Source of the DNA: a virus
Direction: 5' to 3' (one strand)
IMG/VR virus record: IMGVR_UViG_3300020158_000335
Span: 1 to 64,000 of that record
DNA length: 64,000 bases
Within the stretch, counting starts at the first letter, position 1; each line of letters begins with the position of its first letter. Made by a program: the position numbers and the translations under genes. Below are positions 1-64,000 of this stretch, one piece after another. Below the pieces are notes generated by a model. It searched no databases. It saw only the letters and a program-made list of their open reading frames with translations, and was not told the DNA's origin.

Positions 1-1212
1 ATGGCTGGTTGGCAAAGATCAGATTATAGAGGTGTCCGTTTTCGTGAACATGATACCAGAACGCATGGTATTACGAAAGATAAATATTTTGTGATACGAT
101 ACCAATTTAATGGGAAACGATATGGGGAATCGTTAGGTTGGGCATCGGAGGGAATGAGCGCAAAAAAAGCGTTTCTGATACTGGCGGAGCTGAAACAAAA
201 TCAGGCCACAAGTACACCACCATTTACACTAAGAGAAAAACTGTCTATCGAACATGCGCGACGTGATTCTGAAGAACGAGAAAAGATTCAGACAGAATCC
301 ATAAATATTACATTCAAAACATTTTTTGAAAATTCTTATTTGCCTATCCAGAGAACCCATAAACGTAAACGATCATTGATACCTGAAACGGGACAAGCCG
401 AAAACTGGATTTTCCCGGTTGTTGGGTATATTCCGATGAAAGATATATCCAGTTTCCATATCGAACGAATAAAAAAGAACTTGCTTGACGCTGGCAGGTC
501 ACCACGAACAATACAGTATTGCCTCGCCACAATCCGGCAGGTTTGGAACCATGCACGGCGAGCCGGGGTTGTTTCTGGCGATTCACCCACACTGAATGTT
601 AAAATACCAAAATTTGATAATCGCCGGGAGCGGTATCTCAGCCCGACTGAATGTGACAATCTGCTTGAAGGATTGAAAAGACATTCTATCACAACGTACC
701 AGATAGCGACTGTATCCCTGGATACCGGAATGAGGTTCGCTGAGATAACGAGCCTTCAATGGCAGAATATTGATCTTGTCCGGGAGTCAATATCTATCAT
801 GGATACTAAGTCAGGTAAAAACCGCACTGTTTATATGACAGATAGAGTTAATGTATTGTTCTCGGGGATGAAAAACACCGGGCCTGATGCGCTGGTATTC
901 ACTGACCGAAACGGGGGCATGATCAAACAGATCAGTAATGTATTTGATATCGTTGTGGATAGACTGATGCTGAATGCAGGGATAAACGATAACAGATTAA
1001 AATGCGTATTCCATTCTTTGAGACACACACACGCCAGCCGATTACTCGAATCTGGTGCTGATATTTATCGCGTAAAGGAGATGCTGGGCCATGCAAGCGT
1101 TACCACCACTGAACGCTACAGCCATATCACTGCTGATAGGCTGCGGAGCGCGATTAAAGATATGGAAAAAATGAACCTTTCGAATGTGATCCCTATAAGA
1201 AAAAGCGGGTGA
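1..1212 (+). CDS. int: Tyrosine recombinase (phage integrase)
   Basis: N-terminal arm-binding-like region; catalytic motifs TGMRFAE (R), KSG (K), HSLRH (HxxR), LGH and TERYSH (Y). Confidence 0.95.
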   Translation: MAGWQRSDYRGVRFREHDTRTHGITKDKYFVIRYQFNGKRYGESLGWASEGMSAKKAFLILAELKQNQATSTPPFTLREKLSIEHARRDSEEREKIQTESINITFKTFFENSYLPIQRTHKRKRSLIPETGQAENWIFPVVGYIPMKDISSFHIERIKKNLLDAGRSPRTIQYCLATIRQVWNHARRAGVVSGDSPTLNVKIPKFDNRRERYLSPTECDNLLEGLKRHSITTYQIATVSLDTGMRFAEITSLQWQNIDLVRESISIMDTKSGKNRTVYMTDRVNVLFSGMKNTGPDALVFTDRNGGMIKQISNVFDIVVDRLMLNAGINDNRLKCVFHSLRHTHASRLLESGADIYRVKEMLGHASVTTTERYSHITADRLRSAIKDMEKMNLSNVIPIRKSG

Positions 1213-1297
1213 CTGTTTCAATAATTTGTGGTATTTACAGAATATACTCCCCCTGTGGTTTCGACCCAGGGCGCGGGGCTGCTTCGGTGGCCCTGCT

Positions 1298-1342
1298 GAA
1301 AAAAAGGCAGGACAAACGGATTAACGTTTGCCCTGCCTTTTT
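1298..1342. terminator. Bidirectional intrinsic terminator between int and the lysis region
   Basis: AAAAAGGCAGGACAAACG-gattaa-CGTTTGCCCTGCCTTTTT, with A and T tracts on both sides. Confidence 0.8.
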
Positions 1343-1372
1343 GCATTTAATGATAAAATCACGATTTATTTT

Positions 1373-1696
1373 TTAATATTCAGTTAACCGTATTCCCCCA
1401 GGGTCCAAAAAAATCAGCTCACTGTTCCGCAGTACAAATTCCCCCAGGCCAGTCACTTTTATAAAATAAATTTCAGATGTCACGAACGGATATGTCTTTT
1501 TTTGATCCGCCCACATAAAAACTGCGTCCCCTGAACAATCTGGTCCGAATATTGTTGATGGAAATTTCATCAGATACAATTCATGGTCGATTGTCAGTGT
1601 GTACGATTTTCCGCACACGCCGGTATCTGCCTCAGCAGCAAGTGCAGGGACTGACATCATCAACACAAACAGCATAATCAGTATTATTCGTTTCAT
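1373..1696 (-). CDS. Small secreted protein
   Basis: Signal peptide MKRIILIMLFVLMMSVPALA; resembles 3987..4307. Confidence 0.6.
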   Translation of the reverse strand: MKRIILIMLFVLMMSVPALAAEADTGVCGKSYTLTIDHELYLMKFPSTIFGPDCSGDAVFMWADQKKTYPFVTSEIYFIKVTGLGEFVLRNSELIFLDPGGIRLTEY

Positions 1697-1714
1697 GATA
1701 TTTTTCGCCTTTCT

Positions 1715-2236
1715 TTATTTTGCAACCGACATCAATCGCATAATCTTGGACACATAGCCTATTGTTTCAGCACTTTTCCAACCATCGACTTGCTTCGCCA
1801 CAGACGCAATACTCGCCCATAAATTCGGGTCAGATTTGCACAATTTCTGTGCCTTTAGGATATTCCCGGCCCCGGCATTGTACGCCCCAAGAGTAAACGC
1901 CATCCGATCAATCTCTGGCCGAGGCCCCGACCACATCAGATATAATTTTTGATCGTAATATATCCCGGCTGCAATATTCTGTTCTGGATCATCGACTGAT
2001 TTTATCCATGAGTTCTCGCGCTGGATGTCCTTGAACGTCCCAGTCATAATTTGCATAATGCCTTTTGCTCCACACCATGATTCAGCATCCGGGTCCAGCA
2101 TGGATTCCGCGATCCCCTGGGCCTTAAACCATCGCCAATCGAACGACGATCCAAAATGTTTATCAGAATATTTACGAAAAAACTTATCGTATTCTGTCGT
2201 AAACGCCGCAGAGTCAACTGTAGTCACGATCTTCAA
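1715..2236 (-). CDS. Endolysin, SLT-type lytic transglycosylase
   Basis: SLT motifs AES, GAKGIMQIM, NIAAG, AYNAG and ETIGYV; AGGAGG 6 nt before the TTG start; P1 lyz position. Confidence 0.88.
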   Translation of the reverse strand: MKIVTTVDSAAFTTEYDKFFRKYSDKHFGSSFDWRWFKAQGIAESMLDPDAESWCGAKGIMQIMTGTFKDIQRENSWIKSVDDPEQNIAAGIYYDQKLYLMWSGPRPEIDRMAFTLGAYNAGAGNILKAQKLCKSDPNLWASIASVAKQVDGWKSAETIGYVSKIMRLMSVAK

Positions 2237-2308
2237 GCATGGCCTCCTGTAATGCCCGCCACGGCATTTAAAATAAAAACGAATATATAGGGCAGCATCA
2301 AAACAGTA

Positions 2309-2536
2309 TCAATAAAGAGATAACCCGACAACAAGACCAACCGCAAGCCCAAGACCGATGAACATCCCCAATACGACCATCCCAACGGCAGGGTTTTTCT
2401 CAAGTAGCTCTCGGCTGATATCAAATGCCATCATTCCGGCGAGAAATCGGTATCCAATGACCATGAAAAATATTGCGACCCAGCCCCCGTATAGGGCAAT
2501 CAGTGCTTTGGTAATTAATGGATTGTCAAAAATCAT
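2309..2536 (-). CDS. DUF350-like two-TM membrane protein in the lysis region
   Basis: Two hydrophobic helices around FDISRELLEKNPAVG. Confidence 0.55.
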   Translation of the reverse strand: MIFDNPLITKALIALYGGWVAIFFMVIGYRFLAGMMAFDISRELLEKNPAVGMVVLGMFIGLGLAVGLVVGLSLY

Positions 2537-2856
2537 AAACTCTCTCTCACTTTTGCGACCGCAGCTTCAATCGCCAGGTTGATTACTGATGCACCTATTT
2601 CGATGCCCTGTTGTTTCAGATCGTCAACAATAATATCAAAAGCATACGAGCGCTTCTCGTTGTTATCAAGAGCGCTTGCCGCAGCCGCAGTCACCGCAGT
2701 CATTGCAGCTTCCATCAGTACCGGCCCTATTTTGCTCATCAGCACCAGTATGAAGGGTTTCAGAAACTCCCACATCCGGCCCATTATGAATTGGATTTTG
2801 ATCATGTTTTTTTCTCCCGAATAAATTTGATAACCAGATATCCCAATCAAACTCAA
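2533..2856 (-). CDS. Putative holin-like protein
   Basis: Amphipathic N-terminus; EKR..A and INLAIEAAV C-terminal pattern seen in phage holin-like proteins; true start probably at MIKIQ. Confidence 0.45.
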   Translation of the reverse strand: MSLIGISGYQIYSGEKNMIKIQFIMGRMWEFLKPFILVLMSKIGPVLMEAAMTAVTAAAASALDNNEKRSYAFDIIVDDLKQQGIEIGASVINLAIEAAVAKVRESL

Positions 2857-3143
2857 ATGTTTTTGAGATTGTGAATCGACGGGTATCAGGGGGCTCGTCT
2901 CGGTTCATCGACATTCAGTTCTCCCTTCTGCTTTACCAGCCGTGCAATATCTCTTGCTATATCAACGTCTTTGTAGAGTTGATAAGCGATTGCATAATTT
3001 AAATAATATGATTCAGGCGGAGGCCCGTCCTTTTCCATTCACAAGATCGTCCTGTTAAAATTTGCGATTAAAGTTGTTACCGGCCACAAAGCCGACAACA
3101 AAACCCAGAATGAAATATGTGATAGTCAATATATCTTTATCAG

Positions 3144-3329
3144 TCATTTATCGTCCATTGATTCTGGCACCTCGCCAGTTCTGAGTGCAGTGTAAACACT
3201 TGAGAACAAAGAAATGATACGATCATCAGTGGCGGATGGTGTGATAATGGCAATCCCTTTGAGCAGCGTAAGGATTAAATAAATACTCATCCAATTTTCG
3301 CCCACTATTTTCAAAAGCCATGCGTCCAT
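3144..3329 (-). CDS. Small membrane protein, holin-like
   Basis: One TM helix followed by ITPSATDD. Confidence 0.45.
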   Translation of the reverse strand: MDAWLLKIVGENWMSIYLILTLLKGIAIITPSATDDRIISLFSSVYTALRTGEVPESMDDK

Positions 3330-3331
3330 TT

Positions 3332-3535
3332 TTACTCCGTAAATTCTGCAATTCTATATGATAGTATTGCAGAATATTCTCTCATTGTGTGAAGTTGTTT
3401 TTTTAATAACTCCAGGTGATTTGGAGCTATATCGTCATGTTTTCTACCGAGAAACATGTCCAGATTAAAAATCTTTTCAGCAAGTTGTCTCTGTTCATCA
3501 ATAACTCTTTTCTGCCAGTCTTTCATATTTCCCAT
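3332..3535 (-). CDS. Conserved small phage protein (crAss001_48-like)
   Basis: WQKRV.DE...L.EKI..L..F and LL.KQL..M.EY..IL..RI pattern. Confidence 0.6.
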   Translation of the reverse strand: MGNMKDWQKRVIDEQRQLAEKIFNLDMFLGRKHDDIAPNHLELLKKQLHTMREYSAILSYRIAEFTE

Positions 3536-3720
3536 CCTTTTTTCTTCCTGATGTGGTGAGGCTTTCTTTTCTTTTCTGGAAATTCAAATTCAGAATCATA
3601 TTCTTCTGGCTCGTTAGGATAATACGTCATTTGCGCGCGATACGCATTCATAGTTAATTCGCTTTTCTTGTAAACAACTAAATCTGTTCCAGAAGTCGTT
3701 TCGTAATCGTCAAAATACAT
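3523..3720 (-). CDS. Hypothetical protein
   Basis: ORF in operon context. Confidence 0.4.
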   Translation of the reverse strand: MYFDDYETTSGTDLVVYKKSELTMNAYRAQMTYYPNEPEEYDSEFEFPEKKRKPHHIRKKKGWEI

Positions 3721-3737
3721 GTTTCGCTAATACCTTC

Positions 3738-3980
3738 TTACATCTCCCTGGGTGAAAGTCGCAGTTTAACTATTCCAACAGTTTTGTTTGTGGAAGCGAA
3801 TTTACCCCTGGCTGTTTGTGCTGGATAGTGCAAAAATTTCTTGACATCCTGATAATACTCGTTTGGATAATCGGTGTAAGTGTAGTATTCTACAGGCGGT
3901 GCCGTGGAATCATCTTCAAAATACTCTATGTAAGTTTCATGCGTTTTGATAGGATTTAGTACCATATTTTCACCGTCCAT
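3738..3980 (-). CDS. Hypothetical protein
   Basis: ORF in operon context with GAGG before the start. Confidence 0.4.
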   Translation of the reverse strand: MDGENMVLNPIKTHETYIEYFEDDSTAPPVEYYTYTDYPNEYYQDVKKFLHYPAQTARGKFASTNKTVGIVKLRLSPREM

Positions 3981-3986
3981 AATGCC

Positions 3987-4307
3987 TCAATGCACCGGAT
4001 ACGACATAGGATTAAAAACAATAAACGGCGGCGGAATAAATGTTAAAACATCAGATGGGCTCTGATAGAACACGCCGAAATCACCCAGATTGACAATCGG
4101 GTCACCAGTGTTCTGATGGTATTCGTAAATGCCATTAACGATGTTGTCGATGGTGAGATACACCAGCCCATTGCTTCCCGGCCCGTATGGGCCTTGCTGG
4201 AATGCAATAATGGTATCATCCAGTATATACGTCTTGTTGTTCACATCTAACGCATGTCCGGTTGTCGCTATCAAGAGCAATAATAAAATGGATATTAATC
4301 TCTTCAT
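3987..4307 (-). CDS. Small secreted protein
   Basis: Signal peptide ending TTGHA; AAGGA ribosome-binding site. Confidence 0.6.
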   Translation of the reverse strand: MKRLISILLLLLIATTGHALDVNNKTYILDDTIIAFQQGPYGPGSNGLVYLTIDNIVNGIYEYHQNTGDPIVNLGDFGVFYQSPSDVLTFIPPPFIVFNPMSYPVH

Positions 4308-4326
4308 TTTGTATCCTTATTTGGGT

Positions 4327-4917
4327 TTATTGGCCATCTGGAACAGCGTAGTTATCCATGCCCTTGACGTCTGCTGCACGCCTGCCGTGAGGCATAGACA
4401 CATTTGCATTACTCGCTCTGTATTTCATCACTTTTTCAAGCTCTTCGATTCTGCCAGTGTGGTCACTACGGTCACGCAAAACGTTTTCGTGTAGGGAATA
4501 GGTTAATTTCATCAATTCAAGCGTTGCTGAAATGCCAGCCAACCGTTCACTGATTTCCAACCAATGTGTGTGTGATTTGTTGTTCTGTTCATGGCGTTTC
4601 ATATCCTGCGCCATCAAATCTGCATGGAGCTCATCAATTTTTTTTTCAAGCGCATACCTTGAAACATCTCTATTTTTTTGGCAGGAAGCGCTTTCAACTT
4701 CACACCGATCTATAGTTACTATGTTTTTCATATCTGTAAGATATCTGGATTCCATACAGGCTATTTTCTTCTCAAGGTTTTCTATAACAAACCGCAGCTC
4801 TTCCAGCAATTTGGTATTGTTTTTAAAGGCAAACGCCGCACCGCCAAAAGCAAAAGCGCAAGTAATAATTGGTATAAATATCATCAACATCATGTCGGTG
4901 TGTTCGAAAATCCCCAT
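4327..4917 (-). CDS. Membrane-anchored coiled-coil protein (lysis accessory candidate)
   Basis: N-terminal TM helix then heptad-rich region; directly after pro. Confidence 0.5.
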   Translation of the reverse strand: MGIFEHTDMMLMIFIPIITCAFAFGGAAFAFKNNTKLLEELRFVIENLEKKIACMESRYLTDMKNIVTIDRCEVESASCQKNRDVSRYALEKKIDELHADLMAQDMKRHEQNNKSHTHWLEISERLAGISATLELMKLTYSLHENVLRDRSDHTGRIEELEKVMKYRASNANVSMPHGRRAADVKGMDNYAVPDGQ

Positions 4918-4933
4918 GGTATCCCCTCAATTA

Positions 4934-5965
4934 TTACAGCGAATAGTGGATATCTGCCCCTAAATCAATTCCGTGTTCCGCACCCAAACCATCGCTGATT
5001 TTCGGGATATATTTACGCACCTGTAATTGGCTCGGGGCGCTGCCTGGAACCGGAAACTGGTTCAAGTCAATACGCCGGGCGGACTCGAAAAAGTTTGTCA
5101 TCGCATGGAAATCAGATTCGTTAGCCATGCTTATCATAGCTTGTTGAACGCTGTCCGGGATCACGACAACTGACTGCTTGGCACACTCGGTAATGATCCG
5201 CTCGCGCGTCTGCTTCATCTGTTCCATTTCAGAGTTCAACTGCAAAATGGTCTTAGACATTGCCGCTCGGTCGTCATTATATGTTTCCAGTCTGGATTCC
5301 ATAATGCTTTCGTAAATGCCCGCATGAATCAATCGCTCTTCAAGTTCTGACGCGTAAAACTGAACAGAAGCAGACCACGATTCAAGTCGTTGTTCGGGAT
5401 CTGTCACACCCAATTTGCCCATATTCTCAAGGATTACATCACGAGTTACAGCGTCCGCACTTTCCAAAATATACCCACGGTTGGCGGAAAATCCTGGGTT
5501 TAGAACATAATCGAAGCCTTCGAAACTGTTGATCTTTGTGCTTCCAGTCGCCGCGCCGTCATATCCGCCGCAAGCCCACGAAAAACCGCCCACTCGGGAT
5601 TTATGCAGCCCAAAAACCGTTTTCCCAGGATCGTTTTCAAGCAAAAGCTCTTGATGATGTTCAACCCTGCCGTCCTGAGCGACCTCAAAGAACGTGGTCA
5701 CATTGCTGGGGATATTCTCCAGCAGAATTGATTGCCCGCTCGGAAGTTTAACCAGCTCAGTCTCCCCCAATTGCAGTTTGCCGGCCAGGACCCTGCGGCC
5801 ATGCCCCAAGAACCCAAATTTCTCACGCAACTGAATACCCTCTCTGGTTTCAGGCGAGTAACAGACCGTCCTTGCTGATTCCAGTATGTACTTCCTGTGA
5901 TGTCCTGTATATTTCCTGCCCTCATCAAGCAGGCTAAAATTTATTTTGATCGTCTCGTTTGCCAT
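4934..5965 (-). CDS. pro: Prohead (head-processing) protease, P1 Pro-like
   Basis: GFLGHGRR, VGGFSWA and GFDYVLNP motifs; immediately after portal; GGAGG before MANET. Confidence 0.85.
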   Translation of the reverse strand: MANETIKINFSLLDEGRKYTGHHRKYILESARTVCYSPETREGIQLREKFGFLGHGRRVLAGKLQLGETELVKLPSGQSILLENIPSNVTTFFEVAQDGRVEHHQELLLENDPGKTVFGLHKSRVGGFSWACGGYDGAATGSTKINSFEGFDYVLNPGFSANRGYILESADAVTRDVILENMGKLGVTDPEQRLESWSASVQFYASELEERLIHAGIYESIMESRLETYNDDRAAMSKTILQLNSEMEQMKQTRERIITECAKQSVVVIPDSVQQAMISMANESDFHAMTNFFESARRIDLNQFPVPGSAPSQLQVRKYIPKISDGLGAEHGIDLGADIHYSL

Positions 5966-5966
5966 G

Positions 5967-7616
5967 CTACCTCCCATAAATATCATTCATGCAGTTCTGG
6001 ATAATGGCTGATTCCATTACGCCGCCGCCCGGATCACCGCCGCCGTCCGCAGGAAGAATCTTGATATTCGACTTTTCTTTTAGAAACATTGCAGCGAATT
6101 TCTCTTCATCAACTCTCATGATGTCTGTCCACAAATAATTGTAAAACGACTGTCTATCAACTGTCTGCATTTCTGGATCAAGTGTTTGGATTAACGTGGC
6201 CATCATGCCAGCCAGGTTAGCTCTGCTTTCACGGTTTTCCTGCTGTTCACGATCCAAAGCAGAGGACACAGAATTGAACATAATTCGCCACGGTTTTTCA
6301 CCAGGCAGGAAAACTTTCCCGAATTTGTAGGCGATATGGATATCAAACAATGTCTCAAGGCCGGATAACACAGCACGTCTCAACAGCGATGCCCGGATAG
6401 CCGCCAGGATCGACAGCCTAAAAAACCCGCCATCGCCCATACCACCGGATAGCAACTCCCCGAACCCCAAAAGTGATGGGTCAATGCCAAGGGCAGACCC
6501 AAGGCGCTTGATGTGAAAATCAACATCAGCAAGCCCTTCGATATTGGGGTTGCCCTCAATTGTGGATATTTCGAGCCGTCCCTTGCCATCGCCCCATATC
6601 GGGACCAGATGGTTGATAATTGTCTGAACAAACCCACGTTTCAGGCTTTGTTCAGCTCGGTTTTTCTGGATTCTGTTGATACTATTCGATATCGACCGTA
6701 GATATTCGGCAGCCTGAACAGGGGATAATTTCCCGGTGTTCACGCCCACCATCCGCTCCATCCTGGCAGCGTTTTTCCGGGACATATTCAGTGACAAAAT
6801 GGCTTCCTGAAGATCAAGCCACGGCCCAAAGGATGTTTCAATCAGGCTTTGGCCATAATTCAGGCTTTCCACAATCCCGTCCAGCGTCATATCATCGTTT
6901 GCAATGTCAAATTCCCGCCCGTCCGCCCTGAATGGTTCAATTGTGGATTCAACATTCCAGTACGGGATTTTAAACGGAACAAACGACCACGGCGGCATAA
7001 GAGAGACATGGCCTTCCTTAAAATTTCTTTGCCATGCTGATGAAAATCCGACAAGATTTCCGGCCTTCTCATACGCACGCATGAATCTGGGGTGCGTATA
7101 ATAATCCGACCGGACAAGCTCGACACCTACACCCTGCCTGCCATATATCCTGCAATACCACACGCCATACAGCGAGGCATTATAGGCCCACGAATGGCAG
7201 TTTTTATTGATGATGTCCTTGAAGGTGTTCCTCAGATCAATTGTAATCGGATCATCTTTATCGCTTGTGGATTCGATTGATACGATTTCATTTGTGTCAG
7301 GTGTTGCGCTCAGGGAATGAGACAAGTGCATTTTAAGAGCTGAATCTATTGTCGGGTCCGTGCCCATCATCTGGAATACGGCATATTTCGCCAGCCGGTC
7401 TGCCGGCATGATCCCGATTGGCTGTTCGTCATCGCTCCTGCGGGTTCCGGCTGTGGTTGCTGTCTGACCAAAGAAATCTTCATAGAAGGCATTCACTGGT
7501 AGAGACGATGCCGGGGCCAACTCCGGATGACTGGCGGAGCCTGCCTGCCCGCCATCCAAAGCAAAGCCTGGGAATATCTTATTCCAAAGAGATTGTGCTG
7601 TTTTTTTAATTTTCAT
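5967..7616 (-). CDS. prt: Portal protein, P1 Prt-like
   Basis: 549 aa; DPTIDSAL, NYGQSL and LGIDPSLLGF..SGG.GDGGF motifs; synteny. Confidence 0.85.
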   Translation of the reverse strand: MKIKKTAQSLWNKIFPGFALDGGQAGSASHPELAPASSLPVNAFYEDFFGQTATTAGTRRSDDEQPIGIMPADRLAKYAVFQMMGTDPTIDSALKMHLSHSLSATPDTNEIVSIESTSDKDDPITIDLRNTFKDIINKNCHSWAYNASLYGVWYCRIYGRQGVGVELVRSDYYTHPRFMRAYEKAGNLVGFSSAWQRNFKEGHVSLMPPWSFVPFKIPYWNVESTIEPFRADGREFDIANDDMTLDGIVESLNYGQSLIETSFGPWLDLQEAILSLNMSRKNAARMERMVGVNTGKLSPVQAAEYLRSISNSINRIQKNRAEQSLKRGFVQTIINHLVPIWGDGKGRLEISTIEGNPNIEGLADVDFHIKRLGSALGIDPSLLGFGELLSGGMGDGGFFRLSILAAIRASLLRRAVLSGLETLFDIHIAYKFGKVFLPGEKPWRIMFNSVSSALDREQQENRESRANLAGMMATLIQTLDPEMQTVDRQSFYNYLWTDIMRVDEEKFAAMFLKEKSNIKILPADGGGDPGGGVMESAIIQNCMNDIYGR

Positions 7617-7691
7617 GAAAGATTAGCCATAGGTTGGTATTTCCCGAGAGCGACATCCCAGGCGTGAACCTGGGATGGTCATACGATGCGA

Positions 7692-8615
7692 TTAATAAAC
7701 AGACCCTAACGATACCCGTCTCCAGTTTGCATCTGCAATGGTGTTTGCAGCAATGCAATGATACAGATAACTGGCATCCGCACAGGTTTCGTTTGCAACG
7801 CCAACAGTGCCGTTGATTCCGCCTGCAAGTGTAGCCGCGCCCCAAGCCATAATCACGCCTGCCTCGGTGTCGGTGGTTGCAATGGCATTGCCAGCGACGC
7901 CGCTTGTTTTGGCTGTGACAACCGCAGTGGTTGCATCGCTGGATGTACCTGCTACAGTCGGGTGAACCGCCGCGCAGTAATAACTGGTGTTCGGTGTTCC
8001 CGTATGATTGATTGCGTGAATCAAGTTTGCCAGCGCCGCCGTGTCGTTTGCGCCGATGAAGACATTGCCTTCGGTTGTTCCGATGGTATCCTTGAATGTG
8101 TAAATTTTTGTGGCTATGGTAACTTTATCGCCATCAAGAATCCGGGCGCCACCAGATGTAACCGTCAACGTTCCGGACGCAGCCACGGCATTAACGGGGG
8201 TTTTCTCAGCAAACGGCTGGTCATCCAGCGTTAAATTTTTCCAGATTGCCGCATCAGTTGCCGAATCCACGCACTGATAAACCGCCCTGGGGGATGCTGT
8301 GGTGTCGATCCAGATAGAGCCGATGGAATAGCCTTCGGTTGTGTCATTCGTAACTCCGGGGGCTGTTGTGGCAATAAGTTTGTTTTTGGCGAATGGCATA
8401 TACGGATATGCAACGCCGTCATCATAATCACCCTGGTCGGTAATAACCAGTGAAGGGTATTTGGTAGCCAAGGCAGATATAATTGCATCCGCCGCTGACT
8501 CGTTGACCACTTTTGTGATTGTTGACAGCGCCGGAACCCGAATAGTGGCTCCAACAGAGATACAGTTGACTTTGGAATTGCTTCCATTTACGATTTGAAG
8601 AGTTGTTTTAAGCAT
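7692..8615 (-). CDS. Putative virion structural or decoration protein
   Basis: Ala/Thr-rich beta repeats (AASGTLT..DGDKVTI..YTF) and YLY.C.A...W.R C-terminus typical of phage fibre or decoration proteins. Confidence 0.5.
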   Translation of the reverse strand: MLKTTLQIVNGSNSKVNCISVGATIRVPALSTITKVVNESAADAIISALATKYPSLVITDQGDYDDGVAYPYMPFAKNKLIATTAPGVTNDTTEGYSIGSIWIDTTASPRAVYQCVDSATDAAIWKNLTLDDQPFAEKTPVNAVAASGTLTVTSGGARILDGDKVTIATKIYTFKDTIGTTEGNVFIGANDTAALANLIHAINHTGTPNTSYYCAAVHPTVAGTSSDATTAVVTAKTSGVAGNAIATTDTEAGVIMAWGAATLAGGINGTVGVANETCADASYLYHCIAANTIADANWRRVSLGSVY

Positions 8616-8717
8616 TGTGCGTTTCTCCTTTTGGGGGTTTTATCTTATTTGCACCGTGTTTATTGAGTGCAGTCGAGTGATAACAGTGTAAATTGAAAAA
8701 TACAAAGGCATCTAAAG

Positions 8718-8733
8718 CAGATAGGGTTATGTA
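8718..8733. promoter_or_regulatory. 16-bp palindromic operator, copy 1 of 6
   Basis: CAGATAGGGTTATGTA. Confidence 0.6.
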
Positions 8734-8740
8734 GGAATTT

Positions 8741-9259
8741 TCATGGTTCTGATATGGGCAAACTGTTGATATCGAATGTTTTGCGCTGCTTCCATTCCGC
8801 CGCTTTCCCCTGGTTCCAATTGCTCACAGGCCGGAGGAAACCCACCACGCGCGAATAAATCTCCGTTCGGGGGTGGAAGACCGGGTCTTTCCCAAAGCAA
8901 GCCTCGCATTTGAACATGTAATCGCCTGTGGTATAATTCCAGCCAGACGGCGGATGAAACACCGCCCCGCCTTCGATAGTTGTTTCCTCGCCGTACTGGG
9001 ATGCCTTAACCGTTACTGCCTCATTGCAGTCCATGCAATCCCCTTCGAAAGTGAACGGGTTTTGCACTTGTAAAAGCTCTTTTAATTTTTCCAATTTCAT
9101 CGTTTCGCCTTTTATTCTGAGTTTATGTGTTCCATCACACCAAGTGCATTCTCGGCCAGGTGGATTATAATGCCCGCATTTTGGGCAGGGTTTTGGTTCG
9201 CCAAGTTTGACTCCGGGATAGCAATTATTAGATGTTTGATAAAAGTCTCTGCCTCCCAT
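8741..9259 (-). CDS. Stand-alone NrdD C-terminal (glycyl-radical loop) zinc-ribbon protein
   Basis: TEIYSRVVGFLRPVSNWNQGKAAEWKQRKTF; Cys pairs CPKC/CTWC and CMDC/CEAC; GGGAGG 6 nt before ATG at 9259. Confidence 0.75.
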   Translation of the reverse strand: MGGRDFYQTSNNCYPGVKLGEPKPCPKCGHYNPPGRECTWCDGTHKLRIKGETMKLEKLKELLQVQNPFTFEGDCMDCNEAVTVKASQYGEETTIEGGAVFHPPSGWNYTTGDYMFKCEACFGKDPVFHPRTEIYSRVVGFLRPVSNWNQGKAAEWKQRKTFDINSLPISEP

Positions 9260-17045: not shown

Positions 17046-20000
17046 TTATGCCGCCTTTATGTCTGGAAGCCCGTCTGTGACCCAAGACGGGACGTTGGCT
17101 ATAGCAGCAGGGATACTGTCTTTGTTAATGACGTTGAATTGGCCCCAATCTTTGAAATCTCTGGTTGCGCCATCCCCCAGTGTTGACTGCTCTAATGCCA
17201 GATACAGATATGCAATTTGTAGAACGATCTGCTTCGATTTAGCAGAAAATTGGAAGAGGTAATGTCCGTATGAATCCCATTCTTTTGAAATAATATAGTA
17301 ACCATCGGAGTTACTTGTTTTCTTATGTCCGCTCACAGATTGAAAAGTAGCAAACGGTTCATAAAAAAGAGGGTTCTTCTTGATCTTCTTATCGAGCATT
17401 TTATAAAATGCGTCAATAGGCTTTGAAGCATCGGTAATTGCTTTGGCCAGTTCCAAATCACCAATGAATTTTTCTTTTTCAGAACCAGACGGAGGGGTAG
17501 CCAGTATGCCCAAAATCATTTTAAACATTTCAGGGTCATTTACCACTAATTCGTGCATTAATTCAGGGGACGAAAACTGCTGGATGCCCATTGAAAAGAC
17601 TTCTGTTGAGTTATCTGCCCCATAATACTTCCCGACATAAGCGTTGAACAGGTGGTCTGTGTATGCCACTTCATCATCTTTGTAGTTTTCATTCCCGGTC
17701 AGAACAGATAATTTTATCAACCCCTTTGTTTTATCAACTCTACCGTCGAGAAACGTATTGGAAACTGATACATACTTTGCGTCATCTTCAACTAAATGCC
17801 CCATTTCATGCCATAACGTACTCTTGGTAAACTCAGCCCCGACATGGATAATCTTTCGACCGACTTCAGCGCAAGCTCTTGGTTGGCCTTTAAACCTTTC
17901 CTGGATGTGACATTTACCGAACCGCCCCCCGCTTAACCGGTATAATTCCGCCATGTCTTTTCTGATATTGGCCTCGCCATACCCGGCTTTTGTTGTTGTT
18001 CCCGATTTGCCTGTTACCGATATTTCAACTGCCAAGTAGTTTATCGCGGATTTGTCTATCACCTGGTCGCTGACCCATTGGTTGGCCTGCTTTTCGGTAA
18101 TGGGTGATGATTCAAGCATTTTTTGAATCAATGGGTTATAAGTTTTGGCGAGTGCATCTGATAGTTCTGTGTTTAGCTGCTGCTTCTTATCGGAAAAAGA
18201 CTTTTCTTTTGTTTTGTACTCAGATTTAAGATTTTGATATTCATCAGAAGCGAGAAATTCATCCAGAGCTTCTTGAATAATTTTTAGGTTTTTAGCGTAT
18301 CTCTCTTGTGTTTCAGCAGCCATTAGAGAGTATGCTTCATGCAGTTTGATCCATTCGTCAGTTTTTGCCCGTGTGCCTGATATCCTATTTGCGATGGCGT
18401 CCAAATAAGAACCCGCAACTGCCGTCTCTCTTTCTACATCCCCCAGCTTTTTGGTATATCCTAATCGGTCTTCAAGTGTTGATTTATCTGCTCTATATTT
18501 AAGCTCTGCCGCAGACCGTTCTTGTTCAAGGGATAAAAGGTCATTTCGTGCAGCAGAAACCTTCAGCGCAACCGGTCTAAAGCCAGGGGCCGTTGACCAT
18601 GCATCTACAATCTCTTCCCCTTTGGCTTTTGCAGCATCAAAGATTTCCTTCCCGGCTTCCTTCGATAGTTCTGACATCGGCTTAACGTTTTCATATCCTG
18701 ACACCATCCGAGCCAATGTGCCAGGGGCGATTGTGATGAGCCTGTCTTCTGACATCGACTTACGCATTAATTCTGAGATTTCATATCTTTGGATAGCGGT
18801 TACTGCCACGTTGTAATCAGAGACCAATAATTCAAGTCGATCTATATGGTCGAACACGGTTATAGCGTCTTGTGGCTTGTTTGGCATATCTTCTGACATA
18901 ATTCCTGACGCCTTGAACGCAAGATAAATATCATCAAATGTGGTTGCAGCCCGGAGCATATCTTTCCAGTCGCCGCCATCTTCAAGGATTGCGGTCTCCA
19001 TAACCGGATCATCATCCAGCATATCCTTTGCCATTGCAGGAGCAGGCGCAGCGCTTTCCAAAATACCGCCCCAGTCCTCCCGCCATGCCGCCAGGTACCA
19101 AGTCTTCCTGTCCGGGTCCCATGACACCGTTGCAATCTCACCCTGCCACGATAAATCGACTTTCGGTCTGCTGGATGGCCCGTATTTTCGCTTGATATGT
19201 CCACGGGTCAACATATCCACAAGCCTCATGCAGAGTTCACGGCCTGACTGTTCGCTGGGCAGGTTTTTTTTTTCAAAATCCTGCTTGGCGATGATTCGGG
19301 CAATGCCGTCACCATCAGCAAAAAGCGGGGCAGTCCCAGTATTCCCCCAAAGGAGGGCAATCCAGCCGATATCCGGACGGCTGGCACCCTGTATGGTGTT
19401 CTTTTGGGTATCCAGCGTGTTTTTCATGGCCCGCTTGGATTGATCCTGGGCGATGGTGGGCTTTTGGTTCGGCTGGACGGTGGATTCAAGAATCATGGCT
19501 TTGCCTATTGTTATTTCCTGCAAGCCGAGTGTAAAAGTCGCCTTGATTTTTTTGGGGTACACTGCTGCCATGCCCAGAACAAGTTTCTCGTTGACATCAA
19601 GTTCTGCATAAATTCCATATTTAGGCCCAATCATACTTCTGAGTGAAGGTGCGCCTTTGCCTTCTATTGATAGAGTATATACTCCAGGGGGTAACTTCAG
19701 GATTGCTGCTTCAAGTAAAGCCCGTCTGCCATCACCGTACACTGAAAGGTAAAGTTTGTTTTTCGTATTTAAAATGCTACTCCTGGCAATACGAGACAGA
19801 AGTTTACGTACGGTTGTTTCTCCTTCATCTGTCTCGATCTTTTGATCCAGATGGGCGGAGGATTCAAGAATTGATCCGATTGAAGGATCGAATGTGCCCT
19901 GATTCTCTACCGCTTTGATTTGGTTCGGATTAAAAGCTATCCAGACAAGGTGTTCTTTACCACCGCCCATTATATTGCCGCCGATGTGAGTAATGCCGTC

Positions 20001-21422
20001 ATAACCAACATTTTGCAATACCTGATTTGCGACGGCCTTGCTATCTGCTTGTTGTTCAAGCAATGAGTAATTATAACCTCCTGGCGTGGTACGTTTTATT
20101 TCTTTTGATATAAAATCATCAATTTCTGTATCTGAAAATTTTACAAGAGCAGGAAACAACAGCATCCATTCGTTACGGGACAACAACTGCATATCAAGAG
20201 TATCTTTGTCCGCGTCAAACGGGTTCCGAATGTTCAGGAAGCATGAATAAACGGCGCGGTTGGCTTCTGTTTTTCCTGCCACTAACGGCATTGCGATTTT
20301 TATTCTTTCGCTGTTAAGGAAACCCCTGGCATCCCGTACCAGATGTTCTACAGCACCGTCAGATAAAAATAATTGTTGGTTATCATCTGACGATAATGCA
20401 CCAGCCCCAATGTCCATTACATCCATGTTAAATACCTTCAAAAAGGTATCACGGAACTCTTCCTTGATCGTTGCCCATTCCACGACTTCCTTACCCATAT
20501 ATTCCCGAGCCACATCTTTGTTTTCAGTAAAATAAAACCCTGGCCCATATAACGCTGTTTTATCCTGCTTTGAAATGTCGAATTCCTTAAACCCGGCTTT
20601 GGCTGTGCCGTGATATACCGGAACTGGAGTTTGAATTTTGTGGGTTTCCTGGGGAGAGCCGTCTGGGTTTACGACTTTGGATGTTATTTTTCCATTGACA
20701 ATATCAATAAGATGTGCGATCTTCTCCCCATAGCCTGCGGGCGGTGCTGCTACTGGCGAGGACATTTCTTGTGTCGAGGTCAGCCCTTCACCACATGACG
20801 CAGGCTTTCCTATTTCTACCGCTTGCACAAGATACAGACGAGTTCCACGTTCCTTCCTGGTATATTCCTTTGCCATGATTTTTACACACAAGACTTCACC
20901 GTCGAATTTCATCGGGACATCAAAATGGTGTATTTCTTTGATGTTTTCGTTTCCCTTGCGGTCATCACGAGACATCCTAAAAGCTGAAGCCTGAAACAGC
21001 CTGTCAAGATTTGCAATAGCCTGCATGTGGGCTTGAACTGAGACTGATCGTTCATACGCACTTTTGCTCAACATCTTCAGCAGCGATTCACCTGAAACGG
21101 TTGCTGTGAATCCGGTGTCGATATTAACCAGGGGCACCCCGATAAACTCTTTCGCTGCTGCCTTTGCCTGGTCTGATCCCCGCGCATATCGCATATTCCC
21201 CAGAAGCGCAGCCTTTTCCCAATCCCCAAACCATTCCTTAAACTTCTTGGCCTTCACGCCGTTTTCTGAGTAATCATACTTGGCATAATCAGCCGGGAAT
21301 TCCGCTTCAAACACCGCCGCAATATCCCCGAATGTTTGAGCATTCCGGATTGCATCACGCCAGTCCTTCGCTGCGGGTTCGGGGGTGCCGCCATCCGCTG
21401 GGGTTCCGGATTCAAGAATCAT
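17046..21422 (-). CDS. ddrB: DdrB-like polyvalent protein: LPD3, ADP-ribosyltransferase-like, degenerate BECR domain, zincin peptidase
   Basis: VYHGT, GPGFYFT, GYDGI and FNPNQIK (ART); N.DTG..A.VS and AIANLD.LF (LPD3); TLWHEMGH...TEVFSMG (HExxH); position after ddrA. Confidence 0.75.
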   Translation of the reverse strand: MILESGTPADGGTPEPAAKDWRDAIRNAQTFGDIAAVFEAEFPADYAKYDYSENGVKAKKFKEWFGDWEKAALLGNMRYARGSDQAKAAAKEFIGVPLVNIDTGFTATVSGESLLKMLSKSAYERSVSVQAHMQAIANLDRLFQASAFRMSRDDRKGNENIKEIHHFDVPMKFDGEVLCVKIMAKEYTRKERGTRLYLVQAVEIGKPASCGEGLTSTQEMSSPVAAPPAGYGEKIAHLIDIVNGKITSKVVNPDGSPQETHKIQTPVPVYHGTAKAGFKEFDISKQDKTALYGPGFYFTENKDVAREYMGKEVVEWATIKEEFRDTFLKVFNMDVMDIGAGALSSDDNQQLFLSDGAVEHLVRDARGFLNSERIKIAMPLVAGKTEANRAVYSCFLNIRNPFDADKDTLDMQLLSRNEWMLLFPALVKFSDTEIDDFISKEIKRTTPGGYNYSLLEQQADSKAVANQVLQNVGYDGITHIGGNIMGGGKEHLVWIAFNPNQIKAVENQGTFDPSIGSILESSAHLDQKIETDEGETTVRKLLSRIARSSILNTKNKLYLSVYGDGRRALLEAAILKLPPGVYTLSIEGKGAPSLRSMIGPKYGIYAELDVNEKLVLGMAAVYPKKIKATFTLGLQEITIGKAMILESTVQPNQKPTIAQDQSKRAMKNTLDTQKNTIQGASRPDIGWIALLWGNTGTAPLFADGDGIARIIAKQDFEKKNLPSEQSGRELCMRLVDMLTRGHIKRKYGPSSRPKVDLSWQGEIATVSWDPDRKTWYLAAWREDWGGILESAAPAPAMAKDMLDDDPVMETAILEDGGDWKDMLRAATTFDDIYLAFKASGIMSEDMPNKPQDAITVFDHIDRLELLVSDYNVAVTAIQRYEISELMRKSMSEDRLITIAPGTLARMVSGYENVKPMSELSKEAGKEIFDAAKAKGEEIVDAWSTAPGFRPVALKVSAARNDLLSLEQERSAAELKYRADKSTLEDRLGYTKKLGDVERETAVAGSYLDAIANRISGTRAKTDEWIKLHEAYSLMAAETQERYAKNLKIIQEALDEFLASDEYQNLKSEYKTKEKSFSDKKQQLNTELSDALAKTYNPLIQKMLESSPITEKQANQWVSDQVIDKSAINYLAVEISVTGKSGTTTKAGYGEANIRKDMAELYRLSGGRFGKCHIQERFKGQPRACAEVGRKIIHVGAEFTKSTLWHEMGHLVEDDAKYVSVSNTFLDGRVDKTKGLIKLSVLTGNENYKDDEVAYTDHLFNAYVGKYYGADNSTEVFSMGIQQFSSPELMHELVVNDPEMFKMILGILATPPSGSEKEKFIGDLELAKAITDASKPIDAFYKMLDKKIKKNPLFYEPFATFQSVSGHKKTSNSDGYYIISKEWDSYGHYLFQFSAKSKQIVLQIAYLYLALEQSTLGDGATRDFKDWGQFNVINKDSIPAAIANVPSWVTDGLPDIKAA

Positions 21423-21760
21423 GGCTGTACCGTTTTCTTGATTTCAATATATTTTTCAGTCGGTTGAATCACCGGTGAAACAGCCTGAATTTCATCCGTG
21501 ATTGCCTTTATGATTTTGATAAACCGCTCCGGCTCTTCACCGTTGAATTTTCCGGCGATAAGGTCAGCAAGCTTCTGGTTCTGCTGAGCGGCTTCTGGTT
21601 GAAGGTCAATTTGTTCGTTCAGTTTGGCGAGGGCCGACTTAAACTCCTTTTGAGCTTCACGCTTTGCTGAAAAACTAAGCCCGCTGGATGCAAGCTCAGT
21701 TCGTTTTTGCGCCACTATCGCCTGCAATGTCCGTTTTTCTTTAAATCCAAGTGCCATCAC
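21419..21760 (-). CDS. ddrA: DdrA-like protein
   Basis: 113 aa between darA and ddrB with a repeated L(G/S)F.xKR helical motif. Confidence 0.6.
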   Translation of the reverse strand: MMALGFKEKRTLQAIVAQKRTELASSGLSFSAKREAQKEFKSALAKLNEQIDLQPEAAQQNQKLADLIAGKFNGEEPERFIKIIKAITDEIQAVSPVIQPTEKYIEIKKTVQP

Positions 21761-24246
21761 ATCACCTTTTTAGCTTCCTCGTTTAACAAACCGGTTAAAT
21801 AATCAGCGACGGTATTCAGAAGCCCATCGTATTTCTCCATCAAGCCTGCGGTTTCCAGTGTTGCGGCTGCCTCATCCAGTATCCTGCCATATCCATCAGT
21901 ATCCGAATCGTGAGCGCCGGACATCAGGTCATTCAGGGTGGCGATTGCGCTCTTGACATCCGCATCTTCTGGGGGTATATTATCCCCAAGGTTGCTCTCA
22001 TTCGAGCGTCTGCTGTCTTCGGGCTGGCCGGGTTCTTCCACGGGGGCAGGAAACGAAGGTGATTGGTCAGGATCATCAGCGTGCGCGACACGCAGGAGCA
22101 ACTTTCTTCCACCTCTCTGCTCATAAGGTGTTTTGCTTTTTGGTTTGGCATCTTCAAGAAACCATGTTGTAACGCCGTAATATCCTCCGTTATTTTGCAA
22201 CTCAACTGCTGCGAATTTACCACGTCCATTTCGTTTTACAAGCAACAGCCTCCCGTTAGGTTGTTCGTAAATTTCAGTGTAATGGCGGGTGATGTCCGAA
22301 AGTGCATCTATTTCGTCATTATATCCGTATGCCTTGAATTCCTTGATTCTGTCTTCTGCAATATGTGACTTACCATAAGCGCCGCCTTCCTCAAGTCGGA
22401 TAGGTGCGGATGGGAATCTTCCCTCGCTGGCCGTTTCTATATCGGGGCCGATACTCCCAAAATCAGAAGTTCCATCAGGCGCGGGAATGAATAGACTTCC
22501 AGGGGTTTCGACTTTATCCACTTCCGGCGCAATCTGTTCCGGAGATAAAGATGATTGAGCGAGTTCGGGATATTCTGCGATAACCATTGTATCTACAGGT
22601 TCCCCTGCGGTTACGGCCCGTTTGACACTCCTGGCATGATTTCCTTCACTGATTGATATTATTTGAGTCCTGGCCTCAAGTTCCTTCGCTATTGCTTGTG
22701 GTATAGCTGCATCGGCGCGAAGCCCCGCGAGTGATTCGCCAGCACGAAGCCCTGTAATCGCTTGGTTAATAAGGTCGAGCGCTCTTTCCGCTGCTCCGTC
22801 TTCTTTCAGCCTGCGTTTGGGGCTTGTCCATAAGCCATAATTAGAAGGTCGGTTCCTATATTTTCCGTCAGGATATTCGGCTATTATACTCTTTGCGCTT
22901 TTAGCTTCCTGTTCAAGCATATAAATCAGATAATATTTTTTCGTCATTTCCCAGGGTTCCGGTACGTCCGGTTCCGGCATCACAAATTCCGGGACAACCG
23001 GCGTGACTTCCGGCGTGACGACTTCCGGGGCAACAGGCGTGACTTCCGGCCTTGGCGCTTTCCCACTGGTGTACAAATCTTCAACGTATTTATCCCATTG
23101 CGCCTGCGTGGCTTCACCTTTTTGAAGTAATTCCCACATTTGACCAGTCCACTCCTGATCTTGAGACCGAACCCCTGGCACCGCCATTTCCCCTACTTCT
23201 CTCAATCTGACAAACTCAAGTCGCTTGACTTCCCTCTCATTGGGGATTTTATCTTCCTTGATTTTAGCCATTATCCCCTTCAAGTCGTTTATAAACCCGT
23301 CCTGTTTCATCATGTCAAATGCTTGCTTATCTATCCCCAGGGAAAGAGCTTCATCTTTAAGCGCCTCAAATTCCGAATCCATCGCCGCCTGCTTCGCCGC
23401 CGTTTCCGCCGCCATCGCCCGCGCCGCTTCATCCGCCTTGGCCTTCACCTGCAATGCCGCAAGCTGGTTTTCCAAATCAGCATTTATACCCTGCTGTTTT
23501 TCAATCAAGCCTTGCGTCATGGTAATCTTTGTTTGGGTGATTTCCGCAGCAGACTGTTGATCCCTAAGCCCGTTCATCAGAGCGACATTTTCAGTGGACA
23601 ATTTATCAGCATCCGACTTCAAGGTCACAAGCTGTTCATTTTGAGCCTTCACGTCTTTTTGTGTCGTCTGAAACCTTGCAGAGTTCTTCACCACAAGCTG
23701 AGCTATACGTTTGCCCACCTCTTCCAGCGAAATCTCACCCTCGCCCTCTGGTGACACCACAAGCGTAATATCCCGTTTATTCAGCAGCCAGCGGTAAGCA
23801 ATAATCTCATCATCAGGGCCGATCTTCTTGGCGTCCCCGCTCGGGGAATGAAACACAATCGTAATGGCCTGCCCATCGGAAAACGGAATCTGAGCGGTAA
23901 CATTTGCAAACAATCCGGTTTTCCGTGGTTTTCCGATAATTGCCTCAGCCGGTGCGATCCCTTCAGGCAGATGTTTTGCAAACACCCGGGCAAGCGCTCT
24001 CATCCTGCTGTCTGTCTGTGAGAATCTCTTGACTGTAACCGCCTCGTAAATCCCTTCTTCCAGAAACTCGCCGTCATTGTACTCATCGTCCATTTCTGCA
24101 AGAGTCGCACATTCCAGAATCAGCCTGTCTGTCTCATGGGTATTGGTCAACGCCATATAAGCTCGAACCAACCTGTCGGGACCGAACCCTTTAACGAACA
24201 AATCAAGCCCGATTTTGTGCAATTTGCCTTCTGAGTATGGGTTCAT
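21757..24246 (-). CDS. darA: DarA-like head-cargo protein with an inserted BECR-like domain
   Basis: FSDGQAITIVFHSPSGD..I...D.I.AYRWLLNKRDIT.VVSP N-terminal domain, coiled coil, DarA-like C-terminal helices. Confidence 0.85.
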   Translation of the reverse strand: MNPYSEGKLHKIGLDLFVKGFGPDRLVRAYMALTNTHETDRLILECATLAEMDDEYNDGEFLEEGIYEAVTVKRFSQTDSRMRALARVFAKHLPEGIAPAEAIIGKPRKTGLFANVTAQIPFSDGQAITIVFHSPSGDAKKIGPDDEIIAYRWLLNKRDITLVVSPEGEGEISLEEVGKRIAQLVVKNSARFQTTQKDVKAQNEQLVTLKSDADKLSTENVALMNGLRDQQSAAEITQTKITMTQGLIEKQQGINADLENQLAALQVKAKADEAARAMAAETAAKQAAMDSEFEALKDEALSLGIDKQAFDMMKQDGFINDLKGIMAKIKEDKIPNEREVKRLEFVRLREVGEMAVPGVRSQDQEWTGQMWELLQKGEATQAQWDKYVEDLYTSGKAPRPEVTPVAPEVVTPEVTPVVPEFVMPEPDVPEPWEMTKKYYLIYMLEQEAKSAKSIIAEYPDGKYRNRPSNYGLWTSPKRRLKEDGAAERALDLINQAITGLRAGESLAGLRADAAIPQAIAKELEARTQIISISEGNHARSVKRAVTAGEPVDTMVIAEYPELAQSSLSPEQIAPEVDKVETPGSLFIPAPDGTSDFGSIGPDIETASEGRFPSAPIRLEEGGAYGKSHIAEDRIKEFKAYGYNDEIDALSDITRHYTEIYEQPNGRLLLVKRNGRGKFAAVELQNNGGYYGVTTWFLEDAKPKSKTPYEQRGGRKLLLRVAHADDPDQSPSFPAPVEEPGQPEDSRRSNESNLGDNIPPEDADVKSAIATLNDLMSGAHDSDTDGYGRILDEAAATLETAGLMEKYDGLLNTVADYLTGLLNEEAKKVM

Positions 24247-24842
24247 TATGCGCCCTCCTGAGCGTTCTGAATCATGTCAATATCAAGATTCAGCTTAACG
24301 GTTTTGGCCTGCTCGTTTTTAAGCTGTGTTTCAAGCCCTGCAAGTTGATATTGAAGAGTTGTAACCTGGCCAGCCTGGGCGGTGGTCTCCGCCATGATGT
24401 TTTCGTTCGTGCCTTTAAGCTGTGCGACGGTTGCCGTAACTGTGTCAACCTGCGCTGATATGCTGGTATTGACCGCCTTTATCTTTGGGATTTTAACAAT
24501 CCCGGCGTTTTTCTCTTTGGCTTTTGTGAATGCCGGTTCATTTGCCTTGACGTAGGTTATCACCTCATCAACAGCCTTGGCGATATCATCAACAGACTTG
24601 ATCGGAATGACCTTTGCGTTAAGTTTGACCTGAAAAACGCCGCCGCCAGCCTTGATTTTTACAGTTATTTTCTGGCCGGACGCAAAAACCAACGTGGCGG
24701 TTTTCATCAAAAACCCGGATTCGCGTTTGGCCTTGTTCGTGGCTTCAACATCTTCTACCGGGATGCCTGCCGTTTCAAATTTTTTAAGCACCGGCTTTAA
24801 CCCGGCCTTGTCGAATTTCTCAAAATCTATGGTTAAAGCCAT
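24246..24842 (-). CDS. hdf: Hdf (homolog of DarA fragment)
   Basis: IDF.KF.K.GLK, KRESG..KTA and GQK..V.I...G.VFQVKLN.K.IP followed by a coiled coil; directly upstream of darA. Confidence 0.8.
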   Translation of the reverse strand: MALTIDFEKFDKAGLKPVLKKFETAGIPVEDVEATNKAKRESGFLMKTATLVFASGQKITVKIKAGGGVFQVKLNAKVIPIKSVDDIAKAVDEVITYVKANEPAFTKAKEKNAGIVKIPKIKAVNTSISAQVDTVTATVAQLKGTNENIMAETTAQAGQVTTLQYQLAGLETQLKNEQAKTVKLNLDIDMIQNAQEGA

Positions 24843-24930
24843 ACGATCTCCCCCTCTTATATGTTATTCATTGATAAACGGACTATCCTTAAATCACAAA
24901 TGGCTTGCGTGTTTTTGAACTCTGCTTTTT

Positions 24931-25446
24931 TTACCATGATACAGCCATCACATCGTTGATGCTATGACAGGATTTAATGGCAGAGTATAATTGATTTTTC
25001 TTGTACAAAACTGCCTGGAAATGGGCTCCAACTTGCACCCCGACAGATATCATTTCCGCCAAAGATAAAACATGAGATTGGTTGTCATAATCAATAAATG
25101 CTATCTCGGGCACCTCGGCAAGCTGCATCATCGTCACAGCAGCGACCATATTTGCGCGGTCTTTGTCCTCGCAATCGTACCGAATACCAGATGGTTGCAC
25201 TACACATCCCAGCGAAAGCTCTGATATTGAGCAGCCCTTGATAATCTCTTTCTGGATTCCCATAGCAAAATCAAGGTCGATAAGCTGCCCATCATCAGGG
25301 ATGCGATTGACATCGTAGCTGTACCCTGCTTCTGTTTGATCTTCAGGCGACATCTGCGTAAGTTCTTCCAGCCTGATATTGTATGGATACAGGATCGAAC
25401 TCTGCAACCGCTGGATAACAGGGATATTCTTCGCATATACTCTCAT
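24931..25446 (-). CDS. DUF4376-like tail fibre assembly protein
   Basis: YDC...DR.N, FIDYDN....LS.AEM and C-terminal I..V.AVSW. Confidence 0.7.
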   Translation of the reverse strand: MRVYAKNIPVIQRLQSSILYPYNIRLEELTQMSPEDQTEAGYSYDVNRIPDDGQLIDLDFAMGIQKEIIKGCSISELSLGCVVQPSGIRYDCEDKDRANMVAAVTMMQLAEVPEIAFIDYDNQSHVLSLAEMISVGVQVGAHFQAVLYKKNQLYSAIKSCHSINDVMAVSW

Positions 25447-25464
25447 GTATTTACTCCTTCGTCT

Positions 25465-25788
25465 TCACGATAAAACATAATATCGGTAGTGTTTCTGTAT
25501 TGTGGACAAAAACGGGATATGCTCTTTGTATTTCTCTATTTGCCGTATCAGCACCTCGCTGCCAGTAAAAAATACATGAGTTTTTTTGCCCAGGTTAAAT
25601 TGCACTGTTAAGCATTTGCCATGTTTTCTCTCTGTAAATTTGCTATCGGTTATCCTGTATCCAATTATTTCTATTTCACGGTTTACGATATCCGCTATCT
25701 TAAGTTTGTCGCCGTCAAGAATATGTTCATCTGCCGCAAAGTCAGAGAATTTTCGCACATTCGTCGGGTTTTCAGTAGCCTCCGGCAT
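25465..25788 (-). CDS. Small DGR-associated protein overlapping the RT 3' end (candidate non-Avd accessory factor)
   Basis: KFSDF...GDK.KI.DIVN.EI.I and VFFTGS.VL.Q...PF..TI; beta-rich, unlike helical Avd; start codon uncertain. Confidence 0.6.
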   Translation of the reverse strand: MPEATENPTNVRKFSDFAADEHILDGDKLKIADIVNREIEIIGYRITDSKFTERKHGKCLTVQFNLGKKTHVFFTGSEVLIRQIEKYKEHIPFLSTIQKHYRYYVLS

Positions 25789-26756
25789 TGTGATATCCAT
25801 AAGTTGTATCCATTCCCGTGTATTAACCATCCGTAATAACTCATTACGGATTTTACGCACGACCTAATATCTGTGGCATCATCCAAGAAGACACGAATTT
25901 TGCGTTTAAAGTTTTTTGAAATTGATTTGCGTATCAAGGTAAACTTTCCAAAAAAACGATAGCCTAAAAAATCAATGCCCCGTTCATCGGATGGGAATAC
26001 CTGCCAGTTGCTTTTGATTTCAAGCTTCAACTCTGAACTCATATATTTCCTGATATCACTAAATAGACTGTGAAGAAAAGCCTTGTCATTATGCAATATG
26101 ACAAGATCGTCGCAATATCTGGCGTAATATCTGATGTTCTTTTTCTCTTTCAGCCAATGGTCAAAAGGAGATAAATATATGTTAGCAAAGTACTGAGACA
26201 GGTAATTACCAATAGGTACGCCTTCTGCGCTATCAACAATTGTATCCAATAGCCATAAAGTATCTGCACATTTTATCTTTTTTCTGATGATATTTTTCAA
26301 ACAGTCATGATTGACGGAAGGATAAAACTTTTTAATATCAAGTTTTAAACAGTATTTGGTTCCGTCATTGTCTTTTAGAAAATCTTTCATTCGGATCACG
26401 CCATCATGTATTCCACGGCCTGCCATTGATGCGTATGTGTCTCGTATAAATGTTTTCATCCATATCGGTTCAAGAACCTGCATGATACAGTGGTGGATGA
26501 TACGATCAGGAAAATACGGGAGTTTAAAAATTTCCCTTTCTTTTCCTCTCTCAGTCCTTTTGAATACCTGATATTGTGCATTTTTGAACACTTTATTTTT
26601 TAAACTATTATGAATTTGCACAAAATATTTTTCTGGATCGCGATCAACCATTTTGACGTCTGAATAATTATTTTTCCCACGCCTTGCGTTCTTGTGCGCC
26701 AGCCGGATGTTATCCATGTCGTAAATTTTATGGTATAAATTACCAAAACGTTTCAT
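25695..26756 (-). CDS. DGR reverse transcriptase
   Basis: GVPIGNYLSQ (DGR-type SQ motif), RYCDD, LKLDIKKFYPSV and GIDFLGY. Confidence 0.95.
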   Translation of the reverse strand: MKRFGNLYHKIYDMDNIRLAHKNARRGKNNYSDVKMVDRDPEKYFVQIHNSLKNKVFKNAQYQVFKRTERGKEREIFKLPYFPDRIIHHCIMQVLEPIWMKTFIRDTYASMAGRGIHDGVIRMKDFLKDNDGTKYCLKLDIKKFYPSVNHDCLKNIIRKKIKCADTLWLLDTIVDSAEGVPIGNYLSQYFANIYLSPFDHWLKEKKNIRYYARYCDDLVILHNDKAFLHSLFSDIRKYMSSELKLEIKSNWQVFPSDERGIDFLGYRFFGKFTLIRKSISKNFKRKIRVFLDDATDIRSCVKSVMSYYGWLIHGNGYNLWISQCRRLLKTRRMCENSLTLRQMNIFLTATNLR

Positions 26757-26880
26757 ATATCTTTTGCCTGATTCCACAAGAGAGTCTTCGCCGTTTGGCT
26801 ACCAACACCCTTTATGTTTTCGTTTTGTGTTTTGCCAAGAGGCAAGGTTGAGCCAGCGCAGTAAAAAAAATAGAACCAGA

Positions 26881-27010
26881 TAGCTGACTGCCCCGCAATA
26901 TTCGTATTGCAATTCGCCGCCGCATTATTCGCATTACGGTAAGTGACTCCCGCATTAGCGCTATTATTCAGATTGCCCCCTGCATAAAGCGCCTGCCAAC
27001 TCGCTGCCGA
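26881..27010 (-). ncRNA. DGR template repeat (TR)
   Basis: 130-bp ungapped match to 27044-27173; all 26 mismatches are at TR adenines on the coding strand; 10 AAT codons. Confidence 0.95.
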
Positions 27011-27038
27011 ATTGCCAACTCAACCCTAAATCAAAAAA

Positions 27039-28475
27039 TCAGGCAGCCGACCGCCCCGCAATACCCGCATCGCAACCCGCCGCCGCATTACCCGCATCAC
27101 GGTAAGCGACCCCCGCACGAGCGCCATAAGTCAGAGCGCCCCCCGCAGAAAGCGCCCGCCAACCCGCCGCCGACGGTTGGTAGTAATAATCTGTAACGAA
27201 TGTAGAGCTACTACCGTTTGCAACCGAAGATGGTAAAAATGTTCCGTCGAAAAGCGTCTGCTGATAGCCAGTTGTTCCAAGCGGGGTTATTCCAAGCGAA
27301 GAATAATTAGTCACACTTTCATCAGTGAACAAAGCAGGGTTATTACAAACATATACCCCGGACGGAAATAGAAAATCCACTCCATCCACCCATTTCCATA
27401 GATGCCCATAAAAATTTTCTATCCCATAAAAAGAATTAGCAACAACCATATCAGATGCCTGAACGTATGCACACTTATTCGCGTTAGCGACCCCGTATTT
27501 GACTGATCCGCAATTGTTCCCCAGTACATTTGTGACACCAGTTTTACATATTTTCGTAATATCCCACGGTGCCCCCTCTGTATATCCTGGCAACATCAAC
27601 TGTGAATTCCAGTTTTTGTATCTGGTTAGATATAAGAGAATAATCGCCTCACCCATCCAGTAATCGTATTGGTAAAAAGCTCCGTCGGTTGCTTGACGTC
27701 GCATTGTCCGACTGAAAGTTGATAATGGCAAGTATCCAGATACAGACCGTATTTTATCTCCTGATAGATACGATTGTGTTGTAGTTCCGTGAATGTACGC
27801 ACTACTGCGGTACAAAACGCCCTCATAAGCTGAGCAGTATTTGTAATCCACGGGTGTAGCCAACCCGCCTGAGAAAAATATTGGGTGAACAACCGCTGTA
27901 ACTACTGATCCGTTTGATTTTGTATAGCTGAACGCACCATACGAGATCAAAGCATACATAAAATTACCATCATTAAACAGCGCATAATAAAATTTAGGGA
28001 TTTGCACCATGACGTTACCATCTGCACCTGTCAAAGTCGCAGCCGTCCCGTCCAGCTTCTTTGTTGAGTCATTTGGATGTAAATAGTAATTAAATGCGCC
28101 GGTGGTGTGCGCCAGCAGACAACGCTTCATCTGCTCTTGGATCGGAAAATTCTGATAGTCGTATTCAAGCAGAGCTCCGTTAACCTGAATGACACCCCTC
28201 ATTGTATCATTCACAAAATCCCACTTAACGCCATAAGCATAATTATTGCCAGCGTCAAAATTACCATTTAATTTTTGGATTGCTTGAAGAACTGTGTCTG
28301 AAGCAGCTACCGTTCCGGCTCCGGATGTGTAGCCGGTTAAGACGTTTGCAGCCTCCAGTGCAGCAAAGTTTTCGTCAATCTCGCCATAACGGTCATTCCA
28401 CAACGCCGCGACCGCTGGCTGTCGTGGAGAACTCAAAATGGGCGTAATCATAGGATGCGGTAATATGGACGGCAT
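27039..28475 (-). CDS. DGR target: receptor-binding or tail fibre protein with C-type lectin-like fold
   Basis: G.VMVQIPKFY, SAYEG and YGIENFYGHLWKWVDG motifs; C-terminal VR GG....GA.AG...IAGR. Confidence 0.9.
   Translation of the reverse strand: MPSILPHPMITPILSSPRQPAVAALWNDRYGEIDENFAALEAANVLTGYTSGAGTVAASDTVLQAIQKLNGNFDAGNNYAYGVKWDFVNDTMRGVIQVNGALLEYDYQNFPIQEQMKRCLLAHTTGAFNYYLHPNDSTKKLDGTAATLTGADGNVMVQIPKFYYALFNDGNFMYALISYGAFSYTKSNGSVVTAVVHPIFFSGGLATPVDYKYCSAYEGVLYRSSAYIHGTTTQSYLSGDKIRSVSGYLPLSTFSRTMRRQATDGAFYQYDYWMGEAIILLYLTRYKNWNSQLMLPGYTEGAPWDITKICKTGVTNVLGNNCGSVKYGVANANKCAYVQASDMVVANSFYGIENFYGHLWKWVDGVDFLFPSGVYVCNNPALFTDESVTNYSSLGITPLGTTGYQQTLFDGTFLPSSVANGSSSTFVTDYYYQPSAAGWRALSAGGALTYGARAGVAYRDAGNAAAGCDAGIAGRSAA
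27044..27173 (-). repeat. DGR variable repeat (VR)
   Basis: 3' end of 27039..28475; offset 163 bp from TR. Confidence 0.95.
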
Positions 28476-28499
28476 AGGTGTTTCTCCCTGTTTACGGCG

Positions 28500-28730
28500 T
28501 TATGATTGCTGTTCCGCGTTCCTGCGTGAGTAAGCCCTCTGACACAAGATACGCGATGCCATTCTGGGTATTGATATCCGCCAAGTCGATAAACTCGGCA
28601 GACAGTTGTTGCCTTTGCAACACCCGTTTTGGAACTCAAGTTTTGTTACAATACCTGGCCCGGTATTTTTATTTTCAATAGCCTGAATTCTGACAGACAT
28701 ATTCTCTATTTGTTTCTGCAATGTTGTCAT
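28500..28730 (-). CDS. Hypothetical protein
   Basis: AGGGAAAAG before ATG; operon context. Confidence 0.4.
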   Translation of the reverse strand: MTTLQKQIENMSVRIQAIENKNTGPGIVTKLEFQNGCCKGNNCLPSLSTWRISIPRMASRILCQRAYSRRNAEQQS

Positions 28731-28755
28731 GGTCTTTTCCCTTTGTTACATTTTT

Positions 28756-29790
28756 TTAAACAGCAGTATAATAATGATAACCGCATGAAATAGTGAAATT
28801 GAACGACGGATCACTCCCTGAGAACAGAATACCCCGCAACGACACTAATGGTGGGAAAAAGACGGTTGGGCCAGGGTTAGAGACGCTAATTGACACGGCT
28901 GCTCCGGTTAAGTAGCAGGTGCTATGCGCCGTACACGAGTTCGATGCCGCACCCGAACCAACGCATGAGTATGGGATACACAATATAGGTGCGTTTGCAT
29001 TATAGTTCCAATTATAAACTCCGCTTCCGCCCACGAGCGCAGCCGCAGCCCCTGTCCCCATTGAAGAGAAAAAACCTGCTCCAGCACCACTACCTAATGC
29101 TGTAATAATGGACAACGCAAAAGGCTGCAATGCTGATTCAACAAAAGTTGCGACGGCAGCGCTTGAGCATATAGACCTGAGACAACTGGCGGATATAGCC
29201 ACGGCAGAGAAAGCATTCAAATCTTGCATCGTAGAGTTGCCACATGCGCCCAGTGTGTCAATACCTCTTCCCACACTATATGCTGCTCCCAGAAATATTG
29301 GGCGAGCGACACTGGAGGCAGCAATCACAGTCATGGCGGTGAGGGACATAGAGATAGCAGCCATAGCCACACTTGATGCTGCGGTAGCCGTCATCGCAGT
29401 GCTGGACGCGGCCAGCAACCCCATTGCGACACTGGAGGCAGCGATCGCAGTCATCGCAGTGCTCGATGCTACAAAAACAGGCATGGTAATGTCATCAATG
29501 TCCAAGATGGCCTCCATAGCATCGCTGGAGGCAGCAATCGCGGTCATAGCCACACTCGACGCCGATATCTCAGACATAGTTCGTAAATCATTCATGGCTG
29601 GTGTCGATAACCTAAACGCGCTGTTAAAAATAGCTCCCATTACTCCTGCATAATCGCCAGATGCGACCGCCCAAGCAATTGATCCTGTATTTACCCCTTG
29701 TATCAGTACACCTGAGCAAACGAGAGCAGATGATAATCTTATTTGATCGCTGATAATCGTTGATGATGATGGTTGCGGTATGCTTATCAC
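28756..29790 (-). CDS. Tail-associated protein with 11-aa ASSxAMxAIA repeats
   Basis: About 7 near-tandem 33-nt repeats, roughly 29310-29570. Confidence 0.65.
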   Translation of the reverse strand: MISIPQPSSSTIISDQIRLSSALVCSGVLIQGVNTGSIAWAVASGDYAGVMGAIFNSAFRLSTPAMNDLRTMSEISASSVAMTAIAASSDAMEAILDIDDITMPVFVASSTAMTAIAASSVAMGLLAASSTAMTATAASSVAMAAISMSLTAMTVIAASSVARPIFLGAAYSVGRGIDTLGACGNSTMQDLNAFSAVAISASCLRSICSSAAVATFVESALQPFALSIITALGSGAGAGFFSSMGTGAAAALVGGSGVYNWNYNANAPILCIPYSCVGSGAASNSCTAHSTCYLTGAAVSISVSNPGPTVFFPPLVSLRGILFSGSDPSFNFTISCGYHYYTAV

Positions 29791-30137
29791 GTTGTCACCT
29801 CCTTATTGCCGGAAAGATGAAACGTAATCTTGCTCGCTGTCCCGGCCTTTACCCGGATCGTCTCGGTTGCCTTGGCATGAATCGAATATTCATGAGGCGC
29901 TCCGCCCACGGCGGCAATAGCCACATCATAAGCAACCCAGTCCGTATTGGTGGCGGCATTATCGCCGTGCGCTGCCGGACAATGGGCAATTCGGTAGCTG
30001 GACTCTTCGGCGTCCTGGTTGCTGATTCTTAACACCCCGTCGAGTACGGTACCGGCTGGCACCGCATATAATTGCGCCTCGGAAGTCGATGCAGGGAACA
30101 GCGTAGCTATAACGCCTCTTGTGTTTGTAACTGACAT
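29787..30137 (-). CDS. Small tail fibre-associated protein
   Basis: LY.VPA.T, I.N and SG.E beta-sandwich pattern; AGGAGG ribosome-binding site. Confidence 0.55.
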   Translation of the reverse strand: MSVTNTRGVIATLFPASTSEAQLYAVPAGTVLDGVLRISNQDAEESSYRIAHCPAAHGDNAATNTDWVAYDVAIAAVGGAPHEYSIHAKATETIRVKAGTASKITFHLSGNKEVTT

Positions 30138-30148
30138 AAAATACCTCC

Positions 30149-30367
30149 TTAAAAGGCAAACATATTAAAGAAAGATGGGAAAGAATCAGTTTGCAACTGT
30201 GTCACAACTGGGTTTATCGCTGCGATAGACTCATTGATTCCAGCTATAGCTTCATCTACCGTGTCAAAGTTTTCGTCAATTTCCGAATATCGCGTATTCC
30301 ATAGACTGGGTGCTGCGGGCGGTGCGGTATCTGGTATCGGTGTAATCGGGTAATGGGGTAGTGTCAT
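30149..30367 (-). CDS. Short fibre attachment protein
   Basis: Shares LPH.ITPI...PA...LWN.RY.EIDENF with the N-terminus of the DGR target. Confidence 0.6.
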   Translation of the reverse strand: MTLPHYPITPIPDTAPPAAPSLWNTRYSEIDENFDTVDEAIAGINESIAAINPVVTQLQTDSFPSFFNMFAF

Positions 30368-30381
30368 ATATTCACCTCACA

Positions 30382-30759
30382 TTAAAAAACAAACGTTATA
30401 ACTGTTTCGAATTCTTCATCAGATTGTTTGATCTTTGGCGCTGAGTTACGGATTCCAACCATATCGCCATCAATTTTTATTCCAAACTCACTGACGGTTT
30501 CACCTACTAAATCGGCTTGCGCCAGTCTTCCGGTTATCATGACATTCCCGTCAATTGTCACCGAAATATCCGCCTCCGGGATTGTCGTTTCGATCAACTG
30601 GTGATGCAATGCAATCTGATCCGCCTCAATTGCTATCGGCAAATCATCCGCATCATGCCCGCCGTCACCGAATACGGCAGTTGCCCCGGCAATGGCTTTT
30701 GCCGAAAACACTGATACAAGTAGCGGTTTTAATAAAATCGTACTGGCTGTATTTGACAT
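30382..30759 (-). CDS. P1 gpR-like baseplate/fibre adaptor
   Basis: FGDGGH, L.G..SE.G and PKIK...E motifs; follows gene 16. Confidence 0.6.
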   Translation of the reverse strand: MSNTASTILLKPLLVSVFSAKAIAGATAVFGDGGHDADDLPIAIEADQIALHHQLIETTIPEADISVTIDGNVMITGRLAQADLVGETVSEFGIKIDGDMVGIRNSAPKIKQSDEEFETVITFVF

Positions 30760-30788
30760 ATCTCGCCTCGTTATTTAAAATTGATTAA

Positions 30789-32051
30789 TTACAGGCCGGG
30801 ACCAAAATCCCAAGTGCCGTCGATGAGTAAACTTCCATCTAAATATGTTGCAAATATGGACACAGGTTCAAATGATATTTCAGCGATGGATATTATTGTC
30901 TGCATTGCAGCCACCGTATGATCCGAGACACATTCAACAAATCCAGTGACAAATTGTCTCGACGTTGTGCCTCCGAATTCAACAGGAATATCAAACGCTG
31001 TTTTCCATTTTGTGCTGCCGTAACCAACATAAATCTTCCGGGACCCGTCAACAGGCCAAGTACCATCCACGAACATCGACCATACCGACACAGGAGCATA
31101 TATCCCGGACTTCGCCGTTATGTGCATCGGCCCAGAAGATACCGGATACCGATACTTAATATCCCCATTATCCGAACACATAAACCGGGAACCGTCGATT
31201 TCCCAGGTGCCGTCCAGTATGAGATAACAACAAAACACAGGGATTGTGTTCCGTGATGTAATCACCTGCAAATCCGTTGTGTCCCCCCAAATAACAGGGA
31301 ATTCAACCACAATAGACCAAATCAGCCCGTCAAACACAATATGAAGCGGTTTGGTAAGTGCTACCCGTGCCCGTGCGGTAGATTCAATCAGCTCCGGTGC
31401 TGCTACATTGGCCTCATCAATGTAAAGTTTCCCGCGTGATGTCATGTAACACGACACACACACAGTAACATCTGTTGGGGCCTCGACCGCCCAGGACCCG
31501 TCCAGGCTACAGGATACGTTTGTCAACCATTCAGGCTGGACTGTCCGCCCGCTTGTGATGGTTACAGACAGATGATAACTGTCTGTTTCTCGGACAGTCC
31601 ACGTACCATCCAGCCGCAGTGGCGTTGTCGTTTCCCATGATTCAGAGCCTCGAAGTATCTCTTCCTCGGTATAAAACTCGCCGTCGATATACTCACGGTC
31701 GCTTATCGCATACAGGGGACGCCACTGCATAACGACATCAGGACAAGCACGCCTGATTGACGCCGTAAGCGGCACTAACGAATCCTTTTGAAGCAGCTCG
31801 ACTCTACGCTGAACAACCGCCATCGGGATACTGTCATCAAGGATATCAATATCGTAATACCTGCCAAGCTCAGATAATATCCGATGCTTGTCTTCATCGA
31901 CTGCGGTAAATATCGAACGAAGCCCGATTTGCCTGGCCAGAAGCGGGTCAAAGTTTTCTTCCCAAAGCTGCTGGATCGTCTCAGCGAACTCAGTCCAGCG
32001 AGGGGTTTCTGATTTTACAGGCGATAATCTTGTTTTTAGCCAATTATCCAT
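30789..32051 (-). CDS. P1 gp16-like baseplate protein with LDGxW repeats
   Basis: WLK.RLSP.K...W.EFA, RSIFT..ED and KPLHIVFDG; repeated (L/V/I)DG(T/S)W. Confidence 0.7.
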   Translation of the reverse strand: MDNWLKTRLSPVKSETPRWTEFAETIQQLWEENFDPLLARQIGLRSIFTAVDEDKHRILSELGRYYDIDILDDSIPMAVVQRRVELLQKDSLVPLTASIRRACPDVVMQWRPLYAISDREYIDGEFYTEEEILRGSESWETTTPLRLDGTWTVRETDSYHLSVTITSGRTVQPEWLTNVSCSLDGSWAVEAPTDVTVCVSCYMTSRGKLYIDEANVAAPELIESTARARVALTKPLHIVFDGLIWSIVVEFPVIWGDTTDLQVITSRNTIPVFCCYLILDGTWEIDGSRFMCSDNGDIKYRYPVSSGPMHITAKSGIYAPVSVWSMFVDGTWPVDGSRKIYVGYGSTKWKTAFDIPVEFGGTTSRQFVTGFVECVSDHTVAAMQTIISIAEISFEPVSIFATYLDGSLLIDGTWDFGPGL

Positions 32052-32097
32052 AAATCACATTACCAACATATCGCAAACCATGAAACATTCTCATCAC

Positions 32098-32113
32098 CAG
32101 ATAGCCGTATATG
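32098..32113. promoter_or_regulatory. 16-bp operator, copy 4
   Basis: CAGATAGCCGTATATG. Confidence 0.6.
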
Positions 32114-32117
32114 GGCA

Positions 32118-33530
32118 TTACCATCTTGTCAGGTCAATTATTGACGATTCCATGTTGATTGCGATGATTTGATTCAGCGCAGTTATCTCATGATTTCCTG
32201 CAAGGGCAGCGGTATAATCCCCGTCTGCAAAATATCCAGTGGCTTCAACCAAGGCGTATATTTCTTTCAATAATACATCAGGTTTTCTCAGCCGGGAATT
32301 AAGCCCATAATTGGTTTCAAGTGCTTCTGTTATTTTTGCCCGCACGGTTGCTGTTGCGTATTTTGAACTGACCGCCCCAACGATTGTGACCGTAAAATAA
32401 TGGACAACCGGAAACACCCATTGAAACCGTCGATTCAACAGCCGCACAGACTGTAATTTAGTCATGATGTCTGTGCCGATCTCGGTATTGTTTAGGGCAT
32501 AAGCTGAGACAAATATCTTGTTCACAAACTCAAGGTTTTTATATCCTGATTCGGACTCTGCCTCTGTCTCACCCCAAACGTTTATCCATAATATTTCCGG
32601 GAATTCACGTCTTAAAAAGAATTCATAATCTTCCTGCCAAACAAGTTGCTCTTGATACAACGGCCAGTAAAATAAATTCTTTCGAAGCTCTTCACTCGTT
32701 TCAACCGGCTCCCCGCCAATTACCATGACACCTATAATAAATGTCATGGTCGCCGGTGCGCCTGTTATATCCAGTATCCCGGCTCCGCCTGTTGGGGCAA
32801 GCGACATTCCGGCCTGTAAAACAGTAGGGCCAGCGGTTAACCACAACACGATTTTGATTGAGGCTCCAAGCGGGATTATACTTCCATAATCACCGTTTCC
32901 GAATCTGATGCCTATCTGTCCGGTATGCGTGTAAAATTCGTCATATACAGTTGATACTGGCAGCGTGTTTTGAAACAGCCTGGCTATTTGCCAGCTCAGA
33001 TATCCAGCCCCGTCATGCAGATCAACAGATACATCTATTTGAGAGATACTGCTGGTAAGGGCTGCATCAAACAGAATTTCGTAATATGGTTTTTCCGCTG
33101 TTACGTCATGCAGGATAACTTGTTGTGATAACTGGCTGACGTTCGCGTAAGCTACTGCACCGGGAACAATCGTATCGGGGATGGCCATTCGGTAATCAAT
33201 CCCGTAATTCGATTTAAACATTTGCCCTTCTGGGATTGATACTGCGTTTTTGCCAGTGTTTTTTATCGTAACTATGCCCGTCGAAGGGGTTGCCTTGCGC
33301 GGAATATAGCCTCTGTCCTCGGCGTGCGCCATAATGCTGGATTGATTAAGGGCAGTGGATAAAAATTGCTCTTGCATTGCCCGCTCTGACCCATACTGAG
33401 AGGCCCGAAGCGCCCATGACATAAACACTGACAGATGGTTGACAAACTGTGAATCCTTGAGATATTGCCAGCCCTCTTTTGTGCCGATGATCTCTTTGAA
33501 TTTCTCAATGGCCTCGTCATTAGATAACAT
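32118..33530 (-). CDS. bplA: Baseplate wedge protein BplA (baseplate J-like)
   Basis: FLSTA...SI.AHAEDRGY.P, IRFGNG.YG.I and QLVW.EDY. Confidence 0.8.
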   Translation of the reverse strand: MLSNDEAIEKFKEIIGTKEGWQYLKDSQFVNHLSVFMSWALRASQYGSERAMQEQFLSTALNQSSIMAHAEDRGYIPRKATPSTGIVTIKNTGKNAVSIPEGQMFKSNYGIDYRMAIPDTIVPGAVAYANVSQLSQQVILHDVTAEKPYYEILFDAALTSSISQIDVSVDLHDGAGYLSWQIARLFQNTLPVSTVYDEFYTHTGQIGIRFGNGDYGSIIPLGASIKIVLWLTAGPTVLQAGMSLAPTGGAGILDITGAPATMTFIIGVMVIGGEPVETSEELRKNLFYWPLYQEQLVWQEDYEFFLRREFPEILWINVWGETEAESESGYKNLEFVNKIFVSAYALNNTEIGTDIMTKLQSVRLLNRRFQWVFPVVHYFTVTIVGAVSSKYATATVRAKITEALETNYGLNSRLRKPDVLLKEIYALVEATGYFADGDYTAALAGNHEITALNQIIAINMESSIIDLTRW

Positions 33531-33891
33531 TTCTGATATTTACCTCGCTATTGAACATGCCGGAGCCGTAAAGAATTTGCACATTACAGATGTCAATGTC
33601 CCAAAAACCGACCCGGACGCCGTAAATGGGGATGCCGCAATCCGCCGCCAGTTTTTTTACGATTCGAAATTCCATCATAACCTCCAGATTGGATGACGGC
33701 GGCTCGTGCTGGAGCGCCCCCAGGGAGTTGCCCCAACTGGGCATGTCCGCAACCGTGCCTTCGGGCGTCTCGAACCATTCCTGTATCCGTTCGTTTAGCG
33801 CGTCTGAGCCTGAATACGTTGTCAGAACGTCTTGAGGCGCTATTGATAATCCCATCAGATGATCGTATTCTTCTAAAATCATATTGCTCAC
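33520..33891 (-). CDS. pmgA: PmgA (T4 gp25-like sheath initiator)
   Basis: EW..TPEGTV...PSWGN.L...HEP. Confidence 0.7.
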   Translation of the reverse strand: MSNMILEEYDHLMGLSIAPQDVLTTYSGSDALNERIQEWFETPEGTVADMPSWGNSLGALQHEPPSSNLEVMMEFRIVKKLAADCGIPIYGVRVGFWDIDICNVQILYGSGMFNSEVNIRNVI

Positions 33892-36800
33892 ATCAAATCG
33901 TGTGTCAGAAGGGTTAACATGATGTCGTCAAACTCAAACGGGATGATGGACGGCTGTTTTTGTGTCTGTGTTTGCATTTGGGATGGGTTCCGTCTGTTTG
34001 TTTGTGGCTTTTGGAATCCGCCCTGCTGTCCGCCTGATGCCGATGATCCCCCGGAGCTGCCCCCGCTGTTGGCTATCACTACCGGTTGTGGTTCGGGTTT
34101 GGGCTGTACGATAGGGGCCGGGGCTGGCGGCTGTGTTTGTTGACTGCTGGCTATTGGTGCCGGTTGCTCGATTGCGGCTGGCTGGCTGGTGGCCGCCGCT
34201 TCAATAGGTTGAGCGCTTTGAGCGTCTTTGCTTTTCGCTTTGGTGATGGGATGTACCAGGTTTCCGTTTGCGTCTTTCCTGTTTTTTTCAGCGAAATACA
34301 TGTCTCTACGCTGGGCGCTCGTCAGCGTTTTCGGGTCCACGCCTTTAAGCGCCTGTGCAAATATGCTCGGTTCTTTTGTCCCACGCTGCGCATCGGTTGT
34401 CACGGCCTGGGCTGGTGCGGTTTCGGGTGCTGGGGCCGAGACAGGGCTTGTCGTTGCGGTCTGGACGGGTGTCACTGGCTCCGCTGGCTGGCTGGCGGTC
34501 GCCGCATCAATAGGTTGAGCACTCTGAGTATCTTTGCTTTTTGCTTTGGTGAGAGGATGCACCAGGTTCCCGTTCGCGTCTTTCCTGTTTTTTTCAGCGA
34601 AATACATATCTCTGCGCTGTTCGCTGGTAAGCGTTTTCGGGTCCAAGCCTTTCATCGCCTGCGCAAATATGCTCGGTTCTTTTGTTCCACGCTGTACATC
34701 GGTTGTCACAGCCTGGGCTGGTGCGGTTTCAGGTGATGGGGCAGCGACGGGAGTTGCGGTTACGTCCTGGACGGGTGCCACTGGACCCGCTGCGGCTGTT
34801 GGAACCATCGACTGGTCAATAGGTTGACCGATTTTTGATGCGACTTCTGGCGATGATAATGCTCCGATTTTTGCAGCGTCTTTGTTTTCATTTATGAATC
34901 TATTCCCCTGCTTGTTATGAGCTTTTATGCCTCCTTCTAATCTGGGGAAATGTGCTAAGGTGCCGTCTGCGTTTTTTCTACCTCGTTCAGCGTAAATTCT
35001 TTCTCTGATTTGCTCTTTTGATAGCGTTTTCGGGTCCACTCCTTTTGGGAAAGCCTGGTCTAATATCTGTGGCCCACCCCCCGGTCCATGCTGCGTACCG
35101 GTGGAAAATAGGACTTCCTGTAACATGGGATCGGTTGTGTCGATGCCCATTTTTTTGGCTTTTTTTTCGGTTGGCCCATAATGAGTTTTTTTAATGAAAT
35201 CAAACTGTGCCTGACCAAATGCTTCAGGGTTTTTAGCCGCAGTTTTTGGCCATTGCTCGTTGTATTCCTTGCTGCCAGGCTTCATCCCCTCAAAATCTTT
35301 TGCCCACGGACTTTGTTTGATAAAGTCCCCGACTGTACCGCCGGAGTGCATTTGGAACTTGCCATAAGCAAAGCCTTTCACGTCCGGGGCCACTGCCCCA
35401 ACATCGCCGCGTGACTCATAATGCTCAGCCAATGAACCCAGGCCGGCATATTGGTAGTCGTCCTTACCGCTGCCTTTCTTTTTCTTTCCTGATGTAGCGA
35501 CAGGGCTTGTGGTTGTGGTTTGGACGGGTGCGGAGGTTCCGGGTGATGATGTTGCGACAGGGCTTGTGGTTGCGACGGGCGCAGGGGTTCCAGGTGACGA
35601 TGTATCGACAGGGCTTGTGGTTGTGGTTTGGGCAGGTGCAGTTCTCGGTGATGAACCCGACTCGGTTACACGTCCGACCTCTGTGTGCCTCATTTTGATT
35701 CTTGGTATATGGGCATTCGCCATAAGCTCTTTTGCACCATCGAAGGCTGCGACAATGAGCGATTGCTGTGCCTTGAGCGCTGTAGCAAGAACGCCGGTTA
35801 TCTCGGCTTCTTTTTTAAGCTCCTGCTGGCTGCTCCCGTCTGTAGCTGTGGCTTCTTTGGGGGTACTGCTTCCGTCTGTGGCTGTGGCTTCTTGGGGGGT
35901 CCACTTGGCCATAGCTGCGGCTTGTTCTTCGTTTGGGGCCCACCTGGCTATAGCTGCTTTTTCTTCGTCGTCTGTAAGCCCCACAGTGTCCACGCCGCCA
36001 GCTTTATCTGCAACATAACGAGCTTTCTGGAGTGGACTGGCTTCCTCTCCGTCTGGTACCCCGTATTCTTTTTTTTGCCCTTCTTTATCGTTGTACGCAT
36101 CATAGATACGTTTTCCAACAACGGCTACGACTCCTGCGGTCACGACAGCAGCTATTGTAGCAGGTAAAGCCCCCAAGATAATCGGTGTGATAGCGATAGC
36201 ACCACTGGTTATCGCACCGGTTATCGCACCGGCTATCACACCAGTAATGTTATCGCCGATCCTTGATAATAACCCACCGCCTGAAGGCTGGTTTCCCGGC
36301 CTGCCTGTACCACCATGCCCGCCCGCGCCCGCTACAACTGTTGCTGTTGTACCATCGCCGGCTGTGGCTTGTTCGTGCTCCCGTTGTCCGACGCTTTGGA
36401 CTGGCCCTGCTGCCTGGGCATCGCCCAATGTTGATATGGCACCAATTAGCTGTTGGTTCCGGTTCTCAGCCGCAGTGTTGCTGGCCTGAACTGCCGTTGT
36501 AACCTCAGATGTTGCGGTAATCTGGGCGTCAACCGACCTGTCACCAGTACTGCGGTTGCCACGGATTCCACGGAATTTATTGACAACGCCCGTAAATGTG
36601 TCTTTGATTTGGCTGCCAAGGCCAATCATTTCAGAAATCATGCCGGTTATTGGGCCGCCCAACGTAGCCATTCCGACAGTTTCAGCCAAGTCGCCGTTTA
36701 TTGTAGATCCCCCAGCGTTTCGTCTGCCCGTGGATGTTTGTGGGCGGCCAGATGTACCACCGGATGTTGATGTACCTCCAGACGTGGCTTGTTCGTGCGC

Positions 36801-37151
36801 ACGTTGTCCGGCGCTGGTGAATCTGCCAGTGGCATCTCTGTTTCTTTGGATAGGGGTAACAACAGGGGCAGGGCTGGAAACAACAGGGGCATTCCCCGTA
36901 GCCGGGGCAGGGCTGGAAACAACCTGTACCCGCCCCCCACCGGAAGAACCCTGTCTGTTTGTCTCGACAGAATTTCTGCCGGTTGCGTCAAGCTTTACTG
37001 TGATTACAATATCTGTCTGTTGCCCAGGAGCTGCCGCGTACTCGACTGGGCGTGACGTTGTGCCACCAGATGCAAAAATATCCAGAATCTTTTTGGTATC
37101 GTGCTTAATTCCTACGACTATTGGTTCAATTCCATCGGTGGCTGTCGTCAT
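33888..37151 (-). CDS. sit: Tape measure protein Sit-like, with a lysozyme-like domain and internal repeats
   Basis: Position between pmgB and pmgA; hydrophobic segment; LGSLAEHYES...YGKFQM...QHG hydrolase motif. Confidence 0.75.
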   Translation of the reverse strand: MTTATDGIEPIVVGIKHDTKKILDIFASGGTTSRPVEYAAAPGQQTDIVITVKLDATGRNSVETNRQGSSGGGRVQVVSSPAPATGNAPVVSSPAPVVTPIQRNRDATGRFTSAGQRAHEQATSGGTSTSGGTSGRPQTSTGRRNAGGSTINGDLAETVGMATLGGPITGMISEMIGLGSQIKDTFTGVVNKFRGIRGNRSTGDRSVDAQITATSEVTTAVQASNTAAENRNQQLIGAISTLGDAQAAGPVQSVGQREHEQATAGDGTTATVVAGAGGHGGTGRPGNQPSGGGLLSRIGDNITGVIAGAITGAITSGAIAITPIILGALPATIAAVVTAGVVAVVGKRIYDAYNDKEGQKKEYGVPDGEEASPLQKARYVADKAGGVDTVGLTDDEEKAAIARWAPNEEQAAAMAKWTPQEATATDGSSTPKEATATDGSSQQELKKEAEITGVLATALKAQQSLIVAAFDGAKELMANAHIPRIKMRHTEVGRVTESGSSPRTAPAQTTTTSPVDTSSPGTPAPVATTSPVATSSPGTSAPVQTTTTSPVATSGKKKKGSGKDDYQYAGLGSLAEHYESRGDVGAVAPDVKGFAYGKFQMHSGGTVGDFIKQSPWAKDFEGMKPGSKEYNEQWPKTAAKNPEAFGQAQFDFIKKTHYGPTEKKAKKMGIDTTDPMLQEVLFSTGTQHGPGGGPQILDQAFPKGVDPKTLSKEQIRERIYAERGRKNADGTLAHFPRLEGGIKAHNKQGNRFINENKDAAKIGALSSPEVASKIGQPIDQSMVPTAAAGPVAPVQDVTATPVAAPSPETAPAQAVTTDVQRGTKEPSIFAQAMKGLDPKTLTSEQRRDMYFAEKNRKDANGNLVHPLTKAKSKDTQSAQPIDAATASQPAEPVTPVQTATTSPVSAPAPETAPAQAVTTDAQRGTKEPSIFAQALKGVDPKTLTSAQRRDMYFAEKNRKDANGNLVHPITKAKSKDAQSAQPIEAAATSQPAAIEQPAPIASSQQTQPPAPAPIVQPKPEPQPVVIANSGGSSGGSSASGGQQGGFQKPQTNRRNPSQMQTQTQKQPSIIPFEFDDIMLTLLTHDLM

Positions 37152-37283
37152 TTCTTTTTCATCTTTTTTACAAGTGCTGATTCCAGATTTAAAACAATCC
37201 GGATATCCGTATCAAGAACGTCTCGGAGGCCCTGTCCGGCCCACAGACACAAATTATCAATGATGGTCTGCCACGAATGACGG

Positions 37284-38060
37284 CTATACCAATGGAATGT
37301 TGACGAAACCCCGAAACGGAACCCTCAAAAGGGTCTCACTCCCAACTTCATCGCATGAAACACGGATGATTAAAAATATCCGTCCATCGGTAGTATCCAC
37401 CACGGACTCAAGGCCGTGTTCCATTTCCAGCGTTTTTTCAGCCACGGTATCAGACAAGGACTCCATATCTGACATGTTCATGGCCATAATTTTCTTTTCG
37501 TTTGCTTCGATTCTGTTTTCGTCAATCCCGACGCTGAAAAATGATAGGCTCCGGATCAGCGCTGCCAGCCTGATTCTTGAATGGATTGCATTGGCGTCTT
37601 TTTTGTCCATACCAGGAACGATGTTCCGCCGCATCAACTCCAGCGCTTCCATATCCGATCCAGTTAATGGCCGGACAACAACAGGCTCGCCGTTGTGCGT
37701 GAATTCACGTTCTGGCTTGCCGGATATTGATTTATAATTCTCAGCAAGCTTTTTCATGTCATAAGATATTGCATGGTTCTTTCCGCAATACCCGCAATCG
37801 TACCGAAACTGTGCGGACGAATCAGATGTCGTATGCAGCCAATACCAATAAAGGCCCAGGCGTCTGTCGTCTGCTGTCCAGGTTTTCGAGCTGACAAAGC
37901 CATCTCCCGGCAATTGCACACGATCCAGAAATATCGTTGTGATGGTTTCTTCCATTTCAGGGTCAACGTCACAGAAATCAAGTGCATCGGCAACTGTGGC
38001 CTCACGCATGGATATTTTTTTAAGCTGCTTACTGGGTAGGGAAAACGGGGGGATGTTCAT
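37284..38060 (-). CDS. pmgB: PmgB tail assembly chaperone (T4 gp26-like)
   Basis: IPPF.LPS, REATVADA, WTADDRR, CxxC and C-terminal VPFR. Confidence 0.75.
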   Translation of the reverse strand: MNIPPFSLPSKQLKKISMREATVADALDFCDVDPEMEETITTIFLDRVQLPGDGFVSSKTWTADDRRLGLYWYWLHTTSDSSAQFRYDCGYCGKNHAISYDMKKLAENYKSISGKPEREFTHNGEPVVVRPLTGSDMEALELMRRNIVPGMDKKDANAIHSRIRLAALIRSLSFFSVGIDENRIEANEKKIMAMNMSDMESLSDTVAEKTLEMEHGLESVVDTTDGRIFLIIRVSCDEVGSETLLRVPFRGFVNIPLV

Positions 38061-38092
38061 TTGAAATCCTTTCAGATTGTTTTTTTAGTTGG

Positions 38093-38722
38093 TTATGACT
38101 TATTTGTTCTGCTTTGCACAAATACAATAGGGAATTCGATATTCCCGCATTCATCACGGCTTTCTGTAATTTCTCCCAGCTTGGTTGGAATCACCCACCA
38201 GGAGTCGCAGGATTCCGGTGACACCTTTTCTTTATCCACAACTTTCAGCCTTTTCCCGTCAGCACCCAGGTTATATTTTTTAAGCAAAAACTCAATTTCG
38301 CCCAACGGCTTTATCGTTCCGTCTGTATCTATGATATTGCCGGTAATTTTTTTAAACCATTCGTAGATTTCGCGTTTTGAATTATCACGCATAGTCATAG
38401 TTATGGTGGTCGGTGATACTGCAATCGGAAAATTAAATGTGTGTCCGCCGATTTTCTCGGCTTCCATTTCGATTGCTATGGGGTCGTAAGTCACGTCTTT
38501 GACGTACATATCAAAATCAGCGACAGGTTGAAGCTTACTTTCAACAGATGGAAACGCATATTTACCGTCTGGTGTTGTAATATCTGTCGAGATAGGGCCG
38601 TTCACTGTCGTTTTCGTTAAGGTTATTTCGCCTATCACAATCTCAAACTGCCAGCCATGCCGAAACGGGTTTTCCTTCAATTTCTGGACTGCTTGTTTCA
38701 AGCTATCGAAATCTTCTGCCAT
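38093..38722 (-). CDS. tub: P1 Tub-like tail tube-fold protein
   Basis: F.HGWQFE, D.YVKDVTY, ITMTMRD and EFPI.F. Confidence 0.7.
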   Translation of the reverse strand: MAEDFDSLKQAVQKLKENPFRHGWQFEIVIGEITLTKTTVNGPISTDITTPDGKYAFPSVESKLQPVADFDMYVKDVTYDPIAIEMEAEKIGGHTFNFPIAVSPTTITMTMRDNSKREIYEWFKKITGNIIDTDGTIKPLGEIEFLLKKYNLGADGKRLKVVDKEKVSPESCDSWWVIPTKLGEITESRDECGNIEFPIVFVQSRTNKS

Positions 38723-38750
38723 AATGCTTCCTTGCAGTTGATAAAATGGT

Positions 38751-39293
38751 TTAAAACACGGACATCATGGGGACAATCGCCATGTTGTCTTCCATGTATG
38801 CTTCGATTGTGGTCTTGCGGTCAACCATATCGGCATTCGACGGAAGTTCCGTTTGCATCCCGGTCGAGATCGCTACAGCGCGGGCGCGTTCGGTGTTTGG
38901 GATACCAATCAACGCCACGATATAATCAATCAGAATACCGACAATGCCCGCTGGCAGGTCGGTATCCAGATCATAATCTCGTAGGTTCACAAAATAATAA
39001 AACGTGTAAGGCGGATAACTGTTTGTGTCTTCTTCAACTGATAGATTCGTTTCGTCCTGAATGATTTCATGAAATCTGCTGTTTTTGTCGCTGGCATAAA
39101 TAGCAGATAACATGTCATCAGGGATCGCCACAAATGTCTCAATATCGGTTGATTTTATGGTTTTTATCACGCCGGCCTTGTCTTGATAAACCCCAAGCGC
39201 TCGGCGTAATAACGATTCAAGTTTGTCGCTGTCACTGTGATAAAGCGGCGTGAATTGCGACGTTGCGGCTTCTAAGGCTTCGGTTGGGGTCAT
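38751..39293 (-). CDS. pmgC: PmgC-like head-tail adaptor
   Basis: MTP...LE...FTPL, LESLLR.ALG.YQD.AG, Y.VNLRD.DL and LI.IPNT.R. Confidence 0.75.
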   Translation of the reverse strand: MTPTEALEAATSQFTPLYHSDSDKLESLLRRALGVYQDKAGVIKTIKSTDIETFVAIPDDMLSAIYASDKNSRFHEIIQDETNLSVEEDTNSYPPYTFYYFVNLRDYDLDTDLPAGIVGILIDYIVALIGIPNTERARAVAISTGMQTELPSNADMVDRKTTIEAYMEDNMAIVPMMSVF

Positions 39294-39814
39294 GATGATG
39301 CCGGGAAATAACTGCCGTGAAGGGTTCCGGATAATTTCAATGGCACAGCGTCTTCTACCGACAAATCCGCGCCGTCAAGTTCAATCCAGCAATCTGTAAT
39401 CACCCATTTACGGTTTGTTGTCGATGTAGCGGTTGCCTCAGATCTCAATTCAAGAGTAACTTCAAAATATTTCTTCCCCTTTGTCCAGGCTTTCAGGATT
39501 TTGTACGCTGCCCCTTTTACGACTTCCCTGAATGTGATCGCCATTTCGATTTCATTGATGAAACGACCTTGCTGGATTGATCTAACACCCATCTGCCCGA
39601 CTGTCTCAACGACTTCGCGTTTAATTGCCGGAGTTGTCGCTGCCTGTACCAAATACGTCAGGCCAGAAGCGTCGATGCTTGTGTCGTCACTTACTATTGT
39701 CATCCAAAAATCTTGCGCCCTGGCTGCCTCTCCTTTATCCAATAGCCCAGTATCGTAAGATGTTCTTAAAAGAGCTAATGCTGCTGATGGTGTTGGCCCA
39801 GAAATACTACCCAT
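39290..39814 (-). CDS. bplB: BplB-like tail tube protein, copy 2
   Basis: Paralog of 39828..40325. Confidence 0.7.
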   Translation of the reverse strand: MGSISGPTPSAALALLRTSYDTGLLDKGEAARAQDFWMTIVSDDTSIDASGLTYLVQAATTPAIKREVVETVGQMGVRSIQQGRFINEIEMAITFREVVKGAAYKILKAWTKGKKYFEVTLELRSEATATSTTNRKWVITDCWIELDGADLSVEDAVPLKLSGTLHGSYFPASS

Positions 39815-39827
39815 GTCAAACTCCTTT

Positions 39828-40325
39828 TCAGCTTGGTAGATAACTACCGTGAAGGGTTCCAGACAATTTTAGCGGCACGGCGTCCTCTACAGATAAATCC
39901 GCACCATCAAGTTCAATCCAACAGTCTTCTATTTTCCAAAATCCATCGGCACCGTCTGCGGCTACACCTTGTGTTTCTGATTTCAATGCAATGGTAACTG
40001 TCTTGTATGCTTTGGTTTCAGACCAAGCATGTAAAGCTGTATATGCCAAGCCGCTTACGACTTCCTTAAACGTAATAGCCATTTCAATCTCGTTGATGAA
40101 ACGGCCTTGCTGAATTGATCGCACGCCAAAAGGCCCGACCACTTCAACGACCTCTCGTTTGAGCGCCGGTGTTGTCGCTGCCTGAATTAACCAATGTAAG
40201 TTAGCATCACCGTCCACAGTCATCACAAAATCCTGAGCGCGTGCCGACTCACCATACGATAGCATTCTGCTGTACGATTCGCTTAGCAATGACATACTCG
40301 CTGTCACACCACCTGAAATTGCCAT
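39828..40325 (-). CDS. bplB: BplB-like tail tube protein, copy 1
   Basis: L.QA...P...RE.VE..GP.GV...Q.G tube-fold pattern; synteny. Confidence 0.7.
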   Translation of the reverse strand: MAISGGVTASMSLLSESYSRMLSYGESARAQDFVMTVDGDANLHWLIQAATTPALKREVVEVVGPFGVRSIQQGRFINEIEMAITFKEVVSGLAYTALHAWSETKAYKTVTIALKSETQGVAADGADGFWKIEDCWIELDGADLSVEDAVPLKLSGTLHGSYLPS

Positions 40326-40373
40326 ATTTTACCTCTCTTAAATTATATCTTCCGAAACCTACTCGGTTATGTA

Positions 40374-41048
40374 TTACGTTGTTATCTTCCCGTACCCTTT
40401 TTCCAGGTCAGACCTGGTAAGCGCTTCCATCGTTTCGATATGCAAAGAAACATCCGCCCGAAGCAAGTAGCCGCGCTTATCTTTTTCTTTATCATAAGAT
40501 GAAGACAAGCTTCTTATGATGCAGTTTGTGAGAATCACTTTCCGGGCAATGTTTATATCAACCGGCAGTGGAACACGGTTATTAAGTACTCCTTCTGGTA
40601 GCGTGCCATTATATATTTCCTCAGCCACATCCATAAGATTCGGGGCCATGAACATCTCAAGAGCCTCGATTGCTTTTTCAACGTATTGATCAAACGGGTC
40701 GGCATCTGTACCTTGTGCTTGACATAACGCCCGCAGCTTCATCACTATATTGAACGTGTACGGCTGATTTCCAGACCATATCTGTTGACTGTTTAACTTC
40801 GATTGTGTCGATAAGCCCGTTACCATCTGGAAACCTGCACCCATTTTCTGGAATTTGGATTCAAGGCTCGTATCTGCAAACGGCATTTCCCAGTTGGAAA
40901 CGATTTCCCTGGTGGTGCCTTCTCCGATATATCCGATCACGCAAGTGTTACCCTGTGAAATCCATATTTTATGGAAGTCGGATATCCCGTCGACTATCTG
41001 AAACGCGCCATACCATTTTGTAATGGGTGTTTTTGTGGTTTCAGCCAT
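40374..41048 (-). CDS. pmgG: PmgG-like morphogenesis protein
   Basis: VIGYIGEG, WE.PF, NSQQIW.G..P. Confidence 0.7.
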   Translation of the reverse strand: MAETTKTPITKWYGAFQIVDGISDFHKIWISQGNTCVIGYIGEGTTREIVSNWEMPFADTSLESKFQKMGAGFQMVTGLSTQSKLNSQQIWSGNQPYTFNIVMKLRALCQAQGTDADPFDQYVEKAIEALEMFMAPNLMDVAEEIYNGTLPEGVLNNRVPLPVDINIARKVILTNCIIRSLSSSYDKEKDKRGYLLRADVSLHIETMEALTRSDLEKGYGKITT

Positions 41049-41054
41049 ATCGTT

Positions 41055-41756
41055 TTATAGACCCATCGTTTTTCTGAGCTTCATACTGTGTTTACGGTTA
41101 CGAATCGCAGACGAGGTGTGGGATTTAAGCCGAGCCTTTTTAAGCGCAGCTCGTGTTCCGCTGGATATCTGGTGGTGTATCCTCTTCAACTTTTTTTTGC
41201 CCCATGACATGACACCGCCCAGGATTTTCTTGACCATAGATTCCATTATCTGGCCGCCCCTGCTGTTGTTGTCCCCAGCCACGCCCAGAACGTAATTGCT
41301 GATAATGTCTTCATCAGATGTTTCCATTGCACCGATTTTCTCGGCAAGCATCGCGCCCATAGTCGCCCCGGTGTCAGAATCTTCGTCACCGATGAATTTT
41401 CCGATGGCATCCGCATCAGCACCAAGAGACGCAAAGGCATCACCTACAGCGCCGAACATGTCATTGTAATAATTCTCTTCATCGCCGCCTTCCTGGACTT
41501 CACCGTCACCATCCAGATCGGCGTAACCCTGGATAAACGTATCAAGTGAATCGAATGAAAAATCACCTTCGCTCACCCATCCCAAAGCCACAGCCATACC
41601 ATGAGACATCAATTGTTTTGTCGCAAAATCGTCAGCCGCCGCAGCCCCGCCGTCGTCCTCATAGATTGCCATATCAAGCTTCTTTTCCCTGGGAAATGAC
41701 GGCATGTGTTCATCGTCAAGCTCGCCCATTTCATCGTATATGCAGAATTCACTCAT
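41055..41756 (-). CDS. P1 gp21-like protein (acidic core, basic C-terminus)
   Basis: W...GD.SFDSLD.F.Q and ALKKAR.K...A...R.HSMKLR. Confidence 0.75.
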   Translation of the reverse strand: MSEFCIYDEMGELDDEHMPSFPREKKLDMAIYEDDGGAAAADDFATKQLMSHGMAVALGWVSEGDFSFDSLDTFIQGYADLDGDGEVQEGGDEENYYNDMFGAVGDAFASLGADADAIGKFIGDEDSDTGATMGAMLAEKIGAMETSDEDIISNYVLGVAGDNNSRGGQIMESMVKKILGGVMSWGKKKLKRIHHQISSGTRAALKKARLKSHTSSAIRNRKHSMKLRKTMGL

Positions 41757-41838
41757 GCGTTTTATCCTTTCTTCAAACGATATGAACCGGTTTCAGTTGA
41801 CAGCCTTTACAAGCAGCCAACTGAAACCAGATTTTTAA

Positions 41839-43593
41839 TTACAGAACCATAATCGGCTGGCCAACAATTCGCCGTGCGGAGCCTGTCGGGCAAAACGACC
41901 ATTCGACAAGCCATCTGTCGATTTCAGGTTGGGTCACCAGGAAGACATACGGATTCGTATCAGTTGCGGCATACGCATTGACTGAATACGGTGATGCAGT
42001 AAACATCGAACGAGGCGGAGATAACGCCCCTGATATAACCAGGTCTCCCAGGATTTTTGTCATACCGCGCGTCAAGCCATCAGCGGTAAGGCGATCCGGT
42101 TCGTGCTGGAGCTGCGAGGCCATTTCCAGAAAACGATAGTCGATATAATTGGCGATCCGGTTCACCCAGACAAAACGGCTGTAGTTTTCGAGGGAGTTCA
42201 GTGTCAGCGCATCATCAATAATCGCACCACCTGTCGGGCCAGGTACAATCGGGTTGATCCGAAGTTCAACCAGTGCATCCCGATCCACAACATCTTCCGG
42301 ATAAATAAACTCAATCGCCGTTCGGCTAAGCCTGCCTCTGATACGGCCCGCCGGAGAGTAATGGATACCAGGGGTTTCACCGGAATAATTGGCGTCCCCA
42401 TTCGCACAGGCTGCGACAACAGCGCCGCTTGCGCCCCATATCGTTTTCCCGCCGTACCATTCATCATTGGCGGCAATCGGGCAGTGGTAGGCCGCTGCAA
42501 AACGGGTGTCAAACGCTGCGCTGCTGATCCATCCGGAAATTACTGATTGATTCTGATAACAGGGGACATCAAGGAAAAACATGGTATGTCTGAGTTCTGC
42601 AATATCAATACAGTTCTGCAAAACATCCATATCATAGCATCCAGCCGCAAACATCAGATAGGCCGTAACCGCCTCGCTGCGGAACATGTCCCAGGCTGCA
42701 ATCCATTCCTGAGTCGTCGGGACACCACCGTTGCTTCCGCCTTCAAATGTCGTTTTTGTCGCAAGTTCAGCAACCGCATTAATGCTGCCAATTGCATCAG
42801 CCCAGTCGTTACTGACGTTCCAATCACAGCGGAACCGAACAGATCGCTCTTCAAGAATGGTTTCGATGAAAACGCTTCTGCCCATATCGTCTTTGTCAAG
42901 CGGATTAACGCCCACAGTCCAATATTCGAGCAGGTATTCAATACCGCGTTCATCCTTGTCGAAAAACTGAATCGTAAAGCGCTCTTTGTCAGTATTGACG
43001 GCGGTAATCTTGAACGACCGATTAAGGCAAGGATCACCATCAATCGGATAAATCGAACAAAGATATCCGGTCTCGGCCGCAATGGGCGTACCATAAGAGT
43101 GATTGCTTTTTTCGACCGGGGATTCAAACGCATCCCATTCAGTCGCCGCCGATGTCGGTTCGGTCGATGAGGACGTATGAGCGGTAACACAGATCAATTT
43201 TGCTGGGCCAGTAATGGCCACAACATCACCCACAACATACGGGGTCGTTTGCGTCCAAGCGTCTTTGTCCTGTGTAACCAATATTTCAAGTGAAGGAAAC
43301 GCTGCATCAGCGCTAACCACACGCACGGCATTGACGTAAATGCACTCTTTGGCAGCATCGTTTAAATGACGCAGCCCTTCCATCTGGGTACGATCCGCAA
43401 TGGTCTTGGAATAAGGTTTCCCGAACACAGTCTCCCAGGTTTGATAATTTACCTGGCAGACTTTGCCCACTGGGCCTTTTTGCGCCTGGATGACAGTGGC
43501 CCCGATTGACACAGGCCCGCCGCCAGTTTTCAGCGTATTATCAATCAGGCGGAGAACTGTAATCCCCGCCGCATTTGTTACGATACTTTTCAT
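41839..43593 (-). CDS. Tail sheath protein (P1 gp22-like)
   Basis: VRVV..DA.FP, DDMGR..FIET.LE, RINP and CPTGSARRI.GQP. Confidence 0.85.
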   Translation of the reverse strand: MKSIVTNAAGITVLRLIDNTLKTGGGPVSIGATVIQAQKGPVGKVCQVNYQTWETVFGKPYSKTIADRTQMEGLRHLNDAAKECIYVNAVRVVSADAAFPSLEILVTQDKDAWTQTTPYVVGDVVAITGPAKLICVTAHTSSSTEPTSAATEWDAFESPVEKSNHSYGTPIAAETGYLCSIYPIDGDPCLNRSFKITAVNTDKERFTIQFFDKDERGIEYLLEYWTVGVNPLDKDDMGRSVFIETILEERSVRFRCDWNVSNDWADAIGSINAVAELATKTTFEGGSNGGVPTTQEWIAAWDMFRSEAVTAYLMFAAGCYDMDVLQNCIDIAELRHTMFFLDVPCYQNQSVISGWISSAAFDTRFAAAYHCPIAANDEWYGGKTIWGASGAVVAACANGDANYSGETPGIHYSPAGRIRGRLSRTAIEFIYPEDVVDRDALVELRINPIVPGPTGGAIIDDALTLNSLENYSRFVWVNRIANYIDYRFLEMASQLQHEPDRLTADGLTRGMTKILGDLVISGALSPPRSMFTASPYSVNAYAATDTNPYVFLVTQPEIDRWLVEWSFCPTGSARRIVGQPIMVL

Positions 43594-43979
43594 ATTTTTC
43601 TGCCTCTCTTTTTGGGCTTTTGGGATTTAACTCTTGGGGCATCCGTTTTTTCAGGGCCGGCCTCGGTTATGGGTTCGGGATCAATGAATTCAACGGGATC
43701 GACTGGATCAACGGCTATGGCTTCCTCCGATGTAGAATCGGTATCCACTGTGTCAGGCGGTTCCACGGGCTTATCGGGATTTCTGATACAGACCGTTTCA
43801 TGCATCTGCATCTGAGCGGCTGGCGCTTTTTTCGCCAGGATATCCGCAAACGCCCGCACCTGAGCATCTGATGCAAAGTCAATTTCGATGGATCCGAAGG
43901 CGGGCAGTTTGATAACTCTACCCGCCTCAACAGGGATGTCTCTGGAATCACAATGATGGTTTGTAATCGTGATTTTCAT
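43590..43979 (-). CDS. Hypothetical protein
   Basis: Between capsid and sheath genes; acidic Pro-rich tail. Confidence 0.5.
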   Translation of the reverse strand: MKITITNHHCDSRDIPVEAGRVIKLPAFGSIEIDFASDAQVRAFADILAKKAPAAQMQMHETVCIRNPDKPVEPPDTVDTDSTSEEAIAVDPVDPVEFIDPEPITEAGPEKTDAPRVKSQKPKKRGRKI

Positions 43980-43989
43980 ACCGATACCC

Positions 43990-45591
43990 TTAAATCGCGT
44001 TGATGTTCAGCGTCATGAAATATTCCCGGCCATTGAATGGCTGTAGGTCGCGATACGCCAGTTCCCACAGAGTGTTTTTGTAGGTCAAATCTCTCTGGAT
44101 TGCATGGCGGAATGACATTGCGGGGATCGCATCACCCATGACATATCCGGATTCACCAATGCCCCTGCCTTTTGCATAACAGAGGCAGGTATAATCGGTT
44201 GCATTCGGGTCACAGTAGAGTTCCCAGGTATCAAACAGCGTGCCCACATAGTGAGGCTGCGGTACGGATTTATATCCGGATGCAGGGGTAAAATACGGTG
44301 CTGGCATAGACCGGAAAATGGTAGAAGACATAGAATCTGCAACAACACCGACAAGCCCGGACGTTCCGGTTCTTAGCAGTAAGGTCGAATCGACTCTCAG
44401 AAGCGCCTCAAGCAAGCCCTTCCAGTAATAATGGATGTCGCCCAGGTTATCCACGGCCGCCTTGTCCCAGGTTTCCTCACCTTTGGCAAAAAAGACCAAA
44501 TCCCGGAGAACTTTTCTGTCTTTGTCCGCTGCCAGAAGGTTTCTCATGGACGTGGTTACAAGCTGCTCAGAGTTCAAATCGAATTCCCGGCGAACTGCCC
44601 AAAGCGCCTGGAGTGTGGTATCTCCGGAGATTGCGGCTTCGTGGGGATATAAAACCCTTGAATCCATTTCGGTATTGACCAAAGGAATCAAGGTCGGTGC
44701 TTTTTCAATATCCACGTCAAATCCGATATGAACAGCAATACCGTTTGCCGGAGCAATACTGAAAGTCGGGTCAACGACGCCTGTCGCATAAACAACTGTC
44801 CCGGTAACTGTTACGGTAGAACCACCGACAACAAATGACCCGGAGAGATTGCCCAAACCGTCGTCTTTTGCTACCTGGTTATGATCGTGAAAAATCTTGA
44901 TGGATTTTTTCTTCATCGGGTGAACCGCGCCGAATTTAACGTTCGAGTCGAACTTGAACTCATCAGCCGATCCCGTATTAGTGCCGTCCCCGGTGCCTGC
45001 AAGGTGCCGCTGATCCATACTGGAATACTGGCCCTGGTAATCAAAATTAAGCTGTTGGCCCAGGGTGATGTCCCCAAAGGTGCTGCCTGCAACTCGATTG
45101 ATTTTGAAAACTTCGGACTGGTTGTAGCTCCCAGGGATGAAAGAAACGATATTTCCGCAAACGCTGTTCAGCATTACGGGTAGGATAAGGCCAATCAGCC
45201 TATCTCTCATAAGCACGCCGTCCGTGGTAGCCATATCAGCGGATTCAAAGACCATCCCACCAGGTGCGGGCGCTTTGCCAGCCATCACGTCGAACGCGTT
45301 ACAGATAGCAGCGTGAGCGCTTGCAAGCTGTTCATCGGTAGGCTGTTTGTGCCTTCGCGCCATATACCGAAGTACGGCATTTGCAGCAGTTCCCTGCACG
45401 GTTCCAGCCGTTTTTCCAGCCATTTCAAAAATACTGCCGCTGGTTTTGGCGTTCAGGTTAGCATCCCGAACGGCCTTGTCTTTGATAAGATTGCCACTTC
45501 CGGCCATGTCAATCATGGGGTCTATGAGACACTCTCTCATGTGTTCTGCGCGGGTCGTGATATCCGCAACTCTATTTTTGTACGCTTCCAT
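43990..45591 (-). CDS. Major capsid protein (P1 gp23-like)
   Basis: 533 aa; LILPV.L, VAGSTFG, DIEKAP.LIP..N.E and QPHYVGTLF. Confidence 0.85.
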   Translation of the reverse strand: MEAYKNRVADITTRAEHMRECLIDPMIDMAGSGNLIKDKAVRDANLNAKTSGSIFEMAGKTAGTVQGTAANAVLRYMARRHKQPTDEQLASAHAAICNAFDVMAGKAPAPGGMVFESADMATTDGVLMRDRLIGLILPVMLNSVCGNIVSFIPGSYNQSEVFKINRVAGSTFGDITLGQQLNFDYQGQYSSMDQRHLAGTGDGTNTGSADEFKFDSNVKFGAVHPMKKKSIKIFHDHNQVAKDDGLGNLSGSFVVGGSTVTVTGTVVYATGVVDPTFSIAPANGIAVHIGFDVDIEKAPTLIPLVNTEMDSRVLYPHEAAISGDTTLQALWAVRREFDLNSEQLVTTSMRNLLAADKDRKVLRDLVFFAKGEETWDKAAVDNLGDIHYYWKGLLEALLRVDSTLLLRTGTSGLVGVVADSMSSTIFRSMPAPYFTPASGYKSVPQPHYVGTLFDTWELYCDPNATDYTCLCYAKGRGIGESGYVMGDAIPAMSFRHAIQRDLTYKNTLWELAYRDLQPFNGREYFMTLNINAI

Positions 45592-45690
45592 AGGTGCTTA
45601 TCCTTCTATTTTGGGTTGATATTTTTGTGCATTCAGTTTGAATGATTGCTTATTTACGTGTTTTTAGAAGGATGTAAAGACAACCGTAGG

Positions 45691-45706
45691 CAGATACGGC
45701 TATGTA
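45691..45706. promoter_or_regulatory. 16-bp operator, copy 5
   Basis: CAGATACGGCTATGTA. Confidence 0.6.
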
Positions 45707-45833
45707 GATTTAAAGTTGTTTTTTTGTTTGCAGGGGGCGGTTTTAGGGTCAAAAATGGGGGAGGGATAAAACAAAAACGGCCCGCTGATTGAAAACCAGC
45801 AGGCCGGGGGTTATGGATGGGGGTGTCGGGGTG

Positions 45834-48347
45834 TTATTCGTTGGATAAAGCCGGATCGTCTCTACAAAATGGCCGATACACAAGTTTTTTCGTGTCGTTC
45901 GGGTCAACTTCGACTGGGATGTTCAGGTCATCTTCGTCTGGAGTGGTTAGCACATGGCTCCGATCATACACAGCCTCTCTATATTGATTTTGGTTGCATT
46001 TTGGTTCTTGTAGCCCGACGGGATACCAATAATATTTTTCAATGTCGTATGGGTCTTCAGGGTCGTAAGTGTAAACATATACAATTCCATAAACACAAAT
46101 CATATCGCCAATTTCCGGGTTGTCCGGCTTTATGGCTTTATAAGGCGATTCACCTGGCCTGTTTACCATACGGAAGTCTGCTGCCTTTTTTAGCATAAAT
46201 TTAGATATCAGATGATCATTATCTGGGTAATAGTCTTTTATATCGGTGTCATCAGAAAATCCACTTGAATAAGTGCTGCTATCAAACCCAGGCGGGAAAG
46301 CCATACCTGTGAGACTGGAAACCCCCTTATCTACCTGGTTGTACATAGATATTGCGGTTTTGCAAAAACTCATTTCTTGCACCATTGTGGCGCTCATTGC
46401 TGTGAGTTTGTCAATCTGGCTTTGAATACCATAGGACCCGAAACTACCAGCGACCTTGTTCTTTAGGAAATATTCAATCGTCTTCGCGTATTTGTTTCCA
46501 GAAATCAACGCACAGCCCGCACTTGACAATGTTGAGGCAATTGCTTCCAATTGAGATTTCATTTGATCAACATTTCTTTTTGCCTGACTGATAGAGCTTA
46601 ACTTCGACGCGATATCGTTTACCATTCCCTCCGCCTTTGATACCGGTTTGGCCTGTATTACAGAAACGGTTTTAATGTCACTGCCAGCCTCCACCTTAAC
46701 CTGTGCCGTTCTCTCCGCACCGGTGTTCGCCGTGGCATAAACTCGGGTGCATCCATCATTGGTGCCGCTGGCTTCTTCTTCGAAAATGAATGACAACCAA
46801 GTGCATGGTAGCACAATGGTAGCAGTCCATGGCATATCCCCATCACCGATCTTGGAAATGTTAAACTGGGCTGTACCACCATCTCCTGATACAGATATGC
46901 TGGATGGCGACACAGATAATTTGGGGGGAAGGGGCGACGAAGCACTCGCCTGTATCACAGACACAGTTTTAATATCGCCGCCAGCATCTACCTTAACCTG
47001 TGCCGTCCTCTCTGCGCCTGTATTCGATGTAAAGCTACAAGTGACGGTTGCTGCATCAGTTCCACTGTCCCGTGAGTTGATTGAAAGCCAACTGCTGGCA
47101 GGGGTCACTGCGACAGTCCATGCCATATTGCCTGTTCCAGTATTGGTAATATCGAAGGTGGTCGTGCCTGCAATCTTTGATACAGCCAGAATTGTTGGCG
47201 TTACATCCAATTTGGGTAATGACCCATCTGCTTGTACCACATCAACCCAGTCACCATTCCAGGTTGTGGGGACGGACGCAGTAACTTGAACCATCGCCCT
47301 TCGTATGCCACCGTCATTGGCAGTAAAACTGCAAACGATGTCACCGGCATCCGTGCCATTTGCACCCGATATAATTGAAAGCCAATCTGGGCTACCCAAA
47401 GTCACCAGTACGCGAGCTTCCCAAGGCATGGTCCCGGCACCGATGTTTGAGACTTTGATTGTAGCTGTCCCGGCACCTTTAGTGACAGATGTATCATGTG
47501 GTTCTATAATTAATTCCGGCTGTGTCGGTGTTTGTGATTCCTGTTCCACGAGTAATTCCACCGGGCTGCCAGCAGCGCCGATAGCAGTCACGAAAATCTT
47601 ATTGACTGTTGGCGATAAGCTTGTGATCGGAGTTTTTGTGGCTCTGCAAGTGATAGTCCCGGTGTTGCTTCCACTGGTGCCAGACGTGATTGAAAACCAA
47701 CTGACGCAAACGGCACGGGCTGTCCAAGGCATGACACCAGCCCCTGTGTTGGAAACATCGAATGTTACTATGCCACCTTCTTTTGGGATAGTCCGGCTGG
47801 TCGGTGTTACGGACAAACTGGGCGGTCCATCACGGTATTCCAGCACACTCTCAACATCTATATCCCAATTTATTGTATCATACCACTTATTGTAAGTCGC
47901 TGCGTCCATCCCAATCTGCAATTTATTATAGTAAACAGAAGAATACTTTCCGCCTGTTACATATACATAAAGCCATCCAGCCTGGTACACAGAGACGTAA
48001 GTACCTCCTTGCAATACCTGATTTATAATCGTTAATTTTCCTTCATTATTTTCGGATATGAGTTGGTCTGAAGCCAGAAGTTGGTCTAACGTCCTGGACT
48101 GCGGAGCAAAATAATCCTGCGGAATACTGAATGTGGTCGGGAGAATTCTCTGCCTGGCGATTGCCGTCTGACCGCCATACTCATAAATTGCCAGATATAT
48201 GTAATTGGTCCCGGGCGGAATGAAAACTCGAAATTTTGATTGATATCCGGCAACTGTGACTTCCGGCATCTGGCAATACCCTGTTGTATCACCCACCGCT
48301 CTGCCATAATCACCATTAAGCGATAAATATAGTGTTGGGTTTCCCAT
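45834..48347 (-). CDS. Protein with four BACON/Ig-like repeats
   Basis: Four L.V.P...G...F.(V/I)SN.G.G.M.W......W....SG...N.G.ER.A.V.V....V.Q repeats. Confidence 0.75.
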   Translation of the reverse strand: MGNPTLYLSLNGDYGRAVGDTTGYCQMPEVTVAGYQSKFRVFIPPGTNYIYLAIYEYGGQTAIARQRILPTTFSIPQDYFAPQSRTLDQLLASDQLISENNEGKLTIINQVLQGGTYVSVYQAGWLYVYVTGGKYSSVYYNKLQIGMDAATYNKWYDTINWDIDVESVLEYRDGPPSLSVTPTSRTIPKEGGIVTFDVSNTGAGVMPWTARAVCVSWFSITSGTSGSNTGTITCRATKTPITSLSPTVNKIFVTAIGAAGSPVELLVEQESQTPTQPELIIEPHDTSVTKGAGTATIKVSNIGAGTMPWEARVLVTLGSPDWLSIISGANGTDAGDIVCSFTANDGGIRRAMVQVTASVPTTWNGDWVDVVQADGSLPKLDVTPTILAVSKIAGTTTFDITNTGTGNMAWTVAVTPASSWLSINSRDSGTDAATVTCSFTSNTGAERTAQVKVDAGGDIKTVSVIQASASSPLPPKLSVSPSSISVSGDGGTAQFNISKIGDGDMPWTATIVLPCTWLSFIFEEEASGTNDGCTRVYATANTGAERTAQVKVEAGSDIKTVSVIQAKPVSKAEGMVNDIASKLSSISQAKRNVDQMKSQLEAIASTLSSAGCALISGNKYAKTIEYFLKNKVAGSFGSYGIQSQIDKLTAMSATMVQEMSFCKTAISMYNQVDKGVSSLTGMAFPPGFDSSTYSSGFSDDTDIKDYYPDNDHLISKFMLKKAADFRMVNRPGESPYKAIKPDNPEIGDMICVYGIVYVYTYDPEDPYDIEKYYWYPVGLQEPKCNQNQYREAVYDRSHVLTTPDEDDLNIPVEVDPNDTKKLVYRPFCRDDPALSNE

Positions 48348-48869
48348 TTATTCTTCTTCCTTCACGTCATAAATCAGTTTGATTCCAAGTTCATCGTACA
48401 ATGTCAGCATCGCCATTTCAACATTCTGGCGTAATTCCTGTGTCTGATCCCTGAAACCATCGTCAACAAGGTGATCGTGATCGTTGATCTTTCTGAAATG
48501 GATTTCTTTATACGCCGTTTTGACGTACTCAATAGACATCTCACGCATAGAATAGGCGAGGCCATACATTCCGGCAGCGGCAGTGTAAGCGATTGTGTCG
48601 ATTATAGTCCTGTCACTTACTACCCATCCGTACCTGCGGCTGGCGTTTAATTCAGCGACCATTTGTGAGTTGAAAATCCATAACTGAGCCTCAAAACTCG
48701 GTATAGTATTCTCCTTGCTCACAATCGGGTATGGACACAGCCGGGCTGTCTCAAGGATGATGCCTACCTCGTTTTTCTGACTGAGCTTTAATTGATGTGC
48801 CATGAGATAGACAGCAGTTGTTTTTCCAACCCCATGACTGCCAGAGAATGCGATGATATTTGGTTCCAT
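48348..48869 (-). CDS. P-loop kinase / AAA_28-type ATPase
   Basis: GSHGVGKTT, SDRTIID and DDGFR. Confidence 0.75.
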   Translation of the reverse strand: MEPNIIAFSGSHGVGKTTAVYLMAHQLKLSQKNEVGIILETARLCPYPIVSKENTIPSFEAQLWIFNSQMVAELNASRRYGWVVSDRTIIDTIAYTAAAGMYGLAYSMREMSIEYVKTAYKEIHFRKINDHDHLVDDGFRDQTQELRQNVEMAMLTLYDELGIKLIYDVKEEE

Positions 48870-48871
48870 TA

Positions 48872-49165
48872 TTATTGAATAACCTCCGAATCGGTTTCTC
48901 CCGAAAATGTTCCAGGCGTTTGGTTCTCTGTAATCATCAGAATATCATCAATTTTAATCTGAAATGTACACCAGTCCTGGGTATCATACCATTGCCATAT
49001 TATGGTCTCCCGTCTCAGTCTGCCCACAAACTGAAAGGTGCCATGTTTGGTATAAATCTTGAAATTTTTCATGTTTTCTGTCATTTTACCCCGCAGTAAC
49101 GTCTGGACTTCCATTTTTGAGGACGCCCATGTAATCGCCGGTGAAGATATCACCAGCCCTTGCAA
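48872..49165 (-). CDS. Hypothetical protein (start probably at MTEN)
   Basis: Fills the operon gap. Confidence 0.35.
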   Translation of the reverse strand: MQGLVISSPAITWASSKMEVQTLLRGKMTENMKNFKIYTKHGTFQFVGRLRRETIIWQWYDTQDWCTFQIKIDDILMITENQTPGTFSGETDSEVIQ

Positions 49166-49379
49166 CTGATTTGCCGTTCACTATCATTGTGGCGCTTGAC
49201 TTTATTTTCCCGGTATGCCCGCAGCCGTCCGCTTTAACAATATCGGTATCTCTTGCAGCGCCTTTGCCGTTGATAATGACATTCTCTGATGCCGAGTCGA
49301 TTTTTCCGGCGACCTGTTTTCTGCAAACGGTGCATATCCCATCCGTAACATCGCCTTTTCTGCATATTGCAGCACTCAT
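49086..49379 (-). CDS. PAAR spike-tip protein
   Basis: CRKGD, NVIINGKGAARDTD, CGH.G.I, VARAGD and GSPDV. Confidence 0.85.
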   Translation of the reverse strand: MSAAICRKGDVTDGICTVCRKQVAGKIDSASENVIINGKGAARDTDIVKADGCGHTGKIKSSATMIVNGKSVARAGDIFTGDYMGVLKNGSPDVTAG

Positions 49380-50173
49380 TATGAAAAATCCAAATCTGAT
49401 GTACCGTCCCAAGTCATTATTTTATCAGCGATTGCATTGCCTTGGGCAACTGTGCCAGCGATAGCCGTCTGCACCTCGGATGATTGGGCTGTCCATAGTG
49501 GCATGACATCCTGGTCAATGGTCATGTTCATGCCGGTCATCATCCCCTCAATCTTGTCCGAATAACCGCCAATAGCACCGCAGCCCAATTCCAGGCAATC
49601 CGCAAGATCGTTCATCAGATCAATTCCATCCAGTATCCCCGATGATTTCAACATCTTCTTATATCCCATTTCCGCACCGGCAATCAGACCGCCTATGCCC
49701 ATTTTGGCCATACCCTGATCCAAAAAAGCCATAGCATTTGCCCGTACCTGGCCGATAACCAGGGCTTTCAGTCTGCCAGTTATTTTGGATACATCTGTCA
49801 CCCCGGACATTGACGCCAAGTCGATCCCGATTGCCGCCTCTATCAATGGGTTGCTTAGGATTGACTTTATACAGGTGGGCAGAGTAAGGCCACCAGACCC
49901 AATTGAGTCAAGGCTGTCTTGGATATTTTCCATCCAGCCTTCCAAATCGCCGAATGTATCGGCTATCCCTGAAAGCCCCAAGCTGGCGATCATCTCGGTC
50001 TTAAGGTCATCAAACACAGTTTCCGCAATCCCGAATGCGTCGGCTTTGGCATTTTTAATCATCCCGTTTAAGGTTGCCATCATCTTCTGCGGGGCTTTTG
50101 CAAGGGCGGTCACTTCACCTGCTATCTTGTCAAACTCCCCGACAAGCATCTGGCAATTGGTTGATATTGACAT
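49379..50173 (-). CDS. Helical virion protein, possibly P1 UpfB-like
   Basis: Size and position next to the PAAR gene. Confidence 0.4.
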   Translation of the reverse strand: MSISTNCQMLVGEFDKIAGEVTALAKAPQKMMATLNGMIKNAKADAFGIAETVFDDLKTEMIASLGLSGIADTFGDLEGWMENIQDSLDSIGSGGLTLPTCIKSILSNPLIEAAIGIDLASMSGVTDVSKITGRLKALVIGQVRANAMAFLDQGMAKMGIGGLIAGAEMGYKKMLKSSGILDGIDLMNDLADCLELGCGAIGGYSDKIEGMMTGMNMTIDQDVMPLWTAQSSEVQTAIAGTVAQGNAIADKIMTWDGTSDLDFS

Positions 50174-50174
50174 A

Positions 50175-50975
50175 TCAATTAATCTCCACTTTGGGCGCCT
50201 TAATAACTACCGTTGAATCTGATGTTATGAAGACTTTCTTCACGCCAGAAATGCTATGCTGCCCTTTGGTATTTTCCGCCACATTGCCCATAACGTTCTG
50301 GAGTTTATCACCCAAAGCCGTGATAGACATGTCACCGTGGATAGCGTTTTCCTGATTCATTTTTGTGGATAAAAACAGCGAATTCTCGGCATGGATAATG
50401 ATGTCACCTGTTTTGGTTATTTCGATATTGGACCCGGATACACCTTTGTTATCGGCATCGTTTGTGTTGGTGATCCGGACGGTGCCATCAGATAATATCT
50501 CGACAACAACGCCGTTTTGCTTGAACACACAAGGCGGTTTTTTTAGATCGCCCCTGCCCCCTGACAGGCTTTCGTCTGGTGTGAGTGGATCGTTAAGTCC
50601 TGTCCTATATGGAGTGCTTCTGCCATCTGAGGCGGGCCATGATTCATTCGGCATTAATGGCTTACTTTCCGGGCAGTAATGAACACTCCCGGTAATTCTC
50701 GGACGCCGGGTGTCAGAATTGAACGGGAAGTCAACCCAAACGATATCACCCGATTTGACCGGGATAAAAAACCCGTCCGAAACCCTCGACCCAGCAGGCA
50801 GCCGGTACGTGGCCCACGGCAAGTCTGCCGCTGGGACATCGCCGGTGAAAAGTTCCTGCACCCGCACCTGTACCCGCATTAATTCATCATGTATGCCGGT
50901 TTCCACTGTTCCCATATACTCCCCCGAATATTGGCGCTTCGGGGTTTGTGGCATTGGAATATATTCGTCACTCAT
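50175..50975 (-). CDS. Baseplate spike (gp5/gpV OB-fold)
   Basis: MRVQVRV, LPWA, P...GD.VWVDF..D...P.I.G and a beta-helix C-terminus. Confidence 0.85.
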   Translation of the reverse strand: MSDEYIPMPQTPKRQYSGEYMGTVETGIHDELMRVQVRVQELFTGDVPAADLPWATYRLPAGSRVSDGFFIPVKSGDIVWVDFPFNSDTRRPRITGSVHYCPESKPLMPNESWPASDGRSTPYRTGLNDPLTPDESLSGGRGDLKKPPCVFKQNGVVVEILSDGTVRITNTNDADNKGVSGSNIEITKTGDIIIHAENSLFLSTKMNQENAIHGDMSITALGDKLQNVMGNVAENTKGQHSISGVKKVFITSDSTVVIKAPKVEIN

Positions 50976-52039
50976 TATTTATCTCCCATAATCTGCACCA
51001 ATTTTACTCGGCAAAAATAATTTGATGCACCAGCGCTATAATGTGCAACTGATCCGACAATAGCCTGTGTCGGGAGGCTTTCGTCTAAAAAAGAATCTGA
51101 ATAACTATCATCCAGACTCCATTGAAATTTTAATGATATTCCGGGCATCAAATGCCCAGCTCCGCCTGTCATAATATCCAGTACAGGCACAGCCATCAAC
51201 GATAAATTATCGAGTATCTCAATCTTATCGTAGGCTGTAACCTCACTCGCTGCTTTATCGTTTTTGGTGGAATAGATGAAACCTTTAAGGATGTTGAATC
51301 CTGAATATTTTCTCACTATGCGATCCGCCACCAGGTTCTCTCGGTTGATATGCGTATAATCTATGATCTGATATGCCGCTAATGGATTTTTAAAACGAAA
51401 AACTCTATTATCCGGAATGCGCTTATTTATTTCATCCAAAGATAGAAAATTCAGTACGCCTCGTGAGAAGAAAACAGCAGCCCCATGCTCGATAGCTATT
51501 TGCCGTAGCAGCATGGTCGGACGTTCGCCAGGCAGCAGATGGTATGAATTCTGGAGAACGATACGGTTGTCAATTTTGAGTTTAACGGATGGATCGGTTG
51601 TCGGTGAGTTGACATGTGTCAGCGCCAAGACGATTGGTTTCAAGCTGCCGATTGACAATGAAAAAATTCGAGCAGTTACAGCCGGTTTTTTCATGTCTGC
51701 TACCGCTTTCAGCAGACAATTCAGCGTAACCACCTCGCCATTGACCGGCATACTCATAATTTCGAAATCGGCGGTGTAACTCATTTCTTTTTTCTGGAGT
51801 AAATCAGCAAGTACGCATTGCAGAACGTTTCCGACCTTAATTTTCATGACGTTGCGCAGGATCGACAGCGAATCATCAAATTTCAGAATCAGTCTGGGGC
51901 CGGATAGGTCCATCGTTTCGATGAAACATGTTTCACGGCAAAATGATATATCAAGTTCCTGTGCCGCAGTTCCAGAATCAGCAGGAGGAACAGTCGTGAT
52001 TTTTTGCAGCAGAGGCGCTCTGGTATCTTTATCAGCCAC
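50975..52039 (-). CDS. Baseplate hub (P1 gp6-like)
   Basis: IET..LSGP.L.L and YHL.PGERP..LLRQ.A.E.GA. Confidence 0.7.
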   Translation of the reverse strand: MADKDTRAPLLQKITTVPPADSGTAAQELDISFCRETCFIETMDLSGPRLILKFDDSLSILRNVMKIKVGNVLQCVLADLLQKKEMSYTADFEIMSMPVNGEVVTLNCLLKAVADMKKPAVTARIFSLSIGSLKPIVLALTHVNSPTTDPSVKLKIDNRIVLQNSYHLLPGERPTMLLRQIAIEHGAAVFFSRGVLNFLSLDEINKRIPDNRVFRFKNPLAAYQIIDYTHINRENLVADRIVRKYSGFNILKGFIYSTKNDKAASEVTAYDKIEILDNLSLMAVPVLDIMTGGAGHLMPGISLKFQWSLDDSYSDSFLDESLPTQAIVGSVAHYSAGASNYFCRVKLVQIMGDK

Positions 52040-52754
52040 TACATCTCTCCCCTATGGATTTGTCACAGTTGGCAAAGCCGCCCCATGATCCCTCAAGGGT
52101 GATCTGGTTTGGATACAATGCAGGCGATAATTCAGCACCGAACAAAACAGATGTCTCAATTGTCAACAGGGTGTCCACTGCGAAAAGACGGCCTTCTGTT
52201 TTGGGGATTGAAATATCTGAAAACATTATCGTATAAGGGTCTCGAACGGCGGCTCCGACATCGAATGCCTCGCCTGCAAGCTCATATTGAATCGTGAACC
52301 GTGTTTTCTTGATTACATACTGATACCAGGCGACCTGCATTTTGTCTAATGACAGCTTATCCCAGGCGGCGAAAACAATATGGTAATCAAGCACAAGTGG
52401 AGACATTGTGATGTCAAAAAGCTTTGTTCCATTCGTGACGACCTTTTTGGGGAAATTGCGGGTGTCGCCGTTGGTCATGCCTGGTTTCCGGTAATAATAA
52501 GCGACTGGAAGCTGTGGGAGGCGCAATTTTACGCCGTCAACCACCGTTTCAGTTTTCCCGGAACTGGATAGGTTCTTGAGGAATTCGGCGGGTGTGTCGG
52601 TTTCTTCCCGGAATATTTTCTTGTTTACTGCACGGGTTAAAAACTCCCGCCATTGTTTGGGGCCTGTGTTCGGGTTAAGACCTTCGAACGCCCCCATGAT
52701 ATATGCGCCCAGGGAGAAATCCACGGCTTGTAATTCTGAGAATTCGTTATCCAT
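52032..52754 (-). CDS. P1 gp24-like tail terminator protein
   Basis: Synteny; EFL.R, LPV and EGRLFAV. Confidence 0.6.
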   Translation of the reverse strand: MDNEFSELQAVDFSLGAYIMGAFEGLNPNTGPKQWREFLTRAVNKKIFREETDTPAEFLKNLSSSGKTETVVDGVKLRLPQLPVAYYYRKPGMTNGDTRNFPKKVVTNGTKLFDITMSPLVLDYHIVFAAWDKLSLDKMQVAWYQYVIKKTRFTIQYELAGEAFDVGAAVRDPYTIMFSDISIPKTEGRLFAVDTLLTIETSVLFGAELSPALYPNQITLEGSWGGFANCDKSIGERCSG

Positions 52755-53643
52755 TTGACACCCCTATTTGCAATTGAAGCGGTTTTTTACTCTGCCAGAT
52801 TCGGAGCTGTGTGTGATAGGCGTCAAACAGCGAATTGATTTCTTTTTCACTCAGGCCCAGCTTGCCGCTGCTTTTATGTAAATTGCATAATCTACAGATC
52901 GCCCACGTTTGATTTAATGCCCTTTCGTGCCGGTTAATCGCATGATCGACGCTGAATGTGTCATTGGGGTTCCTGGACGCATCAATTATTCGAGTTTTGC
53001 ATATAGGGCATTGGCCGTCAAAATGATCTGATACAAACATCAGGTGCGTTCTTCTATCAGATTTTGATACGTTCCGTCTGGTCAACGGGATAACGTTTTT
53101 GAAATTGGATATTTCGACCTTAATATCCGCAACATCGTTTTTGATAACAGAGACATCGTCTTCAACCTTTTCTACCCTGTTATCTATTACACAGACCTTT
53201 CCGTTCATGGATTCCAAAAGTATCTGTTGTCTTTTTTGTAAATCCAGATAGTCCGAATGTATCCGCTCTTGAAGGAGGACATACCTGTCAGTTATGCTTA
53301 ATTGCGTTTCTGTAAGAGATACTGCCAGGTTGAAAGCTTCTATATACGCCTCTTTGAATTGCGCGGCCTTCGTCCCGGTGAACCCCATCACCAGGAACGA
53401 GAAACCATCACGGGAAAGGTCGTACATCTTTTGTTCTTTGTTCTGTGAAGTGATATAAGAGGATACAGTAAAATTCCTGTATCTAAACTCTTGAGAACAT
53501 TCAAGCTTTTCTATCTTATCCAGAACGTCAAAATGGTTCTTCCCAAACACCTCAGCAATATTCAAGCTGGTAGTCCACTGTTTCCCGTCGCGCTCGAATA
53601 TCTTCACCCTGTCGATAATCGTCAATTCTTTTATTTTACTCAT
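52747..53643 (-). CDS. Rha-family regulator fused to an HNH-like domain
   Basis: TSL.IAEVFGK.H..VL and DGF.FLVMGFTG.KAA.FK.AYI.AFN; C-terminal CPIC...VDH...CRLCN. Confidence 0.85.
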   Translation of the reverse strand: MSKIKELTIIDRVKIFERDGKQWTTSLNIAEVFGKNHFDVLDKIEKLECSQEFRYRNFTVSSYITSQNKEQKMYDLSRDGFSFLVMGFTGTKAAQFKEAYIEAFNLAVSLTETQLSITDRYVLLQERIHSDYLDLQKRQQILLESMNGKVCVIDNRVEKVEDDVSVIKNDVADIKVEISNFKNVIPLTRRNVSKSDRRTHLMFVSDHFDGQCPICKTRIIDASRNPNDTFSVDHAINRHERALNQTWAICRLCNLHKSSGKLGLSEKEINSLFDAYHTQLRIWQSKKPLQLQIGVSNG

Positions 53644-54124
53644 GCGTTAATGTCCCCTCATCATCAAAAAACGGAATCAGGTAATGTCTCATCGCAATTG
53701 CCGGGGCCTGCCCGACCGCCTCCGACTTCACGATGTAAAGTGAAATCGTCTGTATTTCAGTCTCGCTGATATATTCGTCATATTGGATGACGGATCCCCT
53801 GGGGATTTCCCGCTCCTTTATCAGCATGACAATCGGCACATCGTAATCCCCCTGCTGCGCCCCGCTGTCCATCGCCTGAATACCCTGGAAGTCAAACGGC
53901 AGGAATATTCCACGGGTATCAATCGGATCATCATATTCGATTGCCCGTTCATCAGCTTCAAGGGAACCCACCACGTCCTCAGTCTCGACAACGGTTTCAG
54001 GATTGCCGATTAATGCTTTAAACAACAGCATATCAATAGCATCCGGGTACTGATCAAACATCACATCCAGATCATCGGATATCAGGGTATTTGTTGCGCG
54101 GTAATCTCGTATTGATGCAGACAT
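53636..54124 (-). CDS. P1 gp7-like head-closure/tail protein
   Basis: PDA.D.LLF, Y.DP, IP.GS.. and Y.IP; synteny. Confidence 0.6.
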   Translation of the reverse strand: MSASIRDYRATNTLISDDLDVMFDQYPDAIDMLLFKALIGNPETVVETEDVVGSLEADERAIEYDDPIDTRGIFLPFDFQGIQAMDSGAQQGDYDVPIVMLIKEREIPRGSVIQYDEYISETEIQTISLYIVKSEAVGQAPAIAMRHYLIPFFDDEGTLTHE

Positions 54125-55443
54125 CAGATATTCACCTGTTTGGCCATTTCAGTTGCTTCCTTAATCGGGATATTCCTGGAAGCTGCAAATTTTGCTACGG
54201 CTGCGGTTTTGCTCATGTGGTCCCGATAGACCGACAGCCCCACCTCCGCTGACATCTGAGCGACAAGAACATCCCGCCTCAATCTTGCGTTTTCGGTTTC
54301 AGCCGCGACAAGGTTCCTTTCGGATTCCTGTCTTGATTTTGTTCTTTCAGACTCGGCGGCAACCCGTTCACGCTCGAGTTTGTCTTTTTCGGCCTTCAGT
54401 TTCTTGGCCTGTGACCGATAAGTGTTTTTCTCGACTTTTAAAGCTTTAACGGTCTCTTGTGTGGTTGGATTATCCATTTTTGCCTTAAACCCCTTCGTTG
54501 CGCTGATATAGCGTTTAAATGCCGTCTGTAATTCCGCTACAGTTGCATCCGTGCCGGCTTTCTCACTGTCCGCCATATCATCAGCGTTAAGGAATGTTTC
54601 ATCTGGCCCTGTCTGTCCGGTAGCTTTTCTGACCATCCGGGTGATGAACCCTTTTTTCTTGGCTTGGTTTTCCATTTCCTTTGATAGGCGCATCTGGATA
54701 AGCGGACTTAACAGCACGGCGAGGGTCTTAATGACGTGTTTGCAGCAACAACCTGTCAAATGCGGGTTTCTGATTTTCGGGAAAACGCCTTCAAGCGGGT
54801 CAAGTGCAAAATGGCCAGTTGTTGCCAGATACCGATACCAATACCGATGCCGCCCGCAGTCGCACGTAAAGGACACCCGTCCCGTGGCTGCGCCCTTGGC
54901 GGCTTGAAGATATGTTTTATCAGCCTCAAGCCCGTCAAGCTGGCTATCCCATTCTTCCAGCCGGACTTTAACCTGGTGATGCGTGTAATTGCTTTGTGGA
55001 CTTGCAGAGACTTGAAAATGAAGCAGATTGCCGTGGATTTTATACAGCGCTGATGTTTTTATCTCGCCGTTTTTAACGCGGTTTATATCTTTTTCATCGG
55101 AGGCGGCGATAAGCTGGCCCACCTTCGCCCCGTTTGTTGCAGTATTGAATTTCTTCTTGATCCGCTGCCCGGCAAGGGCCATGCCCTGCAATTCAGTCAG
55201 TGAATAAGCGCGTTTTTCGCCTTTTGTGCCGTAGTCCAGAATCAGGCGTTTTGCGTTCTGCTCTGAAAACGGCGTGTCATTGGCAAGTTTTTTCCGGCGC
55301 CCCATCAAATCAGGAGTCAGGAACGCATTCCGTTGATCGTCTGACCTATTGGCAATTTGCCTTTGAGTGATCTTGCCGAAAAGCGACTCAAATTTCTTAT
55401 ATGCGTTTGACTTGCTGCTGAATAAATTACCGAAAAAACCCAT
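54124..55443 (-). CDS. P1 gp25-like protein with SWIM-like zinc finger
   Basis: FTCDCGRHRYWYRY and FPKIRNP.LTG.CCKH. Confidence 0.8.
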   Translation of the reverse strand: MGFFGNLFSSKSNAYKKFESLFGKITQRQIANRSDDQRNAFLTPDLMGRRKKLANDTPFSEQNAKRLILDYGTKGEKRAYSLTELQGMALAGQRIKKKFNTATNGAKVGQLIAASDEKDINRVKNGEIKTSALYKIHGNLLHFQVSASPQSNYTHHQVKVRLEEWDSQLDGLEADKTYLQAAKGAATGRVSFTCDCGRHRYWYRYLATTGHFALDPLEGVFPKIRNPHLTGCCCKHVIKTLAVLLSPLIQMRLSKEMENQAKKKGFITRMVRKATGQTGPDETFLNADDMADSEKAGTDATVAELQTAFKRYISATKGFKAKMDNPTTQETVKALKVEKNTYRSQAKKLKAEKDKLERERVAAESERTKSRQESERNLVAAETENARLRRDVLVAQMSAEVGLSVYRDHMSKTAAVAKFAASRNIPIKEATEMAKQVNI

Positions 55444-55514
55444 TTATGACGTGCCCCTTATTGTTTTTCCGCAGGATATGGCAGGTACGGCAGGAAAGGC
55501 AACATCATGAAACG

Positions 55515-55530
55515 CATATAGGGTTATATG
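55515..55530. promoter_or_regulatory. 16-bp operator, copy 6
   Basis: CATATAGGGTTATATG. Confidence 0.6.
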
Positions 55531-55615
55531 GTAGAATGTTTTGGAAAGGGCACAAAAAAGGCCCTGGACAAAAAGTTATCATTGACATGATACCATTTTA
55601 AAGTATCATAAGGCC

Positions 55616-55894
55616 ATGAAATGGACGGTAAAGGCGACAAAGAGAGCCGAGAAGCAGATTGCCCGATTGCCGGAGCCAGTCATGCGGAACCTTGCGGCGT
55701 TGATACGGGACATTGAACGTAATGGCCCTGTTCGTGGTAACTGGCCGAACTACAGCTCTGTGGGTCGCTACAGGTATCATTGCCACATCAAGAAGGGGCA
55801 CCCAACTTATGTCGCAGTTTGGGAAGTCGTTGACAAAAAAATTAAATTGGTAGAGGTATTTTATGCAGGTACTCACGAGAAAGCGCCATACTGA
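55616..55894 (+). CDS. RelE/HigB-family toxin
   Basis: W.V..TK.A.KQ..LP and YHCH...YVAVWEV; upstream of an HTH gene. Confidence 0.75.
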   Translation: MKWTVKATKRAEKQIARLPEPVMRNLAALIRDIERNGPVRGNWPNYSSVGRYRYHCHIKKGHPTYVAVWEVVDKKIKLVEVFYAGTHEKAPY

Positions 55895-56219
55895 GGATGT
55901 TGCTGTGGAGCTGCGGTTTTTAGGACCTATAGGCAAGCGAAATGAAGCGGTTGATACGCTGAAAGCATTGGGCTTTGTTGATACCACAGAGACCATCCCT
56001 TGGAGAGATTGCTTCCCCTATACAGATGAGCAGTTACCCGGAATATGCCTGATTGGAGCCAGATCCAAAGAAGGCGTTACACAGCGTGAATTTTCGAAAA
56101 TGACTGGCATCCCGCAACGGCATATTTCGGAAATGGAAAACAACAAGCGTTCTATTGGCAAAGAAATGGCAAAGAAAATCGGGAAAGCTTTGAATATTTC
56201 ATATAAGGTGTTTTTATGA
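55863..56219 (+). CDS. XRE-HTH antitoxin (HigA-like)
   Basis: R.KEG.TQ...TGIPQRHISEMENNKR.IGKE.A. Confidence 0.8.
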   Translation: MQVLTRKRHTEDVAVELRFLGPIGKRNEAVDTLKALGFVDTTETIPWRDCFPYTDEQLPGICLIGARSKEGVTQREFSKMTGIPQRHISEMENNKRSIGKEMAKKIGKALNISYKVFL

Positions 56220-56316
56220 ATTATTTGGGTTATCAAATTATTAAGCGGTTCTGTCTGAAAGGATAACAAAATTTCGGTTCCGTATTGCATTTTATTAATC
56301 CTTTATATTGCTGTTT

Positions 56317-56628
56317 TCACCTCGACTGATAATAAAGAATCCGCTCCCGTATCCAAGCAGCCCCAGGGAGCTTGATTGTCACGCCCTCCGCCAAAAACTC
56401 ACGCATATCATCCATTCCGGCAGCAATCATGATTATCCATTTCATATTCTCGTTGCCATACGCCCGGTATCCAGACAGCTCGGGCCGCAGTCTCTCATCC
56501 GGCTGTATCTCGTAAGCAGTCCATCCATTATTCAGGGTTTGACCGTCTCGGATTTCCCGGTACAGCTCATTTCGAACAAGCGGGTCTGTGATGTTGTACG
56601 GCGAAAGCCTTGATATTTCAGTTGCCAT
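56317..56628 (-). CDS. P1 gp26-like baseplate protein
   Basis: PDE..RP.L..YR.YG...W....AAG.DD and LP.A.WIRE.I. Confidence 0.8.
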   Translation of the reverse strand: MATEISRLSPYNITDPLVRNELYREIRDGQTLNNGWTAYEIQPDERLRPELSGYRAYGNENMKWIIMIAAGMDDMREFLAEGVTIKLPGAAWIRERILYYQSR

Positions 56629-56631
56629 TAT

Positions 56632-57123
56632 TCAAAATCCTTTATCTATCGGGAAAACCCCGTTTTGAATCATTGCATCAAACAGCTTGGTAAGAACGGT
56701 GAACACACAATTTAAACGATCATCCATACCACACCAATGAAGAGTATTGTCGATACGATGAGCTATCCGGCCCGCCTGGTTGATGTATGCCGTCATGATC
56801 TGCTTGTCATGCAGTGAGACTGAAAGCTTTAAACACAATTTGTTGTCAGAAGCACACTTAACACATTGATGAGTAATCACCACGGTATGATCCAGCATTT
56901 TTACATGGATTTCACCGTCAACAACTGCAACTGTGGCCCCGTATGGATAGGGGTTATTGTCATCCTGTGCCCCAAAAAGATGAGAACAGAAATCACCCCA
57001 TATCTCTTTCAATAGATTGAATTCTGTCATGATTTTATTTCTTGCCGCTGTTTTTTCGTCTTCTCTAAACATCGGGTTTCCTCCATTATGCCTCGCAATC
57101 TGTCGGGAATACTTTTTGTTCAA
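56632..57123 (-). CDS. Hypothetical protein, paralog of 57086..57568
   Basis: Shared C-terminus L.DA.I...VFP.D. Confidence 0.5.
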   Translation of the reverse strand: MNKKYSRQIARHNGGNPMFREDEKTAARNKIMTEFNLLKEIWGDFCSHLFGAQDDNNPYPYGATVAVVDGEIHVKMLDHTVVITHQCVKCASDNKLCLKLSVSLHDKQIMTAYINQAGRIAHRIDNTLHWCGMDDRLNCVFTVLTKLFDAMIQNGVFPIDKGF

Positions 57124-57568
57124 TCAAAGCATCGACCAGCCCACATAGTACCTGGTCAATGTTGTTTTCATCCACAAACGGCTTATCACTTGCGAATTGT
57201 TTTAACGATGCGATAGCTTTACCATTATCGTTAAAGTACGTTTCCAATAACCGAATTTCCCCATAACGGAATATCACTTTGCCTATGAGAAAATCAGCAT
57301 CGTCTCCGACTGTGATACATCGGCAATTCACATAAACTTTCTCTCCAAGCAATCGAATCGAAAAACGGTCTGCATCCATTCCGGAGATACTGGCTTTGCA
57401 AATATTTTTCTTGCAGACATTTTCCCAATACACTTGATAGCTTCCAAAAATACTTAATAATTTCAGATAACTTTTTACGATGTTCTGGGTTTTAACCGTT
57501 TTTACAAAATCACCAAACATATTACCTTCTCCTTTTAAGTTCTGTGTCTGTCGTATTCTTCCCACCAC
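57086..57568 (-). CDS. Hypothetical protein
   Basis: AGGAG before MFGD; paralog of the downstream gene. Confidence 0.5.
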   Translation of the reverse strand: MVGRIRQTQNLKGEGNMFGDFVKTVKTQNIVKSYLKLLSIFGSYQVYWENVCKKNICKASISGMDADRFSIRLLGEKVYVNCRCITVGDDADFLIGKVIFRYGEIRLLETYFNDNGKAIASLKQFASDKPFVDENNIDQVLCGLVDALIEQKVFPTDCEA

Positions 57569-58191
57569 GTCGCCTTTGCTATGTCATGGCCGATTGTAAT
57601 CGCCCTGAACTGCCTGAGCGGGTCGAAATCATCTTCTTCAACACCAGGCGGGCCAAACATCGCGTTAAGATACCGGTGGCTGACTGGTTCCGTCATGGCC
57701 GCCACAACACATAGCAGAATCGCACGATATCCGCCGTGAAATGCTGACCAGTCAACGTGGTACACAGTCCTGCCCTTGTCGTCTGTCTTTTTTTCAACCC
57801 GCTGACCTTCACCACCGGTGTAAAGCTTGTATTGGTCACATGATTTGTGGAAAATCAAATTACCGGTAGCCTGCAATGCAAAATACCAGTCCATCGCATC
57901 ACAAAAGTTCGTTCTACCCTCCCATAACTCATCCAGCAGGTATTTTGTTCCATACTGTGAGATATGATCCGTCTTTTCTTCGATCAGAACAATGAAACCT
58001 TTTTCTTTCCGGTCTTTGATTTCAGCAATCAAGTTGGACTTCCACGCTGCATCCGCCCATGGGATCAATTCAACCTGGGTGATAATCAGGTTTTCACCGT
58101 CAAAAACCGAATATGCGGTATATTTTTGACCTGATACAAGAGAGGCCGCCATGATCCTGATTACAGATGGTTTTAATTCTTCAACAGCCAT
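57535..58191 (-). CDS. pmgR: P1 PmgR-like protein
   Basis: KEKGFIVLIEE and DDKG...Y.VDWS. Confidence 0.7.
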   Translation of the reverse strand: MAVEELKPSVIRIMAASLVSGQKYTAYSVFDGENLIITQVELIPWADAAWKSNLIAEIKDRKEKGFIVLIEEKTDHISQYGTKYLLDELWEGRTNFCDAMDWYFALQATGNLIFHKSCDQYKLYTGGEGQRVEKKTDDKGRTVYHVDWSAFHGGYRAILLCVVAAMTEPVSHRYLNAMFGPPGVEEDDFDPLRQFRAITIGHDIAKATWWEEYDRHRT

Positions 58192-58206
58192 CAGAGATTA
58201 TCCTTT

Positions 58207-58467
58207 TCACTGACACAATAAGGCTCGCTGCGCATCGTCCCAACGATAGCCGTCTATAACGCCGGGTTTGCATGGCAATCTTTCAAATTTTTCATAGAAT
58301 TCTGATGCTTCCCGGACAAACGCTTGGATGCTGCTTGATTTCAGGTGATAAATTATCACCTGAAGACCATCGCGTCCGGTTGTACAATCTATGGCTCTAT
58401 CCTCAACCCGATAGAGTTCACCTGTCTTTTTATTTTTCCAAATTACCAAGTTATCATCATTATTCAC
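58207..58467 (-). CDS. DUF1653-like protein
   Basis: K.G.LY.V...A.DCT, V.Y and FVRE..EF..KF. Confidence 0.6.
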   Translation of the reverse strand: MNNDDNLVIWKNKKTGELYRVEDRAIDCTTGRDGLQVIIYHLKSSSIQAFVREASEFYEKFERLPCKPGVIDGYRWDDAQRALLCQ

Positions 58468-60962
58468 GCCGGTTCCCCTTCAAGTATTTTGACCGCCCAT
58501 GCGGTTAAATCATCTGCATATTGGTTTTGATTATCGCCATCAGTATCAGCCGGTACATAGTCGCACAAAAAGAAAAAGCAATGGGTGTCAAACAAATCAG
58601 GAGACTTGATACCCTGTGATTTCATTTGCTCTTTGGGCATGATTGCATACCTGCCAGCCTCATCAATTTTATACGGAATTCTGGATGCCTGGTTGACGAT
58701 CTTTGTGCCGGGGCATATCCGGAACCGATCGTCAAGAATAGCCTCACGCGCTTTAACCGAGGCATAAGCCCGCTGGTTTTTATATCTCTTTCTGTCCGCG
58801 TCCGCATGTGGGGGCAGCCCCCAGTGAATTCGTTCGACAGTCACGCCCAGCTCTTCCAGCGTTAAAATCACCGTCCGGCCCGGGCCGTCTGCATCAACTG
58901 CAACAGTTATTCTGGGGTATTTCACGATTTCAGAATACATTTCCCTGGCAAAAACCAACTCATCAGAACCAAGGGATTCTCTCATGTCAATGACTTCGAT
59001 CTTGCGAGCTGCGCCATATCCCGACACCCTTGCCAATGTCCACACAGATGAATCCCGGTGAACACCTTCCGCCACGTCCGCCGTCATCACCCATCCCCAA
59101 GGCTGCTCATGCTCAATCAATACTGCCTGCGCCTGGGTACACCAGCTTTTGGGGATCAAAAACCCAGATAGGTTATCCGGAAGACGCCCCAGTACTTTAA
59201 TCTGATATTCCGGCGAGTGATGCCCGCCGTATTCAACCAATTTGTCATGGATAAACTTTCTTGAGACAATTGGACTTTCTTCTGAATTCAGGTTGAAGGT
59301 TTTGTACAGTGATTTCAGTGAGGAAAACGCTTCTGCAAAATGCCCGACCTGCCGGGTTGGTTGGCTGAACATGGCAAAGCGGTTTTCCTCATGGGTAAGC
59401 GCTCCACGAAGTACCCCAATGATTTCGTCTTCGACACCTGACGCCTCATCCACAATGCAGATGTAATGCCGTCTATGCTGGCCTGCAATGTTTTCAGGCG
59501 CGGCTTTCGATGCTGTTTTTGGAATGACATACCAACTGTCTTTATGTCCTTTAACATAATATCGTTTTGTTTCCTTGATAAACCAGTCAACCATCCACGG
59601 GTATCCACGGTTGACATCCGCAATGACGGTATCCAATTCTTTCCAAACGACTGACCGTATTTGCTCGATGTTGGTGGCTGTGATCATGGCGTTTGAGTCG
59701 TCATACGTCCGCAGGTGCCAGTCAAGTATCCAAGCGATTCCGTGAGATTTTCCGGAATTGTGAAGGATGGTAAAATCTCCGCCTAAAAAACGCTGGTTTC
59801 CATCCAAGACAAACCCATAATATAATCCCTCGCCCAACGGCTCAACTGACCTGATCCCATAATGGAGGTTAGACCGTTGTGCGTTATCAATATGTGATGC
59901 TTTCTTTCTTTCTACTCTGTTTGGTATTTTTTCAATATTCCTGCTGATTAAAACGATGAAGTATTCACCCCATCGTCTTGTCCCCTTATGTATGCACGAT
60001 TTGTCTATTTTTTTTATTGTTGCATGGCAGCCGACAGATCGTGCCAAAAAAACTATATTCTTGGCCAATTGCTCATTTTTTTGGGTGATCTCAAACGTCC
60101 GTTTATCTCTGCTTTCGAGATAACCGTCCGAGTCCAACAGCCCAGCAAGCAGCTCAATACGGTCATTATATGATGCTGTTAAATAATCAAATGGGATGTG
60201 TTTATTTTCTATTAAATCATAATTCTGTAAAATGGTTAACAGTGGGTTCTTGCTACGGCCTGAACCGTTCCCGGTTATTGAATAAAGGAATCTTTCTGAA
60301 TAATTAAAGTTAAGATTTGAATCTTTGCAATAATTCGCAAACGCAGTGATTATTTCATGGTCAGGGTTCGTGATATGGGTGCTACCACTATGCCCGTCTC
60401 CAAGCCAAACGCCCAAAATGTACGGTGGGATAAGGAGCTTTTTGTCATTACTGAATTCTACTCCTGATCGTATTATCGCGTGAGTACGTTTTCTGCGGTC
60501 ACTCCATTGTAGCCAATCGCGTACAACAGGATAATATCTACTTCCAGATGTTTGGGCTTTACAATGCGTTTGTGTGGCAACAAGGCAAAGAACATGACTT
60601 TCATTGAATACATGTGAAGTTCCATCCATATATTCAAACCGGTACATGGGTTCTGTCCCACGGCACAACGAAAGGACATTCCGGCATGAGCTGTCATCAC
60701 CCATTATTTTATCGCCAACCATTATGTCTTGAACCGGCTTAATAGACCCGTCAAACATAAGTATTTCAGTATTGATTCCAAAACAACCATGGCCGCTTGC
60801 AAACGCCGTCTGACTGCCCAATTCCTGGATAGCGTTAAAAATATCGTATTGCTGCCACGTCATGGGATACCTACTTAATTCCGCCACGTACCGGACAAGG
60901 TTCCCCCGGTATCTGGCGCAAAAATCATGATACCGCTTATCATTCAGGATGCTGTGTTTCAT
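58464..60962 (-). CDS. pacB: Terminase large subunit PacB with intein
   Basis: Walker A SGHG|SGKS split by the intein; Walker B IVDEASG; nuclease motifs TADVA and SPD.FD. Confidence 0.92.
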   Translation of the reverse strand: MKHSILNDKRYHDFCARYRGNLVRYVAELSRYPMTWQQYDIFNAIQELGSQTAFASGHGCFGINTEILMFDGSIKPVQDIMVGDKIMGDDSSCRNVLSLCRGTEPMYRFEYMDGTSHVFNESHVLCLVATQTHCKAQTSGSRYYPVVRDWLQWSDRRKRTHAIIRSGVEFSNDKKLLIPPYILGVWLGDGHSGSTHITNPDHEIITAFANYCKDSNLNFNYSERFLYSITGNGSGRSKNPLLTILQNYDLIENKHIPFDYLTASYNDRIELLAGLLDSDGYLESRDKRTFEITQKNEQLAKNIVFLARSVGCHATIKKIDKSCIHKGTRRWGEYFIVLISRNIEKIPNRVERKKASHIDNAQRSNLHYGIRSVEPLGEGLYYGFVLDGNQRFLGGDFTILHNSGKSHGIAWILDWHLRTYDDSNAMITATNIEQIRSVVWKELDTVIADVNRGYPWMVDWFIKETKRYYVKGHKDSWYVIPKTASKAAPENIAGQHRRHYICIVDEASGVEDEIIGVLRGALTHEENRFAMFSQPTRQVGHFAEAFSSLKSLYKTFNLNSEESPIVSRKFIHDKLVEYGGHHSPEYQIKVLGRLPDNLSGFLIPKSWCTQAQAVLIEHEQPWGWVMTADVAEGVHRDSSVWTLARVSGYGAARKIEVIDMRESLGSDELVFAREMYSEIVKYPRITVAVDADGPGRTVILTLEELGVTVERIHWGLPPHADADRKRYKNQRAYASVKAREAILDDRFRICPGTKIVNQASRIPYKIDEAGRYAIMPKEQMKSQGIKSPDLFDTHCFFFLCDYVPADTDGDNQNQYADDLTAWAVKILEGEPA
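59757..60785 (-). mobile_element. Intein (343 aa) with LAGLIDADG homing endonuclease
   Basis: Begins CFGINTEILMFDG, ends ILHN followed by Ser; LGVWLGDG and LAGLLDSDG. Confidence 0.93.
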
Positions 60963-61126
60963 TTATCTTGGCCATTCTACGCATGATTTCAGCATCAATA
61001 AGCATTCCGGCACCATGCAGGCGTGCGCTGGGGTCTGGATGATGTAATTTGGGATCGACCCCAACATATTGATTCGCAAATGATTCAATTAGGTCCACGA
61101 TTTCAGATATCGTCAGGATCGCCATA

Positions 61127-61552
61127 TCAAACTCCCGGATACTGGTATTCTCTGAAATTGTCTTCTGATGCCAAATGCAGGAAGATAAAAAATTCTCCGA
61201 TATCAGTGTTTATTCTTCCATCAGATTTTACAAAACCTTGTTCTGTAAGTTCAAGCACGTTTATAAATGCGAGTTCGTCCGGGTTTCCCATGAATACGAC
61301 CATCTGACAATACAGCGTACCAGATGCACGCCGGACTACCCCGCATGAAAGCTTAATGAATACCCGGTCAAGTACCCGTAATCTTGCGGTCATCGCGTCC
61401 GCATAATCAATATAGATTAAATACTCCTGGCCACGGGTTTTTATCTTGTCGATAAATATCTGAAACGCCTTGTGGTACAGCTTGGTAGCGTCAAGAGATT
61501 CTTGAAGCCTGGCAAGTAATTTATGCTTATCTCTGCTGGTAAATTCGTTCAT
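61127..61552 (-). CDS. Hypothetical protein
   Basis: GGAGG ribosome-binding site; weak similarity to the 56632-57568 pair. Confidence 0.5.
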   Translation of the reverse strand: MNEFTSRDKHKLLARLQESLDATKLYHKAFQIFIDKIKTRGQEYLIYIDYADAMTARLRVLDRVFIKLSCGVVRRASGTLYCQMVVFMGNPDELAFINVLELTEQGFVKSDGRINTDIGEFFIFLHLASEDNFREYQYPGV

Positions 61553-61689
61553 ATCGCCTCCGGTTATAAGTTAAAAAAAACCCCGTCAGCGGGCCACGAA
61601 CACGGGGTAACATTCGCAACATGGGGACAAAGGAAAAACCCACGGCCCTGAGTCGGATATGATGCCTCCGGATTCACTGGGCTGGTTGT

Positions 61690-62154
61690 TCATTTGCCCG
61701 TACTACCGTAACCATTGTTTCCACGAGTTGTTTCAGTTAAAGTTTTTGCCTCAATCAGTCGGACATCTGTCAATTTCTGGATTACCAATTGTGCAATGGC
61801 GTCACCGCGAGCGATGATATATGGCCCTGGGATCGCCAGGCTGAGAATAACACCTATTTCTCCACGGTAGCCTGAATCTATTGTCCCTATCCCATTAACA
61901 CAAAATACACCATGCCGGACAGCCAGCCCGGAGCGTGCCCGCACCTGAGCCTCGTATCCGAATGGCAGCTCAATAGCTATGCCAGTTTTCACCAGCGTTA
62001 CCGTGTGCTGATTCAATATATATTGATCAACTGCGTATAAATCAAATGCCGCATCACCAGGATATTTACGGTCAGGCATTTTTGAATTCTGATGCAGAAG
62101 TTTAACCCTTATCGGAATTGATTCATAACCTTCAACCATGTCAATTGTGGACAT
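61690..62154 (-). CDS. dut: Trimeric dUTPase
   Basis: AAFDL, RSGLA, GTIDSGYRGE, AQL and RGNNGYGSTG. Confidence 0.93.
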   Translation of the reverse strand: MSTIDMVEGYESIPIRVKLLHQNSKMPDRKYPGDAAFDLYAVDQYILNQHTVTLVKTGIAIELPFGYEAQVRARSGLAVRHGVFCVNGIGTIDSGYRGEIGVILSLAIPGPYIIARGDAIAQLVIQKLTDVRLIEAKTLTETTRGNNGYGSTGK

Positions 62155-62222
62155 TATAGCTTCCTTTCTCGATTTGTTTTGGCATACCATGAGCCGGTCA
62201 GATGGCTCATGGCTGCTTTATT

Positions 62223-62282
62223 TCATTTGCTGGTTGGTTTGGGCTTACCCTTCGGCTTTGCAGGTTTTGCTTTCTTGGCCAT
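62223..62282 (-). CDS. 19-aa Lys/Pro-rich micro-ORF
   Basis: AAGGAGGTGA then MAKKAKPAKPKGKPKPTSK. Confidence 0.45.
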   Translation of the reverse strand: MAKKAKPAKPKGKPKPTSK

Positions 62283-62298
62283 TAAAATCACCTCCTTT

Positions 62299-62508
62299 CT
62301 AAAGTTCATCCACCATCTGATCGAACTTTTCCCCGGTTATATTCCGATTATACAGCACAGAGAATTGCATGGCGTTCAACTGCCTAATCTTCGTGTACCG
62401 TTCATGTCCGATCCGTAAATCCCTGATTTTATCAAAGATATATGCCCTATTTGTCGTATAACAAATACCTGCGGCCTTAGAAATAATATACAAATTTTCG
62501 TCCATCAC
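62299..62508 (-). CDS. Hypothetical protein
   Basis: Overlaps the HU stop codon. Confidence 0.45.
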   Translation of the reverse strand: MMDENLYIISKAAGICYTTNRAYIFDKIRDLRIGHERYTKIRQLNAMQFSVLYNRNITGEKFDQMVDEL

Positions 62509-62759
62509 AGCCCTTTCATGCCGGACGATGGTTTGTAGCGCAACGTCGTTGACTCTGGGATGTCAATCTTTTCGCCGGTGGCAGGGTTCACGCCTTTCCT
62601 TGCTGGCCGGGTCTTCCATTGGAATGTGCCAAATCCCTTGATCGTGGTTTTATCCGATTCGACAAGAGCCGCTATTACGGCCTCCAGTACGTCTGATACT
62701 ACCGATTTGGTAACCTTTGTCTTTTCTGATACTGCTGAGATCAACTCGTTTTTGGTCAT
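62505..62759 (-). CDS. HU/IHF-family DNA-binding protein
   Basis: MTKNELI, GFGTF...RPARKG.NPATGE.I.IP. Confidence 0.92.
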   Translation of the reverse strand: MTKNELISAVSEKTKVTKSVVSDVLEAVIAALVESDKTTIKGFGTFQWKTRPARKGVNPATGEKIDIPESTTLRYKPSSGMKGL

Positions 62760-62789
62760 AACATTTTCCTTTCTGTTGGGTTGTCGCCA

Positions 62790-63206
62790 TTATTTGGCAT
62801 TGTTCACTGCTTTTTTGACGGATTTCTTTGGGCAATATTCTTCCATGTATTCGCTTTTGGTTGCCTTGTTGTGTCCAGGGTCTCTCCGGACAATTGTCCC
62901 GATATCAGTCGTGGCGATGACTGTTTTGGTCTCGTTCATGGGCAGTCTGGGCATTTGTTTAATCGCTGCTTTGGCTGCGTTAAAAACATCATCAATAGTC
63001 GATATTGTTTTTTGTGGTGCAGTGGATACCATCACAGTTAAATGTGCGATATAGTATTCACCTGCTGGTCTTGGGTTACCTGTTAAAGAAACACGTTTTT
63101 CATCGTCAAAATTATAGCGGTCTTCAAACTGTATTTCCTCAATATAAATACCATGTTTTTCTATCTCTGATATCTTTTCTACCATATCCGTTAGTAAGTT
63201 CTGCAT
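62790..63206 (-). CDS. Hypothetical protein
   Basis: AAGGA before ATG; operon context. Confidence 0.45.
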   Translation of the reverse strand: MQNLLTDMVEKISEIEKHGIYIEEIQFEDRYNFDDEKRVSLTGNPRPAGEYYIAHLTVMVSTAPQKTISTIDDVFNAAKAAIKQMPRLPMNETKTVIATTDIGTIVRRDPGHNKATKSEYMEEYCPKKSVKKAVNNAK

Positions 63207-63220
63207 TACTTTCCTTTCAC

Positions 63221-64000: not shown

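Follow-up and report, generated by a model that had tools for sequence, protein, structure and literature searches.

The textbook case of host-range switching via DNA inversion is phage P1, in which the interval between R/S/U and the darA operon has the layout S, U, (U', Sv'), cin, lydC, lydA, lydB, hdf, darA. The initial annotation described this layout correctly and placed a DGR at the equivalent interval of a viral sequence, IMG/VR record IMGVR_UViG_3300020158_000335, of which we analyzed positions 1 to 64,000 (hereafter the window). It went on to propose that this lineage had swapped two-state inversion for adenine hypermutation. Our results favor, with a probability of about 0.8, a complete, Avd-less DGR in the distal fibre cluster of a P1 relative, carried as a swap-site cassette that took the place of an ordinary fibre body, and not of Cin/cix.

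The Fibre Slot of a Distant P1 Relative

The gene order of the region, all on the minus strand, is pmgC-tub-pmgB-sit-pmgA-bplA-16, a gene in the position of R, fibre ORFs, the DGR target, TR, RT, a small gene, a DUF4376 gene, hdf, darA, and ddrA; all the parts named in the initial annotation are thus present, in the same order and places, between 16/R and hdf-darA, and the positional equivalence to the P1 stretch containing S-U, the C segment and cin is real. The PHROG matches, the 29–37% identity to P1 proteins and the conserved order assign the region to the P1-like morphogenetic synteny group (of Punavirus). The bplA product of the window is 32% identical to that of P1, and a bplA tree (a quick IQ-TREE result, with identical sequences collapsed and L031 omitted for a stop in its HSP translation) situated the window in a well-supported clade apart from P1 proper. 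Likewise, megablast of 10 kb of the window against 50,697 phage and 72,556 plasmid records retrieved no match and, judged by this nucleotide comparison, the phage is outside of the genus Punavirus (P1 proper). The window represents a distant, temperate, freshwater relative of P1, with around 30% protein identity.

The conserved upstream border of the variable slot is the homolog of gene 16 (positions 30789–32051; phrog_2015, E 8.6e-28), encoding a baseplate or tail-tube protein with 29% identity to the N-terminus of P1 gp16 and following bplA as in P1. The next gene (30382–30759, 125 aa) has counterparts with 69% identity in locus L007 and 39% in L009/L011, shows no Pfam or PHROG match, and gave only a weak match of 29 residues to P1 R (E 0.002, in a two-sequence comparison); as far as the sequence tells, it is R by position only. 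The conserved downstream border (21757–24842) is formed by hdf (24246–24842; phrog_1620 Hdf-like, E 3.1e-31) and darA (21757–24246; Pfam DarA_N, E 6.6e-26), whose products are 30–35% identical to their P1 counterparts. Immediately inside of it lies a gene (24931–25446) whose product contains Pfam DUF4376 (E 2.7e-12) and matches phrog_1348 ("tail fiber protein"). This product is 38% identical to that of the gene directly after the fibre in L007, and its N-terminal part matches ORFs adjoining target homologs in L004 and L005; it is probably a tail-fibre assembly or chaperone protein, in the functional place of P1 U.

A Complete DGR Without Avd

The VR (27044–27173) encodes the 43 C-terminal residues of the target and ends within one codon of its stop; the TR (26881–27010) starts 33 nt past the VR end and contains 34 adenines, with nine AAT codons in the target's frame. 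Within the 130 nt core, all 26 mismatches occur at TR adenines (26/26; hypergeometric p ~1e-20) and the two repeats are 100% identical at the other 104 positions; this is the sole such pair across the 75-kb record, and the confinement of differences to adenines, together with the location of the VR in an ORF, identifies it as that of a DGR. Differences at other nucleotides start directly past the last A site (T/C and G/A at alignment positions 140 and 144), as would be expected for IMH versus IMH*. A GC-rich hairpin followed by a T-run (27041–27056), a terminator-like site, overlaps the VR end (IMH region) and the stop codon.

The reverse transcriptase gene (25695–26777; phrog_1423, E 8.5e-121; Pfam RVT_1, E 7.5e-19), which likely starts at the ATG at 26756, has an intact frame and intact catalytic boxes, including the GNYLSQ (GxxxSQ) and YCDD (YxDD) motifs typical of the DGR clade. 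Its product is 45–71% identical to more than 80 RTs; a scan of 85 loci recovered A-specific TR/VR pairs in 45 of them. G accounts for 64% of 943 changes at template adenines across this RT clade, and a marked A-to-G bias is consequently ruled out as a special feature of the window.

The spacer between TR and RT contains, just upstream of RT, a putative structured RNA (26764–26849) that matches the Rfam RT-17 RNA (RF03020) over the full model length (E 2.8e-5), with a score of 40.3 bits versus a gathering score of 40.4. Its first hairpin shows compensatory changes among relatives; RNAalifold found no consensus structure for the alignment of the entire TR-RT spacer, and the TR-spacer RNA folded alone did no better than shuffles (z −0.89).

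The Avd Pfam search gave no match for the small gene or any other ORF of the region, while the same search found bAvd in L009 (E 9.6e-27); moreover, the 33 nt between VR and TR leave no room for an avd gene (bAvd, PF22296/PF05635) beside the TR, as in Avd-dependent DGRs of the BPP-1 type. The small gene (25465–25788, 107 aa) overlaps instead the non-conserved 3′ end of RT, and among 83 RT-bearing loci its homologs adjoin RT in 18, located between the target and RT or just past RT. In L002, another ORF separates the small gene from RT. The AF2 model of the product (pLDDT 83.5) showed OB-fold matches of middling Z (5–7.2) to SSB, PriB, RPA and a RuvBL2 domain in a VIA-wide structure search, and Foldseek against the PDB retrieved nothing at E 0.001 or better. 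From its predicted fold and its position, this protein is probably an accessory factor (cofactor) of an Avd-less class of DGRs, although the middling Z (at most 7.2), together with the separation in L002, makes it conceivable that its role may be structural rather than enzymatic. CH1 proteins have 160–169 aa and are acidic (PMC5758913); the window protein, with 107 aa and a pI of 8.7, is not one of them.

From these parts, the RT, probably with the help of the OB-fold protein, would copy an RNA that covers both the TR and the RT-17-like spacer and would miscopy the template adenines, in this RT clade mostly as G. The VR would then be replaced by the cDNA, with up to 23 of the 43 C-terminal codons of the 478-aa fibre being recoded. 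This mechanism is modeled on the well-studied BPP-1 paradigm.

Activity of the Element

A DGR occupying the slot in a sister lineage is active in nature: the near-identical loci L008 and L009 differ at 16 positions of the VR, all of them at TR adenines, and by one other change in approximately 9.4 kb. For the window itself, the initial annotation suggested looking for VR variation at TR-adenine positions, and the assembled contigs showed the VR unchanged. Three further lake or freshwater runs yielded Logan contigs 100% identical to the window over 8 kb, one of them spanning the VR, although they are consensus assemblies possibly from the same site or source sample. Additionally, an exact 48-nt anchor beside the VR retrieved no other VR alleles from the IMG/VR and JGI metagenomes (own records excluded). 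Contigs from two runs break within the VR (at 27132/27137 and at 27126–27149), and breaks occur elsewhere too.

It could be argued that the element is a frozen relic, whose VR mutated formerly and whose fibre tip is now fixed. This would agree with the constant VR consensus across several lake samples, with the complete identity, VR included, of the cassette relatives L002 and L003 from two metagenomes, and with the frequent loss of RT from such cassettes, as in L011 and also in epsilon crAss-like phages (PMC11054128). Nevertheless, we consider it unlikely: RT, the spacer RNA and the partner gene are all intact, TR and VR have not diverged at any position outside the mismatches, and the contig breaks inside the VR are a weak hint of within-sample heterogeneity. 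A stable prophage consensus would also be expected if retrohoming took place mainly during lytic growth. We infer that the window DGR is still active. Concerning the host-range mechanism proposed in the initial annotation, a role of the target in setting host range is plausible; the contigs did not display hypervariation of the VR in populations.

A Chimeric Target Fibre

The target (27039–28475, 478 aa; phrog_5302 "tail protein", E 1.8e-60) comprises an N-terminal adaptor, a body and, at the C-terminus, a variable tip. By tblastn it matches "tail protein" genes of crAss-like phages and g27 ("putative tail fiber protein") of Yersinia phage fEV-1, and no relative was found when the protein was searched in one genome per species. 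The similarity to its relatives (47–50% identity) begins at residue 80, and P1 structural genes were not found near the cassettes of these relatives. On the other hand, the adaptor (about residues 1–79; 28236–28475) is, in the alignment, common to the fibres of sister phages. The target is a chimera in which the clade's own fibre adaptor, of approximately 79 residues, is joined to the remainder of a tail protein from a widespread family diversified by DGRs.

In the ESM Atlas, residues 240–478 had the tips of viral tail fibres as structural neighbors, and the respective clusters include Phage_tail_fib and Mtd_N; in some of these clusters, Mtd_N (14%) or FGE-sulfatase (29%) occurs in a minority of members. 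For the target, AF2 with a 19-sequence alignment gave a poor model, whose pLDDT of 51 is too low to call the fold. The profile of the target matched TaqVP (5VF4) only with E 1, via the GxxWxWV and GWR..GG motifs, and BLASTP against the TaqVP-like target of L009 gave E 1e-4 over 61 residues; any link to the C-type-lectin/TaqVP fold would thus be at the motif level only.

Three other ORFs lie between the target and the R-position gene. The product of o72 (30149–30367, 72 aa) consists solely of a fibre N-terminal adaptor (ITPIP..LWN.R..EIDENF), 62% identical to the start of the 627-aa fibre of L007, and a 37-nt direct repeat (78%) connects the 5′ end of the target gene (28364–28400) with o72 (30265–30301). 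Probably, o72 is a remnant or a spare copy of the 5′ end of the resident fibre gene. In turn, o116 (29787–30137) is coupled to o344 (28756–29790) by a GTGA overlap, and the latter has abundant ASSxAMxAIA repeats. The o116/o344 region contains 60-nt repeats and shows a weak match to phrog_7809 "tail fiber" (E 3.6e-7), and both ORFs, absent from all related loci, encode putative fibre-associated proteins. Among 5.8 billion proteins, o344 had only partial, unnamed matches in its repeat region, and none full-length.

The presence of o116 and o344 in the fibre region, next to two adaptor-bearing ORFs (o72 and the target), leaves room for the target being an accessory virion or non-virion lectin, such as a second or side fibre or a particle-adhesion protein, with o116 or o344 as the true receptor-binding protein. 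In favor of this, the target of the sister locus L009 lacks the adaptor and follows a separate, adaptor-bearing fibre of 301 aa. We deem it improbable, however, as the window target itself bears the baseplate-side adaptor, isolated phages have members of its family that are annotated as tail proteins or tail fibres, a chaperone-like DUF4376 gene comes after the cassette, o72 lacks a body and no full-length relatives were found for o344. Plausibly, the target is a host-range determinant present in the virion.

The DGR Cassette Probably Did Not Replace Cin

The initial annotation noted the absence of an invertase from the window, and this extends to the whole record of 75,154 nt (73% complete), with no PF00239 resolvase/invertase in a search whose positive controls were recovered in 12 of 14 genomes. 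Likewise, tblastn found no cin at the locus, and the fibre region contains neither cix-like nor other convincing inverted repeats, with one weak inverted repeat only. The record thus shows no sign of an invertible switch of the Cin/Gin/Hin type.

A survey of slots anchored on bplA, in which P1 proper was defined by at least 99% identity of bplA, compared cin and DGR occupancy, as the initial annotation had advised. Whole or remnant cin was present in 12 of 22 slot-spanning loci from P1 proper and absent from the other ten, and it was found neither in other enterobacterial-type loci (0/5) nor in the clade of the window (0/10). The nearest relatives, L007, L019 and L015, carry an ordinary fibre, followed in L007 and L019 by the DUF4376 gene. 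Other cassettes of the clade consist of a P2-H-like fibre plus Tfa (L010), an Avd-type DGR (L008/L009 and L020/L021), or an orphan target (L011), and that of L022 yielded only a weak Tfa-like match. The stretch from 16/R to (lyd-)hdf-darA is a conserved swap site for interchangeable receptor-binding modules. Given that the clade is devoid of cin and that the window retains the o72 adaptor remnant and the DUF4376 gene, what the DGR cassette displaced was most likely the body of a plain fibre gene and not a Cin system.

The direct replacement of an ancestral, P1-type Cin/cix invertible segment, although in agreement with the position relative to 16/R and hdf-darA and with a record without invertase, is very improbable, because on the bplA tree cin occurs in P1 proper only, with nearly half of the complete slots lacking it even there, because no cin fragments or cix-like repeats were found, and because what the window retains is that of a plain L007/L019 cassette; the proposed swap of inversion for hypermutation is accordingly not supported.

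Fibre swaps and repeated DGRs are, in the wider and mostly environmental family of P1, answers to the same problem at the same position, which makes this slot a natural comparison of tropism-switching strategies. Additionally, its conserved borders and the short docking adaptor provide a defined chassis to study the exchange of receptor-binding modules.

Comparison With Known Systems

The DGR of BPP-1 (mtd-avd-TR-brt) is, like that of the window, borne by a phage, and it varies a C-terminal fibre tip by adenine-specific mutagenic retrohoming, as the window DGR would by analogy; both also have a VR that lies 3′-terminally in the target gene and a TR upstream of RT, and possibly share IMH-like divergent ends with a VR-end hairpin. 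However, BPP-1 has Avd, while the window has an OB-fold protein after RT instead, besides differing in the short distance from VR to TR, the target family (phrog_5302) and the P1-type myovirus carrier. Closer RTs, with 36–51% identity and from the same clade, occur in crAss-like phages, Psychrobacillus phage Perkons, fEV-1 (g29, next to the g27 fibre) and Methanosarcina virus MetMV; crAss-like phages, fEV-1 and MetMV also share the target family. These Avd-less DGRs reside in unrelated backbones, whereas the window target has a P1-like fibre adaptor and its cassette is set between 16/R and hdf-darA. Epsilon crAss-like DGRs show the order target-VR, TR, RT and form a separate RT group (PMC11054128). 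Avd is lacking from 26% of DGRs in the survey of Wu et al. (2018; PMC5758913), whose architecture A or "Lineage 3" the window DGR resembles.

The Cin/cix C segment of P1, as well as Gin of Mu and Min of p15B, shares with the window DGR the neighborhood, past 16-R-S and ahead of lyd/hdf-darA, and presumably the purpose of varying the receptor-binding end of the fibre. The mechanisms are unrelated: Cin is a serine invertase that flips two ready-made S/U ends, whereas no invertase, cix or alternative ends were found in the window. In addition, the bplA tree revealed no evolutionary link between the two.

Our literature search found no paper connecting DGRs with P1-like phages; nevertheless, a DGR in a P1-like slot was already in RefSeq, in plasmid pMR24a from the cultured Moritella sp. 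24 (NZ_CP056124.1), as target-avd-TR-RT between an S-like fibre gene and lydA-lydB-hdf-darA. Plasmid pMR24a, L008/L009 and L020/L021 are P1-like elements with a DGR in the same slot as the window, but these DGRs are of Avd type, with a TaqVP-like (5VF4) target, and their RTs are only 35–38% identical to that of the window, which points to separate acquisitions. A broader reading, to which we give slightly less than even odds, is that the slot is a plug-in site that independently captured two unrelated DGR classes, one of Avd type with a TaqVP-like target and the other Avd-less with the OB-fold protein and the RT-17 RNA. Capture would have occurred through recombination in the adaptor-coding sequence, leaving the duplicate adaptor o72 as a scar and yielding a chimeric, self-docking target. 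Among the loci examined, the window is the first P1-like case of that Avd-less class, in which RT-17 RNA is combined with an OB-fold partner, and a further well-documented instance of the interchangeable fibre cassettes at the P1-like slot.

A DGR at the Position of the P1 Tail-Fibre Switch

The window, the first 64 kb of a 75,154-nt IMG/VR provirus, has nearly all of its genes on the minus strand and contains a DGR of textbook form between 24.9 and 28.5 kb. Downstream of the template repeat (TR) are the reverse transcriptase (RT) gene, a 107-aa gene overlapping the non-conserved end of the RT, a DUF4376 gene and then hdf, darA and ddrA; upstream of the target gene, which encodes a 478-aa fibre protein (27039-28475, minus strand), are three small ORFs and the R-position gene, followed by 16, bplA, pmgA, sit, pmgB, tub and pmgC. 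The order annotated in P1 is 16, R, S, U, C segment, cin, lydC/A/B, hdf and darA, which agrees with the layout stated in the initial annotation, and the claim made there that a DGR stands in the slot of the P1 fibre switch was borne out, with all parts found and in the same position relative to P1 genes. Likewise, the absence of an invertase extends from the window to the whole 75,154-nt record, in which a search for a serine invertase returned none, and there are no inverted repeats of any meaning in the fibre region of the window. The record also encodes a tyrosine integrase, a ParA-like partition protein, a DnaB-like helicase and a replication initiator (window 1-1212, plus strand; locus L018 10841-11860, 2972-4387, 4605-5612), and the prophage form of this phage may be integrated or, like P1, a plasmid.

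Read on the coding strand, a direct repeat pairs the variable repeat (VR, 27044-27173) with the TR (26881-27010). These differ at 26 of 130 nt, and all 26 mismatches are at TR adenines (n = 34), an adenine-only pattern with a chance probability of about 1e-20. The VR codes for the final 43 residues of the target, in whose frame the TR contains nine AAT codons, and no second TR-like sequence was found elsewhere in the 75,154-nt record. Most changes (21/26) are A-to-G, a bias common to the RT clade, in which G accounts for 64% of 943 changes. All parts of the window DGR look intact; it is complete and probably functional.

Variation in the window VR was examined in assembled contigs only. Contigs from three lake/freshwater runs match the window at every position across 8 kb, and one of them covers the VR without change; contigs of two other runs (Logan) end or start inside it (27126-27149), which is compatible with heterogeneity of the VR within samples but is not evidence for it. 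Direct evidence of recent activity was obtained for a sister DGR of the Avd type, that is, with the accessory protein of canonical DGRs. The RTs of these sister DGRs (L009 16413-17441, L021 16249-17274) have the catalytic box YMDN, not YxDD; nevertheless, the P1-like loci L008 and L009, from two metagenomes, are 99.2% identical, and 16 of the 17 positions that differ over 9.4 kb including the slot are VR positions with an adenine in the TR, which implies recent activity of this DGR despite its YMDN box.

An Avd-less Class of DGRs

VR and TR are only 33 nt apart in the window and therefore leave no space for avd, and none of the window ORFs matched Avd. Avd-less DGRs are on record (PMC5758913), and the window cassette is a member of a large class of them, where it is placed by its RT relatives, small gene and spacer. 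The RT (phrog_1423, E 8.5e-121; GNYLSQ and YCDD boxes) is 45-71% identical to relatives from metagenomes (80 kept of 102 found), and its matches in named phages are from crAss-like phages, Psychrobacillus phage Perkons, Yersinia phage fEV-1 and archaeal viruses. A scan of 85 loci for A-specific TR/VR pairs detected them in 45.

The small gene (25465-25788, minus strand), which overlaps the 3′ end of the RT gene, encodes a 107-aa protein with a pI of 8.7. Of 83 loci bearing the RT, 18 have a homologue of this gene next to it, located in the avd position (the interval between target and RT) or directly behind the RT. A structural model (pLDDT 83.5) predicts an OB fold like those of SSB, PriB and RPA domains (Z 5-7.2), and we propose this protein as a candidate cofactor of Avd-less DGRs. 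Its identification as CH1 of Wu et al. was ruled out by size and charge, CH1 proteins having 160-169 aa and a pI of 4.7 (PMC5758913). The spacer between TR and RT (26764-26849, minus strand) aligned to the whole model of the Rfam RT-17 RNA (RF03020) with 40.3 bits, 0.1 bit under the gathering score of 40.4. Because of this match, and because the first hairpin (TTGCC-TCTT-GGCAA) shows compensatory changes among relatives, RT-17, a curated Rfam motif, may be the spacer RNA of the Avd-less class.

Content and History of the Slot

Slot content was surveyed from bplA to hdf in loci anchored on bplA. Among 22 loci of P1 proper spanning the slot (bplA ≥99% identical), cin was whole in seven, present as remnants in five and absent from ten. 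The five more distant enterobacterial-type loci (Serratia, Xenorhabdus and others) carry S/U-like fibres without cin, and the ten from the window's clade (bplA 44-57% identical), which takes in a Syntrophorhabdaceae MAG and a 'delta proteobacterium' MAG, have neither cin nor lyd genes. Slots in this clade hold a 627-aa fibre plus DUF4376 (L007, L019), a P2-H-like fibre plus Tfa (L010), a weak Tfa-like match only (L022), an orphan protein resembling the DGR variable protein TaqVP (L011), or a canonical Avd-type DGR with a TaqVP-like target (L008/L009, L020/L021). In the latter, the target matches TaqVP (5VF4) with E 5e-70 and bAvd is recognized with E 9.6e-27, and the RT is 35% identical to that of the window. 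The orphan protein (L011 14727-15740, on the chromosome of the Syntrophorhabdaceae MAG) shares 86% identity with the DGR target of L009; its gene is followed directly by hdf, avd, TR and RT being absent there, and represents either a target left after DGR loss or a pre-DGR state.

A quick maximum-likelihood tree of bplA grouped the window with DGR-less loci and placed the two DGR types in separate subclades, with cin confined to P1 proper. Since the types fall in different subclades, at least two DGR gains are indicated, and the slot appears to have captured DGRs on at least two occasions. The initial annotation had this lineage exchanging two-state inversion for hypermutation, a proposal that this survey of cin versus DGR leaves unsupported, with cin in 0/10 loci of the window's clade and 0/5 of the more distant ones. 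Occupancy of the slot stands, but descent from Cin inversion is not supported, and the cassette remains resemble a plain L007-type fibre: both the DUF4376 gene and the remnant of the adaptor, the N-terminal docking segment, are like those of the L007-type cassette. The simplest history is one in which a target-TR-RT-OB module came in from elsewhere and took the place of the body of an ordinary fibre gene. Receptor-binding modules are exchanged at this slot.

The Target Protein

The target matches phrog_5302 'tail protein' (E 1.8e-60), and the proteins it matches by tblastn bear the annotation tail protein or tail fibre; the backbones that carry its closest relatives showed no P1 structural genes nearby. 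Residues 1-79 carry the motif ITPIP..LWN.R..EIDENF, which starts the fibre proteins in the sister loci L007, L009, L011 and L015, while alignment to the nearest relatives (47-50% identity) starts only at residue 80, and the target thus seems to be chimeric, with a resident adaptor for docking joined to a DGR-diversified body from elsewhere. The same motif opens o72, a 72-aa ORF (30149-30367) located two genes upstream and tied to the 5′ end of the target gene (28364-28400) by a 37-nt direct repeat. This ORF is a second adaptor copy without body, and the repeat pair, which flanks the small ORFs o116 and o344, may mark where a cassette was inserted or serve as a substrate for deletions. ORF o344 (28756-29790, minus strand) contains 60-nt repeats coding for ASSxAMxAIA units, with no full-length relatives found, and is mirrored over these repeats by a probably spurious 181-aa ORF (29108-29653, plus strand).

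The AF2 model of the target was poor, and its GxxWxWV and GWR..GG motifs matched only weakly those of TaqVP 5VF4, a C-type-lectin DGR protein (PMC11054128). An ESM Atlas model was better (pTM 0.80); the structures neighbouring it come from the C-terminal tips of tail-fibre proteins of viruses, some of the neighbouring clusters including members with Mtd_N or FGE-sulfatase. The closest full-length homologue (L005 10001-11335; 47% identity, aligned from residue 26) has two in-frame stops under table 11, and is either a pseudogene or a gene of a recoded phage.

Comparison with Known Systems

The window contains a DGR directed at the tail-fibre tip of a P1-like phage and placed where P1 has its fibre switch; the founding example of the mechanism is BPP-1, whose DGR diversifies the phage tail fibre. 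Our literature search found no paper tying DGRs to P1-like phages. What the window adds is modest: an Avd-less class, with its candidate OB-fold partner and putative RT-17 RNA, on a P1-type chassis, together with an apparently chimeric, self-docking target and the probable capture of DGRs by the slot at least twice. A DGR also occupies a P1-like slot in pMR24a, a plasmid from the cultured isolate Moritella sp. 24 (NZ_CP056124.1, RefSeq), where target, avd (annotated as such), TR and RT fill exactly the interval that separates an S-like fibre gene from lydA-lydB-hdf-darA. PLSDB contains 519 plasmids bearing Hdf/DarA. With a TaqVP-like target, VR at 3295-3410 and TR at 3854-3969 (loci L175/L176), the Moritella plasmid is the cleanest positional match to cin of P1.
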